The translations under genes and the position numbers were made by a program. Shown here in pieces: positions 1 to 64,000 of a DNA stretch of 64,000 bases. Within the stretch, counting starts at the first letter, position 1; each line of letters begins with the position of its first letter. Under the pieces are notes generated by a model, which worked only from the letters and a program-made list of their open reading frames with translations, did not search any database and was not told the DNA's origin. This DNA is from a virus. Location: the IMG/VR virus record IMGVR_UViG_3300046170_000470; one strand, written 5' to 3'.

Positions 1-192
1 GGCCTGTACATGACAGGCTCAGGTTTAGGTAAAGCTACAACGACAAGAGAAATGACTCTATTAAATGATCAAAATTTAGAAGAAATCAAATTCAACCAGT
101 CTTCAATTGGTACATCAACCAAGAAAGCTTTAGAAACAGCAGTAGCTAAAGTAGTAAAAAGAATGATACGTAAACGTATCTTTGACCATTAA
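1..192 (+). CDS. C-terminal part of a possible CsgG-like (curli assembly/secretion pore) protein, 5'-truncated by the window
   Basis: Frame is open from base 1; 'GSGLGKATT...FNQSSIGTSTKKALETAV' resembles CsgG-family C-termini (recognition only). Confidence 0.4.
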   Translation, partial: GLYMTGSGLGKATTTREMTLLNDQNLEEIKFNQSSIGTSTKKALETAVAKVVKRMIRKRIFDH

Positions 193-195
193 AAT

Positions 196-1810
196 GTGCG
201 AAAACTACTCTACATATTATTTCTATTTGTCTGTTTTAAATCTATAGGACAAACACAAACTATATCTCAAACTTTTGTAGACAGATGTACTGGTGAAACC
301 ACAATAGCAACAGCTAACTTTGTAAATGGTTCAGCTGTAGTAGCATTTTACAGTAGAGTAAAAACTTTCACTTGGGCAGAATATACAAATGGAACTTTAG
401 AGGCATGGCTTAATGAAACTTATGCCTGGTGGTCAAATTTAAGCCCATGTTCTACCAATACAGCAACAAACCAAACAACACAGCAGACAACTACTAACGC
501 TACTTCTAGTGCTACAAACGCTGCTACTAATGCTGCTAGTACTACAGGAGGAACAACAAATACAACAACAGGGACAGCATCTACTAACACAGGTTCGACT
601 TCAACAGGATCTACCAATACGTCTAATGGTAACACAAATACAGGAAATGGTTCAACAAATTCAAATTCTTCATCTTCAAGCTCATCGTCTGGTTCTTCGG
701 ATTCATCTAATAGCTCTTCGTCTGGTAATGATTCCACTGGGGGTGGAGATGACCAATCTAATAATTCGTCAAGCGGATCAGAAGGAGATTCGGGAGGTGA
801 AAGCGAAAATACTAGCAGCGGAGGCGAAAGTGAAGGAGATACTTCTAATGATTCAAAGGAAGACACTTCAGATACAAATAGTGAAGAATCCACCGAAGAA
901 GAAAGTAGCACTGAATCAGAAAGCTCAGAAGATAGTGAAAGTGAAGAATCTGAGTCTGAAGAAGTAGAAGAGGAATCTTCAGAGGAATCAGAAGAAGAAA
1001 GTTCTGAGGAAGAAAGTTCTGAGGAAGAAGAAAAAGAGGAGAAGAAAGAAGAAAAGAAAAAACGTAACCCCATAGCAGTAGCTGCTAATATAATGACCCA
1101 ATCTGGTCTAGATGGAAGATTAACCCAAGCAGCTAGTTTTGGATTTTCACAATCTTCACTTACAGGTACTACTACTTATTCTGCTAATGCTATGATCTGG
1201 GATAACCTAAAACAATTTAGTTTAAGTTTATCTAAATCTGATGTATATTTCAATTATGATAGAGAAGAAAAATTATTTCTCTATAACCCAGAAACAAATA
1301 AAGAAGATTTGTATTTTGGTTCTACTTACGGTAAGAGGAAGTATAATGGTGATACAATCTGTTAGTGCTAACTTTATGTATATATACGGTACTAAAGTAG
1401 CATCGTTTGGTTTGTCAAACGTATACTTAGGTCAAAAAGAAAACTTCTGGAAAGGATTCGTAGGTGGGTATGCTCTCTCTGGTACTATAATAAATGTAGA
1501 CGATACTGTAATGATAATGCCCTCTGGTGTATTATTTGGGACAAAACCATTTCCAACTAAAAGAGTTACTATTTCTCCAATGCTCGCTCTAGCATTCAAT
1601 CCAGTATCTTACACTTTTAATACTAAAGAAAAAACATTAAAAGGAGATTTAGCATGGAACGAACATATAACTTATATAGTAGGATCAAACTTTGATGTGG
1701 GACTCACACAGAGATTTAGATTTAATATTGGGGGTAATATAATAGGAACAACCCTTCCAGGAATTCCATTAACTTGGTCAGCAACTATTGGATCTAAATT
1801 TCAGTTTTAA
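196..1810 (+). CDS. Secreted/outer-membrane protein: signal peptide, Thr/Asn/Ser-rich then Glu-rich stalk, C-terminal beta-barrel-like domain; +1 frameshift near 1330
   Basis: ORFs 196..1365 and 1241..1810 join into one frame if one base near 1330-1333 is removed (span 1615 = 3n+1); amphipathic strands; ends in KFQF. Confidence 0.6.
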
Positions 1811-1857
1811 TATGTATAATAGATAAAAAAATTGATGTTTCACTTAAATTGTTATTT

Positions 1858-2112
1858 ATGTTCAAAACTTTAAAACGTAAATGGATGGCTTTTAAAAATA
1901 TTTTTAAAGACGATAATGATATTAATGAAAAATCAGTAGTTGGGTTTGCTTCTTTTGCAGTAATGGTAATTTTTGCAATTGCAGATATCGTAACAGGATT
2001 TTTTGGAAAAGATTTAGTAATACAAGAATTTATATACGATTCATTCTTATTTATCACACTAGGATGTTTTGGAATTGCTGAGGCAGGTAAAATTTTTGGA
2101 AAAAAAGAATAA
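1858..2112 (+). CDS. Small two-TM membrane protein (holin-like)
   Basis: Two hydrophobic segments, basic C-terminus, upstream of lysis genes; start may be 1885. Confidence 0.5.
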   Translation: MFKTLKRKWMAFKNIFKDDNDINEKSVVGFASFAVMVIFAIADIVTGFFGKDLVIQEFIYDSFLFITLGCFGIAEAGKIFGKKE

Positions 2113-2113
2113 T

Positions 2114-2302
2114 ATGAAAAAAAAGATAATATCTATATTATTTTGTGTAATGCTTTTACTACCAAGTTGTGCATCATCTAAGCCTGCAAATGTAAAAATA
2201 GAAGAACCCAGAGAACAAGTTAGTGGAGAACATGACCCAATCATGAAATTATTACTTTCAGGTCTTATTATATTATCCCTTAATTTTCTTGTTACAAAAT
2301 AA
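2114..2302 (+). CDS. Small lipoprotein with C-terminal hydrophobic helix
   Basis: MKKKII...LLLPSC lipobox; C-terminal LLLSGLIILSLNFLV. Confidence 0.55.
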   Translation: MKKKIISILFCVMLLLPSCASSKPANVKIEEPREQVSGEHDPIMKLLLSGLIILSLNFLVTK

Positions 2303-2310
2303 AATAAATT

Positions 2311-2916
2311 ATGAGCTGTTATACAAGGCAACAAATTAAAGAAGCTGTTTTATCTAAAGGATATAGATGGTTTGAAAGTGGAAACTATAATTTAAATATT
2401 GTAGGAGTTAGAAACTCAGAAACCCATGGTAAAGTTACTAATAAATTTGATGATTGTCTTACAGTATCTTATAATGTAGATGGTGGAGAAAAATTCCATT
2501 GCTTTGCTGCTACTACAGACCCAGGATCCCATTGGGAGAAAAATTTATTAAATAAAGATGGGGTTGCAATTTTAGTTCCTGGGCAATACAGAGGTTCACA
2601 TAAAATTAGAAAACATCAGGGTAAATATGAAGCTCTATGTCAAAAGAAAGAAGTAAAAGTTTATAGAGATAACAACAAAGATGGGGTTTATGATATGTTA
2701 GAAGAAAACATTCATGAAGGTATTTATGGTATTAATATTCATAAAGCCGGCTCTAGAATAAATGGATCAACCCAAATAGATAAATGGTCCGCAGGTTGTC
2801 AGGTATTTTCCAAAGAATCAGATTTTAATCAATTAATGGATTTAGCGTATAAAGCTAAAGATTTGTATGGTAATTCATTTACTTATACATTAATTGAATC
2901 AAAAGATTTAGTTTAA
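2311..2916 (+). CDS. Putative endolysin, L,D-transpeptidase (YkuD)-like
   Basis: GINIH...WSAGCQV fits the His...S-x-G-C catalytic motif; sits next to a holin. Confidence 0.55.
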   Translation: MSCYTRQQIKEAVLSKGYRWFESGNYNLNIVGVRNSETHGKVTNKFDDCLTVSYNVDGGEKFHCFAATTDPGSHWEKNLLNKDGVAILVPGQYRGSHKIRKHQGKYEALCQKKEVKVYRDNNKDGVYDMLEENIHEGIYGINIHKAGSRINGSTQIDKWSAGCQVFSKESDFNQLMDLAYKAKDLYGNSFTYTLIESKDLV

Positions 2917-2918
2917 AA

Positions 2919-3335
2919 ATGAAAACAACACAATCTATCATAGCAATAACAAGTATGTCACTAGGATTTATATGTTCCTATTTTATGGAACTTACAATGC
3001 AAAATGCAGAGCAATATCTAGCTATTACTACTTTAGTATTTGCTGATGGTTTTTTTGGCATAATAGCGGGTATTAAAAGGGAAGGATTTAAAACCTACAA
3101 AGCAATAAAAATATTAAGGACCCTAGTTTTTTGGGTTATTATGTTAACTCTAATACTAGTAATAGAAAAAAGTATACCCGGAGCTAGTTGGTTAAGTGAA
3201 ACTATGCTTATGCCTTTGGTAATATTTCAATTAATAAGTACTATAAAAAATGCATCCATGGCTGGATTCATTAAAGCAGATATTGTCAATCAAATATTAG
3301 ATAGTATTGATAAACATAAGGGCACTAGAAAATAG
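2919..3335 (+). CDS. Phage holin-family membrane protein
   Basis: 3-4 TM segments; 'ADGFFGI', 'ISTIKNASMAG' pattern typical of holin family 4. Confidence 0.65.
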   Translation: MKTTQSIIAITSMSLGFICSYFMELTMQNAEQYLAITTLVFADGFFGIIAGIKREGFKTYKAIKILRTLVFWVIMLTLILVIEKSIPGASWLSETMLMPLVIFQLISTIKNASMAGFIKADIVNQILDSIDKHKGTRK

Positions 3336-3372
3336 GTTGCCCCCTTCCTACTTTTTTATTATATTTATAACC

Positions 3373-3711
3373 ATGTATAGATACAACGCAAAATTAGACC
3401 GAGTTGTTGACGGAGATACTGTCGATGCTTTAGTAGACTTAGGATTTGATACTTGGAAAAAAGTAAGAGTTCGAATGATGGGGATGAATGCTCCTGAATC
3501 CCGCACACGAGATTTAGAAGAAAAAAAACGTGGACTAGCTGCTAAAGCAAGATTAATTAAATTATTAGAAGAGGGGGATTTTATTTTACAATCCCATGGG
3601 GTTGGAAAATATGGTAGATGTTTAGGGACTATATTTGTAAAAGATGTAGATGTAAATAAAACTTTAATTAATGAAGGACACGCAACAGAATACTTTGGGG
3701 GTGCTAGGTAA
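3373..3711 (+). CDS. Thermonuclease (SNase family)
   Basis: RVVDGDTV, RVRMMGMNAPE, GKYGRCLG motifs. Confidence 0.9.
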   Translation: MYRYNAKLDRVVDGDTVDALVDLGFDTWKKVRVRMMGMNAPESRTRDLEEKKRGLAAKARLIKLLEEGDFILQSHGVGKYGRCLGTIFVKDVDVNKTLINEGHATEYFGGAR

Positions 3712-4922
3712 GATAAAACAAGGAATGTTTCCATTCCTAATCGGATTTTCTGCCCTGTCAGTTTCAGCTTCGGCCGCTTTCTATTCAGTTAGTGGCTTAA
3801 GCAAACTTTTTGCTGGAGCTAGTTTGGAGGTTATTATAATGGCGGGTTCATTAGAATTTGCTAAATTAGTTACAGCTTCCCTTTTGTATCAATATTGGGG
3901 TACAATTAACAAAACATTACGTACTTATTTATCCATTGCTACTGTTATATTAGTACTTATTACTAGTATGGGTATATATGGATTTTTAAGTGCTGCTTAC
4001 CAAGAAACATACTCTAAATTAACAGCAGTAGAAAACCAAAAAGGTTTTATTCAACAAAAAATTGACTTTTACCAAAATGATGTAGATCGATATGATGAAG
4101 AAATTAAAAGAATATCTAGTAATATTAGTACTTTATCTAATGCAAAAGCTACGTCCATCCAAGTACGGGACACCACGGTATCTGGGGGCTTTAGACAAAC
4201 AATCTCCACAACTGAGCTTAGAATGGCGCAGAATCGTATTAATATTGAAGAGGAGAATCGTAAATTGGCGCAACAAAAACGAACAATAGCTTCAGATAGC
4301 CTTCAGAAATTTCAATTGCAAGTGCTAGAACTAGATAATAACAACGAGGTAGCTGGAGAATTAGGACCCCTGCAGTATTTATCAGGGTTTGACGGGTACT
4401 CCTATGGATAAAATTATAAATTGGTTATTACTTATTATAATTTTTGTATTTGATCCTTTAGCTATATCTCTTGTAATAGCAGCTAACTTTGCATTTGCAC
4501 AAGCATACCCAAAAAAAAAGTATAAAGAAAATTTATATGGGGAGCTTGTAGATGATTTTTCTGAATGGGACAATTTAGAAGACATTGAAGTAAAAGATGC
4601 TGAAGAAATAAAAACCCAAGATGAATTTATGGTAAATTTAGATAATCTTGAAAGGGCTAGAGATTGGGAAGCAGCAGAACGAAGAATGGAAATTATTGGT
4701 CAAAACGGAAATGATGGGGAACATTACTCAGAATTGGACTTAAACCAGGATGGTGTAATAGATGAAAATGAAATAAAATTAGCCAAATCTAAATTAGAAC
4801 TATTGCAAAATTCCTTAAAAAAATCCCTATCAGGATTTAGAAGAAGAAGAACAAAAGAAGAGATAGATAAAATAAACAAATCTCTTTTAGAAGATGAAGA
4901 TGACGAAACAATAATATATTAA
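3701..4922 (+). CDS. Multi-TM plus coiled-coil membrane protein; +1 frameshift at 4385-4387
   Basis: Removing one G gives ...LSGLTGTPMDKIINWLLLIIIFVFDPLAI; GELGPL and FDPLA motifs; EF-hand-like DLNQDGVID. Confidence 0.7.
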
Positions 4923-4930
4923 ATAGTTAT

Positions 4931-5560
4931 ATGAATAGTTGTATTTTAATAACTTCCCATTTAAACACACCCGATAAAGTATTGGCGGGGATATCTCAAT
5001 TAGAATTTTTCCAAAAACAAAATAATATATTACCTATAATTTATGTAGGTAATTATCCAATACCTGAGATATTTCAACAATACCCTATTGTAAAGCAATG
5101 CCAATACACCTCAAATAATCCTACAACTGTGGGGGATAGAGTTTTGATAACACCCACAAAAGTGGTTAAGGATTATGGGTATGCCCATTTATCCCAAATA
5201 TTAATGGGTTTTCACTTGTGTAACCAACTTAATTATGACTATGTTCATCATTTTAATTATGATGTGTTGTTGGAAGAAGGGGAATATGAAAGGCTATTAG
5301 ATATTTCTAAAAACCAAGATTTTATTTATTATCCTTGGGGAGATGATGCTATAAATTCCTGTTTATTTTCAATCCAAACCCAAAAATTTATAGATGCTAT
5401 ATCCCCTTTAGCTCATTTTTACTACAACGAAAACCCACCTGGGATTACTGATGGGTGGTTTTTTGAGACTTGGTTAAAATGGGCATTTGAATATAGTGGA
5501 GTTTATAGTGATTTAAATAATTCTAGCGATATTAAGTTTAAATTATTAATAAATAATTAA
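4931..5560 (+). CDS. Hypothetical protein, possibly glycosyltransferase-like
   Basis: ILITSH start and NYD motif resemble GT-A-like proteins. Confidence 0.4.
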   Translation: MNSCILITSHLNTPDKVLAGISQLEFFQKQNNILPIIYVGNYPIPEIFQQYPIVKQCQYTSNNPTTVGDRVLITPTKVVKDYGYAHLSQILMGFHLCNQLNYDYVHHFNYDVLLEEGEYERLLDISKNQDFIYYPWGDDAINSCLFSIQTQKFIDAISPLAHFYYNENPPGITDGWFFETWLKWAFEYSGVYSDLNNSSDIKFKLLINN

Positions 5561-5567
5561 TAATAAG

Positions 5568-5599
5568 TTTGGCTCCCCTAAAAATGAGTCGTATATTTA
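5568..5599 (+). promoter_or_regulatory. Bacteroidota-type (host sigma) early promoter
   Basis: TTTG-N20-TATATTTA preceded by TCG. Confidence 0.7.
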
Positions 5600-5621
5600 T
5601 ATTGAATAAAAAATAAAGGTC

Positions 5622-5738
5622 ATGAAAAAATTTATCAAAAAGTACAAATCTCAAATCGATACAGTATCAGGTTTTTTGTTTATCGCAGCAATATTTTATA
5701 CATTATATTTTGCTTTATGGGTAGTTTGCCCTTGTTAA
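5622..5738 (+). CDS. 38-aa single-TM peptide (not in ORF track)
   Basis: ATG after promoter and AAAGGTC; MKKFIKKYKSQIDTVSGFLFIAAIFYTLYFALWVVCPC. Confidence 0.55.
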   Translation: MKKFIKKYKSQIDTVSGFLFIAAIFYTLYFALWVVCPC

Positions 5739-5757
5739 TAGTTTTAAAATAAAGTTT

Positions 5758-6267
5758 ATGTTTGATATACCCATGTCAAGAAAAGAAGTAGATAAGCAAT
5801 TATCTCAATATCAAAAAATAAATTACAACCAATTTAGGTGGTGGAGGAGTTACCAACCAAAAAACAAACCACTTGATAATCGTCAACCATTACGTGATCG
5901 TATATTTAATGGGGATTTTGATTATTCATGTTATAAAGCTCAACAATATTTAGTTGAATATCAATTAAATGATATATTAGAAGAATGTGATATGGATTAT
6001 GCCAAATACCTAGAAAAAACCCAGGTTATTAGAGCACGAAGAAAACGTCTAATTGAGGACTTTGAAAAAGATGAAGCTGAGAGATTACGTTCTTTAACAG
6101 TTGAATTTACAAAATATTTCAAATGTAATAGAGAACAAGTTGAAAAAGAAATGTTAGAATGTAGTGGCTCCCTGATAGATCTTTATTATATTATAGAAGA
6201 AAAGTATAAAATAGTCCATATACCTGTTCCATTAAAACGTAGAGGACGACCAAAAAAAGTTATATAA
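5758..6267 (+). CDS. Hypothetical protein with C-terminal AT-hook
   Basis: KRRGRPKK. Confidence 0.6.
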   Translation: MFDIPMSRKEVDKQLSQYQKINYNQFRWWRSYQPKNKPLDNRQPLRDRIFNGDFDYSCYKAQQYLVEYQLNDILEECDMDYAKYLEKTQVIRARRKRLIEDFEKDEAERLRSLTVEFTKYFKCNREQVEKEMLECSGSLIDLYYIIEEKYKIVHIPVPLKRRGRPKKVI

Positions 6268-7005
6268 ATGAGTAAAACTTTAATTACAATAACAGGAAAT
6301 TGGCATAAAGATTATTATTCTAATTGGATTGAATGTGAAACTACCTGGGTACCTAAACTAAGGGAAAAAGGTTATGATGTATTGTATTTAATGTCTAATC
6401 CCCATTTAGATAAAGGTTATGAATTACAAGGAAATTTTTTCTTTTCAAAATGTTTAGACAATAAGTATGATATTTACATGAAGTGTGAATATTTTATATC
6501 TAAATACGTACTAAATGAAACAGAATACCAATACAGGTATCATATTGATTCAGATAGCTTTGTCCACCCAGATAGATTTATTAAATTTATAGAAGATTAT
6601 ACAATAACTAATCCTAAAGATTATGTGGGGTGTGCTGTGCCCTATCCTAGTTTCCATTGGGATAACCTAATCCAAAAAGAAATAGATAATGTTAATATAT
6701 GGGCTAGTGGAGGATCAGGTTTTTTATTAAGTCGAAAATCTATGAAATACTTAGTTGAGGATTTTTCTAGAGATGAATTTAAAGATACCATTTTTGAAGA
6801 TAAAATAGTAGGACAGATATTATACAGAAATGGAATCAATTTATTCCATGATTCTAGACTATTATTCACATCTCCATATAAACAAATAATGCATAACCCT
6901 GCAAATGATCCTGTTAACTTTATAGGAAACAAAGATTCATTTTTAGCAGTACAACATTACTGTAATGGTCACATGCAAGAAATAATACATAAATTAGAAT
7001 TATGA
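6268..7005 (+). CDS. GT31/Fringe-like glycosyltransferase (paralog of 58993..59769)
   Basis: IDSDSFV (DxD), ASGGSGFLLSR, EDKIVG. Confidence 0.7.
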   Translation: MSKTLITITGNWHKDYYSNWIECETTWVPKLREKGYDVLYLMSNPHLDKGYELQGNFFFSKCLDNKYDIYMKCEYFISKYVLNETEYQYRYHIDSDSFVHPDRFIKFIEDYTITNPKDYVGCAVPYPSFHWDNLIQKEIDNVNIWASGGSGFLLSRKSMKYLVEDFSRDEFKDTIFEDKIVGQILYRNGINLFHDSRLLFTSPYKQIMHNPANDPVNFIGNKDSFLAVQHYCNGHMQEIIHKLEL

Positions 7006-7793
7006 AAGTATCACATGAAGTACCTCGCTGTTTATTAACAGCATCCCCTGAATTTAATGATTACGATTATGCACTTCCTCACTTGTTTGACCAAGATGAA
7101 GAATATCTACAATATTTTATGGATGCAAAAGCAGATGGTCGTTATATTATAATGGATAATTCACTCCATGAATTGGGAGAAGCATATAATCATGAAAGAT
7201 TACGTTATTGGGTTAGTGTAATAGAACCAGATGAATTTATAGTCCCAGATGTTTGGATGAAATGTGCTGAAACAGCAGCTCAAGCTAAATACTGGAAGCA
7301 ATTTAAATATCCTAAAAAAACTAAACTCACAGCTGTAATTCAAGGTGAAAATAAAAACCAAGCCTATTTGTGTGCTAATTTATTAGCTAATTTAGGATAT
7401 GATAAATTATGTGTATCTTATGGTGCTACTTGGTATAATGATTTCTTTCCACATACTAACGCAGATATGGGAAAAGCATTAGGTAGAGTACGATTTGTAC
7501 AGGGATTATTAAATTTAAAACAATTAAAAGATATTAAGTTTCATTTACTAGGTTGTTCAATACCACAAGAATTTGGTTGGTATGATAATAATCCAAGAAT
7601 AGAATCAATTGATACTTCTAACCCAGTAATGGCTGCTTTAGAAAGTACATGGTATAATGATAATGGTTTAAATACAAAACCAAAAGCAAATATGAATGAT
7701 TATTTTGATATAGATTTTTCAAAAATTGATTATTTAAATGTTGTTCATAATACAACTAAATTTAGAAGAATTAATAATTTAAAAATTAAATAG
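7002..7793 (+). CDS. TGT/DpdA-like 7-deazaguanine transglycosylase
   Basis: MDNSLHELG, VPDV, AVIQG, FHLLG, IDTS match the TGT TIM-barrel pattern; clustered with queC/D/E and folE. Confidence 0.65.
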   Translation: MKVSHEVPRCLLTASPEFNDYDYALPHLFDQDEEYLQYFMDAKADGRYIIMDNSLHELGEAYNHERLRYWVSVIEPDEFIVPDVWMKCAETAAQAKYWKQFKYPKKTKLTAVIQGENKNQAYLCANLLANLGYDKLCVSYGATWYNDFFPHTNADMGKALGRVRFVQGLLNLKQLKDIKFHLLGCSIPQEFGWYDNNPRIESIDTSNPVMAALESTWYNDNGLNTKPKANMNDYFDIDFSKIDYLNVVHNTTKFRRINNLKIK

Positions 7794-7795
7794 TT

Positions 7796-7990
7796 ATGGC
7801 AAAGTTAACAAGAAATGTAAATTATTGTAATTACAGATGGGAAGAATATGTGCTAACAGAAGAAGAATTAGCACAATGGAAAACGGGTGATGAAGATCTC
7901 CAACAAGAAATCATAGATAATGCAGATTGGGACTTAGTAAGAGATAAACCAATTGATGATTATAGTGAACCAGAATTTGTAGAAGAATAA
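7796..7990 (+). CDS. Hypothetical acidic protein
   Basis: ORF in operon. Confidence 0.6.
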   Translation: MAKLTRNVNYCNYRWEEYVLTEEELAQWKTGDEDLQQEIIDNADWDLVRDKPIDDYSEPEFVEE

Positions 7991-7994
7991 TAAT

Positions 7995-8180
7995 ATGGCA
8001 GAATTTATAAGACACGCACTAGGACTTTGTGGAGAACACTATCATCCAAATTTATGGACACTTCTTATAGGAGGAGTTGGATTTTCAACTATTTTTTCGT
8101 ATGTTCGATCATATATAAAATGTAAATTTAATCAAGCGTTAGCCTATACGCGAAATACCTGGCAAAAATTAAATAAGTAA
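7995..8180 (+). CDS. Small membrane protein
   Basis: HALGLCGEHYHP plus one TM. Confidence 0.55.
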   Translation: MAEFIRHALGLCGEHYHPNLWTLLIGGVGFSTIFSYVRSYIKCKFNQALAYTRNTWQKLNK

Positions 8181-8183
8181 ATT

Positions 8184-8972
8184 ATGGCACATTGTGTAGT
8201 AAGTTTAAGTGGTGGAATGGATAGCAGCACCCTATTGTTAAGAGCTATCGAGAAGTATGATACCGTAACTGGTATCTCATTTGATTACGGTCAAAAACAC
8301 AGAGTAGAGCTAGAGAGAGCTCAATCATTAATTGATTACCTTGCAAGTAAAGGTCACAAAGTAAATTATCGTCAAATTAAACTTGATGGTCTAGTAGATC
8401 TATTAGACTCAGCTTTAGTTACAGGTGGAGATGACGTACCAGAAGGTCATTACGAACAAGATAATATGAAAGAAACAGTTGTTCCTAATAGAAACAAAAT
8501 GTTTGCTTCAATTACTCAAGCAGTTGCATTATCTGTAGCAAATAGAACAGAAGATGTTTGTGATATCGCTTTAGGTATTCATGCCGGTGACCATGCAGTT
8601 TACCCTGATTGTAGACAAGAATTTAGAGATGCAGATGATGCAGCTTTTAGAATTGGAAACTGGGATGCAGATAGAGTAGGTTACTTTACACCTTATTTAG
8701 ATACTGATAAATTTGGTATCCTACAAGATGGAGAAAAATTATGTGAAATTTTAGGTATTGATTTTGATGAAGTTTATAAAAGAACTAATACATCGTACAA
8801 ACCCTATCCTAGTGGAAATTCCGATTATAAGTCTGCTTCTAGTGTTGAGAGGATTGAGGCTTTTATTGCTTTGGGGAGAAAAGATCCTGTACAGTATGAG
8901 GATGAAACTGGAGTGGTTGATTACGAAGTAGCAAAAACTCATGTTGAGAAAGTTCTTGCTGAATATGTATAG
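8184..8972 (+). CDS. queC: QueC-like 7-cyano-7-deazaguanine synthase lacking the Zn-binding Cys
   Basis: SGGMDS, FDYGQKH, VPNRN, YPDCR. Confidence 0.92.
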   Translation: MAHCVVSLSGGMDSSTLLLRAIEKYDTVTGISFDYGQKHRVELERAQSLIDYLASKGHKVNYRQIKLDGLVDLLDSALVTGGDDVPEGHYEQDNMKETVVPNRNKMFASITQAVALSVANRTEDVCDIALGIHAGDHAVYPDCRQEFRDADDAAFRIGNWDADRVGYFTPYLDTDKFGILQDGEKLCEILGIDFDEVYKRTNTSYKPYPSGNSDYKSASSVERIEAFIALGRKDPVQYEDETGVVDYEVAKTHVEKVLAEYV

Positions 8973-8994
8973 ATTACTATTAATATTTTAAAGA

Positions 8995-9135
8995 ATGAAC
9001 ACAGAACAATCAAATGGTAACACCCAGCTAAACGCTGAAAGAGCTAAAGTAAACCAAAGAGTAAGTAGGTATGCTATGCTGGGTAGATCCAAAAAAGTTT
9101 ATTGGGATGGTGCAAGAAGAAACCGTACAATTTAA
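8995..9135 (+). CDS. 46-aa basic peptide (not in ORF track)
   Basis: ATG..TAA fills the gap: MNTEQSNGNTQLNAERAKVNQR... Confidence 0.5.
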   Translation: MNTEQSNGNTQLNAERAKVNQRVSRYAMLGRSKKVYWDGARRNRTI

Positions 9136-9160
9136 CTTAGTAGAATAAAAAACAAAAATT

Positions 9161-9808
9161 ATGATTGGTATATTAAATGATCGAGTAGTAAAACATATTA
9201 ACAACATCTCTGAGATATTAAATAAATCTGGTGAAAGAATAGAAGGAAACTTAATATGTGATGTCACAGCTGAAAACCATGTAGATGAACAGAATAGGAG
9301 TAAAATAGAGAACTTAATTACAGTAGCCAAAGGCAAACAGAGAATATGCGAGATAGGAGTTAATGCAGCACATAGCTTGTTACTTATGGTTGATAGTAAT
9401 CCTACTGCACATTATACTGTGTTTGATTTAAATGGTCATTCTTACACTCATTCATGTATAGAGTATGTTAAAAATGCTTACCCATCTACAGACATTAAAG
9501 TAATTTATGGAGATACTAATATAACATTACACAATTACCTCCAAATGAGTACAGAGGCTCAACGTTTTGATATGATACACGTGGATGGTGGTCATGAACT
9601 CCCAACTGTTGTAAATGACTTTATCTACTCAAGATTCTTACTAAAACCAAAAGGAATAGTTGTATTTGATGATTACAATTTTCATGACATCAAGGTAACT
9701 CTTGATTATTACATAGAGAGAAATGTTATACAGAATATAGATTCCCCAGACATAATAGACACAGGTCTTCATTATATTTATAGTTTCGAGACCGATCAAA
9801 ACAATTAA
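9161..9808 (+). CDS. Class I SAM-dependent methyltransferase (Methyltransf_24-like)
   Basis: EIGVNAAHS, FDMIHVDGGH, GIVVFDDY. Confidence 0.85.
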   Translation: MIGILNDRVVKHINNISEILNKSGERIEGNLICDVTAENHVDEQNRSKIENLITVAKGKQRICEIGVNAAHSLLLMVDSNPTAHYTVFDLNGHSYTHSCIEYVKNAYPSTDIKVIYGDTNITLHNYLQMSTEAQRFDMIHVDGGHELPTVVNDFIYSRFLLKPKGIVVFDDYNFHDIKVTLDYYIERNVIQNIDSPDIIDTGLHYIYSFETDQNN

Positions 9809-9813
9809 AATTT

Positions 9814-10023
9814 ATGAATAAAAATCAAATGAATTTAAGTGCTAAAGGTGGGATTCAAATTAATGGTCAAAAAATTCCTGATCCTAAACTACACCAAAAA
9901 ATTAGTTTTATTAAATCCGGAATAAGAATAGCTGGTTATTTTCTTTTGCCTTTTAGCTTGGAAATTGCAGCAGGAGTTCTTATATTGAGCGAAATAATTG
10001 GTATAATTGAAGAATTAGTATAA
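9814..10023 (+). CDS. Small membrane protein
   Basis: HQKISFIKSGIRIAG...SEIIGIIEELV. Confidence 0.6.
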   Translation: MNKNQMNLSAKGGIQINGQKIPDPKLHQKISFIKSGIRIAGYFLLPFSLEIAAGVLILSEIIGIIEELV

Positions 10024-10271
10024 TGAAGAAAATTTTATATTTTAGTGCAGCATGGTGTGGTCCCTGTAAAATGTTAGGTCCTATTATGGATTCAGTATCT
10101 GAAGAAGTAGTTTGGGAAAAAATTAATGTAGATAATAATCAAGAATTATCTATAAAATATGGTGTTAGAAATATTCCTACATTAGTTCTAATTGATGGGG
10201 ATGGAAATGAATTAAATAGATCAACTGGGGTAATACAAAAACAACAAATAATAGACTTTTATAATGGGTAA
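10023..10271 (+). CDS. trxA: Thioredoxin
   Basis: WCGPC, IPT. Confidence 0.93.
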   Translation: MKKILYFSAAWCGPCKMLGPIMDSVSEEVVWEKINVDNNQELSIKYGVRNIPTLVLIDGDGNELNRSTGVIQKQQIIDFYNG

Positions 10272-10728
10272 ATTTCAATCAAGCAAGGTATTTGACGGGT
10301 TTAGCACAGTGTTCCGTCAATGGAAAGCAGAAACAACACACTGTAGATTTGTTCATGGTTATGGTATTTCTTTTAAAGTATATTTTGAAGGAGGATTAGA
10401 TGAAAGGAATTGGGTATGGGATTTTGGTGGAATGAAAAGAGCTAAAACTCAAATCGATGGTATGTCTCCTAAAGCCTGGATGGATTATATGTTTGATCAC
10501 ACATTAATAGTAGCTGAGGATGATCCTTTTAAAAATGCTTTTATAGAAATGGGAGAAGCAGGTGCTGCTCAAGTAAGAATAATACCAGCTACAGGAGCAG
10601 AAAAATTTGCAGAATATATTTTTAACAAAATAAATGAATTTGTTAAAACTGAAACTGATAATAGAGTAAGAGTAATTAAAGTAAAATTTATGGAGCATGG
10701 GAAAAATGCTGCATATTACAGCGAATAG
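10264..10728 (+). CDS. queD: 6-carboxytetrahydropterin synthase (QueD/PTPS family)
   Basis: HCRFVHGY, WVWDFG, FDHT, GAEKFAE. Confidence 0.88.
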   Translation: MGKFQSSKVFDGFSTVFRQWKAETTHCRFVHGYGISFKVYFEGGLDERNWVWDFGGMKRAKTQIDGMSPKAWMDYMFDHTLIVAEDDPFKNAFIEMGEAGAAQVRIIPATGAEKFAEYIFNKINEFVKTETDNRVRVIKVKFMEHGKNAAYYSE

Positions 10729-10737
10729 GTTATAATA

Positions 10738-11556
10738 GTGAATGAAAAACCACTTAAAAAAATTAACAATATGCATAAGCAATTAAAACGTATTGAGGAT
10801 TACGAAAAAAACCTCCCAATTGTTGAAGTTTACACAGCAGTACAGAGCGAGGGATCCAGAGCGGGTTACCCCACAGTTGTGATCAGAACTACTGGTTGTA
10901 CACATCGATGTTACTTTGGCGAGGGTGGATGGTGCGACAGTTGGTATACTTCAATCCACCCAGAAAAAGGTCAATTTAATTTTAATGATATTATACAAAA
11001 GTATAAAGATAATCCTCATATTAAAGAGATGATGTTAACAGGAGGTTCTCCTACAATGCATCCTGCTTTAGTAAATGAATTAACACACTTTGCACATGAA
11101 AATGATATATTCATTACTATCGAAACTGAAGGATCTCATTTCCTTCCCACTGATTATCCTATTAATCTTTTGTCAATTTCTCCTAAGTTTTCTAATAGCG
11201 TCCCCGTTGTTGGTGTTGCTACTCCTCAAGGAGGAATTACAGACGAAAGGATGGTTAAAAAACATAATTCGAAAAGGTTGAATTATGAAGCAATGAAACA
11301 ATCAATTGAATATCATTCCGATTACCATATTAAACCAGTATGGGATGGTAAAGATGAAGATGCTTTAGCTGAGATTATGGAATGTATTGAAAAATTAGAT
11401 GTACCTCAAGATAAGGTATGGTTTATGCCCGCAGGTGATTCAAGAGAAGGACTATTTAAATCATATCCTGTATTATTTGATTGGGTTAGAGATAATGGTT
11501 ATAGAATGACTTGGAGACCACATATCATTGCTTTTGAAGACCAACGCGAAGTATAG
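10738..11556 (+). CDS. queE: 7-carboxy-7-deazaguanine synthase, radical SAM
   Basis: VQSEG..G.P.V.IRTTGC, Cx3Cx7C-DS, LTGGSP, IETEG, SISPK. Confidence 0.9.
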   Translation: MNEKPLKKINNMHKQLKRIEDYEKNLPIVEVYTAVQSEGSRAGYPTVVIRTTGCTHRCYFGEGGWCDSWYTSIHPEKGQFNFNDIIQKYKDNPHIKEMMLTGGSPTMHPALVNELTHFAHENDIFITIETEGSHFLPTDYPINLLSISPKFSNSVPVVGVATPQGGITDERMVKKHNSKRLNYEAMKQSIEYHSDYHIKPVWDGKDEDALAEIMECIEKLDVPQDKVWFMPAGDSREGLFKSYPVLFDWVRDNGYRMTWRPHIIAFEDQREV

Positions 11557-11696
11557 TGGATAAACAAGAAGCTCTTCGTATATTAGAGGAAATAGAAGAA
11601 AATGTAAATACATGCTGTGCTATTACTATGGAGCCAGATGATGTATTAGTATTAATAGACAAATTAAAAAGTTATATAAATGGAGAACAAACGTAG
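11556..11696 (+). CDS. 46-aa acidic peptide (not in ORF track)
   Basis: GTG overlaps the queE stop; reads into the folE start. Confidence 0.5.
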   Translation: MDKQEALRILEEIEENVNTCCAITMEPDDVLVLIDKLKSYINGEQT

Positions 11697-12375
11697 AAAA
11701 GTTCACGAAGAATTAGAAGTAGTAAAAATAGGTTATGCAAATGGTGTTGCACCAGGATTTCCCTTTACAGATAAAGAAAAATTGAAAATGATTGATGATG
11801 CAGAAGAAGCTTATGGTAAGTTTTTAGATGCATTAAAATGTGATTGGAGAGAAGATCCTAACTCAATGGAAACACCTCGTCGTGTAGCTAAAGCTTACGT
11901 GAATGATTTATGGGCTGGTAGATATACAGCTATGTCTCCTATTACCTCATTCCCATCAGATGGTTATGATGGTATTATTATAGAACGTAATATACCATTA
12001 ACTTCAATGTGTTCTCACCACCACCAAACAATTGGAGGTGTAGTTCATATTGGTTATATAGCAGGAGAAGGTGGTCAAGTAATTGGTTTATCCAAACTAA
12101 ATAGAATAGTAGAATTATTTGGCCGTAGAGGAGCAATTCAAGAACAATTAACATCAGCCATTCATAATGCCGTAGATAAGATTACAGATGGAAATAAAGG
12201 TGTAATTGTTACTATAGTTGGAACACATAATTGTGTAAGTTGTAGAGGTGTTAAACATCAAGGTGCAGCAATGGTTACCACAAAAGCATCAGGTGTATTT
12301 AGAAAAAATAAAAATTTAGCCCGTAAAGAATTTTTTGATAGTTTAAAAATTAATAATGGAGGACACAATATATAG
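11680..12375 (+). CDS. folE: GTP cyclohydrolase I
   Basis: ETPRRVAK, SMCSHH, GLSKLNR, QEQLT, HNCVSCRG. Confidence 0.92.
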   Translation: MENKRRKVHEELEVVKIGYANGVAPGFPFTDKEKLKMIDDAEEAYGKFLDALKCDWREDPNSMETPRRVAKAYVNDLWAGRYTAMSPITSFPSDGYDGIIIERNIPLTSMCSHHHQTIGGVVHIGYIAGEGGQVIGLSKLNRIVELFGRRGAIQEQLTSAIHNAVDKITDGNKGVIVTIVGTHNCVSCRGVKHQGAAMVTTKASGVFRKNKNLARKEFFDSLKINNGGHNI

Positions 12376-12377
12376 CT

Positions 12378-12872
12378 ATGTTAAAATTAGATAATAAAAA
12401 AATAGGAGTTAGTTGGTGGGATATGACAGATCTTATTAAGGATCTAACAAAAAAAATCCCATTTGAAGTACCATTAGCTGATTCAATTTATGGAATACCA
12501 AGAGGGGGTTTAATCCCAGCAGTAATGTTATCACATTCAACGGGTTTACCTTTAGTAGATACAATAGGTAAAAATACTTTAGTAGTAGATGATATGACAG
12601 ATAGTGGAGTTACTATGGATAAAATGCCTGGACAATGGACAGCAGTTTTATTTCATAAACCACATACTTCAGTCTTTACTCCAAACGTATATTCTAAGTT
12701 ACATGAAGGAGATGAATGGTTAGTATTTCCTTGGGAAGATTTTAAAGCCCCAGCCAAACAAGATTACTTAAAGGAAGACCAAGATGAATTTGGACATCTA
12801 GCAGATGCTAATTATATTGGGGGTTTAACAATGCCAAAAACAAACACAAATAAAGTAGGGAAAAATGGGTAA
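12378..12872 (+). CDS. Type I phosphoribosyltransferase (xanthine/guanine PRT-like)
   Basis: YGIPRGGLIPA, VVDDMTDSGVT PRPP loop, WLVFPWE. Confidence 0.88.
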   Translation: MLKLDNKKIGVSWWDMTDLIKDLTKKIPFEVPLADSIYGIPRGGLIPAVMLSHSTGLPLVDTIGKNTLVVDDMTDSGVTMDKMPGQWTAVLFHKPHTSVFTPNVYSKLHEGDEWLVFPWEDFKAPAKQDYLKEDQDEFGHLADANYIGGLTMPKTNTNKVGKNG

Positions 12873-13407
12873 ACAATTAGAATTATTTAGCAAAGCCGAC
12901 GTGCCCTTTGTTAATGAAGTAGAAATATTTAATCGCACGTTTAATAAACCGAATAATTATGAGCCAACGATACCAGAAAAAAAGGAATGGCAATTCGTAT
13001 ACGACTTTGTACTTGAAGAATTGGAAGAATATAGACAGGCTTGCGAAAACGGAGACATCGTGGAAATTTTGGATGCTATTTGTGATCTTGCTTACGTTGC
13101 CACTGGCAACGCCACTATGCTACATGGTCTTAAAGATAAGGTATGGCCGGCCTATCAAGAAGTACAAGCAAGTAATATGTCAAAATCTTGCGCGACTGAA
13201 GAAGAAGCCGTGGCGACTGTCGCCCAAAGAAGTAAAGAACTCTCTGTCGCATGCCATTATGAGAAAGTCGAAGATAGATTCGTAGTATATAGAACAAGTG
13301 ACAAAAAGGTCATGAAATCAATTAATTATTTTAGACCCGACCTAAGACAATTCTTTACAGGAGATGAATTGCAAAAATCAAAACCTCAACAACATTTAGG
13401 CATCTAG
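12865..13407 (+). CDS. MazG/PRA-PH-like all-alpha NTP pyrophosphohydrolase
   Basis: EELEEY, EILDAICDLAYV, EVQASNMSK, KVMKS. Confidence 0.85.
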   Translation: MGKQLELFSKADVPFVNEVEIFNRTFNKPNNYEPTIPEKKEWQFVYDFVLEELEEYRQACENGDIVEILDAICDLAYVATGNATMLHGLKDKVWPAYQEVQASNMSKSCATEEEAVATVAQRSKELSVACHYEKVEDRFVVYRTSDKKVMKSINYFRPDLRQFFTGDELQKSKPQQHLGI

Positions 13408-13452
13408 AGGGAACGGAAATGGGAACGGCACATATGTATAATAAAATATAAT

Positions 13453-13926
13453 ATGAGAACGTGCCCTAAATGTAAAGAAACTAAATCCCTTACAACAGAA
13501 AATTTCTATCGAAATAAGTCTGAAGTAGGGGGGTTTCAATACACTTGTAAAGTTTGCCATAAATCCCATTATAAAAGAAAAAATAGCTATAAAGGGTATA
13601 TTAAAGGAGCCAATTTAGCTTATAAAAATAAACGTTATAAAAATGACCCTGAATATAGGTTAATACATCAACTTAGAGTTAGAGTTAACCAATATCTAAA
13701 AAAGGGTAATCAAGATAAAACAATTGATTTTCTTGGTTGTTCTATCAAAGAATGGGTCGTATATTTAGAGCAACAATGGGATGGTAATATGACATGGGAA
13801 AACCATGGTACCTATTGGGAAATAGATCATATTCATCCATTAAGTAAAGGCGGTAGTTTTCATTATAAGAATACTCAGCCAATGGAAGTTGTAGAGAATA
13901 GGAAAAAAAGTAATAAGGTTATATAA
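13453..13926 (+). CDS. Free-standing HNH endonuclease with N-terminal Zn finger
   Basis: CPKC...CKVC; WEIDHIHPLSKGG..HYKNTQPM...NRKKSN. Confidence 0.85.
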   Translation: MRTCPKCKETKSLTTENFYRNKSEVGGFQYTCKVCHKSHYKRKNSYKGYIKGANLAYKNKRYKNDPEYRLIHQLRVRVNQYLKKGNQDKTIDFLGCSIKEWVVYLEQQWDGNMTWENHGTYWEIDHIHPLSKGGSFHYKNTQPMEVVENRKKSNKVI

Positions 13927-14111
13927 TGAGTAAGAAAGATAAAAAAGTATACGAAATTGATGGTAAAAAATTAACTATCCAAGAGCTATTTTGGAATTAT
14001 GAAAAATATCAAGATAAAGTACGAAGTGGTGATGTAATACATTTAGATAAAAAAACACCTCCTGAAGATAAAGAATGGGAAAAATATTTAAAAGCACATA
14101 AAGGGATATAA
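13926..14111 (+). CDS. Hypothetical protein
   Basis: Coupled ORF. Confidence 0.55.
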   Translation: MSKKDKKVYEIDGKKLTIQELFWNYEKYQDKVRSGDVIHLDKKTPPEDKEWEKYLKAHKGI

Positions 14112-15820
14112 TGTATAAAAAATGCTATTCAACAAGATTAGGACACAATAAATACAAAATTCATTTATGGGACGAAGGTGGCTATAATGAAATTGAATGG
14201 CATAATCCTGCTTATCAAGAATGCAATGAAGAAGAGGCAACCCACACAGGTTTAAGTGGAGAGCCTCTTCGCAAAATTTATAAGTGGGATAAAAATACAC
14301 CTAACTTGCATTTTCATGATATCACCCCTTACCAGAAATTTTTAATTGAAAAGTATGGTATTAATGATGAACCCTCTACAGGCCATAGAGAATTATTTTT
14401 TGATATTGAGTGTGAAATAGGAGGTGCTTTAACTGAAGATTATATTGAAAGAGCTCCTATGCCTATTACTACAATAGCTTATTGGGACAAAACCCCAGAT
14501 AGTTGGGTTATTTTAGTTCGTGATGATAAAAATGAATTAAAAAGAACTAAAGCTAAGAATAAGGAAATAGTGCCTTGTAGAACAGAAGCAGAATTATTAG
14601 CTAAATTTTTGGAACGTTTTAGAGAAATTGACCCTGATATTTTAATTGGTTATAATAGTGATTATTTTGATATACCTTATTTATATTATAGAATGTGTAA
14701 TGTATTAGGTAAAGAGTGGGCTGATCAATTATCCCCCATTGGTAAAGTAAATGCTAAAAAGAATAATGAATATTTCTTTAAACAAAATCAATTTGTAGAT
14801 ATTATCGGGGTTGAATCTCTAGACTATATCCGCTTACATAAAAAATATAGTTGGAAAGATGAACCAAGTTGGAAATTAGATGCTATTGGGGAAAAATATG
14901 TTGGTATGGGTAAAATTGAATATGATGGTAACTTAGACCAATTATTCAAAACTGACTTACAAAAATATATTCAGTATAACTTTGTTGATGTTGAAATCTT
15001 AAAACTATTAGATGAAAAACTCCAGTATATTGCTTTAACAAAAAACTTAGCCCATAAAGGAAAACATAACTATAGTGAGGTTTATGCAAATAGTAAAACC
15101 CAAGATGGTGCAATCTCAGCTTATTTATTATCCCAAAACATTATACCACCAGGTAAAGATCCTAATCCTAGAAGTAAAAAAGGATATGCTGGTGGTTACC
15201 TTTTTTGCCCCAAAGCTGGATTGTACAAATATATGTTTGATGAGGATTTAACATCACTGTATCCATCTATAATTATGTCTTTAAACATAGGACGTGAAAC
15301 CTATAAGGGGCGTATTATAGATGCTGATGATCGTAATAATAGATTGGGTCTTAACGATTTGAAAGAACGTGACCAAGATGAAGAATTATTAGTTGAAAAT
15401 TCTAAAGGACAACAAACTAGAGTTAATGTTGGAAGATTAATTTCTATGGTAGAACAAAATAATCTAACATTATCCGCCAATGGTTCTATGTTTACTACGG
15501 ATAGACAATCAACACTATCTACAGTACTAGACAAATGGTTTTCTGAACGTAAGTTGTATAAAGGTAAAATGAAAGAAGCATATAAAGCAGGTGACAAAGA
15601 AAAAGGTGCTTATTACCATTTAATGCAATATACAATGAAAATTTTGCTTAACAGTTTATATGGAGCTACAGCATTACCCTCATTTAGGTATGGTTTAAGT
15701 TTATCCATTTTAAGTGAAGCAATAACATTATCAGGTCACCGTATTATTCAAGAATCAGCTTTAGTAGCTAATAAACATATGAATAAAGTTTTACGTAACG
15801 AATTAAAATTAGAATTATAA
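14111..15820 (+). CDS. DNA polymerase family B, N-terminal subunit (3'-5' exonuclease plus motifs A and B)
   Basis: FDIE, GYNSDYFDIPY, YNFVD, DLTSLYPSII, KILLNSLYG. Confidence 0.95.
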   Translation: MYKKCYSTRLGHNKYKIHLWDEGGYNEIEWHNPAYQECNEEEATHTGLSGEPLRKIYKWDKNTPNLHFHDITPYQKFLIEKYGINDEPSTGHRELFFDIECEIGGALTEDYIERAPMPITTIAYWDKTPDSWVILVRDDKNELKRTKAKNKEIVPCRTEAELLAKFLERFREIDPDILIGYNSDYFDIPYLYYRMCNVLGKEWADQLSPIGKVNAKKNNEYFFKQNQFVDIIGVESLDYIRLHKKYSWKDEPSWKLDAIGEKYVGMGKIEYDGNLDQLFKTDLQKYIQYNFVDVEILKLLDEKLQYIALTKNLAHKGKHNYSEVYANSKTQDGAISAYLLSQNIIPPGKDPNPRSKKGYAGGYLFCPKAGLYKYMFDEDLTSLYPSIIMSLNIGRETYKGRIIDADDRNNRLGLNDLKERDQDEELLVENSKGQQTRVNVGRLISMVEQNNLTLSANGSMFTTDRQSTLSTVLDKWFSERKLYKGKMKEAYKAGDKEKGAYYHLMQYTMKILLNSLYGATALPSFRYGLSLSILSEAITLSGHRIIQESALVANKHMNKVLRNELKLEL

Positions 15821-16086
15821 TGGCATTAAGCAAACAGTCAATAAGAAAAGGAATGTATATTACTGTAGATGGTAATATTATTACTAAGGATGAACTAATA
15901 TCTATTAGTGAGGGATGGACTGAAGTCCAAGAAAACTTTTTTAGAAAAATGTTAAAACAGGGAGGACATTTTAAATTAAAGGGAGTAAAATATATAGTAG
16001 AACTTCAAGAATCTGATAATAAAAGATCAGATGGAAGTAAAGATAGTGGTATAATTCAAATCCCTGGAGAAGATAGTAGATTTTAA
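15820..16086 (+). CDS. Hypothetical protein between the polymerase halves
   Basis: Coupled ORF. Confidence 0.65.
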   Translation: MALSKQSIRKGMYITVDGNIITKDELISISEGWTEVQENFFRKMLKQGGHFKLKGVKYIVELQESDNKRSDGSKDSGIIQIPGEDSRF

Positions 16087-16089
16087 ATT

Positions 16090-16476
16090 ATGAAAGTAGA
16101 AATATCAAACGGAGAATTACTAGATAAAATTACAATTCTAGAATTAAAATTAGATAAAATTAAGGATAAAGATAAATTGGTTAATATTCAAAAAGAATTT
16201 GATACCCTAAATCCCTTATGTAATGAATTATTTAAAATATATGGTGGAGAATTACAAGTCCATTATTTAGCATTGGCTAAAATTAATGGTCAGCTTTGGG
16301 ACATAGAAGATTGGATTAGAGATTGTGAACGTGAAAAGAATTTTGATAAAGAATTTGTAGAATTAGCCCGTTCTGTGTATATTACAAATGATAAAAGATG
16401 TGAAGTTAAAAAATTAATTAATATTTTAACATCATCAGGGCTAGTAGAAGAAAAATCATATAAAGACTACAATTGA
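16090..16476 (+). CDS. DUF6165-like protein between the polymerase halves
   Basis: SNGELLDKITILELK, LWDIED, FVELARSVYITNDKR, EEKSY. Confidence 0.75.
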   Translation: MKVEISNGELLDKITILELKLDKIKDKDKLVNIQKEFDTLNPLCNELFKIYGGELQVHYLALAKINGQLWDIEDWIRDCEREKNFDKEFVELARSVYITNDKRCEVKKLINILTSSGLVEEKSYKDYN

Positions 16477-17429
16477 AACATTTAGAAGAAACACCTTGGT
16501 TTATTTGCGATAAAGAAGATGAGAATTATTGTGCATATGTAGACACTGATTCCAATTATTTTAACGCAGAACCCATATTAAAACATTTATACCCTGATTT
16601 CGAATCATTTTCAGATGAAGAAAAAGATGAAAAATTAGAAGGTGTAGCTTTAGCATATCAAGATATTATTACTGAACACTATGATAATCTAGCTAAAGAT
16701 TGTTTTAATGTTAAACAATTTGATTGGTTTGATAAACCACATTGGCTTGAAATGAAAACAGAGTGTGTTATTCGTTCTGCTTATTTTAGAGCAACAAGAC
16801 GTTATGCACAATGGATTACTAAACAAGAAGGTATTGCTAAAGAAACTTTAGATATTAAGGGTTTAGAATTTATGAAAGCAAATTTTCCACCTATTTTAGG
16901 GGAATTTTTTAATGATATTCTTCAACAAGTATTAAAAGGTGAAGAAAAAGCTAGTATAATAGATCAAATTAAAGTATTTAAAAAGCAAATATTAGGTGGT
17001 GAAATTCCATTAGCTAAATTAGGTAATCCAACAGCAGTTAAAAAATTAGAAAAATATAGTGGTAAAAGTGCTCGTGCTGGTGAAATGTTTACTGAAATAT
17101 TAAAAGGAGCACCCGCACCAGTTCGTGCTGCTATTCGTTATAATGATTTACTTAGATTGTGGCAATTGGATAAAAAACATAATTTAATTACTATGGCTGA
17201 TAAAGTTAAATGGATTTATTTAAAAGATAATCCCTATAAAATAGATGCCCTAGCTTACCAACAACACGATATCCCAGAAAAAATATCAGATTTTTTAGAG
17301 GCGTATGCTGATAGGAAAAAAGTATTCGATTCAATATTACTGAATAAACTAGAAGGATTCTTTAGTGACCTACAGTGGTCATTAGATTTGAATCCTTATA
17401 CAAATGCACTAAGTTCGTTTGAAATTTAA
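16473..17429 (+). CDS. DNA polymerase family B, C-terminal subunit (motif C, thumb)
   Basis: YVDTDS, RRYA, IKGLE; TTG start overlaps the upstream TGA. Confidence 0.92.
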   Translation: MKHLEETPWFICDKEDENYCAYVDTDSNYFNAEPILKHLYPDFESFSDEEKDEKLEGVALAYQDIITEHYDNLAKDCFNVKQFDWFDKPHWLEMKTECVIRSAYFRATRRYAQWITKQEGIAKETLDIKGLEFMKANFPPILGEFFNDILQQVLKGEEKASIIDQIKVFKKQILGGEIPLAKLGNPTAVKKLEKYSGKSARAGEMFTEILKGAPAPVRAAIRYNDLLRLWQLDKKHNLITMADKVKWIYLKDNPYKIDALAYQQHDIPEKISDFLEAYADRKKVFDSILLNKLEGFFSDLQWSLDLNPYTNALSSFEI

Positions 17430-17448
17430 AATAAAATTCGTATATTAC
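17418..17448 (+). promoter_or_regulatory. Host-type promoter
   Basis: TTTG-N19-TATATTAC with TCG. Confidence 0.6.
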
Positions 17449-17452
17449 AGTT

Positions 17453-18175
17453 ATGATAAATAAGAGCACTCTCACTAGCGTTATTTCCAAATATTACTTA
17501 AATGGTTTAAACAACCAAGTAAAATGGAGAATTAAAGATAATCAACTTACTATTTACGCCGGTGAATCAGGTAGAGTATGTAAAATAGAACATAATAACT
17601 TTCCACTAGAGGATGCTGAATTAGGTGTATTTGATACGCATAAACTAAGTAAATTGATATCTATTACTAATGGTGATTTAATGGTATCATTAGAAAAAAT
17701 GAAAGCGGTTTATACTAAAATTCATTTTGCTGATTCTAATTTTGATTTAACTTATTCGTTAGCTGATATTCTTATTTTAGGTAAAAATACATATTATGAA
17801 GATCCGGAATCATTTGAAATGGAACTTGATTTAGTTAGAGAAGATATTGACCATTTAATTAAAGCTAAAAGTGCATTAGCAGATGTAAATAATATGTTAA
17901 TCACTAGCAATACAGATATGGATGGTAATAACATTTGTGAATTCATATTTGGTGATAATACAGGATTTTCTAATAAAATTACCTATCAAATTAATGGTAA
18001 TATAACTAAAAATGATATTTCGATTCCATTTGATTCTGATGTATTTAAAGATATCCTAAACGCTAATAAAGACATGGATAGTGGCACACTAAAATTATCA
18101 GAACAAGGAATGTTAAAATTAAACTTCTATTCAGAAGAAGTAAATAGTGAATATTTTATAGCTAGGAATGAGTAA
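17453..18175 (+). CDS. Sliding clamp (T4 gp45/PCNA-like)
   Basis: 240 aa, beta-rich, follows polB; C-terminal 'LSEQGMLKLNF...SEYFI'. Confidence 0.7.
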   Translation: MINKSTLTSVISKYYLNGLNNQVKWRIKDNQLTIYAGESGRVCKIEHNNFPLEDAELGVFDTHKLSKLISITNGDLMVSLEKMKAVYTKIHFADSNFDLTYSLADILILGKNTYYEDPESFEMELDLVREDIDHLIKAKSALADVNNMLITSNTDMDGNNICEFIFGDNTGFSNKITYQINGNITKNDISIPFDSDVFKDILNANKDMDSGTLKLSEQGMLKLNFYSEEVNSEYFIARNE

Positions 18176-18548
18176 GAAACCAGATATGTACGCTGAAAAT
18201 AAGGTGATAATGCCATATGGGGATAGTGTTGCTGCTCCAAAAATAGAATTAGAAGATACTAATTCATGGGTAGCTAAACAAACAGTAGACGTAAATAACT
18301 ATTTAGCAACTAAATTTGCTGAATTAAAAGAAGAATATGCTAGGTTAATTTCATTATATAAATGGAATGAACTAGTAAATAAAGCTGATTTTAGTTTTAT
18401 TCCTGTAAAAGGACATATTTACTTTTTATACCAACGAGAAGATGGGAATTTGTTTTTGTCCCTTATTGAACCTGAATATTGGAACCAATTATTTGTAGGT
18501 AAAGTAAAACTAGATTCAGATAATAAATGGATAGAAGAAGAAAATTAA
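18168..18548 (+). CDS. DUF2452-like protein
   Basis: FIPVKGHIYFLYQREDG..FLSLIEP..W. Confidence 0.7.
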   Translation: MSKKPDMYAENKVIMPYGDSVAAPKIELEDTNSWVAKQTVDVNNYLATKFAELKEEYARLISLYKWNELVNKADFSFIPVKGHIYFLYQREDGNLFLSLIEPEYWNQLFVGKVKLDSDNKWIEEEN

Positions 18549-18562
18549 TATATGTATAATAG

Positions 18563-18629
18563 AACATAATATTGTAGAGCTAGGGCATGCTGTTATGTTT
18601 AAATTAAATTAACCGAGAGCTACGGCCTC
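18563..18629 (+). promoter_or_regulatory. Structured 5' leader of hsp20 (two hairpins sharing AGAGCUA(G/C)GGC)
   Basis: AACATAATA..TGTTATGTT stem; GAG-A-GC(TACG)GC-CTC. Confidence 0.6.
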
Positions 18630-18644
18630 ACAAAACTAAATGAT

Positions 18645-19061
18645 ATGAGTACATTATTCAATGAACGTACACCGTTCGACTTACTATTCCGAAACTTTTT
18701 TAAAGCAGACGGATCTTTTCAACCAACCACGTTTGACAACAAACAACCACACCCACTAGATATTTTTTATGACGAAGAAGGGCTTCACTTTGAGATTGCC
18801 TGTACTGGTCTAACTAAAAAAGACATTCAACTAGAAATAGATGGGGATCTTTTAAAAATTATCTATGATAAACCAAAAGAAGAAGAAGATTATTCTGGCT
18901 ATATCTATAAGGGATTAGCTAAACGATCTTTTAACCTAGGTTATAAAGTAGCAGCTAAATTTGAACTTGAAAGTTTATCAGCTGAAATGAAGGATGGCTT
19001 ACTTCATATTTTTATTCCAATTGCCGAATCTAAAAAGCCTAAAACCATTAAAATTAAGTAA
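18645..19061 (+). CDS. Small heat-shock protein (Hsp20/IbpA-like)
   Basis: EIACTG, YIYKGLAKRSF, AEMKDGLLHI. Confidence 0.93.
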   Translation: MSTLFNERTPFDLLFRNFFKADGSFQPTTFDNKQPHPLDIFYDEEGLHFEIACTGLTKKDIQLEIDGDLLKIIYDKPKEEEDYSGYIYKGLAKRSFNLGYKVAAKFELESLSAEMKDGLLHIFIPIAESKKPKTIKIK

Positions 19062-19131
19062 TAAGTTTTATTAAAAAAGCGTGTCCTAGCGCAATATTAT
19101 TCGTATATTCACGTCTAAATAAATAAGTTAT

Positions 19132-19455
19132 ATGTCTGAAACAAAACGAAGGAAATCAATTCAAATTATTACTGATCCTCTACTAGAACCATTTTTTATT
19201 ACAAAAGATGAATACAGTTATACTGTAAAACAAAATGTAGTATCCGATGCATCCCATTTTAGAAGTAAAGGGAATGCAAAAACTTATGAAAAATCCTTAT
19301 ATTATTATCCTAATTTTGGAGATGCTGTATCAAAAATAGCTGAGTTAAAAGCTGGAGTTGATAATTATGATGATTTAAATAGTTTTATTAACAATTATAA
19401 AGAAATTAGTAACCAAATAAAAAATTATACAGATGGCCTTAGAAGCACTATTTGA
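19132..19455 (+). CDS. Hypothetical protein
   Basis: ORF downstream of TCGTATATTCA (19101). Confidence 0.65.
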   Translation: MSETKRRKSIQIITDPLLEPFFITKDEYSYTVKQNVVSDASHFRSKGNAKTYEKSLYYYPNFGDAVSKIAELKAGVDNYDDLNSFINNYKEISNQIKNYTDGLRSTI

Positions 19456-19801
19456 TGCAGTTATAGTTAAACCAATTGAAATCGAAGAAACAACTTATGG
19501 GAATATTATTGTTCCTGACGTTGGAAAAGAAAAAAATGAAACAGCAGAAATAATCTCAGTTGGTCCAGGTAAACCCACTATTACAGGGGAATTTATCCAT
19601 ACTAAACTAAAAGTAGGAGATAAAGTTGTTTTACCTACAATGGGTTTTACAAAACTCCCATATGATGGAGAAGAGTATTATGTGGGTCCAGAAAACCAAA
19701 TCCTCGCTAGAATTACTGAAACTATTGATGTTGCAGAAATATTAGAAGAAACTAAAGAATCATTAACCGAAGAAGAAATTAAAGATTTATCAAATGAGTA
19801 A
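19433..19801 (+). CDS. groES: Co-chaperonin GroES with acidic C-terminal extension
   Basis: ALFDAVIV, GNIIVPD, SVGPG, LKVGDKV. Confidence 0.9.
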   Translation: MALEALFDAVIVKPIEIEETTYGNIIVPDVGKEKNETAEIISVGPGKPTITGEFIHTKLKVGDKVVLPTMGFTKLPYDGEEYYVGPENQILARITETIDVAEILEETKESLTEEEIKDLSNE

Positions 19802-21416
19802 ACAAGTTATATTAGGTTCAAAAGCTAGAACCAATTTAGTAAAAGGAATTGATGTATTAGCGGATGCTGTAGTATCAACATTAGGACCAAATGGTCGAAA
19901 TGTAGTAATAGCAAATGAAATGGGAGCCCCACAATCAACTAAAGATGGAGTTACTGTTGCTAAATCAATTACATTAAAAGATCCTAATCAAGAGTTAGGA
20001 GTACAGTTAGTAAAACAAGCTGCAATTAAAACAGCAGAAAAAGCAGGAGATGGGACAACTACTTCTACTTTACTAGCTAGAGAAATGATTAAAGCGGGAT
20101 TAAATGCTTTAAATAATAATGAAAATGCAGTACAAATTAAAAGAGATATTGATACTACCGTTAAAGAAGTAGTAAATAATCTTAAAAATAATATTGCAGA
20201 AGATATTTCAGGTGAAGAACAATTAGAACAAATTGCAACAATTTCTGCTAATAATGATCCTGAAACTGGGAAGTTAATTGCTACCGCAATTGAAAAAGTT
20301 GGAATGGAAGGGGTTGTTCATATTGAGGAGTCTAAAACAGGTGAAACGTATTTAGAAACTGTTGAAGGGTTACAGTTTGATAGAGGGTATAAATCACCTT
20401 ATTTTGTTACTAATAATAACACAATGACTTCTACATTAGAAAACCCCTTAATTCTAATTGCTGACCAGAAATTGACCCAAGTAAAAGAGTTATTACCTAT
20501 TCTAGAAAGTGTATCTACTCAAGCCAGGTCACTTTTAATTATTGCTGAAGACATTGATAATGAAGCTTTAGCTACTCTTATTGTTAATAAAATGAGAGGT
20601 ACAATGAAAGTATGTGCTGTAAAGGCACCTGATTTTGGAGATAGACGTAAACTGGTCCTAGAAGATATTGCCATTACAACTGGAGGTGTAGTTTTTGATA
20701 AACAAAAAGGAATGAAACTAGATAAATTTAGTTGGGATTGGTTTGGTGAAGCTCGAACAATAACAATAGGAAAAGAACAAACAACAATTGTAGATGGAAA
20801 AGGAGGAATTGAACCAATTGAAGCACGTATTGAGGAGTTACAACAACAAGTCAGTAAAGCAACAACGGCGTTCGAAACAGAAAAACTTCAAGAACGACTC
20901 GCGAAATTCACAGGAGGAGTAGCGATTATTCATGTAGGTGGGAACACTGAAACTGAAATGAAAGAAAAAAAAGATAGAGTTGATGACGCATTACACGCAA
21001 CAAAAGCTGCTATCGAAGAAGGAATTGTACCTGGAGGAGGAACAGCATTATTATATGCATCTTCAGGTTTAGAAGCTAAAACAACAGGGGCTCAAATTGT
21101 AATTGAAGCATGTGCTAAACCATTTAACCAAATTTTAGTCAATGCTGGGTTTGATAAGGTTAAAGGACAAATATTAGCAGACCAGTTGGTAAATTCAGGT
21201 AATGATACTTGGGCAGGATATAATATTAAAACAGACGAAACAGTAGATATGAAAGAAGCTGGTATTATTGACCCAACTAAAGTGGCTAGAACAGCACTAC
21301 AAAATGCAGCATCAGTTGCAGGTACAGTATTACTTACAGAATGTACAGTAGTAAATGAACCAAGTGAAGATAACGATCAACCCCAAATGGATCCATCCAT
21401 GATGGGGATGATGTAA
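19794..21416 (+). CDS. groEL: Chaperonin GroEL
   Basis: TLGPNGRNV, TKDGVTVAK, GDGTTT, FDRGY, EEGIVPGGG, MMGMM tail. Confidence 0.97.
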   Translation: MSKQVILGSKARTNLVKGIDVLADAVVSTLGPNGRNVVIANEMGAPQSTKDGVTVAKSITLKDPNQELGVQLVKQAAIKTAEKAGDGTTTSTLLAREMIKAGLNALNNNENAVQIKRDIDTTVKEVVNNLKNNIAEDISGEEQLEQIATISANNDPETGKLIATAIEKVGMEGVVHIEESKTGETYLETVEGLQFDRGYKSPYFVTNNNTMTSTLENPLILIADQKLTQVKELLPILESVSTQARSLLIIAEDIDNEALATLIVNKMRGTMKVCAVKAPDFGDRRKLVLEDIAITTGGVVFDKQKGMKLDKFSWDWFGEARTITIGKEQTTIVDGKGGIEPIEARIEELQQQVSKATTAFETEKLQERLAKFTGGVAIIHVGGNTETEMKEKKDRVDDALHATKAAIEEGIVPGGGTALLYASSGLEAKTTGAQIVIEACAKPFNQILVNAGFDKVKGQILADQLVNSGNDTWAGYNIKTDETVDMKEAGIIDPTKVARTALQNAASVAGTVLLTECTVVNEPSEDNDQPQMDPSMMGMM

Positions 21417-21447
21417 TAATTAATAATTAATAAATAAAAAGTAAAAA

Positions 21448-21615
21448 ATGACAAAAAATGAAATCTTTGAGATTATTGAAACAAATTTCAATATCTTAGC
21501 AGCGGAAAATGATGGAACTACAAAAGCAAGTCAAGCACGAGCTAGAAAAGCAGCACAAGCTATTAAAAGAGTAATCACAGATTATAAAAAAGCATCTGTG
21601 GCTGAGTCCAAATAA
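21448..21615 (+). CDS. Histone H1-like Hc1-family protein, 55 aa (not in ORF track)
   Basis: MTKNEIFEIIETNFNILAAENDGTTKASQARARKAAQAIKRVITDYKKASVAESK. Confidence 0.7.
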   Translation: MTKNEIFEIIETNFNILAAENDGTTKASQARARKAAQAIKRVITDYKKASVAESK

Positions 21616-21632
21616 TTTCGTATATTACCACA

Positions 21633-21899
21633 ATGAAAACAGAATTAATTGAAGGTAAAGTGTTAATTGCTAATAGAAAGCCACCTGGGGACAGGTGGCA
21701 ATTAGCTGATGAACCAGAAGGGAGAATTTATAAAAGTATAACTGACACCCTAGAAGCGTATATGCATAAAACAGGATTTAAAGGTCATTATAGATTAGAA
21801 CCTTTAAATAGTAAATTGTATATTATAGAACAACAAGAAATAGAAATCAAACCAGAACCAATTAAAACATATAATATATATGGGGAGTTCGGAGAATAG
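21633..21899 (+). CDS. Hypothetical protein
   Basis: ORF after TCGTATATTAC (21618). Confidence 0.65.
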   Translation: MKTELIEGKVLIANRKPPGDRWQLADEPEGRIYKSITDTLEAYMHKTGFKGHYRLEPLNSKLYIIEQQEIEIKPEPIKTYNIYGEFGE

Positions 21900-22806
21900 C
21901 CTATTAGTAGAAAAATATAGACCATCCAAGTTAGAAAACTATGTTGGAAATGAAAATATTAAAAAATCAATATCTAAGTATTTAGAACAGAATGATATTT
22001 TAAATTTAATATTTTATGGACCCGCTGGTACAGGAAAAACTACTTTGGCAAAACTTTGTGTTCAAAATCTTGATTGCGATCATCTTTATATTAATGCCTC
22101 TGATGAACGAGGGATTGAAACGATTCGTGATAAAGTACAAAGCTTTGCAAGCGTTGCTTCTTTTAAACCACTTAAAGTGGTTATTTTGGATGAAGCTGAT
22201 TTTCTTACTATACAGGCTCAAGCTTCGCTCCGTAATATTATTGAAACTTTCTCACGTACGACAAGGTTTATCATGACCTGTAATTTTGTAGAGCGTATTA
22301 TTGATCCTCTACAATCTAGATGTCAAGTACTTAAAATTGTACCTCCAACTAAAAAAGATGTTGCTAAACATTTACATTGGATTTGTAATCAAGAATCAAT
22401 TTCACATGATATAAATGATTTAGTACCTTTAGTTAACCAATATTATCCTGATTTACGTAAGTGTATTAACACTATACAATTATCAACTTTAGATGGTGGG
22501 GCAAATGATTTCTATCTTAGCTTAGACCAATCAGTATTAGTATCATCAAATTATATGGATAAAATTATTACTGAATTAAAAGGTAAAGCTGATTTTAAAA
22601 CGATTCGTCAAATTATAGCTGATGCTAATGTAGATGACTTTGATGAATTATTTAAAGTATTATACGAACGTGCATCTGAATACTTATCAGGTAAAGAGGG
22701 TACAGCATCTATTTTAATAAATGAACATCAATATAAAGCTAATTTCCGAATCGACAAGGAAATAAATACAATGTCGTTAATCCAAAACTTAATAAATAAT
22801 AAATAA
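21880..22806 (+). CDS. Clamp loader AAA+ subunit (RFC-small/T4 gp44-like)
   Basis: VEKYRP, GPAGTGKT, INASDERG, LDEAD, PLQSRC. Confidence 0.95.
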   Translation: MGSSENSLLVEKYRPSKLENYVGNENIKKSISKYLEQNDILNLIFYGPAGTGKTTLAKLCVQNLDCDHLYINASDERGIETIRDKVQSFASVASFKPLKVVILDEADFLTIQAQASLRNIIETFSRTTRFIMTCNFVERIIDPLQSRCQVLKIVPPTKKDVAKHLHWICNQESISHDINDLVPLVNQYYPDLRKCINTIQLSTLDGGANDFYLSLDQSVLVSSNYMDKIITELKGKADFKTIRQIIADANVDDFDELFKVLYERASEYLSGKEGTASILINEHQYKANFRIDKEINTMSLIQNLINNK

Positions 22807-22808
22807 TT

Positions 22809-23051
22809 ATGCAACAACAACAACAACCCCCTCAAATTGATTTAAAAAATACTACTGAGGTAAAAAACTTTAACGGGGGATCAATTTTTCAACAAGGGGT
22901 TATTTTACGTAAAGTATCTCGTTTTGTAGCAGGAACAGATGAAGATGCACTTATGCCTATACCAGTATTTTATGATCCAGAAACCAATAAAATTTTAACT
23001 GATTCGGTTCCTAAAGATTTAAGGGAAGAAATGAAAGATGAGCTTTGCTAA
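22809..23051 (+). CDS. Hypothetical protein
   Basis: LRKVSRF...PIPVFYD. Confidence 0.65.
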   Translation: MQQQQQPPQIDLKNTTEVKNFNGGSIFQQGVILRKVSRFVAGTDEDALMPIPVFYDPETNKILTDSVPKDLREEMKDELC

Positions 23052-23465
23052 ATGAAGAATATCTTTGATTGGTTAAAATGTATTAATACTACTAAACCTC
23101 CTGTCGAGTCATTTTCTGATAAAGATTGGGAGGTTTGGAATAGTTATATGATCCACAGATTTATTTCAATGAACCCCGATTATTTAGAGATAGTAAATTA
23201 TGTACAAGATTTTCCTCCACAAGAAAAGAGAATGATATATTCTATTTATAAAGAATTTATCCCTAAAAATAATAAATGGAGTAAGTATATTAAATCTAAG
23301 ATAAAACAACCTAATAAGGACTTAATAGACCATATCAAAAATTATTTCGAATGTTCTTCTAAAGAAGCAAAAGAATATATAAATATATTGGATACCCCAG
23401 AAATAAATCGTATATTAACGAATAGAGGGTTAGATAAAAAAGAAATAAAACCATTATTAAAATGA
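23052..23465 (+). CDS. Clamp loader small subunit (T4 gp62-like)
   Basis: IFDWL, YMIHRFISM, IKNYFECSSKEAKEYI. Confidence 0.75.
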   Translation: MKNIFDWLKCINTTKPPVESFSDKDWEVWNSYMIHRFISMNPDYLEIVNYVQDFPPQEKRMIYSIYKEFIPKNNKWSKYIKSKIKQPNKDLIDHIKNYFECSSKEAKEYINILDTPEINRILTNRGLDKKEIKPLLK

Positions 23466-23692
23466 CAAAAGAATTATATACCATGTTAAAAACATCTGCT
23501 GAAGCAGATAAAGCTAAAGCATTATTGTCACTTGAATTATTAGGAAATAAAGCAGTAGGTATTGGAGATCATTCAACCGAAGATTTTTATAAAAATGCTG
23601 AAGAAGCACTTATAAATCTAGTTGATGCCGATGATAGACTTGCAGTATTAAATATATATTTTTCAGACAGTAAAGACCAAATTAATGGGTGA
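23462..23692 (+). CDS. Hypothetical protein
   Basis: AVGIGDHS. Confidence 0.6.
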   Translation: MTKELYTMLKTSAEADKAKALLSLELLGNKAVGIGDHSTEDFYKNAEEALINLVDADDRLAVLNIYFSDSKDQING

Positions 23693-24101
23693 TACAATAA
23701 CTAAATACCACGAAATAATGAGTGATAGAGAAATTATGAATGCCAAAAGAGGTGTTTCAGCAAAATTAGGTGTACAAGTATTCGAAAAAGAGTATCCCGA
23801 ATTATCTAAGGAGTTTAAAAAAATTCAAAAAGAAATGTATGAAATGTTTGCTCGTAAACATATGGATTATGGTTTAAACAACATTGCTTTAGGTGGAGAT
23901 ATTGTTAATAATAGCGATGATAAACAATTCTCACTAACTGGGTTATGTATTAGGTTAACTGATAAAATATCACGTTTAAAGAATTTATTGGTCAATGGTA
24001 GATCATTTGTTGAAGGCGAAGGTATGCAAGATACATTTATTGATATTGCTAATTATGGCATCATTGGGCTCTTAGTTGGCCGTAACAAATGGAAAAAATA
24101 G
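23685..24101 (+). CDS. DUF1599 / nucleotide-modification-associated domain protein
   Basis: RKHMDYG, IRLTDKISRL, DTFIDIANYG. Confidence 0.8.
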   Translation: MGDTITKYHEIMSDREIMNAKRGVSAKLGVQVFEKEYPELSKEFKKIQKEMYEMFARKHMDYGLNNIALGGDIVNNSDDKQFSLTGLCIRLTDKISRLKNLLVNGRSFVEGEGMQDTFIDIANYGIIGLLVGRNKWKK

Positions 24102-24102
24102 T

Positions 24103-25075
24103 TTGGCTAAAAAAATCCCAAAGATCATAAAGGAGATTAGAAATAATCCTCCAACACCCGTTAATTATGCATATCAAAAGAATATATCATATTCCCAGAT
24201 GTCTATATTTAGAGGATGCCCCCATAGGTGGAAATTACAGTATAAGGATAAAATTAAACGTTTTACTTCTTCAATTCATACTGTATTTGGGACGGCCATT
24301 CATGAAGTTATGCAACATTATTTAGATGTAGCATATGACAAATCCTTTGCTGTAGCAGATAGGGAAATTGATATGGAAGAATTTTTCCAAGAAAAATTTA
24401 TAGGTGAATATCGAAATCAATACAAGAAAAACAAAGATCAACATTTTTCCTCAGCTGAAGAAATGAGGGAATTTTTTGATGATGGAATGGGTATTTTAAA
24501 TTGGTTTAAGAAAAAGAGATCCAGGTACTTCTCTAAACGTGGTTGGCACTTAGTTGGTTGCGAAATACCATTAGTAATTGCGCCAAATAAAATGTATAAC
24601 AATATATTATACGCAGGTTTTTTAGATGTTGTTATGTACCATGAGGAAACAGAGACATTTAAAATAATCGATATTAAAACAAGCACTCGTGGATGGAGGG
24701 ATCAGGATAAAAAAAATGAAGATAAACAATATCAATTACTTTTATATAAACAATATTTCTCAGAACAGTATGGGATACCTTTAGATAAAATTGAAATTGA
24801 ATTTTTTATTGTTAAAAGAAAAGTAATGGATTGGGATGATGAAAAAATAATGTCACCCCCATCAAGCATATAGGGTACAGCAATTTAGCCCACCAAGTGG
24901 TAAAATTAAATTAGGACGAGCTAAAAAAGCTATAAATAATTTTGTAAATGAATGTTTTAATTCTAATGGAGATATAAAAGATATAGAATATCCCAAATCC
25001 CCAAGTAAATGGAATTGTAACTTTTGTCCCTATAAAGAAGATAAAGAAAATTGTGGAGAAGGTATAATCTACTAA
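24103..25075 (+). CDS. Cas4/AddB-like PD-(D/E)XK exonuclease with Fe-S Cys; +1 frameshift at C-run 24856-24860
   Basis: SYSQ..CP, GTAIH, GFLDVV..IIDIKTS, QLLLY; the repaired frame ends WNCNFCPYKEDKENC. Confidence 0.85.
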
Positions 25076-25120
25076 TTTTCGTATATATGTATACCTAAAT
25101 AATGTTATAAAATAAAGATT

Positions 25121-25309
25121 ATGAGCGCAAAAAAAGATATGACACTAACGAGTGTTAAAGTCAAAAGCGATTTATTCGAGAATTTTAAAATTGAATGTGT
25201 AAAACGTAAATTTTCCTTCCAAAAACTTGCCGATCGAGCTTTGTTTTTGTATCTTACAGATGAAGATTTTCGTAAATCAATTACTAATCAAACTAATCTC
25301 GAATTATAA
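25121..25309 (+). CDS. Small DNA-binding protein (ribbon-helix-helix-like)
   Basis: LTSVKV..LFENFK...SFQKLADRAL. Confidence 0.55.
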   Translation: MSAKKDMTLTSVKVKSDLFENFKIECVKRKFSFQKLADRALFLYLTDEDFRKSITNQTNLEL

Positions 25310-25321
25310 ATCCAAAAACCA

Positions 25322-26761
25322 ATGAATAAAAGTTTTGAACACCTTCCTAAAGATAAAAGGAAGAAAATATTATTAATTTGTGATGATATTAGAGTACATT
25401 CTGGGGTAGCTACAGTAGCTAAAGAAATTGTTATCCACACAGCTCATCATTTTAATTGGGTACAAATGGCTGGTGCTATTAAACACCCAGATTTAGGGAA
25501 ACAAATTGATTTAAGCCAATCTATTAATCAAACTATAGGAATAAATGATAGTTCTGTTACTTTATATCCTAATAATGGATATGGAGACCCTACTAAACTT
25601 AGAAACCATATAGCTAAAGAAAAACCAGATGCTATAATGTTAATCACTGATCCAAGATATTTTAGTTGGGTATTTAATATGGAGGCAGAAATTAGAAAAA
25701 AAATTCCAATTACATATTTAAATATTTGGGATGACTATCCAGCCCCAATGTATAATAAAGCATACTATGAAGCATGTGATTTACTAATGGGTATTTCTAA
25801 ACAAACTGTTAATATTAATAAGATAGTTTTAGGTGATAAAGCTAAAGATAGAATTCTTAGATATGTCCCTCATGGTTTGAACCCAGATATTTATAAACCT
25901 ATTTCTGATGATGATATAGAGCTAAATAAATTTAAAAAGAATTTCTTTAATAATGATATCCCGGAGTTTGTAGCTTTCTTTAATTCTAGAAATATTAGAA
26001 GAAAACAAATCCCAGATACAATGATGGCCTTCAGAGTATTTTTAGATGGGTTAGATAAAGAAAAAGCAGATAAATGTAAATTAGTTTTACACACTGAAGG
26101 AGTTACAGATGCAGGTACAGATTTATATAAAGTAGCTGAATATATATTTAGTGAAAATTATCCTAATGCAGTCCATTTTTCACATAAAAAATTATCCCAA
26201 CAAGAATTAAATTGGTTATATAACATAGCGGATGTTCAAATTCTTATTACTTCAAATGAAGGTTGGGGGTTAACCATCACAGAAGCAATATTAGCGGGGA
26301 CACCTATTATAGCTAATACTACAGGTGGGATGCAAGACCAAATGAGATTTATTGATGAGAATGGAGAGTGGTTTTCACCAAGCCCAGAAGTACCTTCTAA
26401 CCATAGAGGTACCTATAAGGAACATGGTGAGTGGGCATTCCCCGTTTACCCTACTTCAAGATCAATACAAGGTTCTCCACCAACCCCTTATATCTATGAT
26501 GATAGATGTGCCTGGGAAGATGTAACTGAAAGATTATTTGAAGTTTATAATTTAGGTAGAAAAAAAATGAAAAAAGCAGGCCTTAAAGGTAGAGAATGGG
26601 CTATATCTAATGAAGCAGGATTTACTGTTAAACATCAAGCTAATAGAGTAATGGAAGCTTTTACTGAGTTATTTGAAACTTGGGAACCCAGAGAAAAATA
26701 TGAAATTGTAAACGCTACTAAATATAAAGGTAATTTTCTAAAACATAAAATTATATATTAA
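25322..26761 (+). CDS. Glycosyltransferase, GT4/GT-B
   Basis: RNIRRK, SNEGWGLTITEA..GTPII. Confidence 0.9.
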   Translation: MNKSFEHLPKDKRKKILLICDDIRVHSGVATVAKEIVIHTAHHFNWVQMAGAIKHPDLGKQIDLSQSINQTIGINDSSVTLYPNNGYGDPTKLRNHIAKEKPDAIMLITDPRYFSWVFNMEAEIRKKIPITYLNIWDDYPAPMYNKAYYEACDLLMGISKQTVNINKIVLGDKAKDRILRYVPHGLNPDIYKPISDDDIELNKFKKNFFNNDIPEFVAFFNSRNIRRKQIPDTMMAFRVFLDGLDKEKADKCKLVLHTEGVTDAGTDLYKVAEYIFSENYPNAVHFSHKKLSQQELNWLYNIADVQILITSNEGWGLTITEAILAGTPIIANTTGGMQDQMRFIDENGEWFSPSPEVPSNHRGTYKEHGEWAFPVYPTSRSIQGSPPTPYIYDDRCAWEDVTERLFEVYNLGRKKMKKAGLKGREWAISNEAGFTVKHQANRVMEAFTELFETWEPREKYEIVNATKYKGNFLKHKIIY

Positions 26762-28039
26762 ATGAATAAACCAGTTTTTATAATCAGTTGTCCCTTTGAT
26801 ACTTATTCCGGTTATGGGGCTAGATCTAGAGATTTAGTTAAAGCCATAATTGAATTAGATGAATATACTGTAAAACTTATACCACAAAGGTGGGGTAATA
26901 CCTCTTGGAATTTTTGTAAAGACCACCCTGAATGGACTTACTTATTAGACTATTCAATTACCCAAATAACTGCCCAACCTGATATTTGGATGCAGATTAC
27001 AATCCCAAATGAATTTCAATCCATAGGAAAATATAACATAGGATGTACTGCTGGAATTGAAGCAACTGCTTGTAAGCAAGAATGGATTGAAGGTCTAAAC
27101 AGGATGGATATAAATTGGGTTTCCTCTAACTTTGCTAAAGGAATGTTTGAAAGCATCAGATATGAAAAAAAAGACCAGAAAACCAACCAAACTACTCATA
27201 TTATTAAATTGGAAAAACCAATAGAAGTGGTATGTGAGGGGGCTAACTTAGATATATATAAACCTATTACTCTTAAAGATATCAAAACCTTTAATCTTAC
27301 AGAAATCCCAGAATCATTTTGTTATTTGAGTGTAGGGCATTGGATACAAGGAGATTTTGGTCATGACAGAAAAAACTTGGGGGTTTTGATAAAATCTTTT
27401 TATGAAACTTTTAAAGGATCTCTAAGTAAAAACAAACCTGCCCTAATATTAAAAGTATCTCAGGGGGTAGCTTCATATATGAGTAGGGAAGCAGTTTTGG
27501 ATAAAATTAATGCTATTAAGAAAACAGTTAATTCAAACTCTTTACCCAATGTATATTTAATAAATGGTGAATTTACAGATTCAGAAATGAATGAATTGTA
27601 TAATCACCCTAAAGTTAAAGCTATGGTTAGTTTAACTAAAGGTGAAGGATATGGTAGACCTTTATTAGAATTTAGTTTAACAGGTAAACCTATTATAGCT
27701 TCAGGCTGGTCTGGCCATTTAGACTTTTTAAAACCTAATATGAGTACTTTATTAGGGGGTACTTTAGAAAACATACATCCCACTGCTGCTAATAATTGGT
27801 TAATCCAAGATGCTCAGTGGTTTAAAGTTGATGAAATAAGTGTAAATAAACATTTAAAAGATTGCTTTAAAAAGTATAAACAATATATTTTAAAATCTAA
27901 GCAACAAAAGAATTATAGTAAAACACAATTTAGTTATGAGCAAATGAAAAATAAAATTAGTAATATTTTAACTGATTATGTCTCTCTTCCACCTCAACAG
28001 ATAGAAATAACTTTACCTAAACTTCAAAAAATAGAATAA
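26762..28039 (+). CDS. Glycosyltransferase, GT4/GT-B
   Basis: SGYG, DRKN, KGEGYGRPLLE..GKPII. Confidence 0.9.
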   Translation: MNKPVFIISCPFDTYSGYGARSRDLVKAIIELDEYTVKLIPQRWGNTSWNFCKDHPEWTYLLDYSITQITAQPDIWMQITIPNEFQSIGKYNIGCTAGIEATACKQEWIEGLNRMDINWVSSNFAKGMFESIRYEKKDQKTNQTTHIIKLEKPIEVVCEGANLDIYKPITLKDIKTFNLTEIPESFCYLSVGHWIQGDFGHDRKNLGVLIKSFYETFKGSLSKNKPALILKVSQGVASYMSREAVLDKINAIKKTVNSNSLPNVYLINGEFTDSEMNELYNHPKVKAMVSLTKGEGYGRPLLEFSLTGKPIIASGWSGHLDFLKPNMSTLLGGTLENIHPTAANNWLIQDAQWFKVDEISVNKHLKDCFKKYKQYILKSKQQKNYSKTQFSYEQMKNKISNILTDYVSLPPQQIEITLPKLQKIE

Positions 28040-28479
28040 TGAATTTTGATGAACTAAAAGAATGCTCCCGATGTGGGTCTGATGCTTGTTATAAACAAGA
28101 AGTAACAAAAGATATATCTATCGAGTTATGTTATGGTTGTGGGTTTCAATCTAATTCTATTATGACTAAAGGTTCAGAGTTTTTTACTGAACAATGGGAG
28201 ATACTGCCTGAAATATATAAAGTATTAATGGATGAAGAAGAAGATACTGGGAAAATTTGGATGCCTACTACTATAAATGTCGAAGATAAAGGGATGGTAT
28301 TTGCCAAAGGTCATTCTAGATTAAAATGGGAATGGGCAGCTGTAAAATCATTTCCTATTAAAGAAGAAGAAAAAGAAAAGTATCAAAATAAAAAGTTTAA
28401 GACTGATATGTCCACTATAAAATATTTTAAAGAACGTGATTTTATGGATGCTCTTTCTTATATTAACATAATACCATGA
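28039..28479 (+). CDS. Zn-ribbon hypothetical protein
   Basis: CSRC...CYGC. Confidence 0.65.
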   Translation: MNFDELKECSRCGSDACYKQEVTKDISIELCYGCGFQSNSIMTKGSEFFTEQWEILPEIYKVLMDEEEDTGKIWMPTTINVEDKGMVFAKGHSRLKWEWAAVKSFPIKEEEKEKYQNKKFKTDMSTIKYFKERDFMDALSYINIIP

Positions 28480-28916
28480 AAGGATTAGGAGACTTAATTG
28501 AGAAAATAATTACAATTATAACCTTTGGCCAAGGAAAAAGAATAGCTACTTACATAGCTAAATTAAGAGGTAAAAAAGATTGTGGTTGTGACAAAAGGCA
28601 GGAATATCTAAATAAAAAAATAAGTTTTAAAATGGAAGAACAAAAAAATATTAAATTAGATTGGACTAAAAGTTGGCCTCATATTAGAGGACAAGTTTCA
28701 TGTTCATGTCAGTTTGATTATGGGTATATTGAAGTAAAAGATAAAAAAGATAATTTTATAACTGAAACTAAATTCACTAATCCACCTAGATTAAGTGGTC
28801 AATTAACAACCATAGAATTAAAGATCCCTAATATCTCCACACCAAGCTATTTTAATATTAGATTCCATAAATTAGAAGGGGGTTTTACCCAAGATATAAA
28901 AGTAAATATTAACTAA
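28476..28916 (+). CDS. Hypothetical protein
   Basis: GLGD..EK...DCGCDKRQEYLN. Confidence 0.6.
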   Translation: MKGLGDLIEKIITIITFGQGKRIATYIAKLRGKKDCGCDKRQEYLNKKISFKMEEQKNIKLDWTKSWPHIRGQVSCSCQFDYGYIEVKDKKDNFITETKFTNPPRLSGQLTTIELKIPNISTPSYFNIRFHKLEGGFTQDIKVNIN

Positions 28917-28928
28917 AACTTAAATATT

Positions 28929-29780
28929 ATGAAAATATTAGTTACAGGGGGGGTTGGTTTTATAGGGACAACTTTAATTAAAAAACTATTAGATGAAGGA
29001 CATAATGTTCATTCATTAGATAATTATGAAATAGGCCTAAAAGATAATGAACAACCAGGATGTCATTACCATATAGGAGATATTGAAAACATAAACCTAA
29101 TGGATAAAGATTTTGATTTAATTTTTCATTTAGCAGCTTTATCTAGAATACAACCCTCATTTAATAACCCAGAAGAAACATTTAGGGTTAATACCATTGG
29201 AACACAAAAGGTGTGTGAATTTGCTAGATTAACGGGAGCTAAAGTTATATATGCTGGTTCCTCTTCTAGATGGCATAACCCATATCAATCACCTTATGCT
29301 GCGTATAAACATATGGGAGAAGAAATATGCAAGATGTATAAAAAAACCTATGGGATGGATATTGAAATCACTAGATTTTACAATGTATATGGTCCAAATG
29401 AAATTATAGACAGTGATTGGGCAGCAGTAATAGGTATTTGGAGAAGACAAGTAAGAGACGGACAAAAAATTACAATAATAGGAGATGGGGAACAAAGAAG
29501 AGATTTTACTCATGTAGATGATATTTGTGATGCTCTTTGGAGAATTGGAATGAAAAACGAAAAGCATGAAGATGCTTGGGAATTAGGCACGGGTATGAAT
29601 TATTCTATTAATGAAGTATATCAAATGTTTAGAGAAAGATTTGGAGTTGGTTTTATTAATCTTCCTAACCAACCCGGGAATTATAGAAAAACATTAAGAG
29701 AAAATGATGATAGCCTAACCAGATTAGGATGGGAACCCTCAGATAAATTAAGAGATTATATATTTAGCTTAAATAAATGA
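28929..29780 (+). CDS. NAD-dependent epimerase/dehydratase
   Basis: TGGVGFIG, YAAYK, RFYNVYGP, RDFTHV. Confidence 0.92.
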   Translation: MKILVTGGVGFIGTTLIKKLLDEGHNVHSLDNYEIGLKDNEQPGCHYHIGDIENINLMDKDFDLIFHLAALSRIQPSFNNPEETFRVNTIGTQKVCEFARLTGAKVIYAGSSSRWHNPYQSPYAAYKHMGEEICKMYKKTYGMDIEITRFYNVYGPNEIIDSDWAAVIGIWRRQVRDGQKITIIGDGEQRRDFTHVDDICDALWRIGMKNEKHEDAWELGTGMNYSINEVYQMFRERFGVGFINLPNQPGNYRKTLRENDDSLTRLGWEPSDKLRDYIFSLNK

Positions 29781-30400
29781 AAATAAGTTACGCAATTACA
29801 GTTTGTAATGAGATAGTAGAAATTCAACGTCTAGTATCTTTTTTATTAGAATACAAACGTTTCGAGGACGAGATTGTTATATTATATGATAGTAAAGGAG
29901 GCACTAAACCAGTAGAAGAATATTTACGTTCTCATTCAGTAAATGGAGAATTTACATGGCATAGTGGAGAGTTTGAAGATCATTTTGCTGATTGGAAAAA
30001 TAAACTAACATCCTATTGTTCAGGAGATTATATTTTTCAGATAGATGCAGATGAGATACCTAATGAAGTATTACTTAGTAATTTAAAAGGTATTATAGAA
30101 AACAACCCCAATAATGAAGTGTTTTTAGTTCCTAGAGTAAATACTGTAGAAGGATTAACCCAGGAACATACTACTAAATGGAGATGGAATATTGATGATG
30201 AAGGAAGAGTTAATTGGCCTGATTATCAATGGAGAATTTGGAAGAATAAACCTGAAATCAAATGGGCTAATAAGGTACATGAAAGATTAGAAGGTTTTAA
30301 AACATATGCCCCACTTCCTGCTTTACACGATTTAGCTTTAGTTCATCCTAAAACAATAGAAAGACAAGAAAAACAAAATAAATATTACGATACATTATGA
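29777..30400 (+). CDS. Glycosyltransferase GT2
   Basis: ITVCNE, QIDADE, WPDYQWR, VHE. Confidence 0.88.
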   Translation: MKISYAITVCNEIVEIQRLVSFLLEYKRFEDEIVILYDSKGGTKPVEEYLRSHSVNGEFTWHSGEFEDHFADWKNKLTSYCSGDYIFQIDADEIPNEVLLSNLKGIIENNPNNEVFLVPRVNTVEGLTQEHTTKWRWNIDDEGRVNWPDYQWRIWKNKPEIKWANKVHERLEGFKTYAPLPALHDLALVHPKTIERQEKQNKYYDTL

Positions 30401-31539
30401 AGAAAATTTGGTACGCACCGTATAAACATGAAGCATTTGGTCAAGAAGAAATTGACGCCGTTGTAGAATCATTAAAATCTGGATGGTTAGGGGGACAAGG
30501 TCCTAAATCTGTTGAATTTGAAGAAAAAATTGCTAAAACATTTGGTAAAAAACATGGTGTATTTGTTAACTCGGGTTCTTCAGCCTGTTTATTAGCTATC
30601 GCTGCTTTGGATTTACCCAAAGGAACTAAAATCATTACTCCCGCTTGTACATTTGCTACCACATTAGCTCCCATTATTCAATTAGGATATGTACCTGTAT
30701 TTGTAGATGTGGATTTAACTACTTACTGTGCTAATATAGAACAAGTCATAGCTAAAGTAACAGATGATACTTCAGCAATTATGTTACCTAATTTAATTGG
30801 TAATAAACCAGATTGGGATAAGTTAAAGAGATACTTAGTAGAAATGGGGAGAGAAGATATTTTCTTAATCGAAGATTCAGCCGATACCTTAACTAAAACT
30901 CCAGTAACAGATGTTGCCACTACAAGTTTTTATGCTTCACACGTTATTACAGCTGGGGGTGTAGGTGGAATGGTAATGTATAATGATAAAAAACATGTTA
31001 CTAAATGCTTGCAATATAGAGATTGGGGTCGTTTAGGTGATGATTCTGAGATTATGGATGATAGATTTAATCATATTGTAGATGGGATTCCATATGATCA
31101 TAAGTTTTTATATAGTGTATTAGGGTACCATATGAAAGCTAGTGAAATGAATGCTGCCTTTGGTTTAGTTCAATTAGAAAGATTTAAAGTAAATGCTGGT
31201 ATTAGAAGAGCAAATGCTGAACGTTATTTAGAAAACTTAAAAGGGATTGGGGATCTAATTTTACCTGACGATAGCATTAAACCTAATTGGTTAGCAATGC
31301 CCTTACAAACAGAAAAAAGATTTGAATTATTAAACTTTTTAGAAGATAATAACATCCAAACTCGAGTAACATTTGCTGGTAATGTAACTAGACATCCAGT
31401 TTATCGTGAGTATCTAGAAGACTTTGAAAATTCAGATATTATTATGAAAAATGGATTTTTGTTAGGAGCTCACCATGGGATGACTATTGAAGATGTAGAT
31501 ATTGTATGTGATAAAGTTAAAGAATTTTTTAATAAATAA
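30397..31539 (+). CDS. DegT-fold PLP enzyme, ColD/E1-type NDP-sugar 3-dehydratase
   Basis: VNSGSSA, EDSAD, SFYASHVIT (His in place of the PLP Lys). Confidence 0.85.
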   Translation: MKKIWYAPYKHEAFGQEEIDAVVESLKSGWLGGQGPKSVEFEEKIAKTFGKKHGVFVNSGSSACLLAIAALDLPKGTKIITPACTFATTLAPIIQLGYVPVFVDVDLTTYCANIEQVIAKVTDDTSAIMLPNLIGNKPDWDKLKRYLVEMGREDIFLIEDSADTLTKTPVTDVATTSFYASHVITAGGVGGMVMYNDKKHVTKCLQYRDWGRLGDDSEIMDDRFNHIVDGIPYDHKFLYSVLGYHMKASEMNAAFGLVQLERFKVNAGIRRANAERYLENLKGIGDLILPDDSIKPNWLAMPLQTEKRFELLNFLEDNNIQTRVTFAGNVTRHPVYREYLEDFENSDIIMKNGFLLGAHHGMTIEDVDIVCDKVKEFFNK

Positions 31540-31542
31540 TAA

Positions 31543-32169
31543 ATGGAATATATAAAATATAATACAGACCAATATCCTTTCAGAGAGGTTATAAAAGAAA
31601 TATTAGAAACTAACAGCTTAGAACAAATTCATAATGAACAAGAATATGAATTGTTTATTAAGGGTACAGATCAATCAACAGTGTGGCATCGCCGATACTA
31701 TGATAATCTAGATCAATTCTTACCTTTATATGATACTTTTATAAATGAAGTAGTAAAACCCACATTTGGGGAAGAAATAGTATATCAAAAAATCCCTACT
31801 TTTAGAACTCAGTTAGTAAATAATTTAGGTGTTTTTGAATTTCATAGAGATAGGGATTATTCACATAATGAAGAAGAACGTAATTTCTTTTTACCCTTTA
31901 CTGATGCTTATGCTACTAACACTATCTGGGTAGAATCTGAAGAAGATAAAGCGGATTATTCCCCTATGACTACTCTATATGGACACGTTGTAAAATGGAA
32001 TGGTAATAGTTTAATGCATGGTAATAAACAAAATGACACCCAAAACACCAGAGTAAGTGTGGATTTTAGATGTATTCCTTTATCTAAATATAATGAAGAA
32101 GAAGGGGCAGCAGCTATATATTCTAAAATGGAATTTAAAATAGGAGATTACTATAAAGTAACTGGATGA
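31543..32169 (+). CDS. StrG-like 2OG-Fe(II) oxygenase
   Basis: YQKIPTFR, FHRD, HGN..N.T..TRVSVDFR. Confidence 0.7.
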   Translation: MEYIKYNTDQYPFREVIKEILETNSLEQIHNEQEYELFIKGTDQSTVWHRRYYDNLDQFLPLYDTFINEVVKPTFGEEIVYQKIPTFRTQLVNNLGVFEFHRDRDYSHNEEERNFFLPFTDAYATNTIWVESEEDKADYSPMTTLYGHVVKWNGNSLMHGNKQNDTQNTRVSVDFRCIPLSKYNEEEGAAAIYSKMEFKIGDYYKVTG

Positions 32170-32846
32170 AGGTATTAATACTAGGAGATGGGTTATTAGG
32201 AAAAGAAATTGCATCCCAAACAAATTGGGATGTAGTTTCTAGAAAATTAAATAACTTACCCAACATTAATGATTGGGATGGGTTAACTAATTTAATCTAT
32301 AAGTATGATGTTGTAGTAAATTGTATAGCACATACAGATACTTATTCACCCGATAAACAACTACATTATGATGTTAATTATAAATTCACCTCAGATATAA
32401 GTGATATTTGTAATAACGAAAGTGTAAAATTAGTTCATATATCTACTGAGTTTGTTTATGCTAATAATGAAAAATTACCAACAGAGGATGATATACCCAT
32501 CCCAGGGAATACTTGGTATGGGTATACTAAATTATTAGCTGATGAATATATCCAATTACGTAATGAAAACTATTTAATCTGTAGAGAATTACATAAACCA
32601 AACCCATTTCCTTATAATGAAGTTTGGAAAATTCAAACCTCTGGTGATACTGTAAATAAAATAGCAAATTTAATAATACAACTAATAAATAAAAATGCTA
32701 GTGGGGTTTTTAATGTAGGTACTGGAGATAAATGGCTAAAAGAACTTGCTCCAAAATCATGTAAGCAAATTCCCCCACCTTTTAAAACACCTACTGATAC
32801 AAGAATGAATCTAGATAAATTAAATAATTTTTTAGGATGCAAGTAA
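32166..32846 (+). CDS. RmlD-like NDP-4-keto-sugar reductase
   Basis: GDGLLG, HISTEFV, YGYTK. Confidence 0.8.
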   Translation: MKVLILGDGLLGKEIASQTNWDVVSRKLNNLPNINDWDGLTNLIYKYDVVVNCIAHTDTYSPDKQLHYDVNYKFTSDISDICNNESVKLVHISTEFVYANNEKLPTEDDIPIPGNTWYGYTKLLADEYIQLRNENYLICRELHKPNPFPYNEVWKIQTSGDTVNKIANLIIQLINKNASGVFNVGTGDKWLKELAPKSCKQIPPPFKTPTDTRMNLDKLNNFLGCK

Positions 32847-33637
32847 AAGATTTAGTAAATAAAAGTTGGTATTCAAGTACAGGTTATTTAGATTCACTAG
32901 AAGACTTAGAAAATTTAGAGCGTTACATTAAATACAATTTAATTTTTCTTAAAAAATTTAAAGGAATTATTACTTCAATTAATTACAATTACAAAAACCC
33001 AGATCTGGCTTGTAGGAATGAAGAAATTTGGAATAAATATTTTGATAATGTAATTCAATTAAAATGTCCTAAAAATCGAGGTTATAATTTTGGGGTAGCA
33101 GATTTAGATAATCAAATTATAGACTATTGTAAAGAAAATAAAATAGACTTCATATGCAAATCAGATAATGATATGATATTAGAACTAAGTTTTTTAGAAA
33201 ATAAAGTTGATGAAGCTGATTTTTATTATTTCAATGGTATTGGTTTTGGGGGATTACAATCCTATAACTTTGATCTTGAAAAAGCATTTTTAGAAGACTT
33301 CTTCCCCCAAACTAATTTTTATTTTATAAATGTTTCAAAGATAGATTATTTAAATAACAAAGATTATTTAGATGAAACTTATAACCACATCCAAACAATA
33401 GAAAATTATAATGGAAAAATATGGGAATACTTTGATGGTTGGACCTGTGAAAAGTTTTTATCCCAATGTATTGAAAGAAATAACTTAACTAAATTTCACT
33501 TAATACAAGATGAAAATTATCGTAAGTTATTAAAACATGTTTTTGATTCTAGAATAGTAGACTGTAGTCATAAAAACCTAATGATTGAAGGAGTATGCCA
33601 CTTCCATAACCCAGATCAACCCGTAAGATTAATATGA
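32837..33637 (+). CDS. Putative glycosyltransferase (GT-A-like)
   Basis: NRGYNFG, KSDND (DxD); cluster context. Confidence 0.5.
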   Translation: MQVKDLVNKSWYSSTGYLDSLEDLENLERYIKYNLIFLKKFKGIITSINYNYKNPDLACRNEEIWNKYFDNVIQLKCPKNRGYNFGVADLDNQIIDYCKENKIDFICKSDNDMILELSFLENKVDEADFYYFNGIGFGGLQSYNFDLEKAFLEDFFPQTNFYFINVSKIDYLNNKDYLDETYNHIQTIENYNGKIWEYFDGWTCEKFLSQCIERNNLTKFHLIQDENYRKLLKHVFDSRIVDCSHKNLMIEGVCHFHNPDQPVRLI

Positions 33638-34527
33638 GAAAAATAATATTTTTAGTCCAAGACGATAATTGTGGGGCTACTTTTATGGTGGGTAAAATGT
33701 TAAAACATGGACTAGACCAGTGTAATGTAGATTCTGAAGCTATATTGGTAAACAATCACTATCCAGATGTTAGCGTTTTAGATAACGTAAAAGACAGTTT
33801 AGTTTTTATGTATAAGCATGTCCCTCATAAATCATTCTTATATAAATTAAAAGAAAATAACAATAAAATAGTAATGGATGTTGTGGATGAATTTATTCGT
33901 CCTAATACAACTCCATATACTTTATACCCCTATGATATATTTGATGGGATAATTGTTAGGGCAAGTAAGATTTTAAAAGAATATACTTTACCCTCTCATT
34001 TAGAAACAATAAATATACCTCATCACTGGGATATTAGATTGCAAAATTTGGATACATCTAAAAAAACAATTGATATGCCTATGGTTACTATAAATGATGG
34101 TAGAGATATGCCCTATCTTCAACCATTATTACAACAAAACCATATCCAGTTTATAGGTAATTTTAGCTATCAAGAATTCTCTCAATTAACTGATAAATTA
34201 AATAGTTTTACTAGTTGTTATAATGTAAGAGCTACAGACAGTGCCGCATATAAATTCAAACCAGCAACTAAATTAGTTACATCGGCTGCCCTAGATATCC
34301 CTTTAATAACCAATTATGATTGGTCGATTCAAGATTTAGTACCTTCTGATTATCCCTTTTTAATTGATGGTAAAAATTATGAGGAAATTGTAAATATGAT
34401 TCATACATTACCCCAACCAGGGTCTAAAGAACATAACTATGCTTTAGATATTTTAAGAGATGTTAAATCAAAAACAGCTTTAATAAACCAAATCCCAGAA
34501 TATCTGGAGTTTTATAAAAGATTTTAA
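33634..34527 (+). CDS. Putative glycosyltransferase (GT-B-like)
   Basis: MDVVD, FKPATKL..SAALDIP. Confidence 0.5.
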   Translation: MRKIIFLVQDDNCGATFMVGKMLKHGLDQCNVDSEAILVNNHYPDVSVLDNVKDSLVFMYKHVPHKSFLYKLKENNNKIVMDVVDEFIRPNTTPYTLYPYDIFDGIIVRASKILKEYTLPSHLETINIPHHWDIRLQNLDTSKKTIDMPMVTINDGRDMPYLQPLLQQNHIQFIGNFSYQEFSQLTDKLNSFTSCYNVRATDSAAYKFKPATKLVTSAALDIPLITNYDWSIQDLVPSDYPFLIDGKNYEEIVNMIHTLPQPGSKEHNYALDILRDVKSKTALINQIPEYLEFYKRF

Positions 34528-34528
34528 T

Positions 34529-35575
34529 ATGGAAAAAATAACTTTTTGTATTCCTTCTAAAGATAATCTTAGATACTTAAAAAGCAGTATTAATTCAATA
34601 CTAGAAAATAGCTCTTCGGAAGTAGATATTATAGTTTATGTAGATTCTGACAACGATGGAACCTGTGAGTGGTTAGATAGTAAAGGAATTAAATATTTAA
34701 AGAATAGTTCTAACAAAACTAAAGGTATTGCCTACGGGTATAATAGATGTATAGAATCGGCTAAAACTGATATAGTCTGTATGTTTCATGCCGATATGTA
34801 TATGGCTGAAGGTTTTGATACAGCTATACTTCGATACATCAAACCAAAGAGTGTAGTTAGCGGTACACGGATAGAACCTCCTCTACACCCAGAAGGAAAA
34901 GAAAAGATTGTACGTAATTTCGGTTTATACCCAGAAGATTTTAATATCACAGCATTCAAAGAATTTGTGGATAAATCTTTAGTGGAATATAAAAATAAAG
35001 TCACAAAAGGTATATTTGCTCCATGGGCTATTTACAGACAAGACATTTTAGATATCGGTATGCATGACGAACAGTTCCATTCTTACCACGAAGATTCAGA
35101 TATATTTAATAGATTTATTTTAAGTGGGTATAACTTAATTCAAACTTGGGAAGGATTTGTATACCATCTCACTTGTAGAGGGGGCCAATTTAAAGACGGT
35201 ATCGAAAAAGTAACTCAAGATGAATCGTTTCATAAAATGAAATCTAATGCCTTTAATCACTATATAAAAAAATGGGGTAGCTGGATTAAAAATGATGAAT
35301 TCAATCATCCCATACTTACTCCAGTTTATAGGAAAAAATTAAATATTATTAACAGCACTCCTAACTTAAATGAACTGCATGGCTGGTTTAACGGTGGGGA
35401 AGATATAATTGTTACTATAGACGGAAATACTTTTACTCAAGAGGATTTTAAATATATTACTTTACTCAATGGTATAATTAAAGATAGTGGTAGTGTTGGG
35501 AAATTTAAATTAGGAAATATAAGTGTAGAGATTATTCAAATAAATGAACATCAAAATGAATTAATTAAATTATGA
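34529..35575 (+). CDS. Glycosyltransferase GT2
   Basis: FCIPS, DNDGT, HADM, EDSD, VYH. Confidence 0.88.
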   Translation: MEKITFCIPSKDNLRYLKSSINSILENSSSEVDIIVYVDSDNDGTCEWLDSKGIKYLKNSSNKTKGIAYGYNRCIESAKTDIVCMFHADMYMAEGFDTAILRYIKPKSVVSGTRIEPPLHPEGKEKIVRNFGLYPEDFNITAFKEFVDKSLVEYKNKVTKGIFAPWAIYRQDILDIGMHDEQFHSYHEDSDIFNRFILSGYNLIQTWEGFVYHLTCRGGQFKDGIEKVTQDESFHKMKSNAFNHYIKKWGSWIKNDEFNHPILTPVYRKKLNIINSTPNLNELHGWFNGGEDIIVTIDGNTFTQEDFKYITLLNGIIKDSGSVGKFKLGNISVEIIQINEHQNELIKL

Positions 35576-36018
35576 AAAAGTTTAGATTAGGATTTACAGC
35601 AGGTAACTTTGATTTATTACATCCAGGTTACATTTATACGTTTGAAGAAGCAAAACGCCATTGTGATAAGTTTATAATATTTCTCCAAAACGATCCTTCA
35701 TTACATAGAAAATCAAAATATAAACCGGTAATTCCATCTTGGGATAGGTATAAGGCATTAATGTCTATTGAGCATATTGACGAAGTTTTTATGTATCAAA
35801 CCGAAGAAGAATTATTAGAGTTAATAAAAATATTCAAACCTGACTTAAGGATATTAGGGGAAGATTATCTAGGTAAACCCTTTACAGGTGATGACTTGCC
35901 TATTGAAGTTTTATATACCTCAAGGTCACATGGTTGGTCCACAACTAAACTAAAAGACTTAATTACTAAACAAACATATACACAAAACCCTAAAGTATTA
36001 GATGGAATTAAGTCATAA
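35572..36018 (+). CDS. Cytidylyltransferase (TagD/RfaE-like)
   Basis: AGNFDLLHPGY, LGEDY, WSTT. Confidence 0.88.
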   Translation: MKKFRLGFTAGNFDLLHPGYIYTFEEAKRHCDKFIIFLQNDPSLHRKSKYKPVIPSWDRYKALMSIEHIDEVFMYQTEEELLELIKIFKPDLRILGEDYLGKPFTGDDLPIEVLYTSRSHGWSTTKLKDLITKQTYTQNPKVLDGIKS

Positions 36019-36448
36019 AACATTTTTAGATTTAAGAGGAAGTACTACTTCGTTTGATTTAACTGAAAGGGAATACAAACAGGTATTGGTATCTTACAAT
36101 AAACACAACCATACATTTAGGGGGTTTCATTATCAAGAAAAACCTCAAAATAAATATGTAAAAGTAATTAATGGTCAAATTTTAGATATATTATATAATC
36201 TAAAAACAGGTGAATTAGAAAGTTATATTTTAGGGGGTGGGAACGCTCTTTATATTAATAATAATTATGCACATGGGTATTTAACTTTACAACCTAATAC
36301 TACATTAGTGTATTTAATGGATGAACATTTTGATAAAGAAAGTTACAAAACCATTCCATACCAAAACATCCCAGGAGCAAGTAACTTAATTAAAAGTAAA
36401 TCAATTCAGTTAGAAAACTTAACAATATCAGAAAACGATAAATTATGA
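36002..36448 (+). CDS. rmlC: dTDP-4-dehydrorhamnose 3,5-epimerase-like
   Basis: DLRG, FRGFHYQ, YAHGY, SEND. Confidence 0.85.
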   Translation: MELSHKTFLDLRGSTTSFDLTEREYKQVLVSYNKHNHTFRGFHYQEKPQNKYVKVINGQILDILYNLKTGELESYILGGGNALYINNNYAHGYLTLQPNTTLVYLMDEHFDKESYKTIPYQNIPGASNLIKSKSIQLENLTISENDKL

Positions 36449-37332
36449 GAATTATAGTAACCGGGGGAGCAGGTTTTATTGGGTCTCACTTTATTAATTT
36501 AGTTGGTAAACAAAACCCCCACATTGAAATCGTATTAGTAGATAAATTAACTTATGCTGCTGATTTAAATAATTTAGATGTTAAAGTTAAATTTATTAAT
36601 AAAGATATTTGTGATATAACAACTGAAGATTTAGGTGAATATGATTATTTAGTTAATTTTGCTGCTGAATCTCATGTTGATAATTCTATTAAAGATGGTA
36701 TGCCGTTTGTAAGAACAAATGTAGAAGGCACTTTTAATTTATTAGAAGTAGCAAGGCAAAACCCAAATTTAAAGAAATTTATTCAAATATCAACAGATGA
36801 AGTTTATGGAGATATGGATGATTATGGTCCTGGTGTTTTAGCTGATGAAGAATTTAGTTTAATTGGGTCATCCTATTACTCATCAACTAAGGCGTCTGCT
36901 GACTTATTAGTTCAATCAGCAGGTAGAACATATGGGCTACCCTATTTAATAACTCGTACGTGCAATAACTACGGTAAAAACCAACACCAAGAAAAATTAT
37001 TACCCACAATAATTAACTGTGTCAAAAATAACCTTAAAATTCCTATTTATGGGGATGGTCAAAATGTAAGAGAATGGATACATGCTGATGATAATTCAAT
37101 GATAATATTTAATTTATTAAAATCAGACCAAACAGGAATATATAATATAGGTTCAGGTGAAAGATATACTAATTTACAAATAATTGAAATTATAGAAAGA
37201 ATACTAGATCACCATTTGGATTTAGAATTTGTAGAAGACAGAAAGGGTCATGATAGAGCTTATGGTTTATTAACTAAATATAAACCTGTATTACAAAATA
37301 ATTTAAAAAAATACTTAACAGAACAGTTATGA
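36445..37332 (+). CDS. rmlB: dTDP-glucose 4,6-dehydratase
   Basis: TGGAGFIGS, DKLTYA, FAAESHVD, STDEVYG, YSSTK, DRKGHD. Confidence 0.93.
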   Translation: MRIIVTGGAGFIGSHFINLVGKQNPHIEIVLVDKLTYAADLNNLDVKVKFINKDICDITTEDLGEYDYLVNFAAESHVDNSIKDGMPFVRTNVEGTFNLLEVARQNPNLKKFIQISTDEVYGDMDDYGPGVLADEEFSLIGSSYYSSTKASADLLVQSAGRTYGLPYLITRTCNNYGKNQHQEKLLPTIINCVKNNLKIPIYGDGQNVREWIHADDNSMIIFNLLKSDQTGIYNIGSGERYTNLQIIEIIERILDHHLDLEFVEDRKGHDRAYGLLTKYKPVLQNNLKKYLTEQL

Positions 37333-38151
37333 AAATAGGAATAATAGGACAGGGATTTGTTGGTAATGCTATTTATCAAAAATTTAAAAACCATTTTAAT
37401 ATTTTAACTTATGATTTAGATGAATCCAAATGTAATTCATCAGAAGAAGAAGTATTTAATTGTAAAGTTGTTTTCATATGTTTACCAACACCTATGGATG
37501 TGGATGGGAGTTGTGTTACTACTTTAATTACAAGTACATTAGCTGCTCTAAATGCAGACAATAGCCCCAAAACAGCCATAATTAAGTCTACAGTAATACC
37601 AGGTTCAGTTAAAAACTGGAATGAAACTTATGATAATCTCCAAGTAGTATTCAACCCAGAGTTTTTAACCGAAGCTAATGCCGTTCAAGATTTTGAAAAC
37701 CAAAATAGAATTATTTTAGGGGGGACCAAGACCTGCAACCACTGAATTGAAAACTATATTTTCAAAAGTATTTCCTAATGCACATATAATCAAAACCGAT
37801 TCAACTCATGCTGAGATGGTTAAGTATTTAACTAATACATTTTTAGCTACCAAAGTATCATTCGCAAACGAAATGTATTCATTGTGTAATCAACTCAATA
37901 TTGATTATGATAAAGTTGTAGAATATGCAATATTAGATGATAGACTAGGAAAATCTCATTGGAATGTACCAGGACCCGATGGAGATTTTGGATTCGGTGG
38001 ACATTGTTTCCCAAAAGACTTAGCAGCAATACTTCATTTAAGTGAGAAATTAAACACAATGAACAATGTACTATGTGCAGTTCAAGAAACTAACAACAAC
38101 GTTAGAAAAAACAGAGATTGGGAACAAATGAAAGGAAGAGCAATAATTTAG
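37329..38151 (+). CDS. UDP-glucose/GDP-mannose dehydrogenase; +1 frameshift at G-run 37719-37724
   Basis: GQGFVG, CLPTP, IKST, NPEFL; AEMVKY, GFGGHCFPKD. Confidence 0.88.
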
Positions 38152-38183
38152 TTGGTTACCTGAAAAAACCTTCGTATATTTAC
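38151..38183 (+). promoter_or_regulatory. Host-type early promoter
   Basis: GTTG-N20-TATATTTAC. Confidence 0.7.
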
Positions 38184-38207
38184 ATCTAATTTAAAGGTTA
38201 TATATTT

Positions 38208-38558
38208 ATGCGACAGACTATTAAAACACCCATTAAAATGAAAATGATTCCTTGTATTAAATGTAGTTCTCCTATGCCCGAATTAAGGTTAACTAAATTT
38301 GGTTATAAAGTTTGTGTTAACTGCTCAACAGTAGGTACTAAACGTGGTATTCCCGTAATGAGAGGATCAGGTGATCATACTTGGACTGAAACTATTATTA
38401 TGGAAGAGGATCAATATGAAGAATTTGTAGTAGCATCTGCACTTGAACGTGGAGATAAAAATGCTGCTAAAGCAGAAATGTTAAATATGGATAAAGAAGA
38501 TCGTAATTTACAAGGTCCATTTCAAATAATCAACAACACAGATAAAGATAGAGATTAG
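38208..38558 (+). CDS. Zn-finger protein
   Basis: CIKC..MPELRL...CVNC. Confidence 0.65.
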   Translation: MRQTIKTPIKMKMIPCIKCSSPMPELRLTKFGYKVCVNCSTVGTKRGIPVMRGSGDHTWTETIIMEEDQYEEFVVASALERGDKNAAKAEMLNMDKEDRNLQGPFQIINNTDKDRD

Positions 38559-38560
38559 TT

Positions 38561-39175
38561 ATGCCCAAACCAAAACCATTATCCAAAGAAATGATAGTGG
38601 CGGCTCAAGCAAAAACTAAATCTAATATGGCCGCTGCAAGGTACTTGCATGTTTCTTATCAACATTATAAGAGATATGCTAAAATGTATAAGATATTTGA
38701 GGGCCATAAAAACCAAAGTGGTAAAGGTATACCTAAATTTTTAAAGGGCACAGGCAAAGAACCTGCACTTTTAGACATTATTGAAGGAAGAGTATCATCA
38801 GCTCATTTTTCTCCTGCAAAAATAAAGTATCGTTTAATAGAAGAGGGATATTTATCAGAGCAATGCTCAATGTGTGGTTTCCAAGAACGTAGGGTACTCG
38901 ATTATAAAATGCCCTTATTGTTACACTTCAAAGATAATAATAAATCAAATTACACACGCGATAACATTGAGTTACTATGTTATAACCATTATTTTCTTAC
39001 AGTTGGAGATATATTTACAGAGAAGGATGTTAAACAAATTGAATCACATCAAGAACACGTAGGTACAACTGATAAAGTAGAGTTTGAAGTAGATGAATAC
39101 CATCTACAACGTTTAAGAGAATTAGGATTAGGAGATGATGATGAAGATGTTAACCAATATATATCTAGAATATGA
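38561..39175 (+). CDS. HTH plus HNH-like protein
   Basis: AAARYLHVSY; CSMC..LLLHFKDNNKSN...NIELLCYNH. Confidence 0.65.
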   Translation: MPKPKPLSKEMIVAAQAKTKSNMAAARYLHVSYQHYKRYAKMYKIFEGHKNQSGKGIPKFLKGTGKEPALLDIIEGRVSSAHFSPAKIKYRLIEEGYLSEQCSMCGFQERRVLDYKMPLLLHFKDNNKSNYTRDNIELLCYNHYFLTVGDIFTEKDVKQIESHQEHVGTTDKVEFEVDEYHLQRLRELGLGDDDEDVNQYISRI

Positions 39176-39352
39176 AAAAAGCTAGGACGAGCCAGATCAA
39201 TAAATAAGAAGCATCATAAAATTACTCAAGATTATGATAAGCAAAAAAGTAAGCATTTAGAAAAATTAACTGATAAAATGCTTAAAAATGATGAAAAAGC
39301 AAACCAATTAAAATCAAAAACAATGAAAGGTGACTTTCTAAAAAACTTTTAA
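39172..39352 (+). CDS. Small basic protein; +1 frameshift near 39175-39186
   Basis: Span 181 = 3n+1; a single deletion gives a 59-aa ORF. Confidence 0.5.
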
Positions 39353-39354
39353 TT

Positions 39355-39670
39355 ATGAAATTTAAACACAATTGGCAATTCGATACAACAGAAGAATTAG
39401 AGGAAATATTTGGGGGGTGAATCAAAAGAATTACATGATTTAATAGTTGATATAGCTTTAGGTAACTTAAAAACTAAAAGAAAACAAATTCCAGTGGTAT
39501 CAATTTATACTAAAGATGAAGATATAACTTATGATATTATGATCGATAGGGTTGATATGGTTGAAACCTTAGAACAAAATCTCCAATCCATGGAAGATTT
39601 TGAAGATTATGAGCGATGTCAAAAAATTGTTAACGCTCTAGATTATTTGAAATCAAAATCTCAATTATGA
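39355..39670 (+). CDS. Protein with C-terminal UVR-like motif; +1 frameshift at G-run 39412-39417
   Basis: MKFKHNWQF...IFGGESKEL; EDFEDYERCQKI. Confidence 0.6.
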
Positions 39671-40242
39671 AAAATTTATTTAAAAATTTGTTTATTATTT
39701 TAGGTTTATCCTTATTGATGGCTTTTACTAACTATACTCGTCCTAAAAAGTCACCTATTAATACTATATTAAGTGCCCCTGTAGTAAAGATAGATACAAA
39801 AATTAAACTAGAAGAAATTAAAATAAAAGGCCATACGGCCTTTTTAACTGCTCTAGGTCATAGAGAATCAGGCAATAGATATCATGTAGTTAACCGTTTT
39901 GGTTATATGGGTAAATATCAATTTGGTAAATCAACATTAAAAACATTAAAGATTAAAGTCACCAAAGAAGAGTTTTTAAATAATCCTAATTTGCAGGAAG
40001 AAGCAATGAGAAAATTACTTATATATAATAAAAAACGTCTTAAAAAATATATAGATAAGTTTGATGGGCAAGTAATAAATGGTATATTAATCACCGAATC
40101 AGGATTATTAGCTGCGGCACACTTAGGGGGTGCTGGTAGTGTTAAAAAATGGTTCAGAACTGGAAAAATAAAACAAGATGGTAATGGTGTAAAAATAACT
40201 CAATACATGGAGCAATTTTCTGGTTATATCTTATATTTATAA
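39667..40242 (+). CDS. Lysozyme-like peptidoglycan hydrolase with N-terminal signal/anchor
   Basis: RESGNRY..VNRFGYMGKYQFG, LAAAHLGGAG. Confidence 0.75.
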   Translation: MKNLFKNLFIILGLSLLMAFTNYTRPKKSPINTILSAPVVKIDTKIKLEEIKIKGHTAFLTALGHRESGNRYHVVNRFGYMGKYQFGKSTLKTLKIKVTKEEFLNNPNLQEEAMRKLLIYNKKRLKKYIDKFDGQVINGILITESGLLAAAHLGGAGSVKKWFRTGKIKQDGNGVKITQYMEQFSGYILYL

Positions 40243-40253
40243 TCAAAAAGATT

Positions 40254-40388
40254 ATGGCAAGAGTAGTTGTAGGTGATTATAAACCGAATAAAAGAAAAAA
40301 ACGACCTGGGATACACGCAAAAAGCAAATCCAGTAAAATGAAACAAAGTAAAAACTATGTTAAACAGTACAAGGGACAAGGGAAATAG
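40254..40388 (+). CDS. 44-aa highly basic peptide ending YKGQGK (not in ORF track)
   Basis: MARVVVGDYKPNKRKKRPGIHAKSKSSKMKQSKNYVKQYKGQGK, after ATATTTATAA. Confidence 0.65.
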   Translation: MARVVVGDYKPNKRKKRPGIHAKSKSSKMKQSKNYVKQYKGQGK

Positions 40389-40389
40389 A

Positions 40390-40542
40390 ATGAATGTAAC
40401 AGTAACAAGCTTATTTAATCATATGACCGATGCTGATTTTTTGGCATTACATGAAGCGGGTGAGCTAAAAAATTTCTGTTGGGCTTTATCTGTAGATCTA
40501 CAATCTAAAAAAAATGAAAAAGATTATACTTACTCAGCATGA
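40390..40542 (+). CDS. Hypothetical protein
   Basis: ATG right after the preceding stop. Confidence 0.5.
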   Translation: MNVTVTSLFNHMTDADFLALHEAGELKNFCWALSVDLQSKKNEKDYTYSA

Positions 40543-40621
40543 ATGGTATGATGCCATGAAACTTCCTACACCTCACAGAAATAGGAAGAAATATAGACGC
40601 AAAGAAAAGCATAAGAAAAAT

Positions 40622-40663
40622 GGGAACCAATTTGGTTCCCATAATTATTTTTCATATATTTAC
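40622..40663 (+). promoter_or_regulatory. Host-type promoter with the -33 box inside a palindrome
   Basis: GGGAACCAA-T-TTGGTTCCC; TTTG-N20-TATATTTAC. Confidence 0.7.
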
Positions 40664-40680
40664 AGAGTAAAATTAAGGTT

Positions 40681-41121
40681 ATGGCTCTTTGGGAATTTAG
40701 AAATTTAAATAAATATGGTAATTACAGAAAACGAATTATCCATACTGAAGGTGCATTAAGTATACCTAGTAGTGGGTTTGGTCCCTCTGTATTAGCAAAT
40801 AGGTTTAAATACAAATATGAACATCCTGTTATGCCACCAATGATTTGGAAAAATAATGGCAAAACATATTTGATGCCATTATGGCAAGAAGTAGTTGATG
40901 GTACTACAGTTGATGATATAGAATGGGTTAAGCCAAAACCTAAGGTTAAGCAAGAACCTATTATTGAAACTCATACTAGTAGTAGCAATGCAGATAAAAC
41001 GTATAAAACAGTATATTACCCCGAATCAGGTAAGTTTTATTGTGATTGTCCAGGTAGATGGAGAGCGTTTGATAACCGTTGTAAACACATAAAAGCATTA
41101 GAATTAAAAATAAATAAATAG
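40681..41121 (+). CDS. SWIM Zn-finger protein
   Basis: YCDCPG...RCKHI. Confidence 0.75.
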   Translation: MALWEFRNLNKYGNYRKRIIHTEGALSIPSSGFGPSVLANRFKYKYEHPVMPPMIWKNNGKTYLMPLWQEVVDGTTVDDIEWVKPKPKVKQEPIIETHTSSSNADKTYKTVYYPESGKFYCDCPGRWRAFDNRCKHIKALELKINK

Positions 41122-41128
41122 AGGTTAT

Positions 41129-41539
41129 ATGGATAAATTAATTGTTAAATTTGAAGGTAAAGAAGAACCAACAGTATATAATATTGTTACTTTTCTTAAA
41201 AATAAATCAAAATCAAAAGAAGTATTATTTAGTAATGTTCAAGATTTGATTAGACACCCTTTAACTGAATGGCATGAAATAGTACATGCTGAAGTAACTC
41301 GTGGTGAAGGTGATGGTGAATCAAAACCATATGAATCCAAATATGAAAAAGAAAATATAGCATTACCTAAAGAAATGGCTAAAGAAATTGTTGAGGTAGC
41401 CACTTCACTTAAAGGTTGTACTATTGATTTTGTTAATAGATGTAATAAAGTATTAAATTTTGATTTACATAAAAAACTAAATAATAAATACGGATTTACA
41501 GGTGCTAAACGTTTATATAATATATTTAAATTAAATTAA
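41129..41539 (+). CDS. Hypothetical protein
   Basis: ORF in operon. Confidence 0.6.
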   Translation: MDKLIVKFEGKEEPTVYNIVTFLKNKSKSKEVLFSNVQDLIRHPLTEWHEIVHAEVTRGEGDGESKPYESKYEKENIALPKEMAKEIVEVATSLKGCTIDFVNRCNKVLNFDLHKKLNNKYGFTGAKRLYNIFKLN

Positions 41540-41541
41540 TT

Positions 41542-41925
41542 ATGGCTGAAAATAGAGGTAGACCAAGTGAAAATGTAGTTAAACTTACAAAATGGAATCT
41601 AGATACAGATGATTCTATATGGAAATATGATATGGATAAGTCAACCAATGGTCCTTATTCAGTAGAACAAAAATTTCAAGCTGGAAATAAACCAAAGAAG
41701 CTTAAAATTGACCAAAAATCCTATGGTAAACATCCTGTAGTGATGGTATTTAAAACATCAAATCGTTCTAATGCTAAAACCAAAATTAAAGTATTTAATA
41801 AAAATATAGATTATATTTTAAGTGCTAAAAAATTACCTGGTGTACCTGAGAAGGCAGAAATAATTGATTTAGCTGTTGGTAAATCATTTATATCTAAATA
41901 TAAACAAAAATATAATTTAGCTTAA
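41542..41925 (+). CDS. Hypothetical protein (N-terminal RGRP)
   Basis: ORF in operon. Confidence 0.6.
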   Translation: MAENRGRPSENVVKLTKWNLDTDDSIWKYDMDKSTNGPYSVEQKFQAGNKPKKLKIDQKSYGKHPVVMVFKTSNRSNAKTKIKVFNKNIDYILSAKKLPGVPEKAEIIDLAVGKSFISKYKQKYNLA

Positions 41926-41968
41926 TCTTTATATATTTATAACAAAATATTAATCAATTAATTATCAA

Positions 41969-42250
41969 ATGAAAACAATTTTAGTTATTTTAGTTTTATT
42001 AGTAGCAGCAGCTGCAGTATATTATTTCGGGTTTTATAAAAAAGGAAAAATTAATGATCGTGATGGCGATTTTATTCCTGATGAAGTAGAAGATGCAGTT
42101 GAAGATGTAAAAGAAGTTGCTAAAGAAGTAAAACGCAGAGCCAAAAACGTTAAAAAAGAACTTAAAGACGTAGTAGAACAATCTAAAGATGTAGTTGATG
42201 CTGCAAAGGGGAAAAAACGTAGAGGTAGAAAACCAAAATCTAAAAAATAA
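41969..42250 (+). CDS. Membrane-anchored protein with DxDGD loop and basic tail
   Basis: TM, DRDGDFIPD, KKRRGRKPK. Confidence 0.65.
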   Translation: MKTILVILVLLVAAAAVYYFGFYKKGKINDRDGDFIPDEVEDAVEDVKEVAKEVKRRAKNVKKELKDVVEQSKDVVDAAKGKKRRGRKPKSKK

Positions 42251-43287
42251 TGAGCAAATATAATTTAATAGACATTTACGAGCAATACCAAATCGGTTCA
42301 GGTTGGACCACAGATTTTGATTATGATGGAATGTTAATGGCTGGGCTAAAAGCAGGAGTTGATACTGATATTGAAATCCTAAAGAAAATGTCTGATGATT
42401 TTGAAGATGTTAACTATCATAGAGAAAATAACCACTTACAAAATGCTATTGAGGCGTTAGAAGATGGTGCTACTAAAGAAGCAGCTATGTTTTTTGGAGA
42501 TTTTCATGCTGAAATTAAACAAACTATTAAAGACCAAGGTATGGATATTGAACCAACAGTAGGTAAATTTATGGCTTCTAAAATGGAAGAGGGTGAAGAA
42601 GTAACTGAAACTGAAGAAGTGGAAGAAGTATCTTCACGTGAAGGTTCTCGTATTGAAGGTTTACTTAGTATTCCTTTAAAAGCTAAATTCTTAGAAGCAT
42701 TTCAAGATTTATATTTTGATTTAGTTGAAGAAGATCCATTCATGGCTGAAGATGTAGTTGATCATTTAGGTATTGAAATGTTAAAACATTTAGATGCTAT
42801 CCAAGCTCAAGGTGATAAATTAGCTGGTGTAAATACAGATGCTGACTTTGAAAGAGAGCAAAGAATGCAAATGAGTATGAGAGAAGAAAAAATGTCTCTA
42901 GAAGATATAGTTAAGTCAACTAAAGTTGATGGCACTATGGAAGATTTAGAAAAAGCAGTAATGGTTAAAGCTAAAAAATCAGGTTTAGATGTTACGGATA
43001 AAGAAGTTGAAGATGCAGTTGAAAAACATGCTGATATGGCTTTGGGCTTAATGGAAGAGATAGGTCCTACTGGAATTGCAGTGTCACAAAAACAACTTGA
43101 TGATCTTGAAAAACTTGGAGCTATTTCTGGGTTAGAAGTAACTGTTCAAGACAAAGATGGATCAAATGTACGAAAAGTAGATTATACCTTAACTAATACA
43201 GACTTTAAAAAAGGTGATGATGATTATGATTATCTAGAAGAAGGTCTAAAAGAACACTTCGGTCGTTTCATGAAAGATTATCAATAA
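42250..43287 (+). CDS. Acidic hypothetical protein, possibly virion-associated
   Basis: Long acidic ORF downstream of the putative late promoter. Confidence 0.6.
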   Translation: MSKYNLIDIYEQYQIGSGWTTDFDYDGMLMAGLKAGVDTDIEILKKMSDDFEDVNYHRENNHLQNAIEALEDGATKEAAMFFGDFHAEIKQTIKDQGMDIEPTVGKFMASKMEEGEEVTETEEVEEVSSREGSRIEGLLSIPLKAKFLEAFQDLYFDLVEEDPFMAEDVVDHLGIEMLKHLDAIQAQGDKLAGVNTDADFEREQRMQMSMREEKMSLEDIVKSTKVDGTMEDLEKAVMVKAKKSGLDVTDKEVEDAVEKHADMALGLMEEIGPTGIAVSQKQLDDLEKLGAISGLEVTVQDKDGSNVRKVDYTLTNTDFKKGDDDYDYLEEGLKEHFGRFMKDYQ

Positions 43288-43311
43288 AATAATTTAAAAT
43301 AGATTAAAGAT

Positions 43312-43346
43312 AATGCGGTATCCATTTGGTTACCGCATTTTTTTTT
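43312..43346 (+). terminator. Intrinsic terminator overlapping a promoter -33 box
   Basis: AATGCGGTA-tccatttggt-TACCGCATT followed by a T-run. Confidence 0.8.
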
Positions 43347-43397
43347 CGTATATTTACCATGTTGATAATTAAGTCAACGCATTAAATAAAGGTTATG
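43325..43397 (+). promoter_or_regulatory. Promoter plus 5' stem-loop plus AAAGGTTATG cassette
   Basis: TTTG-N20-TATATTTAC; GTTGAT-AATTAA-GTCAAC. Confidence 0.75.
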
Positions 43398-43541
43398 AAC
43401 GAACAATTTATTAAAGCAATTACAATTGCAATTGACAAAAAAATGATTACTGCCGACCAAGGGTTTGAGATCATTAGAGAGCAAAGTACTGAGCGTACTA
43501 GTGTTATTAACGAAACTATAGGTTTCAACCAAAAAAGATAG
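43395..43541 (+). CDS. 48-aa early peptide (not in ORF track)
   Basis: AAAGGTTATG start. Confidence 0.6.
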   Translation: MNEQFIKAITIAIDKKMITADQGFEIIREQSTERTSVINETIGFNQKR

Positions 43542-43543
43542 TT

Positions 43544-43831
43544 ATGAAAACATTTGACGATTTAAAATTTACAAAACATAAAGTTACTAAAAAAGCTATT
43601 ATGGCATCACTTGAACTTAAACCTAATGTGTTTATATCAGTAGTTGCAGGTGAAGGAATGTACAGTACATCTAGAAAAGGTGTTAGAGCCGAATGTACTA
43701 AAGTTGAAGATGCTTCTTCATTTGAAGTTGCCATCATAGATGAAAATTTACCTGATGATGAGCAGCAATGGGATGTTAATGGTTGGCAAACGAGAGAAGA
43801 TATTAATAAATTAATAATTGAGAACTCATGA
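43544..43831 (+). CDS. Hypothetical protein
   Basis: ISVVAGEGMYS..FEVAI..DVNGWQT. Confidence 0.65.
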   Translation: MKTFDDLKFTKHKVTKKAIMASLELKPNVFISVVAGEGMYSTSRKGVRAECTKVEDASSFEVAIIDENLPDDEQQWDVNGWQTREDINKLIIENS

Positions 43832-44064
43832 GTAAAGATAAAAGATATGTAGTGACAATGGATATGTATGTTTATGCTGATAGTGATTATATGGCTAAGA
43901 AACGAGCACATGATTTAAAATTATCAATTGAGAATAGACGCCATTCAGATCAGGTTACAGTAACTGAAATTGGTGAGCAACCGTTTGCTTCTATGGAATA
44001 TAGAAAATTAGATGATCTTACATTTATGTCTAAAGATTTGTCTAACAAACCGTTACCATTTTAA
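43828..44064 (+). CDS. Hypothetical protein
   Basis: Coupled ORF. Confidence 0.6.
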   Translation: MSKDKRYVVTMDMYVYADSDYMAKKRAHDLKLSIENRRHSDQVTVTEIGEQPFASMEYRKLDDLTFMSKDLSNKPLPF

Positions 44065-44199
44065 TATGATAAAACAAGGAGATAAAATATTAGTATACGA
44101 AGATAAAATTAAAGTAGTATTTGGCATTCATACAAATGGAAACCCATTAATTAAAAATGGAGATACATTATGTCAAGTACCCTTAGATAAATGTAGAAA

Positions 44200-44574
44200 A
44201 TGGTAGCAGACCAAATTTTAAAAATAGCAAATAGGGTATACCCTAAAATTAGGGAATATTATGGTTTAGGTAAAAAAGAATACCCACAAATCGAAGTACA
44301 TAAAAATATTCTAGTTAGATTAAGTGGTGAGCCTGAGGCTGAAGGTGAACCCGCCGATGCTGAATTTGATCGTAAAGAAAATAAATTATTTATCTATTCA
44401 GATTACAATAATAGCGTTGAAGATATAATCAGAGGGATTATTCATGAATATGTTCATTATTTACAATCTGGTTCTTGGATGAAAAGGTATTACAATATGG
44501 GTTACAAATATGGTAATCATCCTTATGAAATATCAGCTAAAAAAGCAGAAGAAAATTGGAAGATGTTTGCATAA
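44200..44574 (+). CDS. Zincin-like metallopeptidase domain protein
   Basis: IIHEYVHYLQ...HPYEISA. Confidence 0.7.
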   Translation: MVADQILKIANRVYPKIREYYGLGKKEYPQIEVHKNILVRLSGEPEAEGEPADAEFDRKENKLFIYSDYNNSVEDIIRGIIHEYVHYLQSGSWMKRYYNMGYKYGNHPYEISAKKAEENWKMFA

Positions 44575-44577
44575 AAA

Positions 44578-44655
44578 TTTGGCTACCCGGGCTAGGGTTC
44601 GTATATTTACCACGTTGATGCAGTTAAGTATCACATTAAAACAATAAAGGTTATG
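44578..44655 (+). promoter_or_regulatory. Promoter plus 5' stem-loop plus AAAGGTTATG cassette
   Basis: TTTG-N20-TATATTTAC; TGATGC-AGTTAA-GTATCA. Confidence 0.75.
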
Positions 44656-45399
44656 AATGCACAGTTAGATTTATTTAAAGGTTTAGTTTTGACAACAGAA
44701 CAACAAGAACAAATTGATAGTTTTATCAAACGCCAAACTTTAAATGCTGGTGAAGCAGATAGGAATGTTGGTAGAATTATGATGATGCTTGATGAAGCAG
44801 GATTTGTTCAAGGTGTTGATTATGATAGTAATTTTGAGGTTTACGAAGTTACTAAAGAAAGAGAATTTGGTTATTCTTATAATAATACTAATTTTGAATA
44901 TGAAGTTACTTATATGAATGCTGTAGGTGGTGTTTATCTAATTGTTGATACTATTAAAGAAGGTAAGATAGTAAAATATAATACTCCCGTTAGTAGAGAA
45001 GGTAATAAATTAATGTGTACTAGTATTACTGAGCAGTACAGATATTATAAGCCAAGTACATTACTTACTAAACTTAAAGAAAGTAGAAAAGCTAAAATAC
45101 AAGAACTTAGTAGACAAAATAAAGAGCAAGTATGTTTAGATTATACAGTTGCTAAATACCAGAAATTATATCCTGAAGCTACAGTTAAAGTAGGTTCTGA
45201 TTATTATAAAGGATATAACGGACGTAGTTACGATCAATTTAAAATAGTAGTAATTAAATTCAAATCAGGTAGTAGTGTTACTTTTAAATTGGGTTATGAT
45301 TATGATCTTGATTCAGAAAGATTACATAAGAGATATGATGCTCAAGAAGAAACTGTTGAGCAATCATTAGAAAGATTTAACAATCAAAAAGCTAAATAA
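44653..45399 (+). CDS. Hypothetical early protein
   Basis: Long ORF; N-terminal QLDLF. Confidence 0.7.
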   Translation: MNAQLDLFKGLVLTTEQQEQIDSFIKRQTLNAGEADRNVGRIMMMLDEAGFVQGVDYDSNFEVYEVTKEREFGYSYNNTNFEYEVTYMNAVGGVYLIVDTIKEGKIVKYNTPVSREGNKLMCTSITEQYRYYKPSTLLTKLKESRKAKIQELSRQNKEQVCLDYTVAKYQKLYPEATVKVGSDYYKGYNGRSYDQFKIVVIKFKSGSSVTFKLGYDYDLDSERLHKRYDAQEETVEQSLERFNNQKAK

Positions 45400-45582
45400 T
45401 ATGGCATTAGAAAATAAACCATTTAAAGTTACAGTAGAACATTGGGATGAAAAAATCACAGTAGAGAAAGATCATAGTGATGTTACATGGGATGAATTTG
45501 TAGAGATGTTAAGAACTGTATCTAGAGGAGTAGGATATAGTCAAGAAGGTATAGATGAATTATTTGGATCTTAATAAATAAT

Positions 45583-45891
45583 ATGAAAAATAAATTATTA
45601 AAAATTAAAAAGTATTATGATGTTGAATTCACTGAGGATTGGAAACAAGGTCTTGATTGGTATATCTACAGTGAAACTACAGCAGATGGGTATGAAGTAT
45701 ATGTTTCACATGATAGTAAATCCCCAATGTGTATAAATGATAATGTATTTTATTACGATAATGATTTATCAGATGAATTAGGATATAAAGTAATTGATGA
45801 TGATATATTCCAAATATACGTTGATGATATGGATTCATATTGGTTTGAAGATGCAATAAATGATTTAATTAACGCAAAAGAGGATGAATAA
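45583..45891 (+). CDS. Hypothetical acidic protein
   Basis: ORF. Confidence 0.6.
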   Translation: MKNKLLKIKKYYDVEFTEDWKQGLDWYIYSETTADGYEVYVSHDSKSPMCINDNVFYYDNDLSDELGYKVIDDDIFQIYVDDMDSYWFEDAINDLINAKEDE

Positions 45892-46150
45892 GGCAGATAC
45901 ATTTCAACTCCCAGATTGGTTTAATGGTGAAGTTTATGATGAAGGTGAGACCGTTACTAACCCATTTAGTGGTGAGGAGTATACATTAAATAATATTGAG
46001 CTATCAATGTATGATTTTATAGTAGGTAGCCAATATGTAATGGAAATATCTTCTAAATTTATGAATGAAAAAAGTATAAGTGAGTTTAATAAGGCATTAA
46101 AGTGGTTTAGAGAGACTAACCCAGAAGCATATAAAATTTTATTAGATTAA
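45884..46150 (+). CDS. Hypothetical protein
   Basis: NPFSGE..LSMYDFI..WFR..NPEAY.ILLD. Confidence 0.65.
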   Translation: MNKADTFQLPDWFNGEVYDEGETVTNPFSGEEYTLNNIELSMYDFIVGSQYVMEISSKFMNEKSISEFNKALKWFRETNPEAYKILLD

Positions 46151-46152
46151 TT

Positions 46153-46743
46153 ATGAGTAAAAAAATATATAAAGAGTTAGGCAAACCTATAATTGATTTT
46201 ACTCTAAATAAAAATAATTGGGAGTATTTTGATCACCCAAACCATGAAAAGGGGTTCGTTTTAGGTATAATTAACTTAAATATTATTAATGAAAAACTAA
46301 ACAAAGCAGGTTTTCCATATTCCAGTTTATTTGAACTTGAAAAACAAATAGTTAGTAATTATGGGTTAGATGTTAATAAAATACAAAAATGTACTATGTT
46401 GGGTATATTTTTATCATACTCAGAAGAAGGCCATATAGTACATGAACATAAAGATAGACCTTTAGTATGGTATCCAAAAATAGATGGGTACTATGATTAT
46501 GATAATCCTAATAAAAAGGATATTGAAAGCATTAGATTTAATATTTTACTTCAAAAACCAAAAAACGGGGGTGACCCCATTATTAATAAAGAAAAAATAG
46601 ATGTTGATGAGTTTGAAACTTGGGTTTGTCCCGCGAGTAAATATTACCATACAACCACTGAAGTTAAAGGAGATATACCTAGAATAGTAGTTAGTTTTGG
46701 GTATTATTTAAATAGTAAAGAAAGAAATAAAATCAAAATATGA
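46153..46743 (+). CDS. 2OG-Fe(II) oxygenase
   Basis: VHEHKD, GGDP, YYHTT, RIVVSFG. Confidence 0.75.
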   Translation: MSKKIYKELGKPIIDFTLNKNNWEYFDHPNHEKGFVLGIINLNIINEKLNKAGFPYSSLFELEKQIVSNYGLDVNKIQKCTMLGIFLSYSEEGHIVHEHKDRPLVWYPKIDGYYDYDNPNKKDIESIRFNILLQKPKNGGDPIINKEKIDVDEFETWVCPASKYYHTTTEVKGDIPRIVVSFGYYLNSKERNKIKI

Positions 46744-46967
46744 AAGTAAAAAAACAAGTTTTACATTATTGCTTGGATCAAGCAAAAAGTTTTTATAAAT
46801 TGGGTGAACGTGATAAGGCAAGAGATTATTGTGATATGGGAATTGGTTACGTAGCAGCCAAAAAAGAAGATGGTTGGGACGGAGAAGACCTAATTGAAGA
46901 TGTTAAAATTAACTTATGGTTAGAACGTTTTTGGATGTTTTTAGAAAATAAAAATTTAATGTTGTGA
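46740..46967 (+). CDS. Hypothetical protein
   Basis: Coupled ORF. Confidence 0.55.
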   Translation: MKVKKQVLHYCLDQAKSFYKLGERDKARDYCDMGIGYVAAKKEDGWDGEDLIEDVKINLWLERFWMFLENKNLML

Positions 46968-47118
46968 GTAGGATAGAAGAATTAGTATATAGTGCCCATG
47001 AACATGGTAAACGAACTGACTTATTTGATAAGGTTACTAGAATTAAAACCCAAAACCCAAATATGAAGTTAGAGGATGTTTATGATAGAGCATACCAACA
47101 AGTAATGAATACATAAAT

Positions 47119-47496
47119 ATGAAGTTTGCATTAATAGCACATGATAACAAGAAAGCAGATATGGTTGCTTTTGTATCAAAAAGATTAGATTTTTTTAATA
47201 AAAAGGATGTACAAATTGTTACTACTGGAACCACAGGTAAAAAAGTTAAACATGCAGGGATAAAGAATGTTGAAACTGTTAACTCTGGACCAATTGGGGG
47301 TGATGCCGAGATAGCTGCTATGGTAGTAAGAGGAGAAATAACCGCAGTACTTTTTATGAGGGATCCGTTAGATAAGCATCCACATGATGTTGATATTAAT
47401 ATGTTAATGAGACTTTGTGATGTTCATGATATCCCTCTTGCTACTAACTATAAAACTGCTAGTATTTTAATTAAGTGGTATAAAAAAATATTTTAA
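47119..47496 (+). CDS. mgsA: Methylglyoxal synthase
   Basis: ALIAHDNKK, TGTTG, SGPIGGDAEI, RDPL..HPHDVDI, RLCDV, PLATN. Confidence 0.95.
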   Translation: MKFALIAHDNKKADMVAFVSKRLDFFNKKDVQIVTTGTTGKKVKHAGIKNVETVNSGPIGGDAEIAAMVVRGEITAVLFMRDPLDKHPHDVDINMLMRLCDVHDIPLATNYKTASILIKWYKKIF

Positions 47497-47844
47497 ATGG
47501 ATTATAATAAATTATTATTAGGAGTATTTTGGTTTACGTTAGGCCATATAGCTGTATTTTTCCAACTTAATGGTCAATTTAAGTGGGTATGGTTTAAACA
47601 AAATGAATTTTTATTAGCTTGTTGTGGGTTAGTTATTTCTTTTTTTTATATTTGGGGCACAAAATATACAGTAGAAGGATTTAATGGATTATTATGGCCA
47701 ACTAGATTTGTAGGTTTTGCTATTGGGATATCTACTTATGCTGTTGGGGTTAGTTATTTCTTTAAAGAGGGAATTACAACCAAAACTTTAATTAGTTTGA
47801 TTTTATGTTTAACTCTAATTTCAGTTCAAGTTTTATGGAAATAA
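47497..47844 (+). CDS. Four-TM membrane protein (DMT/SMR-like)
   Basis: Four hydrophobic helices; FFKEGI. Confidence 0.6.
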   Translation: MDYNKLLLGVFWFTLGHIAVFFQLNGQFKWVWFKQNEFLLACCGLVISFFYIWGTKYTVEGFNGLLWPTRFVGFAIGISTYAVGVSYFFKEGITTKTLISLILCLTLISVQVLWK

Positions 47845-47885
47845 ACCGTACTATTAAATTATCTTTAAGTAATTAAAAAAATAAA

Positions 47886-49013
47886 ATGAAAAATAAATTT
47901 ACATTTCATGTTTTAGGATTACCTCACACTATAACCAACAAAGAATTTATTGCGTGCGCCTATACTCAAAAAGCATGGAAATTTTGTAAAATGATGGGTG
48001 AGAGGGGTCATACCATATACCATTACGGACATGAAGACAGTAATACCCCTTATGCTGAAAATATTACAGTTATTACAAATAAAGTATGGGAAAAAGTATA
48101 TGGCACTCATGATTATAAAAGTAAACTTTTTACATACAATGTTCAAGATGAAGCATATCAAACCTTTTATAAAAATGCTATAAAAGAAATAGGTAAAAGA
48201 AAACAAAAAAATGACTTTATACTCCCATTTTGGGGTTCAGGTGTTAGACCTATATGTGACGCTCACCCAGATCTTATAACAGTAGAACCTGGAATTGGAT
48301 ATGCAGCAGGACATTGGGCTAATTGGAAAGTATTTGAATCATATGCTATTTACCATGCTTATTGTAATTTAAACTCAGTGGGGGATTGTAACCAAAATAA
48401 CTATGATGTAGTAATACCTAATTATTTTGATTTAGAAGAGTTTGAATTCAATGATAAAAAAGAAGATTATTTTTTGTTTTTAGGTAGAGTATATGATGGT
48501 AAAGGAGTAAATATAGCTATTCAAGTCACAGAACATTTAGGATATAAATTAAAAATAGCAGGCCAAATAGATAGTAATGGTCCATATGCTAATAAAGATT
48601 TCCCGCCTCATGTTGAATTTGTAGGTTATGCTGATGTAGAAAAAAGAAAAACTTTAATGAAGAATGCTAAGGGTTCATTCCTAGCATCTCAATATTTAGA
48701 ACCTTTTGGTGGGGTTCAGATTGAAAATCTATTATGTGGTACACCAACAATAACTTCTGATTGGGGTGCTTTTACTGAAAATAATATTGAAGGTATAACA
48801 GGTTATAGATGTAGAACATTTGATGATTATCTCCAAGCTGCCATTAAAGTTAATGAAGGTAAAATTGATTATCATACTTGTAGAGAGTATGGAGAAAAAT
48901 TTTCATTGAAGAATATAGCTCCTAAATATGAAAAATATTTTCAAGATATTTTAAACGTGTATACTACTAATGGGTGGTATCATACTAATGTTAAATTAAA
49001 ATTAAATAAATAA
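47886..49013 (+). CDS. Glycosyltransferase GT4
   Basis: FLGRV..GKG, EPFGGVQIE..CGTP.I. Confidence 0.9.
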   Translation: MKNKFTFHVLGLPHTITNKEFIACAYTQKAWKFCKMMGERGHTIYHYGHEDSNTPYAENITVITNKVWEKVYGTHDYKSKLFTYNVQDEAYQTFYKNAIKEIGKRKQKNDFILPFWGSGVRPICDAHPDLITVEPGIGYAAGHWANWKVFESYAIYHAYCNLNSVGDCNQNNYDVVIPNYFDLEEFEFNDKKEDYFLFLGRVYDGKGVNIAIQVTEHLGYKLKIAGQIDSNGPYANKDFPPHVEFVGYADVEKRKTLMKNAKGSFLASQYLEPFGGVQIENLLCGTPTITSDWGAFTENNIEGITGYRCRTFDDYLQAAIKVNEGKIDYHTCREYGEKFSLKNIAPKYEKYFQDILNVYTTNGWYHTNVKLKLNK

Positions 49014-49183
49014 GTTATGAAGCAATTTTTTACAAACTGGTATCCGATCATTATAGCATTCATTTGTATGTGTTATTCAATTGGATTAGGACTAACTGGT
49101 AATACAGCTGAAGCACAATACTCAGCTCATTGGCCAGGTACAATTTTATTATTCGCAATAGCAATTAGACAAATACGAGGAAG

Positions 49184-49369
49184 ATGAGTATAGCAATGTT
49201 TATAGTAGGGTTTTTCATATTTGCGGTCTACGTAGGATTCTTAATATGGAATATATTTTATAATGCCCGTAAAAATAGAGAAGAAAATTATCCAAACTAC
49301 TATGCTAGGCATGGATACCCACATAAAAGAGTTAGTAGAATAAAGAACAAAAAAGAGGATGTAAAGTGA
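49184..49369 (+). CDS. Small membrane protein
   Basis: N-terminal TM. Confidence 0.55.
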   Translation: MSIAMFIVGFFIFAVYVGFLIWNIFYNARKNREENYPNYYARHGYPHKRVSRIKNKKEDVK

Positions 49370-49638
49370 GTTTTATTATAGGCTTCAGTTTTATTATTTT
49401 ATTATCTATATTTACAATTGTACTTTGGTTAATATCCAAACGCTTACCTCAAGAATTTATTTTATCTAGTATAGTTTTTATGATGGTAGGAGACGGAGTA
49501 TTAGTAGGGCTATGGTATTATGGATTATTAGATATAGTAGAATCAATTAAACAGTTTAGATTAGGAATAGCAGGAGCATTTTGTGTGAGTGCTATGGGCC
49601 GATCAATTTATTTTTTATTACAGAATGAAAAAGTGTAA
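49366..49638 (+). CDS. Three-TM membrane protein
   Basis: Hydrophobic ORF. Confidence 0.55.
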   Translation: MSFIIGFSFIILLSIFTIVLWLISKRLPQEFILSSIVFMMVGDGVLVGLWYYGLLDIVESIKQFRLGIAGAFCVSAMGRSIYFLLQNEKV

Positions 49639-49969
49639 CATTTGTAAAGAGCAACGATCCGATTGGATGTTTAAAAACAATAAGAAGAAAACATGCCGCA
49701 AATGCGAGTATAGATGGTGGCGTAATATTCTTCGAATGATGGTTAGGGATAGACGCTTAACACCCCTTGAAAGATTAGGCACTAGAGTTGGATATATGGG
49801 TGTTGGCTTTCTTATAGCGGGACAATGGACCATTAACCCCATGTTATATATGATGGGTTTCACCTGTGTATTAATTCAAGTTAGTATAAGAAGACAGTGG
49901 AATCTAGTAGTATTACAATTAAATGGTCTAATAGCTTGGACCATCCATTTTTTAAATTCATTATCATGA
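49625..49969 (+). CDS. Zn finger plus TM protein
   Basis: CNIC..CRKC then hydrophobic segments. Confidence 0.55.
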   Translation: MKKCNICKEQRSDWMFKNNKKKTCRKCEYRWWRNILRMMVRDRRLTPLERLGTRVGYMGVGFLIAGQWTINPMLYMMGFTCVLIQVSIRRQWNLVVLQLNGLIAWTIHFLNSLS

Positions 49970-50098
49970 CACAAGAAGAAAAAAAATTAAAAGCTATTGA
50001 GCTAAGTAAACAAATTTTAGAATTAAAAAAATTAGGCTCAACTATTGCTACTAAAAAAACAATTCAAAGTTTACAACAAGAATTAGATAAACTAAATT

Positions 50099-50335
50099 AT
50101 GCAACATAAGATTGATTTACATGGATTAACTCATGATGAGGCAGCAAGGAAAGTAGAAACTGAACTTATAAGAATATCACTAACTAATTACTACCAAGTA
50201 GAAATTATAACAGGTAAATCTAAGTCAATGCAAGATAAAATAATTAATGAGGTATTAGGACCCCTCAAATTTTTTTATTATATTCCCACTGTAAATGAGG
50301 GTACAATAATTGTTTGCCCAGATGATTTATTATAA
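50099..50335 (+). CDS. Stand-alone Smr-domain protein
   Basis: IDLHGLT, EIITGKS, NEG. Confidence 0.8.
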   Translation: MQHKIDLHGLTHDEAARKVETELIRISLTNYYQVEIITGKSKSMQDKIINEVLGPLKFFYYIPTVNEGTIIVCPDDLL

Positions 50336-50338
50336 AAT

Positions 50339-50548
50339 ATGACTTTATATTCTAACATAGTTTACAATAATAACATTGCTTATAAAATACTTGATATTAT
50401 TGCAATACATAATTTTGTAGATAAAAAGGGTAATATAAATAAACAAGTATTGGGGATGTATGTGCATGAAAAAGGTGGTGATCATGTTTTACAACGTGAT
50501 AACAAATTTTTAATATGTGAAACAATAGAAGAAGCAACAATAGTATGA
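50339..50548 (+). CDS. Hypothetical protein
   Basis: ORF. Confidence 0.55.
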   Translation: MTLYSNIVYNNNIAYKILDIIAIHNFVDKKGNINKQVLGMYVHEKGGDHVLQRDNKFLICETIEEATIV

Positions 50549-51378
50549 AACGTATATTAGTAACAGGAGCAGGTGGGTTTATAGGAAGCAATTTAATGAA
50601 TTACCTAGCATTAGATAAAACAATATCAATACAAGGTATGGATAACAACCCCCGTATTGATAATGAATATATGATTCATTTAGATATAAAAAACATAAAT
50701 AAATTAGCTTGGAAACCCGATATAATTTATCATTTAGCAGCCCAATCTAAAGTACAACAATCATTCGATGACCCTAAACAAAACGCAGAAGACAATGTAA
50801 TGGGAACTCTAGCAGTATTAGAATATGCCAAAAAATATAAATGTAAAGTAGTATATGCAGGTTCAGCTTCAAGACATACTGATCCATCCTCATCACCCTA
50901 TGCCACTACAAAATATATGGGTGAAACACTTTGTAAAATGTATAGAAAATGTTTTAGTGTAGATGTTGAAATAGCTAGGTTTTATAACGCATATGGACCA
51001 AATGAATACTTACACCCTACTGAAAGTAATGTAATTGGTATTTGGAGATATAATACCCAAAACAATATAAAATGTAAAATAGTAGGTGATGGTGAACAAG
51101 AAAGAGACTTTATTCATGTTCAAGACATTGTTGAAGGGCTGGTTGCTATAGGGGATAGTATCTCAAGCCATGACGATGCCTGGGAATTAGGAACAGGCTC
51201 AACTTTAACTGTAAATAATTTAGCTACTATGTTTCATGAAAAATTTAATATTAATTTTGATTGGGTTGAAGACCAAAAAGGTAATGTACGTAAATCAAAA
51301 CTAATAAATACAGATGCTTATGAAAGGTTAGGTTGGAAACCTAAAAGAAGATTAGTAGATTATATAATGTCATTATGA
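50545..51378 (+). CDS. NAD-dependent epimerase/dehydratase (paralog of 28929..29780)
   Basis: TGAGGFIGS, YATTK, RFYNAYGP; shares HxDAWELGTG. Confidence 0.92.
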   Translation: MKRILVTGAGGFIGSNLMNYLALDKTISIQGMDNNPRIDNEYMIHLDIKNINKLAWKPDIIYHLAAQSKVQQSFDDPKQNAEDNVMGTLAVLEYAKKYKCKVVYAGSASRHTDPSSSPYATTKYMGETLCKMYRKCFSVDVEIARFYNAYGPNEYLHPTESNVIGIWRYNTQNNIKCKIVGDGEQERDFIHVQDIVEGLVAIGDSISSHDDAWELGTGSTLTVNNLATMFHEKFNINFDWVEDQKGNVRKSKLINTDAYERLGWKPKRRLVDYIMSL

Positions 51379-51629
51379 GCGGAGAAGATATAATACAACG
51401 AGTAAACGAAATCAAAGAATTAATAATTAGAAACCCAGATGGGGGTGATTTAGCATTAAAGTATTGTGATTACTTAATTGATGATATTTACCTTTATCGT
51501 AAACAATGCTTATGATTAATAGTGGAAAAGAGTGGAGATGGATGGATGATGAGGATGAATTTCTAGAACAAGGTGTAGATGATTATATATCACCACCTAA
51601 AACAAGTGGAGCAGTAGAAGATTAGTTAT

Positions 51630-51881
51630 ATGAAAGAACAAGATATAGTAGATTTAGGGTTCAAAAGGGTAGATGTAACAGCAGAAGAAAGTGGTGATGA
51701 TGCCTTTTATTATTACACATATGATTTTGGTAACGGAACATTAAGCCTTATAAGTAATGCTAATAACGAAGTTATTGATGGAAGATGGGGTATAGAAATA
51801 TTTGAAGATGAAACCATCCAATTTTGGGGTGTATCCGATTTAAAAAAGTTTATTAATGTAATTAAAAAGAATACGATATGA
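51630..51881 (+). CDS. Hypothetical protein
   Basis: ORF. Confidence 0.6.
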   Translation: MKEQDIVDLGFKRVDVTAEESGDDAFYYYTYDFGNGTLSLISNANNEVIDGRWGIEIFEDETIQFWGVSDLKKFINVIKKNTI

Positions 51882-52134
51882 GAAAAAAACGAGCATATTA
51901 TGGTTGTGAAATGGAATCACCAATTTATAGACAAGTTGCTGCCGAAATGGCTGCTAAACGAGAGGGCAAAACAGTAATAAACGAGCATAAAACAAAACGA
52001 GGTAAAAGAAGCAAGTAATGGAAAATCAAGGCAGGTCAAAAAGGCAAATGGAAGGTAATTATAAAATAATGGGTATAGGAATTATAGGAATGATTCTAAC
52101 ATTAATATTCATAGCTATATTTAATTAAAATTAC

Positions 52135-53082
52135 ATGAAAGTAAGTATTATAATTAGAACTTTTAATAGGCCTCTATTATTAAAACAAGCATTAGCTTCA
52201 ATAAGTTTACAATCTCATAAAAACTGGGAAGTAATTATTTTTGATGATAGTAATAGTGGTAAAGATATTTTAAATATAATCCAAAACTTTAGAAAACAAA
52301 ACCCAAATAACACTACTCTTTATTTAAATTCTAATACACCACGTTATTTCTTTAAAAAGAGTTGGGAAGTAGCTCCACAAATTGCCAATGGAGAAGTTAT
52401 GGTGAGACTAGATGATGATGATTTATTAGCAGAAAACTCGCTTGAATCAATATCTAAAATTTATACAGACCACCCCTTACTAGATTACTCATATGGGTCT
52501 TGTATTGTATTTAAAGAAGATGAATTAATTAATAGGATGATATCACAATCACCATTAGAAGCCCCTAAAACAAAAGATATATGGGCGGGGTATTTAGAAA
52601 GTCATCCATGGAGAGAACCTTGGCGATGGGTTGAAAATTATTATGATAAACCTAGACACTTTACTTCAATAATCCATTGTAGTAAAGCAAGTATAATGTG
52701 TAGTTACCACACATATGTTATAAGAACATCCTCTGCATTATCCGCTTTAAATAAATTTAATGTAGTTAGTGACCATGTTGATGATTTAGAAGTAATGGGT
52801 TCATTAGATTATTTGGGGTTAAGACATACTTCAATAAAATCAACTTTAAGTTATGTTAGAGAACATGATAGTGGTAGAGTAACAGATAATAATCCACTAA
52901 TAAGAGATGAATTGCTTAAAACTAGGGATAAAGTTGAATATTTAAGACCGGAAAATTTCACTTCAAACGTATACTTAGAAAACATAGAAGGCAATATCCA
53001 AAATGAAGAAATAAGTAATAATGATAGATCAAATTTTAAACAATATTATAATAAAGTGAAACTAAAAGCAAATCAATTATAA
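52135..53082 (+). CDS. Glycosyltransferase GT2
   Basis: VSIIIRTFNR, EVIIFDD, RLDDDD. Confidence 0.88.
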   Translation: MKVSIIIRTFNRPLLLKQALASISLQSHKNWEVIIFDDSNSGKDILNIIQNFRKQNPNNTTLYLNSNTPRYFFKKSWEVAPQIANGEVMVRLDDDDLLAENSLESISKIYTDHPLLDYSYGSCIVFKEDELINRMISQSPLEAPKTKDIWAGYLESHPWREPWRWVENYYDKPRHFTSIIHCSKASIMCSYHTYVIRTSSALSALNKFNVVSDHVDDLEVMGSLDYLGLRHTSIKSTLSYVREHDSGRVTDNNPLIRDELLKTRDKVEYLRPENFTSNVYLENIEGNIQNEEISNNDRSNFKQYYNKVKLKANQL

Positions 53083-53138
53083 AAAATAATTCAAAGCTTT
53101 TGACTACACACCACTAACAATTCATACGTATATACAAT

Positions 53139-53351
53139 ATGGAAGCAATAAAACGGGGAAATGGATGGTATTATAAAGATGATAGTCCACCAAAATCAAA
53201 CTATAAAATCCAAATTACACCACTTGATAAGTCTCAAGAACAATATGTGATGAAAATAGAGACACATGATATAGAATGGTCAATGGAGCAGTACCAGAGA
53301 AATAGAGGACAATTTGAATGGGAAATGATGGATTGGAACATCCAAGTATAA
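53139..53351 (+). CDS. Hypothetical protein (domain repeated in the next gene)
   Basis: YKIQITPL..KIET.DIEWSMEQYQRNRG. Confidence 0.6.
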   Translation: MEAIKRGNGWYYKDDSPPKSNYKIQITPLDKSQEQYVMKIETHDIEWSMEQYQRNRGQFEWEMMDWNIQV

Positions 53352-53362
53352 AAATAAATAAT

Positions 53363-53695
53363 ATGAAAAAGTGGTACACAATTAAAGTTACACCCCTTGA
53401 AGAAGGTAAAAGTGATCAAACATTTAAAATTGAGACATCTAATTTGGATCAAACAATGGACAAATATACTCGTGATAAAGGAAGGTACAATAACGGCACT
53501 ATGGGAGATAGTAAGACGTTAAACAAATACCAATTCAGGTTTAAGAATAAGGTATACGAGTGTATAGGTGAAGATAGGGATTGGCAAATTGTCCAGTTTA
53601 AATTTGCAATAAAAGATAAACAATGGCTAACGGTCAGTAATCGAATAATAAATCAATTGAAATGGGGTCCACTAATAAAGGAGATAAAGACATAA
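53363..53695 (+). CDS. Hypothetical protein
   Basis: YTIKVTPL..KIETSNLDQTMDKYTRDKG. Confidence 0.6.
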   Translation: MKKWYTIKVTPLEEGKSDQTFKIETSNLDQTMDKYTRDKGRYNNGTMGDSKTLNKYQFRFKNKVYECIGEDRDWQIVQFKFAIKDKQWLTVSNRIINQLKWGPLIKEIKT

Positions 53696-54006
53696 ATCAT
53701 TGTGTATGGTGTGGAGCCTTAACTCCAATGGAGCAAATGCAATTGCCGTCTACACCTATTTTGGAGCATATGGAGGAGAAAATTGATAAAATGGGACGTA
53801 AACGAATATGGGGTGATAATTCGGATTGGAGTAAGGTTAATATGGATAGTGATTTGGAGGCCGAATTGCTAGTGTATGATGAGATGTTGGCTACTATAGA
53901 ACTTAAAACAGTGTGTGAGCGATGTATAGAGGAGGATGAACGGCTATGGAAGAAATATTACGGTAATCCAGACGATATAGATATATTCTGGGACGACGTA
54001 TTTTAA
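53662..54006 (+). CDS. Zn-binding hypothetical protein
   Basis: CVWC...CERC. Confidence 0.55.
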   Translation: MGSTNKGDKDINHCVWCGALTPMEQMQLPSTPILEHMEEKIDKMGRKRIWGDNSDWSKVNMDSDLEAELLVYDEMLATIELKTVCERCIEEDERLWKKYYGNPDDIDIFWDDVF

Positions 54007-54009
54007 AAG

Positions 54010-54270
54010 ATGGTTGTATGTAGTCGATGTGGGGAATTAATTGAATCGGGATGGGATTATAGGTGGCATTTTGATAAACATTTGGATGAATTTGATAATG
54101 CTGAGGATAAACAAAAGTATATAAATGAAACAACGCAAATTATGAGCAGTAAATTTTTTAGTAATAAGAACGATAATAAAACGGATAAACGGGGTAAGAA
54201 AGTAACCAATAAGGGTAAACAAGTACACAATAAGAATATTGGTGTTAAGAAATCTGGACGGGGTAAGTAA
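54010..54270 (+). CDS. C2H2-like finger plus basic tail
   Basis: CSRC...HFDKH; KKSGRGK. Confidence 0.5.
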   Translation: MVVCSRCGELIESGWDYRWHFDKHLDEFDNAEDKQKYINETTQIMSSKFFSNKNDNKTDKRGKKVTNKGKQVHNKNIGVKKSGRGK

Positions 54271-54525
54271 ATAATTAAACAATAAATAACATGAGTAGAA
54301 ACAGTAACAAACAATTGTACACGCAAACGATGGAGTGGGTGGGTACATTAAAGCAACAACGTAAAAGACGTAGTAAACAAGGTAATTCGCGAATGGATTA
54401 TATGAAACAAAAACGTAATGGCTAAACGTAATAAATTAAAATCGGTTACTTGGATAACCATAGGTGCCATTACTATATTGATTTGGGTAGGGGTCTACAA
54501 TTTGGTGTGGCCATGGTTAGGTAGT

Positions 54526-54660
54526 TAACCAAGTGTGTCCAACTAGGGTACAAGCCTAACCAACGGGTAGTGATGTAACCAAATGGTGTACTGTTCTATA
54601 TATAGTGTATGACCTTAACCTATGGGGTGAGTGGTCTAACCAAGGGTGGGTGTTAACCCA
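54526..54660. repeat. Degenerate direct repeats TAACC(A/T)A..GGT
   Basis: TAACC at 54526, 54557, 54576, 54616, 54637, 54654; variant CAACT at 54540. Confidence 0.6.
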
Positions 54661-54836
54661 TTTACATTGCAAGCCAAGCCTTTTCGACCTACCTTAAAAT
54701 ATATACGTCGAATTGCATTATTCACAATTGGCACACGTGTAGATCTTTCTTATTCACAATGGCCTGGCATTAAAAATGAGCATGTGACAAAGCCAAATGT
54801 ATTTCATAAATGTTCACAACTATAATTGCATTTAAA

Positions 54837-54889
54837 TTTGGATACGTGGGATATGGTTCGTATATTTACAGGGTAAAATTAAGGTTATG
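54837..54889 (+). promoter_or_regulatory. Host-type early promoter and leader
   Basis: TTTG-N20-TATATTTAC; leader differs from 40657-40683 by one base. Confidence 0.75.
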
Positions 54890-55051
54890 ACAGTAAATCC
54901 AACAGTAAATCATCATTTATTATTAGAAAACAGGTTAAATCAGTTATTACGTGATGGACATTTATCCAAAGACGTATGGAATGACTTAATCGATTGTGTT
55001 ACACTACACAGGCAATTGGAATTTAAACAATTAACAGTAAATCAATTATAA
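54887..55051 (+). CDS. 54-aa early micro-protein
   Basis: AAGGTTATG start. Confidence 0.6.
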   Translation: MTVNPTVNHHLLLENRLNQLLRDGHLSKDVWNDLIDCVTLHRQLEFKQLTVNQL

Positions 55052-55060
55052 ATTAAGGTT

Positions 55061-55198
55061 ATGAGTTATAATAGAGGTAAAAATTATTTGAAACAGTTTA
55101 AACGACTCAAAAAAGGTCGTGTGATGAATGCATATGAGATAGCAAGTCTAAAAGCGTTTAGCGATGAGTTAAAACAATCATTCACATACAATAAATAA
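55061..55198 (+). CDS. 45-aa early micro-protein
   Basis: AAGGTTATG start. Confidence 0.6.
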   Translation: MSYNRGKNYLKQFKRLKKGRVMNAYEIASLKAFSDELKQSFTYNK

Positions 55199-55203
55199 AG
55201 GTT

Positions 55204-55311
55204 ATGACAGATATGTTACACCACTTAGCAAGATTAGAGATGATGATGGCCGAGGAACGAGGCATTGATTTATCATACATTGAAGCATTAGAAATAGTTA
55301 AATTAAAATAA
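55204..55311 (+). CDS. 35-aa early micro-protein
   Basis: AAAGGTTATG start. Confidence 0.6.
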   Translation: MTDMLHHLARLEMMMAEERGIDLSYIEALEIVKLK

Positions 55312-55316
55312 AGGTT

Positions 55317-55484
55317 ATGGATCAATACACACTTAAAGTTCATGTTGAACATGGTCACATTGAAAACATATGGTCGGGCAATGACATAAATGAGGCTCAC
55401 CACTACGAATCCATTGGTATTAAACATTGGGGCAAGGACAATGTCTGGATATGTGATAACATCCAGGAAATCACCGTCGGGTAA
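55317..55484 (+). CDS. 55-aa His-rich early micro-protein
   Basis: AAAGGTTATG start. Confidence 0.6.
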   Translation: MDQYTLKVHVEHGHIENIWSGNDINEAHHYESIGIKHWGKDNVWICDNIQEITVG

Positions 55485-55509
55485 AATTACATTAATCATT
55501 TATTACAAC

Positions 55510-55741
55510 GAGGGTACTCCCAGTGGGGGGTGCCCCGTACCCCTATACCGCGTTGGGCATGCCGCCGGCCGTACGTGGGGGGTATGTATGTAATACCACG
55601 CGCGTTGATATCCATATGGCGTGTATATGTGAAGGAAAGGGTGTAGGGTATCATATGAAGCTCCTACGGTCTTCTACCCTCGGGTTGTATATACAAATAT
55701 ATATCAAAATATATAAGGGGCCCCATTGGGACCCCTTTTTT
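55510..55741 (+). ncRNA. Candidate GC-rich structured RNA or structured cis-element
   Basis: Several hairpins with G-U pairs, e.g. GGGTACTCCC-AGTG-GGGGGTGCCC. Confidence 0.4.
55715..55741 (+). terminator. Intrinsic terminator
   Basis: AAGGGGCCCCATTGGGACCCCTTTTTT. Confidence 0.7.
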
Positions 55742-55821
55742 CCATTTAACACCAAATTTTAAAAAACACAAAAATGGCAACCTTCTTTTTTCAAAAACCT
55801 TTTGGTGTCGAGGAAAATATA

Positions 55822-56559
55822 TTAGTTTTCAAACAAATATGTTACTTCATCTTGAGTTATTGCTCTATCCCATACTCCAATATCATCTAATTTACCATTA
55901 AATGAATCCCATAAAGGGTGATTCATCATCCCAAAAGCTACCTTACCAGATAAAGAAGGAATACCTAGAGTTTTTTGCTCTTCTATTAATACTCCATCAA
56001 GGTATAACTTAGTTATTGTATCCCCAACCGAGTATACTATATGATGCCAATTATTAGATTGGAGAGATAATTCTACTATATTAACAGTTCTATCATCATA
56101 TATGTTACCTATACTTGGTGTACCTTCATTGGGCCATGTAAATCCTAACTGCCCCGGACCATCATTCCCCCAAAACTCCAGGACTCTAGGGTTAATAGAA
56201 CCATTACCTTCTCTATATACCCATAAAGATATTGTATATATTGATACAGATTCGGTATTTATATCTACTTTTATGAAATTGGTGTTTTTTACACCACTAA
56301 AATATACACTTTTGTCTTCAACCCCATTTCTATCTTGAGTTAAAATAGAGGTATCTTCAATAGGGTGGTTCTCATTCCCGCTCTCATCTAAACTATTACC
56401 ATTAAAAGGATACCAGGCAATTAAACCCTCTTTAGGGAATGAATCACAAACACAATCACACTCAACTTCAACTTGTTCAATTACCTCTATATATTCGATG
56501 TGGTCTTCACACCCCAATAAAAATAAAACACTTAAAAATAACCATTTTTTCATAACCAA
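55822..56559 (-). CDS. Lipoprotein with LamG/concanavalin-like domain
   Basis: LFLLGC lipobox; GLIAWYPFNGN, TISLWV, WHHIV, LYLDG, FNGKLDDIGVWDRA. Confidence 0.85.
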   Translation of the reverse strand: MVMKKWLFLSVLFLLGCEDHIEYIEVIEQVEVECDCVCDSFPKEGLIAWYPFNGNSLDESGNENHPIEDTSILTQDRNGVEDKSVYFSGVKNTNFIKVDINTESVSIYTISLWVYREGNGSINPRVLEFWGNDGPGQLGFTWPNEGTPSIGNIYDDRTVNIVELSLQSNNWHHIVYSVGDTITKLYLDGVLIEEQKTLGIPSLSGKVAFGMMNHPLWDSFNGKLDDIGVWDRAITQDEVTYLFEN

Positions 56560-56568
56560 AGTTTAAAA

Positions 56569-56976
56569 TTAATATCTACTTAACATATTTGGATCTTGAC
56601 CCAAGGTTTTTATATTTTGTTTCAATTGCGTTATTTCATTAAATGCGTCCGTAACATTTTTATTAAACACTTTATTCGATTGTTGTATTTTATTTAAATT
56701 TTCATACGCTACCGCATCTAATTCTTTTATACGCTTATTAATACTACTCAGACTCTCATACTGATCCCTCTCCATACTCGACTGAATATCCATTATCAAT
56801 GTTTTTATATCTTCTATCTCCTCCCTAAGATCTGCTCTTCGGGCAGAGGAGATATGAGATGATTTATTGAACGAGCTCAGTAATTCCGTATGTGAAGATT
56901 TTACCGAACGTAATAGCTTAACCCCATATAATACTCCTACCGATAGTACTCCACCTATAAAATATAATAATTCCAT
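56569..56976 (-). CDS. Membrane-anchored coiled-coil protein
   Basis: N-terminal TM; minus-strand promoter TCGTATATTGA at 57042-57032. Confidence 0.7.
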   Translation of the reverse strand: MELLYFIGGVLSVGVLYGVKLLRSVKSSHTELLSSFNKSSHISSARRADLREEIEDIKTLIMDIQSSMERDQYESLSSINKRIKELDAVAYENLNKIQQSNKVFNKNVTDAFNEITQLKQNIKTLGQDPNMLSRY

Positions 56977-57098
56977 ATAACATTAATTTAGCTAAGGTGA
57001 GCTACCTAATGCTTCACCCTTTTTATTCACATCAATATACGAATTTTAAATTAACCTTCCTAGTTATTTTTAATTCTTCTATTAAACCTAATAATTTG

Positions 57099-57183
57099 CG
57101 GAGAAAGAGGGATTCGAACCCCCGGAGGTGTGACCCTCAACAGTTTTCAAGACTGCCGCATTCGACCACTCTGCCATTTCTCC
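57099..57183 (-). tRNA. tRNA-Ser(UGA), no encoded CCA
   Basis: Reverse complement GGAGAAATGGCAGAGTGG...CAGTCTTGAAAACTG...GGTTCGAATCC...TTTCTCCG; long variable arm. Confidence 0.95.
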
Positions 57184-57320
57184 AATTGGGTTGAATATAC
57201 AAATAGTATTTTAGGTACCCACGCAATTTTTTATATCCTATAATATATACGTATAGATAGATGTGGGTATGTAAGAGAGAAAGAGTCGTTTTTTTCTATA
57301 TATTTATAATAAAATTAAAA

Positions 57321-57665
57321 ATGGCGTCATATACTGCTAATCAACTTTACGGTTCTGGAACTTATGCTGAGGCATTAAATGGAACTAAAACATTTCAATT
57401 TACTAATCCCTCTAATGGTTCTGCTTATTTTATACTTGAAGCAGTAAGAAATGAATTAGGTTTTTATGATTCAACTTCTAATACTGTTGCTAGTGCTTCC
57501 TATTCTTTAGGGAGTGGAATTAGTGGTTTAGTAACTTCTTCGTACATTGCTGGGGTAGCTATTGAACCCGGGGTTCATTCTATGTCTATAACTTTTGAAA
57601 ATAACACTCCTATTAGTGGGTCTATCTTAAGAACCACAGGGGAAATTTCTCTTATAATTTCCTAA
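57321..57665 (+). CDS. Ser/Thr/Gly-rich beta protein, possibly structural
   Basis: ATG 57321 after ATATTTATAA (57300). Confidence 0.6.
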   Translation: MASYTANQLYGSGTYAEALNGTKTFQFTNPSNGSAYFILEAVRNELGFYDSTSNTVASASYSLGSGISGLVTSSYIAGVAIEPGVHSMSITFENNTPISGSILRTTGEISLIIS

Positions 57666-57677
57666 AAGTAATGCGCC

Positions 57678-57761
57678 GGAGGTTTGGCTACCCGGGATAT
57701 CATTCGTATATTTACCATGTTGTGATAATGAAGTTGCAACACTAATTAAATAAAGGTTATG
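57678..57761 (+). promoter_or_regulatory. Hairpin/promoter plus 5' stem-loop plus AAAGGTTATG cassette
   Basis: TTTG-N20-TATATTTAC; TGTTGTGAT-AATGAA-GTTGCAACA. Confidence 0.75.
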
Positions 57762-58088
57762 ACAAGTACAGATGTTAAAAATTTCAGAAGTGATTTTCAA
57801 AATGCAGTTACAGAATTGCAAAAAAAGTATGGTGTTAATATTAGCACAGGTACTATCCGTTATTCAGATAGTGAATTAAGATTTAAAGTTACCGCTCGTA
57901 AAGGTAAAGTTACCCCTAAATTAACAAAAGAAGCTTTTCAAGTAGGTGATAAAGTTAAAATTAACCATAAAAGTGCCAATGGTAAAGAATGGTTAGTAGA
58001 AAAAATCATGTCTAAAAATATTAGAGTTTCAGAAATAGGTGGTTTTGGTATGGTTAGAGTTTCACCAAGTTTATTAGAAAAGCTTTAA
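57759..58088 (+). CDS. Early protein with C-terminal SH3/KOW-like domain
   Basis: FQVGDKVKI..VEKIMSKNIRV..VRVSPSLL. Confidence 0.65.
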   Translation: MTSTDVKNFRSDFQNAVTELQKKYGVNISTGTIRYSDSELRFKVTARKGKVTPKLTKEAFQVGDKVKINHKSANGKEWLVEKIMSKNIRVSEIGGFGMVRVSPSLLEKL

Positions 58089-58098
58089 AAGTAATGCA

Positions 58099-58158
58099 CG
58101 GGAAGCTTGGCTTCCCAGGCAGCCCTTTCGTATATTTACGTGTTCGAATGTTTCGAGC
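58099..58158 (+). promoter_or_regulatory. Hairpin/promoter plus 5' stem-loop
   Basis: GGGAAGC-TTG-GCTTCCC; TTG-N21-TATATTTAC; GTTCGAA-TGT-TTCGAGC. Confidence 0.7.
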
Positions 58159-58189
58159 TATTAAAATTAATTAAATTAAAATAAAAGTT

Positions 58190-58993
58190 ATGTTAGATTA
58201 CACAAGTTCAAATTTCAAAAGTTTAGAAGAGTTAAAAGAAATCGCTCCTAGTATTTTTACTACAAAGGGTGCAGAAAGTACTTCAGATAAGTACACACAC
58301 ATTCCTACTGATCGGGTTATTCAAGATATGGAGTTACTAGGTTGGAAAGTTGTTGATGCTAAAGAGGTTAAAGCCCGTGAAAATGTTGGTTTCCAAAAGC
58401 ATTTAGTTGTATTTAGAAATCCTGATGTTGTTATTAATGGTGAAGATGGTGATACTGTTTACCCACAAGTATTACTTACCAATTCTCATGATGGTAAAAA
58501 TTCATTTACCTTTACTGCAGGTTTATTTAGAATGATTTGTGAAAATGGATTAGTTGTTGCTGATACTAAGTTTGAAGATTTTAAAGTTAAACATATGGGT
58601 TATGATTTTGAAACACTTCAGGATACAATTAAAGAAATTATTGGTAATCTTGATTTAACTGTTGAATCAATGAATAAAATGAAAGAAACAGAGCTTAATG
58701 AAGAACAAATGTTTAATTTAGCTAAATCGTTTCTTGATATGAGAGTTGAAGGTACAAATAATACCTATGCTAAGGATGCAATTCAGGAAGTTTTAGATCC
58801 TCAACGTTCAGAAGATATGGGGAATGGATTATGGGAAGTATTTAATCGTGTTCAAGAGAACATTATGGAAGGTAATTTTGAATACCTTACAGTTAAAGGA
58901 AAACCACGTCAAGCTCGAATTATCAAAAATTTCAAGCAAGATCAGGATTTGAATAAGAAAATGTTTAGTAAAGCATTAGAGTTTGTAGCATAA
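58190..58993 (+). CDS. DUF932/DUF945-family protein
   Basis: APSIF, SDKY..IPT, LTNSHDG, AGLFRMICENGL, LWEVFNRVQEN. Confidence 0.88.
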   Translation: MLDYTSSNFKSLEELKEIAPSIFTTKGAESTSDKYTHIPTDRVIQDMELLGWKVVDAKEVKARENVGFQKHLVVFRNPDVVINGEDGDTVYPQVLLTNSHDGKNSFTFTAGLFRMICENGLVVADTKFEDFKVKHMGYDFETLQDTIKEIIGNLDLTVESMNKMKETELNEEQMFNLAKSFLDMRVEGTNNTYAKDAIQEVLDPQRSEDMGNGLWEVFNRVQENIMEGNFEYLTVKGKPRQARIIKNFKQDQDLNKKMFSKALEFVA

Positions 58994-59769
58994 TGGATAT
59001 AACTAAAAAGATAGTAATAATGGTTACGGGTTGTCATGCACAGCCCGATAACCATAAAGAATGTGAAAGGACTTGGGTACCTTTATTAAGGGAAATGGGG
59101 TTTAGGGTAATAACAGCAGTTGGAAATCCTAAATTAGATGAGGTTGGTATAATGACTCCTGAGGATTTTGAGAATTATTATACATTTATTGATGAGAATA
59201 CAATCCAGTTTAATACTTTCGATAGTAAAGATGGATTATTTGATAAAAGTATAAAGTTACCATCTAAATGGGTTCTTGAAGAAACTAAATATGAGTATTA
59301 CTTTAGAATAGATTCTGACTCATTTGTAAGAGGAGACAACTTTTTGAAAATGTTAGAAGAAAACTTTCAAATGTCTCCTGATTTAGATTATTTGGGTTGT
59401 TGTTTACCTTGGTGTGGGTGGAATCCACACCATCATAACCGTTTATATATTTGTAGACATAGACATTTTGGAGCAGGATGTGGTTATATGGTATCTCGAA
59501 GAGCAATGCGTATTGCACTTGATAAAATGAGAGTTTTACAACCCTCAGAATTTCAAGCAGATGATTGGGTGTTAGGTAGAGCAATGTGGGAGAATGGAAT
59601 ACCCTTAATACATGATTCAAGAATTTACTTTGAATCAAAACATAAAAAAATAATTGCAGATTATAACGGAATAGGTATTCCTGATATTTCTGATAAAGAT
59701 TCACATTTAGCAATTCAACATTATATGAATGGTCATATGGAAGATGCTATTAAAAAATTAGAATTATAA
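58993..59769 (+). CDS. GT31/Fringe-like glycosyltransferase (paralog of 6268..7005)
   Basis: IDSDSFV, GAGCGYMVSR, DDWVLG, LAIQHY. Confidence 0.7.
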   Translation: MDITKKIVIMVTGCHAQPDNHKECERTWVPLLREMGFRVITAVGNPKLDEVGIMTPEDFENYYTFIDENTIQFNTFDSKDGLFDKSIKLPSKWVLEETKYEYYFRIDSDSFVRGDNFLKMLEENFQMSPDLDYLGCCLPWCGWNPHHHNRLYICRHRHFGAGCGYMVSRRAMRIALDKMRVLQPSEFQADDWVLGRAMWENGIPLIHDSRIYFESKHKKIIADYNGIGIPDISDKDSHLAIQHYMNGHMEDAIKKLEL

Positions 59770-60416
59770 TGAGAAAGTTTATTTTAATTAGTTTAATAAG
59801 TTTCTTCTGGGCATGTAGTCCGGAGGAGATTGTTTCACCTTATCCTTGTTTAAGTGGTGATTGTGAATCATTATTTGAAATTGACCCTTTAGTATCACCT
59901 GGTGTATATCAGGATAATAATGGGTATTGGCATATAGAACATCAGGGTTATAATTATTTTACAATTAAAGGCAAGTTGGAAGAATTAGATCCTCATTACG
60001 TAATTAATGGTGTTCCTTTAATAGAAACCACCTTTGATTCCAATTATTGGGTTTGGATTTCCAATTTTCAATTTACTGTTCCACTATACAGCGTATTAAG
60101 TTATTTCACTAGTGGTGACTACCAAACACCAATCCCAGTTGGTGATTTAACGTATACTATTGAAGATATGGCACAAAACCACCCACCATTAAATATAGCT
60201 GGGTATCAGATTCAGAAAAATCAATGTTTAGATTGTCCATATTCTGAAACCTTATTAGGAACTTATAGTAAGTATACTTATGAACCCCAACAACAAATAT
60301 TTTTTGATAATGAGATGGTGGGTGATACTGCTATTGTAATGGTTCAAACAAAATTTAATAGTGATGTTGGGATTAGAGAAATTAAAGAAAAAGAATTTAA
60401 AATTATATTCGAATGA
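59769..60416 (+). CDS. Lipoprotein
   Basis: MRKFILISLISFFWAC lipobox. Confidence 0.65.
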   Translation: MRKFILISLISFFWACSPEEIVSPYPCLSGDCESLFEIDPLVSPGVYQDNNGYWHIEHQGYNYFTIKGKLEELDPHYVINGVPLIETTFDSNYWVWISNFQFTVPLYSVLSYFTSGDYQTPIPVGDLTYTIEDMAQNHPPLNIAGYQIQKNQCLDCPYSETLLGTYSKYTYEPQQQIFFDNEMVGDTAIVMVQTKFNSDVGIREIKEKEFKIIFE

Positions 60417-60889
60417 GTCTAGATAAAATTACAGTTAAAGAAGCTAAACAATTTATCCCATTAAAAGAAAACTATGGGAATACGGATTTAGAACATGCTA
60501 GATATTTTACCCTAACACCCAGCGAAAAAGGGGATGGATGGGAAAATGTAACGTATTATACCGATAAAAAATATGGGTTATATGCGGATAAAGGTGATGG
60601 GGATCAATGGGTATATGTTTTATCTAACCCAACACAACCAGGGTTATTAAAAATAGGTTATACTAAAAAATTACCTGAAGAACGAGCTAAACAAATATCA
60701 TCAGCAACAGGTGTTGCCCTACCCTATAAAGTAGAATGGGCATACCAATGTTTTAATGGTGAAATGGTAGAAAGAGAAGTACACCATAAATTAAAGGCAC
60801 AACGTGTTAATAGCAGTAAAGAATTTTTCCAAATTAGCTTGGAAGAGGCAAAAGAAACAATTAACTTAATAGGAAGTAAATTTAAATAA
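60413..60889 (+). CDS. T5orf172/GIY-YIG domain protein
   Basis: WVYVLSNP..GLLKIGYT..PEERA..ATGV..EFF. Confidence 0.85.
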   Translation: MSLDKITVKEAKQFIPLKENYGNTDLEHARYFTLTPSEKGDGWENVTYYTDKKYGLYADKGDGDQWVYVLSNPTQPGLLKIGYTKKLPEERAKQISSATGVALPYKVEWAYQCFNGEMVEREVHHKLKAQRVNSSKEFFQISLEEAKETINLIGSKFK

Positions 60890-60890
60890 T

Positions 60891-61082
60891 ATGACAGACC
60901 AAGAAAAATTAGATCTACAAAAAGCAGAATTAATCAATGATTTATTGGCAACATCAACTGTAATGGAAGAATTATGGAATTATCATCCAGAAAATCCAAA
61001 TAAAAAAGATGTTATTAAAGAATATCAAACCCTTTTAAAAATCCAAAGGGATATTGAAAAAGAACTTAAAGAATTAGGATAA
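60891..61082 (+). CDS. Hypothetical protein
   Basis: LWNYHPENP. Confidence 0.6.
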   Translation: MTDQEKLDLQKAELINDLLATSTVMEELWNYHPENPNKKDVIKEYQTLLKIQRDIEKELKELG

Positions 61083-61089
61083 TCAAAAT

Positions 61090-61174
61090 GCCTCGGTGGT
61101 GGAATTGGTAGACACGCCGGACTTAAAATCCTGTGACCTGAAAGGTCGTGCCGGTTCGATTCCGGCCCGAGGTA
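61090..61174 (+). tRNA. tRNA-Leu(UAA), no full encoded CCA
   Basis: GCCTCGG/CCGAGGT acceptor stem, GGAATTGGTAGAC D-arm, CT-TAA-AA loop, GGTTCGATTCC; one C-U mismatch in the anticodon stem. Confidence 0.93.
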
Positions 61175-61188
61175 CATATGTATAACTG

Positions 61189-61629
61189 ATGAGAAAAGAT
61201 GGAATAGATAAAGATAGTATATTTAACTTATTTGAGGATAACACCTCACAAGAGGAAGTTATAGCTACTAGAAAATCTTTAGATGATTTTATAAAATCTC
61301 CACTTGCTAAGATTGGGATGTTTACTAAATTAATTCTAAACCATTTTGTATTTCATCAAAAATTACAAAAGTTTTTAAAAAAAGAAGAACCTTCATATAA
61401 TTCTGAATCTACAAGGGAGGCAGCTGATTTTACTATATTTAATAGGTCTTGGCATTATATAAAAAATATAGACATTGAAAATCCAGAACACATTGATGCT
61501 ATTTTAAATTTCAACCCAAAGATATTTAATAAAGCTCTACAAAGTTCCATTATGTATTTTGAAGCATGTGAACAATACGAAAGATGTGCACATTTATTGA
61601 ACATCCAACAAATAGTTAAAAGGCTTTAA
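61189..61629 (+). CDS. Protein with C-terminal UVR-like motif
   Basis: YFEACEQYERCAHL. Confidence 0.6.
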   Translation: MRKDGIDKDSIFNLFEDNTSQEEVIATRKSLDDFIKSPLAKIGMFTKLILNHFVFHQKLQKFLKKEEPSYNSESTREAADFTIFNRSWHYIKNIDIENPEHIDAILNFNPKIFNKALQSSIMYFEACEQYERCAHLLNIQQIVKRL

Positions 61630-61762
61630 AAATAATTAGGATATACAAAACTATCCATGTACCTTGGTATTACAGATTTTGGGAAATAAGGAATAAAAAG
61701 GATTGGAAATAAAGGTAATAATAGGGGTTTAAGGGACATCCTGTTTTAAATATAAATAAGTC

Positions 61763-61960
61763 ATGAGAAATAGAAATTTAATCGATCGTAAATTAGATCA
61801 ACTAGAAACTACATTAATTACATTACAACAAATCGTTAATAGACAATCACCAATTGAATCCTATAGAGCCAATATTATTAAAGCTCAGGGGTTAGTTGGA
61901 GATTTAAAAGATATGGTTGAAGCAGAGCCCATGTCATCAAGTGAATTAAATAAAGTATAA
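61763..61960 (+). CDS. Hypothetical protein
   Basis: ORF. Confidence 0.6.
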   Translation: MRNRNLIDRKLDQLETTLITLQQIVNRQSPIESYRANIIKAQGLVGDLKDMVEAEPMSSSELNKV

Positions 61961-61969
61961 ATAAAGGTT

Positions 61970-62743
61970 ATGAATTTAACAGCAGAACAAATCCAAGCGA
62001 ATTGGGAAGAATTTAATTCTAATATTAGAACCCATATTGAGGGAGATCGTAAATATAAATTACTTGATTTTTATAAAAAATATGAAGAGCGTATTATCTT
62101 AATGCCTGCTGCTCATAAAAAAGAGTACCATAATGCATTCCCAGGTGGGTATGTAGAACACGTAAACAGAGTAGTTCGTTGTGCCTTAAAACAATATGAA
62201 CTATGGAAAGAAGAAGGGGCAGATATGTCTACCTTTACCTTGGAGGAACTAGTTTTCTCTGCTATTAATCATGACCTTGGTAAGATGGGGGATGAAGACA
62301 ATGAATCTTACATCCCCCAGACTGACCAATGGAGAAAGGATAAATTGGGAGAGGATTATATGTTTAATAAGAAGGTGCCTTTCGCCTCTGTTCCTGATCG
62401 TGGTTTATTTCTACTTCAGTCTCATGGGATTCAATATACATTTAATGAAATGTTAGCTATCCAGACACATGATGGTTTGTATGATGAAGCAAATAAAAAA
62501 TATCTATTTGCCTTTATGCCAGAACAAAAACCTCGTACCTGCCTCCCATTTATTTTACATCAGGCAGATTTAATGTCTGCTCGTATAGAATTTGAAAGGG
62601 AATGGTTACCTAAACTAAAAGGAGAAGATAGCGTGGAGCCCCAAAAGAAAAATTATACATTAAACAAGAAAACTAGTTCAAAATCAAAGGCACTTAATAC
62701 AATATCAAGTCCAGGATTAAAGAATATGTTAGACAGTTTATGA
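61970..62743 (+). CDS. HD-domain phosphohydrolase (YhaM-like)
   Basis: PAA...HNAFPGGYVEH, NHDLGK, HDG, LHQAD. Confidence 0.85.
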   Translation: MNLTAEQIQANWEEFNSNIRTHIEGDRKYKLLDFYKKYEERIILMPAAHKKEYHNAFPGGYVEHVNRVVRCALKQYELWKEEGADMSTFTLEELVFSAINHDLGKMGDEDNESYIPQTDQWRKDKLGEDYMFNKKVPFASVPDRGLFLLQSHGIQYTFNEMLAIQTHDGLYDEANKKYLFAFMPEQKPRTCLPFILHQADLMSARIEFEREWLPKLKGEDSVEPQKKNYTLNKKTSSKSKALNTISSPGLKNMLDSL

Positions 62744-63018
62744 TATTAGAAATTATAATAGGAGTATTAGGGTTGTTAGTCGTTATCTTAGGGTATACGA
62801 CTTTTAACCTTTTAAGAAAAAATGAGAAAGCAGAGGACATCATTATTTCACAAAACATTTTTATTGAAAATATATTATCCCAAATAAATAAATCTCAAAA
62901 ACGTTTAGAAGAAATAGACGAAAAAGGAACGTTTCAGGGGGATGATGAGATAGGTTGGTTTTTTAATGAAATAAAGCAATTACAAAATGATCTTTCGAGA
63001 TTTAAAACTAACCAATAA
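62740..63018 (+). CDS. Membrane-anchored protein
   Basis: N-terminal TM; DDEIGWFF. Confidence 0.65.
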   Translation: MILEIIIGVLGLLVVILGYTTFNLLRKNEKAEDIIISQNIFIENILSQINKSQKRLEEIDEKGTFQGDDEIGWFFNEIKQLQNDLSRFKTNQ

Positions 63019-63020
63019 TA

Positions 63021-63725
63021 ATGGCCAAAAAACGAAGAAAAAAGAGTAAAAACTACTTTACTCAAGAAACAGAGGATTTTATTGTTTTATACAATAATGA
63101 ACCTGATTCTGAAGTTAGAAGTAAGATATATGAAACTCACATTCACTATCCCTTCTTTAAACTTACCCAAAATATAATTCACACTTTTAAATTTTATCAT
63201 ACAGAAGTAGAAAATTTAGAACATCTTCAACATGAAATAATTACATTTTTATTATCTAAGATACATTTATTTGACCCAACTAGAGGGGCAAAGGCATATT
63301 CTTACTTTGGTACTATTGTTAAAAGATGGTTAATATTATATAATACCAAAAACTATACTAAAAAAATTAAAAAAGTAGATGTTGATGTTTTAACAGGAGA
63401 AAATTCAACTCATACTTATAGCATTGGAGATGATAAAGTAAAAAGTGATTTAGATAAATATGTTGATATATTTGTACACCATGTTTCAGAAAATATTTAT
63501 GATTTATTTCCCAAGAAAAATGATGCACAGATAGCAGATGCAATTTTAGAATTATTTCGTAAAAGAGAAGACTTAGAGGTTTTTAATAAAAAGGCACTTT
63601 ATATCTATATTAGAGAAATGGTAGATGTAAAAACCCCCAAAATAACTAAAATAGCTGATAAACTTCATGATATATTTAAATCACAATATATATTTTATTT
63701 AGAAAACGGTTACGCTAGATTCTAA
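63021..63725 (+). CDS. Phage sigma factor (T4 gp55-like, probable late sigma)
   Basis: NYFT...FDPTRGAKAYSYFGTIVKR region-2-like motif. Confidence 0.65.
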   Translation: MAKKRRKKSKNYFTQETEDFIVLYNNEPDSEVRSKIYETHIHYPFFKLTQNIIHTFKFYHTEVENLEHLQHEIITFLLSKIHLFDPTRGAKAYSYFGTIVKRWLILYNTKNYTKKIKKVDVDVLTGENSTHTYSIGDDKVKSDLDKYVDIFVHHVSENIYDLFPKKNDAQIADAILELFRKREDLEVFNKKALYIYIREMVDVKTPKITKIADKLHDIFKSQYIFYLENGYARF

Positions 63726-63760
63726 ACCTTCTTTATATCAATATTTATAACCAAAATATT

Positions 63761-64000
63761 ATGGGAGCATTAGACAATGTGGTATTCGGAAAGAAAAAAT
63801 TCTCGGATATTCTTAATGAAATTTACGATAACCAGAAAAGAAAAGAAAAACAAATTACTGGTTTAATCTCTGAACTTAAACCACTTATTAATGATATAGG
63901 TGATGCTACTTTGATCGTTCCACTTATTAAAGAATATATGGAAATTGGCGTTCGTAACGATGAACAATTAATTAAAATGGCAACTATAATACAGCGTGCG
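63761..64000 (+). CDS. Hypothetical protein, 3'-truncated by the window
   Basis: ATG after ATATTTATAA (63741); frame open to the window end. Confidence 0.65.
   Translation, partial: MGALDNVVFGKKKFSDILNEIYDNQKRKEKQITGLISELKPLINDIGDATLIVPLIKEYMEIGVRNDEQLIKMATIIQRA

What the first reader, a model, noticed from the sequence alone, without database searches (positions are those of the whole stretch)
7002..17429. 7-deazaguanine locus running into a PRTase, a nucleotide pyrophosphatase and a split polymerase: candidate pre-replicative guanine-replacement system
Seen: TGT/DpdA-like, queC, queD, queE and folE are followed without a break by a guanine/xanthine-type phosphoribosyltransferase, a MazG-like pyrophosphatase and PolB. 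A DUF1599 gene (23685) and an HD hydrolase (61970) lie further on. No queF or archaeosine synthase is visible in the window. Known: FolE-QueD-QueE-QueC makes preQ0, and phage DpdA proteins usually exchange it into DNA after replication. Some phages replace G completely, which requires a modified dNTP. Inference: the PRTase could attach the deazaguanine base to PRPP, the MazG-like enzyme could deplete dGTP, and the phage PolB could incorporate the analogue, in parallel to the Z-genome logic. The PRTase could equally be ordinary purine salvage.
Basis: partly seen in the sequence, partly recalled or inferred. Interest (0 to 1): 0.78.

Follow-up and report, generated by a model that had tools for sequence, protein, structure and literature searches.

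The report
Phage deazaguanine DNA module with guanine-salvage helper
An uncultured marine phage carries the known DpdA3-type gene set that replaces guanine in phage DNA with a 7-deazaguanine, and the neighbouring salvage enzyme most likely recycles expelled guanine, not feeding a modified nucleotide to the polymerase.

Summary
The gene content is real. 7002-17429 encodes a DpdA3-type transglycosylase, QueC, QueD, QueE, FolE, a Gpt-like phosphoribosyltransferase (PRT), a MazG-like pyrophosphohydrolase and a two-gene family-B polymerase.

The phage is a distant relative of Flavobacterium phage immuto_2-6A, whose G is fully replaced by fdPreQ1 (Cui 2023). No QueF, formyltransferase or dNMP kinase was found in the window, in 129 related viral loci, or in two 97-100% complete relatives. 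The predicted base is therefore preQ0.

All 63 related loci that span the FolE-MazG interval carry a 6-oxopurine PRT beside FolE: 54 Gpt-type, 9 a near-canonical Hpt-type. The Gpt-type is also fused to FolE or QueE in other deazaguanine phages. It keeps the Asp that contacts purine N7. It evolves fastest in the module. Campylobacter phage CP220 replaces all G without any PRT.

This favours guanine recycling into the GTP that feeds FolE. It does not favour a deazaguanine-nucleotide route. MazG-like homologues are common in phages without QueE.

A pre-replicative route is not excluded, because DpdA3 has never been assayed successfully. Earlier notes of this scan report the same theme in at least 13 other genomes.

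The parts
5758..6267 (+). Conserved unknown gene immediately upstream of dpdA3 (169 aa, C-terminal RGRPKK tail)
   Evidence: tblastn match in 115 of 129 related loci, always next to DpdA3. No Pfam or PHROG hit.
6268..7005 (+). Fringe-like glycosyltransferase; lineage-specific insertion, not part of the module
   Evidence: Pfam Fringe E 2.5e-6. Found in 1 of 129 related loci.
7002..7793 (+). DpdA3-type guanine transglycosylase (minimal TGT barrel, 263 aa)
   Evidence: 35-36% identity over the full length to immuto DpdA3 and to the CP220 homologue. PHROG 19058. AF2 pLDDT 97. Foldseek best hits are TGT 2pot and DpdA 7ui4. Invariant D52, D83, D204 in 67 family representatives.
7796..8180 (+). Two small conserved ORFs (64 and 61 aa), function unknown
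   Evidence: Homologues in immuto and in many related loci. No family hit.
8184..8972 (+). QueC (CDG to preQ0), variant without the four zinc cysteines
   Evidence: Pfam QueC E 2.4e-37. 70% identical to immuto QueC. The Cys-to-Ser C-terminus is shared with immuto and the whole clade.
9161..9808 (+). Class-I SAM methyltransferase; genome-specific insertion, role unknown
   Evidence: Pfam Methyltransf_24 E 7.4e-12. Absent from all 129 related loci. No homologue in 50,697 phage records.
10023..10271 (+). Thioredoxin-like protein conserved inside the que cluster
   Evidence: Pfam Thioredoxin E 1.5e-16. Present in 89 related loci between queC and queD. Immuto has a homologue.
10264..10728 (+). QueD (CPH4 synthase), catalytic Cys kept, so not the DpdL decarboxylase type
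   Evidence: Pfam PTPS E 9.6e-15, PHROG QueD-like 9.6e-40. Motif reads C-x3-H-G-Y, against DpdL L-x3-H-R-H (PMC10516641).
10738..11556 (+). QueE (radical-SAM CDG synthase)
   Evidence: PHROG QueE-like 6.2e-53. 83% identical to immuto QueE and 73.5% to phiST QueE.
11680..12375 (+). FolE (GTP cyclohydrolase I)
   Evidence: Pfam E 3.3e-42. NCBIfam FolE 1.3e-40.
12378..12872 (+). Gpt/XGPRT-like 6-oxopurine phosphoribosyltransferase lacking the beta-hairpin (flexible loop), with a disordered C-terminal tail
   Evidence: PDB sequence hits 1vdm, S. solfataricus Gpt-2 and E. coli XGPRT. NCBIfam xanthine PRT 47.5 bits, below the cut-off. AF2 pLDDT 81; Foldseek best hits 1vdm, HGXPRT and XGPRT. Invariant R42 G43 G44 D71 D72 D75 T79 K94 W114, which align to Gpt R37 G38 G39 D88 D89 D92 T96 K115 W134.
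12865..13407 (+). MazG-like all-alpha NTP pyrophosphohydrolase, substrate unknown
   Evidence: Pfam PRA-PH E 2.8e-10. PHROG 671. EELEE...ExxD motif invariant in 29 sequences. 69% identical to the immuto NTP-PPase. Present in 63 of 63 spanning loci.
13453..13926 (+). HNH / endonuclease VII-like gene, probably a homing endonuclease insertion
   Evidence: PHROG endonuclease VII 4.2e-21. Found in only 4 of 129 loci.
14111..15820 (+). Family-B DNA polymerase, N-terminal gene (exonuclease, motifs A and B)
   Evidence: Pfam DNA_pol_B_exo1 and DNA_pol_B. Motif A at residue 379 and motif B at residue 510.
15820..16476 (+). Two genes between the polymerase halves (88 aa unknown; DUF6165)
   Evidence: Pfam DUF6165 E 9.7e-16. 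Relatives have 0, 1 or 2 genes here. Where there are none, the two polymerase genes abut but stay separate.
16473..17429 (+). Family-B DNA polymerase, C-terminal gene (motif C and thumb)
   Evidence: Weak Pfam divDNApol/DNA_pol_B hits. YVDTDS at residue 22. Both halves are found in 45 related loci.

Best explanation
This is a DpdA3-type 7-deazaguanine DNA-modification module in the replication region of an uncultured marine myophage, probably of Bacteroidota and distantly related to Flavobacterium phage immuto_2-6A.

FolE, QueD, QueE and QueC convert GTP to preQ0. DpdA3, a stripped-down TGT-fold barrel, exchanges guanine in phage DNA for that base. Neither the window nor any related record searched holds a QueF, formyltransferase (DpdN) or DpdL-type decarboxylase. 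The predicted product is therefore dPreQ0, probably at very high or complete occupancy, as in the three DpdA3 phages that have been measured.

The Gpt-like PRT beside FolE is a working 6-oxopurine salvage enzyme. It converts free guanine plus PRPP to GMP. That guanine comes from DpdA3 (one per exchange) and from breakdown of host nucleic acids. The GMP refills the GTP pool that FolE consumes and removes the exchange by-product.

The MazG-like enzyme is a nucleotide-pool pyrophosphohydrolase serving the adjacent replicase. It may stand in for a dUTPase, since none is encoded in complete relatives.

The polymerase is an ancestrally two-gene PolB and is unrelated to the modification.

Shown: gene identities, folds, conserved catalytic residues, synteny and co-occurrence. 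Inferred: the base made, its occupancy, the PRT substrate and the MazG substrate.
For: Module identity:
- Gene identities rest.
- Proteins are 35-83% identical to immuto. Immuto DNA is fully fdPreQ1 by LC-MS (PMC10516641).

No later-step genes:
- QueF, DpdN, TMK and PolA are absent from the window and from the 129 loci.
- QueF is absent from relatives that are 85%, 97% and 100% complete.
- The zinc-less QueC variant is shared with immuto, which must make preQ0.

PRT as guanine salvage:
- It has the Gpt family sequence and fold.
- All Gpt catalytic residues are invariant, including the N7-contacting Asp and the O6-contacting Lys.
- 63 of 63 loci spanning the interval have a PRT next to FolE: 54 Gpt-type and 9 Hpt-type. 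The Hpt-type scores 142-148 bits on TIGR01203, against a cut-off of 150.
- This is non-orthologous displacement between two families. Guanine phosphoribosylation as their common activity is established knowledge of Gpt and Hpt.
- The PRT is the fastest-evolving module protein: 52.9% mean identity, against 74-87% for the others.
- It is fused to FolE or QueE elsewhere. It sits in Queuovirinae-type clusters that have a classical DpdA.

No encoded nucleotide route:
- Complete relatives encode no guanylate or thymidylate kinase.

MazG:
- Homologues occur in 184 phage records. 72 are Flavobacterium-phage and 40 Microbacterium-phage records. QueE matches only 4 Flavobacterium-phage records, and Microbacterium is not among the ten commonest names.
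- Complete relatives encode no trimeric dUTPase.
Against: - No enzyme here has been assayed. DpdA3 has never been shown to act on DNA; Cui 2023 report failed attempts in E. coli.
- DpdA3 has no Cys cluster of the kind that forms the zinc site in TGT/DpdA. It has only about 59 residues after the putative nucleophile, where DpdA has a large insertion making up about 30% of the protein. DNA binding is therefore unproven.
- A PRT clustered with FolE, QueD and QueE that uses CDG plus PRPP exists in tubercidin biosynthesis (TubE, PMC6112128). I could not compare sequences with it.
- The Gpt-type enzyme lacks the flexible-loop hairpin, which could alter its specificity.
- The fusion to QueE fits a product-side role as well as a supply-side role.
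- CP220 lacks any PRT, so the helper is not obligatory.
- QueF could lie in the unseen part of this particular genome.
Confidence: 0.6

Rival explanations
1. The PRT attaches the deazaguanine base (preQ0 or CDG) to PRPP, as TubE/ToyH do. Host kinases and ribonucleotide reductase convert the product to a modified dNTP. MazG destroys dGTP, and the phage PolB incorporates the analogue during replication. DpdA3 would only patch residual G.
For: TubE is a proven CDG:PRPP phosphoribosyltransferase encoded next to FolE/QueD/QueE homologues (PMC6112128). The PRT is tightly linked or fused to FolE and QueE. Its flexible-loop hairpin is deleted. Measured DpdA3 phages are 100% replaced. PRT, MazG and the polymerase are adjacent. 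Hutinet 2019 left room for a modified-dGTP route.
Against: The PRT slot is filled by either a Gpt-type or a near-canonical Hpt-type enzyme. The N7-contacting Asp is invariant, although 7-deazapurines have no N7. The PRT occurs in classical-DpdA, Queuovirinae-type phages; measured members of that group show partial, motif-specific modification (PMC10484667), which a dNTP route cannot give. CP220 reaches 100% without a PRT. No phage kinase is encoded. The polymerase family differs between relatives that share the module. The PRT evolves fastest and is replaceable.
Confidence: 0.1
2. A pre-replicative route that runs through DpdA3. MazG converts dGTP to dGMP. The minimal DpdA3 barrel swaps guanine for preQ0 on the free deoxynucleotide. 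Host or phage kinases rebuild the triphosphate. The PRT recycles the released guanine. This would parallel T4 gp56/gp42/gp1 and the MazZ/PurZ logic of Z-genome phages.
For: DpdA3 has no Cys cluster for a zinc site and only about 59 residues where DpdA has its large insertion. DpdA3 could not be shown to modify DNA in E. coli. Replacement is complete in the measured DpdA3 phages. MazG-like genes are invariably in the module here, and lie beside DpdA3 in immuto and phiST. In CP220, DpdA3 is flanked by an HD/P-loop protein and a thymidylate-kinase-like gene; immuto has a thymidylate kinase two genes downstream. ADG nucleoside was reported in CP220-infected cells (cited in PMC10516641).
Against: This clade has no dNMP or guanylate kinase, even in 97-100% complete genomes. 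MazG-like homologues are generic in phages. All characterised TGT/DpdA enzymes act on polynucleotides (PMC10164549). The published view is post-replicative insertion (PMC10516641). There is no direct evidence for any step.
Confidence: 0.15
3. The PRT and MazG are general nucleotide-metabolism auxiliaries of the replication module. They lie near the que genes only because early genes are packed together, and have no functional tie to deazaguanine.
For: MazG-like homologues occur in 184 phage records, while QueE matches only 97 records of mostly different groups. In phiST the PRT lies about 20 genes from the deazaguanine cluster, next to RNase H and RNR.
Against: For the PRT: 63 of 63 loci place it next to FolE across 52-97% DpdA3 divergence and across a family swap. 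Covalent fusions to FolE and QueE exist. In each of the six cultured-phage groups I checked, a phage with a homologue also carries que genes.
Confidence: 0.1

Closest known systems
[quoted passage not shown]
   Same: Homologous FolE, QueD, QueE, zinc-less QueC, Gpt-like PRT next to FolE, MazG-like NTP-PPase and DpdA3. GroES/GroEL lie downstream. Protein identities are 35-83%.
   Different: No QueF, DpdN formyltransferase or thymidylate kinase is seen here or in relatives, so the base should stop at preQ0. DpdA3 is only 35% identical, while the biosynthetic enzymes are 60-83% identical. The polymerase is a two-gene PolB here and PolA in immuto. The window has an extra SAM methyltransferase.
dDG system of Cellulophaga phage phiST and dADG system of Campylobacter phage CP220 (other DpdA3 phages)
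   Same: DpdA3 plus the CDG pathway. phiST QueE is 73.5% identical. phiST has a MazG/dUTPase-like gene by DpdA3 and a PRT elsewhere in its genome.
   Different: phiST has DpdL and no QueC, and its PRT keeps the hairpin. CP220 has no PRT at all and has kinase-like genes beside DpdA3.
Cellular 6-oxopurine phosphoribosyltransferases: Gpt/XGPRT (E. coli, PDB 1nul/1a95; P. horikoshii 1vdm) and Hpt
   Same: Same fold, PRPP loop, PPi loop, N7-contacting Asp, O6-contacting Lys and stacking Trp. A sister subclade uses a near-canonical Hpt in the same slot.
   Different: About 25 residues, the beta-hairpin that corresponds to the flexible loop, are deleted. The NCBIfam score is far below the equivalog cut-off. 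A variable disordered C-terminal tail is present. The genomic coupling or fusion to FolE/QueE is specific to phages.
TubE/ToyH deazapurine phosphoribosyltransferases of tubercidin and toyocamycin clusters (PMC6112128)
   Same: A purine-type PRT encoded with FolE, QueD and QueE homologues.
   Different: Those clusters have no transglycosylase and yield free nucleosides. I could not make a sequence comparison, so any relationship is untested.
Z-genome (PurZ/MazZ/DatZ/DpoZ) and T4 hmC (gp56/gp42/gp1) pre-replicative systems
   Same: A MazG-type pyrophosphohydrolase lies next to the replicase, in a phage lineage whose relatives have fully substituted DNA.
   Different: No dedicated nucleotide-level synthase or kinase has been identified, and no evidence shows that the MazG-like enzyme targets dGTP. 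A base-exchange enzyme is present instead.

Membership tests
DpdA3 subfamily of DNA guanine transglycosylases (Cui 2023) | Sequence homology to named DpdA3 members (immuto, CP220) | tested here: met
   tblastn gives 35.2% identity over 98% of the query to the immuto 'DNA guanine transglycosylase' (E 8e-44), and 35.7% over 99% to the CP220 homologue.
DpdA3 subfamily of DNA guanine transglycosylases (Cui 2023) | TGT-like TIM-barrel fold | tested here: met
   AF2 pLDDT 97 and pTM 0.93. Foldseek best hits are TGT 2pot and DpdA 7ui4, probability 1.00.
DpdA3 subfamily of DNA guanine transglycosylases (Cui 2023) | Three catalytic or base-binding aspartates of TGT/DpdA | tested here: inconclusive
   D52, D83 and D204 are invariant in 67 representatives. 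Their spacing (31 and 121 residues) roughly resembles that of DpdA D95/D130/D256 (35 and 126). No residue-level superposition was made.
DpdA3 subfamily of DNA guanine transglycosylases (Cui 2023) | Complete replacement of G in virion DNA | not testable with these tools
   Requires LC-MS of virion DNA. No isolate is available.
Canonical TGT/DpdA | Structural Zn site (Cys/His cluster) and large insertion after the nucleophile | tested here: not met
   The 263-aa sequence has no Cys cluster, and only about 59 residues follow D204. In DpdA, Ins8 makes up about 30% of the protein.
Gpt/XGPRT 6-oxopurine PRT | PRPP-binding motif with Asp at the N7 position, PPi loop RGG, Lys for O6, stacking Trp | tested here: met
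   These residues are invariant in 30 sequences and align with E. coli Gpt R37 G38 G39 D88 D89 D92 T96 K115 W134.
Gpt/XGPRT 6-oxopurine PRT | Curated family score (NCBIfam NF006613 equivalog) | tested here: not met
   47.5 bits against a cut-off of 138.
Gpt/XGPRT 6-oxopurine PRT | Beta-hairpin (flexible loop) between the second strand and the PRPP motif | tested here: not met
   About 25 residues are missing relative to 1vdm and E. coli Gpt. The model shows only a short loop at residues 56-66.
Gpt/XGPRT 6-oxopurine PRT | Guanine/xanthine + PRPP activity | not testable with these tools
   Requires an enzyme assay.
TubE/ToyH deazapurine PRT | Closer sequence relationship to TubE/ToyH than to salvage PRTs; use of CDG or preQ0 | not tested
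   No TubE or ToyH sequence could be obtained with the tools. Only the paper was read.
MazG / all-alpha NTP pyrophosphohydrolase | Family HMM above cut-off and the EExxE...ExxD metal motif | tested here: met
   PF01503 scores 40.9 bits against a cut-off of 21.3. The motif is invariant in 29 sequences.
MazG / all-alpha NTP pyrophosphohydrolase | dGTP-specific hydrolysis (needed for the Z-genome-like reading) | not testable with these tools
   The PDB sequence and profile searches gave no informative hit.
preQ0 pathway (FolE, QueD, QueE, QueC) | All four enzymes present with catalytic motifs | tested here: met
   Family hits. QueD keeps the catalytic Cys. QueC keeps SGGMDS but lacks the zinc cysteines, as does immuto QueC.
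Family-B DNA polymerase | Exonuclease domain and motifs A, B and C | tested here: met
   Pfam hits. The motifs are split over the two genes.

The most novel reading that the evidence does not exclude
In DpdA3 phages, guanine is replaced before replication, at the level of free nucleotides. The always-present MazG-like enzyme makes dGMP from dGTP. The minimal, zinc-less DpdA3 barrel swaps the base on the nucleotide, or the PRT builds the deazaguanine nucleotide. The phage polymerase then incorporates the analogue, and the PRT closes a guanine-recycling loop. This would be a third natural pre-replicative whole-base replacement system, after hmC/hmU-type and Z-type genomes. It would overturn the published post-replicative view of DpdA3.
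Probability: 0.2. Interest if true: 0.8.

Novelty: new member of a known kind. Interest (0 to 1): 0.42.

Why it matters
DpdA3 phages are the only known viruses that replace every guanine with a 7-deazaguanine. How they reach 100% is unresolved, because DpdA3 has never been reconstituted.

This locus belongs to a large uncultured marine clade. At least 129 related viral contigs were found, and the DpdA3 family has 1369 representative clusters. The clade appears to stop at preQ0, a DpdA3 output not yet measured.

The analysis shows that a 6-oxopurine PRT next to FolE is a constant, swappable (Gpt-type or Hpt-type) and sometimes fused part of phage deazaguanine modules. None of the deazaguanine papers I could search mentions it. 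It points to a guanine-recycling loop. Such a loop would halve the purine cost of complete replacement and remove the exchange by-product.

That idea gives concrete assays, and a candidate for the 'other unknown enzymes' that Cui et al. suspected when heterologous reconstitution failed.

Tried and rejected
- The window's own genome is not held, so the genome search 'own' failed.
The context of the PRT-QueE fusion P0126 and of the PRT-FolE fusion P0123 could not be read.
- A viral-contig scan for P0126 found nothing.
- PDB sequence and profile searches for the MazG-like protein gave only chance hits. The protein-atlas look-up only repeated 'NTP pyrophosphohydrolase'.
- I first concluded that some relatives lack a PRT, because tblastn with the Gpt-type query found none. 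This was wrong. A profile search found a divergent frame in the same slot, which proved to be an Hpt-type PRT.
- I first read zero-gap polymerase halves as an unsplit PolB. ORF listing showed two abutting genes, so the split is ancestral.
- The annotated PaMx25 gp38 frame does not align. The PRT match there lies in another frame and runs into folE.
- The SAM methyltransferase as a DpdM-like modifier was considered and set aside. It is absent from all 129 relatives and from all phage records.
- The weak QueF hits are the related T-fold of FolE.
- Literature searches for DpdA or preQ0 together with phosphoribosyltransferase in phages found nothing relevant.

Full report
**1. Observation**

The window is a ~30% GC phage segment with almost all genes on the + strand. 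In 7002-17429, family searches confirm QueC, QueD, QueE, FolE, a weak Pribosyltran hit, a PRA-PH/MazG-type hydrolase and a family-B polymerase in two pieces.

The first gene, 7002-7793, has no Pfam hit. It is 35-36% identical over its whole length to the annotated DpdA3 of Flavobacterium phage immuto_2-6A and to the CP220 protein that Cui et al. named DpdA3.

- a class-I SAM methyltransferase (9161-9808);
- a thioredoxin-like gene (10023-10271);
- an HNH/endonuclease VII gene (13453-13926).

DUF1599 at 23685 is confirmed. The 'HD hydrolase' at 61970 has no Pfam hit but shows an NHDLGK stretch. The window ORFs show no match to immuto QueF.

**2. Which phage, and what is conserved**

Only queC reaches megablast similarity, 82% to immuto. 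At protein level the window shares the following with immuto:

| Protein | Identity to immuto |
|---|---|
| QueE | 83% |
| QueC | 70% |
| QueD | 70% |
| MazG-like | 69% |
| FolE | 60% |
| GroEL | 59% |
| PRT | 48% |
| DpdA3 | 35% |

Immuto places PRT, FolE, the NTP-PPase and DpdA3 together, followed by a formyltransferase (DpdN), thymidylate kinase, QueF and PolA. Its DNA is fully fdPreQ1 (PMC10516641).

Two scans of IMG/VR gave 129 related loci whose DpdA3 is 52-97% identical to the window's. Wherever contigs reach far enough, the gene order is the same:

unknown 169-aa gene, DpdA3, small ORFs, QueC, thioredoxin, QueD, QueE, FolE, PRT, MazG, PolB-N, (0-2 genes), PolB-C.

The methyltransferase is in none of the 129 loci, the glycosyltransferase in one, and the HNH gene in four. 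None of the 129 has QueF, DpdN, TMK or PolA near the module.

Whole-record searches cover relatives that are 40-100% complete, including a 163.6-kb record rated 100% and a 158-kb record rated 97%. They find no QueF, no thymidylate kinase, no guanylate kinase and no trimeric dUTPase.

QueD keeps its catalytic Cys, so it is not the DpdL decarboxylase. QueC has lost all four zinc cysteines. So has immuto QueC, which must feed QueF with preQ0. The pathway therefore most likely ends at preQ0.

**3. DpdA3**

A search of 1.84 billion representatives found 1369 relatives: 554 at E<=1e-10 and 139 at E<=1e-30. A 67-sequence alignment has invariant D52, D83 and D204.

The AF2 model (pLDDT 97) is a TIM barrel. 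Its best Foldseek matches are tRNA-guanine transglycosylases and the DNA preQ0 insertase DpdA, 7ui4. The spacing of the three aspartates roughly resembles that of DpdA D95/D130/D256.

The protein has no cysteine cluster for a zinc site. It has only about 59 residues where DpdA has its large Ins8 insertion. Some family members are fused to a formyltransferase.

Cui et al. could not show DpdA3 activity in E. coli. They infer post-replicative insertion only from the presence of DpdA in all deazaguanine phages.

**4. The phosphoribosyltransferase**

*Family and active site.* By sequence and by predicted fold it belongs with Gpt/XGPRT-type 6-oxopurine PRTs: 1vdm, S. solfataricus HGXPRT and E. coli XGPRT. 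Alignment with E. coli Gpt, fetched, shows about 25 residues missing, namely the hairpin between the second strand and the PRPP motif. Every catalytic residue is kept and is invariant in 30 clade members: R-G-G, D-D, the Asp that contacts N7, the Thr of the phosphate loop, the O6 Lys and the stacking Trp.

*Distribution in cultured phages.* Homologues occur in 39 cultured-phage records. In each of the six groups I opened, the phage also carries que genes:
- immuto;
- phiST, where the PRT is far from the cluster and its hairpin is kept;
- PaMx25;
- Stenotrophomonas phage ply2008005c and Vibrio phage VpKK5, where the PRT is the N-terminal domain of a ~300-aa FolE;
- Brevundimonas phage MaInes, with the order dNMP kinase, FolE, PRT.

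These rest.

*Fusions.* The metagenomic protein database adds PRT-FolE fusions and one PRT-QueE fusion.

*CP220.* CP220 has no PRT detectable by PF00156 or by tblastn.

*Literature.* None of the deazaguanine papers I could search mentions a phosphoribosyltransferase.

**5. The decisive comparative result**

Of the 129 loci, 63 cover both the upstream que genes and MazG. Fifty-four have the Gpt-type PRT. The other nine have a different enzyme in the same slot next to FolE. It is an Hpt-type PRT that scores 142-148 bits on the NCBIfam HGPRTase equivalog, whose cut-off is 150. None lacks a PRT.

Two non-orthologous 6-oxopurine PRT families therefore fill one conserved position. Both families are known as guanine/hypoxanthine salvage enzymes (established family knowledge). 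The Gpt-type protein is also the fastest-evolving member of the module: 52.9% mean identity, against 74-87% for the rest, in 46 loci that hold all eight genes.

A near-canonical salvage enzyme can replace it, the N7-contacting Asp is invariant, and it occurs in phages with classical DpdA. All three argue for guanine as substrate.

The simplest mechanism is a recycling loop. Each base exchange releases one guanine and costs one GTP for preQ0 synthesis. Guanine plus PRPP gives GMP, which host kinases return to GTP for FolE. This halves the purine cost of full replacement and removes the exchange by-product. This step is inference.

**6. MazG-like enzyme and polymerase**

The MazG-like protein keeps the EExxE...ExxD motif and is present in 63 of 63 loci next to the polymerase. 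Homologues at 26-43% identity occur in 184 phage records. 72 are Flavobacterium-phage and 40 Microbacterium-phage records.

QueE matches only 97 records. Only 4 of these are Flavobacterium-phage records, and Microbacterium is not among the ten commonest names. The family is therefore generic. Its substrate cannot be read from sequence. Because complete relatives have no dUTPase, a pool-sanitising role is plausible.

The polymerase is encoded by two genes throughout the clade. Motifs A and B are in the first gene and motif C in the second. Relatives have 0, 1 or 2 genes between the halves. Where there are none, the two genes abut but stay separate. Immuto uses PolA with the same module, so the module is not tied to one polymerase family.

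**7. Rivals**

I could not obtain TubE or ToyH sequences for comparison. The comparative evidence in sections 4 and 5 weighs against it.

*A nucleotide-level route through DpdA3.* In this route MazG makes dGMP, DpdA3 swaps the base and the PRT recycles guanine. It is not excluded. In its favour:
- DpdA3 is minimal and zinc-less, and has not been reconstituted on DNA.
- Replacement is complete in the measured phages.
- CP220 and immuto have kinase-like genes beside DpdA3.

Against it, this clade encodes no such kinase. I give the two pre-replicative routes together about 0.2-0.25.

**8. Verdict**

The locus is a new member of the known DpdA3 class. It is predicted to yield dPreQ0. It carries a conserved but little-noticed guanine-salvage helper.

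The scan's earlier notes show the same theme on at least 13 other genomes, with similar conclusions. One of them states that all three fully replaced phages carry the PRT. My searches did not find one in CP220.

Noticed in passing
window 8184-8972: QueC has all four zinc-ligand cysteines replaced (the C-terminus reads TSY...SG..SD..SASS). Immuto QueC and every clade member examined share this, whereas CP220 and PaMx25 QueC keep the cysteines.
   Followed up: yes
window 9161-9808: A class-I SAM methyltransferase (Methyltransf_24 / O-methyltransferase-like) is inserted between queC and queD. It is absent from all 129 related loci and has no homologue in 50,697 phage records. It could further modify the base or be an unrelated moron.
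   Followed up: partly
L132, L134, L137, L138, L156-L160 (for example L165:1270-1749): A sister subclade has an Hpt-type hypoxanthine-guanine PRT (TIGR01203, 142-148 bits) in the slot next to FolE, in place of the Gpt-type enzyme.
   Followed up: yes
P0126; P0123-P0125; L093:4926-5819; L095:4926-5828: The hairpin-less Gpt-like PRT occurs as an N-terminal fusion to QueE (367 aa) and to FolE (~300 aa) in metagenomic proteins and in Stenotrophomonas and Vibrio phages. In the phage records the fusion is annotated simply as GTP cyclohydrolase.
   Followed up: partly
window 12780-12872 (PRT residues ~135-164): The PRT has a disordered C-terminal tail (pLDDT<50). A short motif recurs in it (h-x-GGL[TS]-x-[DP]-K) in about half of the clade members, with variable linkers. 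It may be a docking peptide.
   Followed up: no
window 10023-10271: A thioredoxin-like gene is conserved between queC and queD in 89 related loci. Immuto has a homologue elsewhere in its genome. It may be a reductant for the pathway.
   Followed up: no
window 5758-6267: An unknown 169-aa protein ending in RRGRPKK lies immediately upstream of dpdA3 in 115 of 129 loci. It matches no family and could be a DpdA3 partner or a regulator.
   Followed up: partly
window 14111-17429; L149:15856-18467; L066:12281-14883: The family-B polymerase is a two-gene enzyme across the whole clade, broken between motifs B and C. The number of genes lodged in the break varies from 0 to 2 (88-aa ORF, DUF6165).
   Followed up: yes
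P0170, P0229: Some DpdA3 family members are fused at the C-terminus to a formyltransferase domain, a DpdA3-DpdN fusion.
   Followed up: partly
window 13453-13926 and 6268-7005: An HNH/endonuclease VII gene lies between MazG and PolB, and a Fringe-like glycosyltransferase lies before dpdA3. Both are sporadic insertions, found in 4 and 1 of the 129 loci.
   Followed up: yes
   Followed up: partly
L096:7868-10361 (CP220): In CP220, DpdA3 is flanked by an HD-domain/P-loop protein and a thymidylate-kinase-like gene. Immuto also has a thymidylate kinase two genes downstream of DpdA3.
   Followed up: partly

Follow-up and report, generated by a model that had tools for sequence, protein, structure and literature searches.

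The hsp20 gene of this marine phage is bracketed by complementary arms in the untranslated regions (UTRs) at its 5′ and 3′ ends, and comparison of homologous loci indicates that the resulting clamp is an evolutionarily selected RNA pairing in more than 100 uncultured relatives of the phage. The window, by which we mean the whole 64,000-nt stretch of IMG/VR record IMGVR_UViG_3300046170_000470 that was analyzed, had been the subject of a preliminary description made from its letters without database searches, which proposed that the two flanks of hsp20 pair in two helices. Both are exact as read from the sequence (Table 1): helix A comprises 12 bp, two of them G-U wobbles on the + strand, helix B is a perfect 9 bp, and the two are split by a 4 × 1 nt internal loop, together making a predicted helix of about 21–22 bp that would close the hsp20 cistron into a loop of ~510 nt.

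Table 1. Features of the hsp20 unit and related elements, with positions numbered from the first letter of the window.
Feature	Position	Strand	Description
End of DUF2452 gene	18168–18548	+	Immediately 5′ of the hsp20 unit
Upstream promoter-like box	18553–18562	+	Directly after the stop of the upstream gene
Leader of hsp20	96 nt	+	Between the DUF2452 gene and the hsp20 start
Hairpin 1	18562–18600	+	AU-rich 8-bp stem, 18562–18569/18593–18600; its ~23-nt loop presents the GC-rich 5′ arm
5′ arm, AU-rich helix B	18566–18574	+	Pairs with 19092–19100; 85% of cells paired, four pairs changed on both sides
5′ arm, GC-rich helix A	18579–18590	+	Pairs with 19079–19090; 92% of cells paired
Hairpin 2	18615–18629	+	3 bp, bulged A18618, 2 bp, tetraloop; lies 15 nt upstream of the AUG
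hsp20 ORF	18645–19061	+	138 aa; Pfam HSP20, E = 4.6e-12
Spacer 3′ of hsp20	70 nt	+	Reaches ORF107
3′ arm, GC-rich helix A	19079–19090	+	Overlaps the −33 position of the next promoter
3′ arm, helix B	19092–19100	+	Ends 1–2 nt before the next promoter box
Promoter box of the ORF107-groES-groEL unit	19102–19111	+	Recurrent intergenic motif of the window
ORF107	19132–19455	+	107 aa; next gene after hsp20, followed by groES and groEL
Recurrent promoter-like motif	5590, 17439, 19102, 21619, 38173, 43347, 44600, 54859, 57705, 58129	+	
tRNA-Ser (UGA)	57098–57183	−	
tRNA-Leu (UAA)	61090–61175	+	
Loci with unrelated arm sequences (examples)			L018, L034, L073, L103, L115, L116, L135, L152, L169, L188, L189, L190

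The hsp20 unit and its genomic setting

Among relatives the order hsp20-ORF107-groES is constant, though the order of genes upstream varies: in L212–L218 a sliding-clamp-like gene replaces the DUF2452 gene directly upstream of hsp20, and L210 and L211 carry an extra 0.8 kb there. Where the upstream gene is a different one (L212–L218), the promoter-like box, the 5′ arm and the leader hairpins move together with hsp20. ORF107 is without a Pfam family. All relatives have it in the place between hsp20 and groES, with 23 nt of overlap with the latter; from relative to relative its identity (31–92%) is much more variable than the identity of hsp20 or of groES. A near-identity search among cultured phages gave no match. 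Judged by GroEL, Flavobacterium phage immuto (59% identity), in which groES-groEL is present and hsp20 absent, is the nearest cultured phage, and a contig of a Flavobacteriaceae MAG carries an hsp20 with 87% identity; together these matches point to marine Flavobacteriia as the probable host.

A recurrent −7-type box stands before many + strand genes of the window, preceded by CG and often by TTGG or TTTG 19 nt upstream. Promoters of the −33/−7 type are typical of Bacteroidota, and the recurrent box is similar to them. At 17439 and 21619 the boxes end 6 nt before an ATG; the messages of the sliding-clamp-like gene (17453) and of the gene at 21633 may therefore be leaderless. The box upstream of hsp20 resembles the recurrent one and is conserved in all relatives, placing the probable transcription start of hsp20 at about 18566–18568. 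A further candidate promoter within hairpin 1 (−33-like TTG at 18572, −7-like box at 18594) was not relied on; relatives lose its box and keep the pairing. The promoter after the 3′ arm, which the preliminary description placed upstream of groES/groEL, holds its position, and the gene that directly follows is ORF107, with groES and groEL coming later.

A long-range helix specific to hsp20

In both the minimum free energy and the centroid fold of 18555–19110 the helix is the outermost stem, and the fold as a whole has z = −2.7, none of 100 shuffles being as good. We screened own-flank pairing across the window with fixed-length flanks of the 108 + strand genes, taking non-neighbour flank pairs as the null. 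The strongest own-flank duplex was that of hsp20 (−34.6 kcal/mol vs −16.5 ± 3.3 for shuffled flanks), and just 0.07% of the non-neighbour pairs matched it. Because it is the best among the 108 genes and so rarely matched in the null, the long-range pairing is specific to hsp20 and no habit of the genome; the notion that every gene is clamped was rejected, hsp20 being an outlier. The next-best own-flank duplexes (−30 kcal/mol), at two small genes within 57261–58088, are apparently GC-rich palindromes of repeated promoter regions and no clamp. Complementarity at hsp20 that runs on into both promoter boxes was set aside as a by-product of their common AT-rich near-palindromic motif. We also rejected the clamp as a universal trait of phage hsp20 genes, since clamp pairing was not found at hsp20 of pelagimyophage HTVC008M or cyanophage S-CRM01.

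Pairing persists while the arm sequences turn over

Four IMG/VR scans, three of them queried with hsp20 proteins and the fourth with the upstream gene, yielded more than 200 loci and 135 distinct flank pairs. The preliminary description had named a lack of conserved complementarity in homologs as a refutation of its proposal; complementarity is kept in the 135 distinct pairs. RNAalifold predicts the long-range helix independently from a plain MAFFT alignment of 60 distinct transcripts. In the 60-sequence alignment the 21 pairs originally proposed are paired in 89% of cells, vs 30–51% when the partner is slid, and eight of them have changed on both sides, values that 0 of 500 shuffles reached. 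The arm sequence itself turns over completely: at least 15 unrelated arm sequences occur among the 135 flank pairs, all of them complementary, and own 5′/3′ pairs average −32.6 kcal/mol vs −24.3 kcal/mol for cross pairs.

Within the arm type that occurs most often, 46 of 55 sequences share one 3′ arm, and there are 14 haplotypes of the 5′ arm vs 5 of the 3′ arm. Every 5′ haplotype pairs; each of four rare 3′ arm variants is accompanied by a matching 5′ change, the drift of the 5′ arm being otherwise pairing-neutral. The overlap of the 3′ arm with the −33 position of the next promoter, already noted in the preliminary description, agrees with the recurrent promoter-like box that directly follows it, and in other arm types a canonical −33 tetramer lies inside the 3′ arm. 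The 3′ arm is probably the tighter of the two because of this double duty in pairing and in the downstream promoter. It forms no conserved local hairpin in other arm types. Across all loci most 5′ arms keep a loose core, pyrimidine-U-(A/U)-A-G-G-purine-C, despite the turnover, so the helix may carry a sequence signal besides its shape.

The geometry of the clamp is also kept. In the 135 flank pairs the median length of the main helix is 22 bp (interquartile range 20–25, range 13–34), its 5′-most paired base lies 71–80 nt before the AUG, and its 3′-most paired base lies ~2 nt before the next promoter box. The first paired base is at a median of +6 after the upstream box (range −2 to +12), so that the median helix start coincides with the position expected for transcription initiation.

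The composition of the mismatches argues that the arms pair as RNA. When each 5′ arm is set against its reverse-complemented 3′ arm and every mismatch carries the same score (Watson-Crick only), mismatches that are G-U on the sense strand outnumber A-C mismatches, which would be G-U on the antisense strand, by 103 to 16 in a first set and by 229 to 63 in a larger one. Mutation bias fails to explain the excess, because polymorphism at third codon positions of hsp20 shows C/T over A/G at only about 2:1. The suggestion, first drawn from the two wobbles of helix A, that pairing takes place at the RNA level on the sense strand is thus borne out across the relatives.

Two hairpins in the leader

Hairpin 1 is paired in 89% of cells (60 sequences), with two pairs changed on both sides; at 37 °C the isolated leader is predicted to form it with a probability of 0.95, which drops to 0 when the 3′ arm is added. 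The local hairpin and the long-range helix had been described as mutually exclusive. The hairpin does exist, competes with the helix and covaries, and the exclusion is partial because the two folds have only 18566–18569 in common, the GC-rich 12-mer lying in the loop of hairpin 1. By analogy with type I toxin mRNAs, hairpin 1 follows the pattern of a metastable displaying hairpin that would be displaced by a long-distance interaction.

Hairpin 2 is paired in 98% of cells with two compensatory pairs, and the two hairpins together are paired in 92.5% with four. The shape of hairpin 2 (stem, bulged A, 2 bp, small loop) is kept with other sequences and loops in distant relatives; it occurs a single time in the window, and a role as a repeated operator was rejected. 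An 11-nt direct repeat with one mismatch (18576–18586 and 18616–18626) gives the 5′ arm a likeness to the 5′ strand of the second hairpin. If the leader starts at 18566, the free 5′ arm is predicted to invade hairpin 2, whose probability goes down to 0.02–0.09; after clamp formation it is predicted at 0.96–1.00.

The limits of the hsp20 message

Three observations on the ends of the transcript count against an end-to-end clamp. In about one third of relatives the helix begins 0–3 nt from the upstream box or inside it, and a transcript initiated from that box would lack those bases. Covariation also extends to the 5′ strand of hairpin 1, although that strand precedes the predicted start; longer read-through RNAs are thereby implied. 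Contigs from RNA libraries bridge 18146–18652 and 18932–19475, that is, both arms into the neighbouring genes, so the message would not be strictly bounded by the arms unless these contigs reflect DNA carry-over. They come from four marine RNA libraries with related sequence, assembled as Logan contigs in which ends, strand and level are not readable and DNA carry-over is possible; contig ends and gaps in coverage are given no weight here. In three marine metatranscriptome studies, contigs of the hsp20 ORF have depths of about 50–107, vs about 9 upstream and 15–31 for those bridging into ORF107; being contigs that may include carried-over DNA, they give a weak hint that hsp20 RNA is abundant with some read-through. 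A terminator scan found no terminator-like site at 19062–19131.

Temperature and access to the start codon

The preliminary description favored a temperature- or processing-dependent switch, and its thermal half is not supported by folding in silico, where helix A is predicted at 1.00 and helix B at 0.94–0.99 from 10 to 45 °C. At 37 °C the duplex of the arms is predicted at −28.5 kcal/mol, vs −8.8 kcal/mol for hairpin 1. The start codon of hsp20 is 55 nt downstream of the 5′ arm, with its A-rich start region outside both folds. Across 135 relatives the predicted accessibility of the start site is 0.51 with the arm free and 0.50 when clamped, and control of start-site accessibility by the clamp was rejected. 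As the duplex is predicted to be stable from 10 to 45 °C and the start region lies outside it, the modeled helix is not a thermometer in the usual sense. That the element is neither ROSE nor CIRCE, as had been supposed, agrees with our searches: Rfam covariance models (E ≤ 10) gave only chance-level matches over 18000–19600, with no ROSE or other thermometer, and the CIRCE pattern, with as many as 3 mismatches allowed, gave 0 matches across the window. CIRCE, the HrcA operator, is a 9-N9-9 DNA inverted repeat before chaperone genes.

Possible roles of the clamp

We consider that the clamp most likely acts on message stability or processing rather than on temperature sensing. During transcription, the 5′ arm would be held in the weak AU-rich hairpin 1 with its GC-rich core shown in the loop; once the 3′ arm is made, the far more stable long-range helix would replace hairpin 1, so that the opening nucleotides of the 5′ UTR pair with the final ones of the 3′ UTR and the cistron is closed while the translation unit stays free. 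The closed form would shield both ends from 5′-end-dependent and 3′-exonucleolytic decay, and the outcome would be a long-lived, abundant chaperone mRNA with an unblocked start codon. We put the chances of such an end-to-end clamp, which sets the stability of the hsp20 message or protects or defines its ends, at about even, the stabilizing role and the order of folding being inferred.

The main rival is that the helix serves as a stalk for host RNase III, which would cut the two-turn helix of the arms on read-through polycistronic RNA, release the hsp20 cistron in the way that an rRNA is freed from its precursor, and generate a 5′ end for the chaperonin message that follows. RNase III needs a helix of about two turns (~20 bp or more), and the median and interquartile range of the 135 helices are about that size; hairpin 1 and part of the helix precede the predicted start, which requires longer precursors, RNA-library contigs span both junctions, and the enzyme is present in a Bacteroides control genome. 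Helix lengths spread widely around that median, however, and a phage-encoded RNase III was not found in three relatives that are 96–100% complete, so the host enzyme would be required. We regard this reading as possible though unlikely; it is compatible with the clamp, since a cut stem would still tie the ends together. A long-range attenuator or insulator, in which the helix before the next promoter stops or pauses hsp20 transcription or shields that promoter from read-through, would suit a 3′ arm that ends ~2 nt before the promoter box and overlaps its −33 position and, more weakly, the drop in contig depth after the hsp20 ORF. We find it highly improbable, as the base of the helix is AU-rich with no U tract after it, the scan found no terminator, contigs continue through the 3′ arm, and, kinetically, a stem closing a 500-nt loop would be ill suited to termination.

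Exchange between hairpin 1 and the helix could also be driven by temperature and turn hsp20 translation on or off, as the two partly exclusive, covarying folds and the frequency of RNA thermometers on small heat-shock genes might lead one to expect; such a switch is improbable, given a helix predicted to be formed from 10 to 45 °C at far lower energy than the hairpin, a start region in neither fold with a predicted accessibility independent of the clamp, and the lack of a ROSE or other Rfam match over the searched region. A DNA-level origin of the arms, as ends of a mobile cassette, recombination sites or paired operators for a DNA-binding protein, has in its favor that they form an inverted repeat flanking one gene and that the 3′ arm also bears a promoter element. 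Against it stand the sense-strand G-U excess, well beyond the polymorphism ratio, the retention of pairing through complete turnover of the arm sequence, and the position of hsp20, which precedes ORF107-groES in 25 of 25 loci found via the neighbouring gene, with no empty site among them. Because of the G-U excess, the lack of an empty site and the leader elements that travel with hsp20, a mobile cassette or operator appears very unlikely; the DNA-level reading is largely refuted, and the cassette in particular was rejected.

A more elaborate form of the end-to-end clamp, which we consider rather doubtful, is that hairpin 1 and the clamp make up a co-transcriptional "completion sensor" on a portable mRNA module, such that only full-length messages snap closed and are excised or capped at both ends. 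If so, stop and start codons would be brought close and ribosomes could recycle on the same message, and the phage would gain a burst of holdase independent of the flanking operons.

Comparison with known systems

To our knowledge, documented bacterial 5′-3′ UTR interactions are few (hbs, icaR, type I toxins) and mostly concern single genes. The hsp20 clamp combines compensatory evolution across more than 100 phage genomes with conserved geometry and a partner hairpin, on a chaperone gene whose transcription in the sea appears to be high. Bacteroidota initiate translation in an unusual way, and few genetic parts exist for them; should the clamp set mRNA lifetime or processing, it would offer them a compact, transplantable stability element and would indicate that phages tune single auxiliary genes at the RNA level, apart from operons.

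Thermometers of small heat-shock genes (ROSE, fourU, the cyanobacterial hsp17 leader) are weak local hairpins over the SD or AUG that melt at 30–42 °C. The clamp resembles them as a regulatory RNA structure involving the leader of a small heat-shock gene, but its predicted helix is long-range, very stable and clear of the start site. RNase III stalks of rRNAs enclose non-coding RNA, and the RNase III sites of T7 early mRNA are local hairpins between genes. As in the former, complementary flanks at hsp20 would enclose a functional RNA by a helix some two turns long, and as in the latter a phage polycistronic RNA might be cut into units; the hsp20 helix differs in being long-range and enclosing a coding cistron, and cleavage is hypothetical here.

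The closest parallel for the order of folding is with the fold-backs of type I toxin mRNAs (hok tac/fbi, aapA3): in Helicobacter pylori aapA3, a 5′-3′ long-distance interaction replaces transient co-transcriptional 5′ hairpins (Masachis et al. 2019, PMC6733600). We infer the same order of events for hsp20, where hairpin 1 covaries and is predicted to be displaced. The closed form of the toxin mRNAs hides the ribosome-binding site and needs processing, whereas the hsp20 start is predicted to be open in both states and the product is a chaperone rather than a small toxin ORF. For function, the nearest relative is Bacillus subtilis hbs mRNA, in which a 14-bp pairing between 5′ and 3′ UTRs is described as modulating the access of RNase Y and hence stability, with translation unblocked (Braun, Durand and Condon 2017, PMC5737220). 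By the logic of that interaction, the hsp20 clamp would protect its message. In hsp20, too, the 5′ UTR is predicted to pair, with covariation, with the 3′ UTR of the same mRNA; by comparison with hbs, its helix is longer (about 22 bp), sits at the edges of the message and comes with a displaying hairpin, and it occurs in a phage of another phylum, has no sequence relation to hbs, and is backed here by extensive covariation in sequence. Full-text literature searches returned no description of a clamp on phage hsp20. Pairing between 5′ and 3′ UTRs is already known as a kind; what is new is its conserved, geometry-fixed, hairpin-assisted form on a phage chaperone gene.
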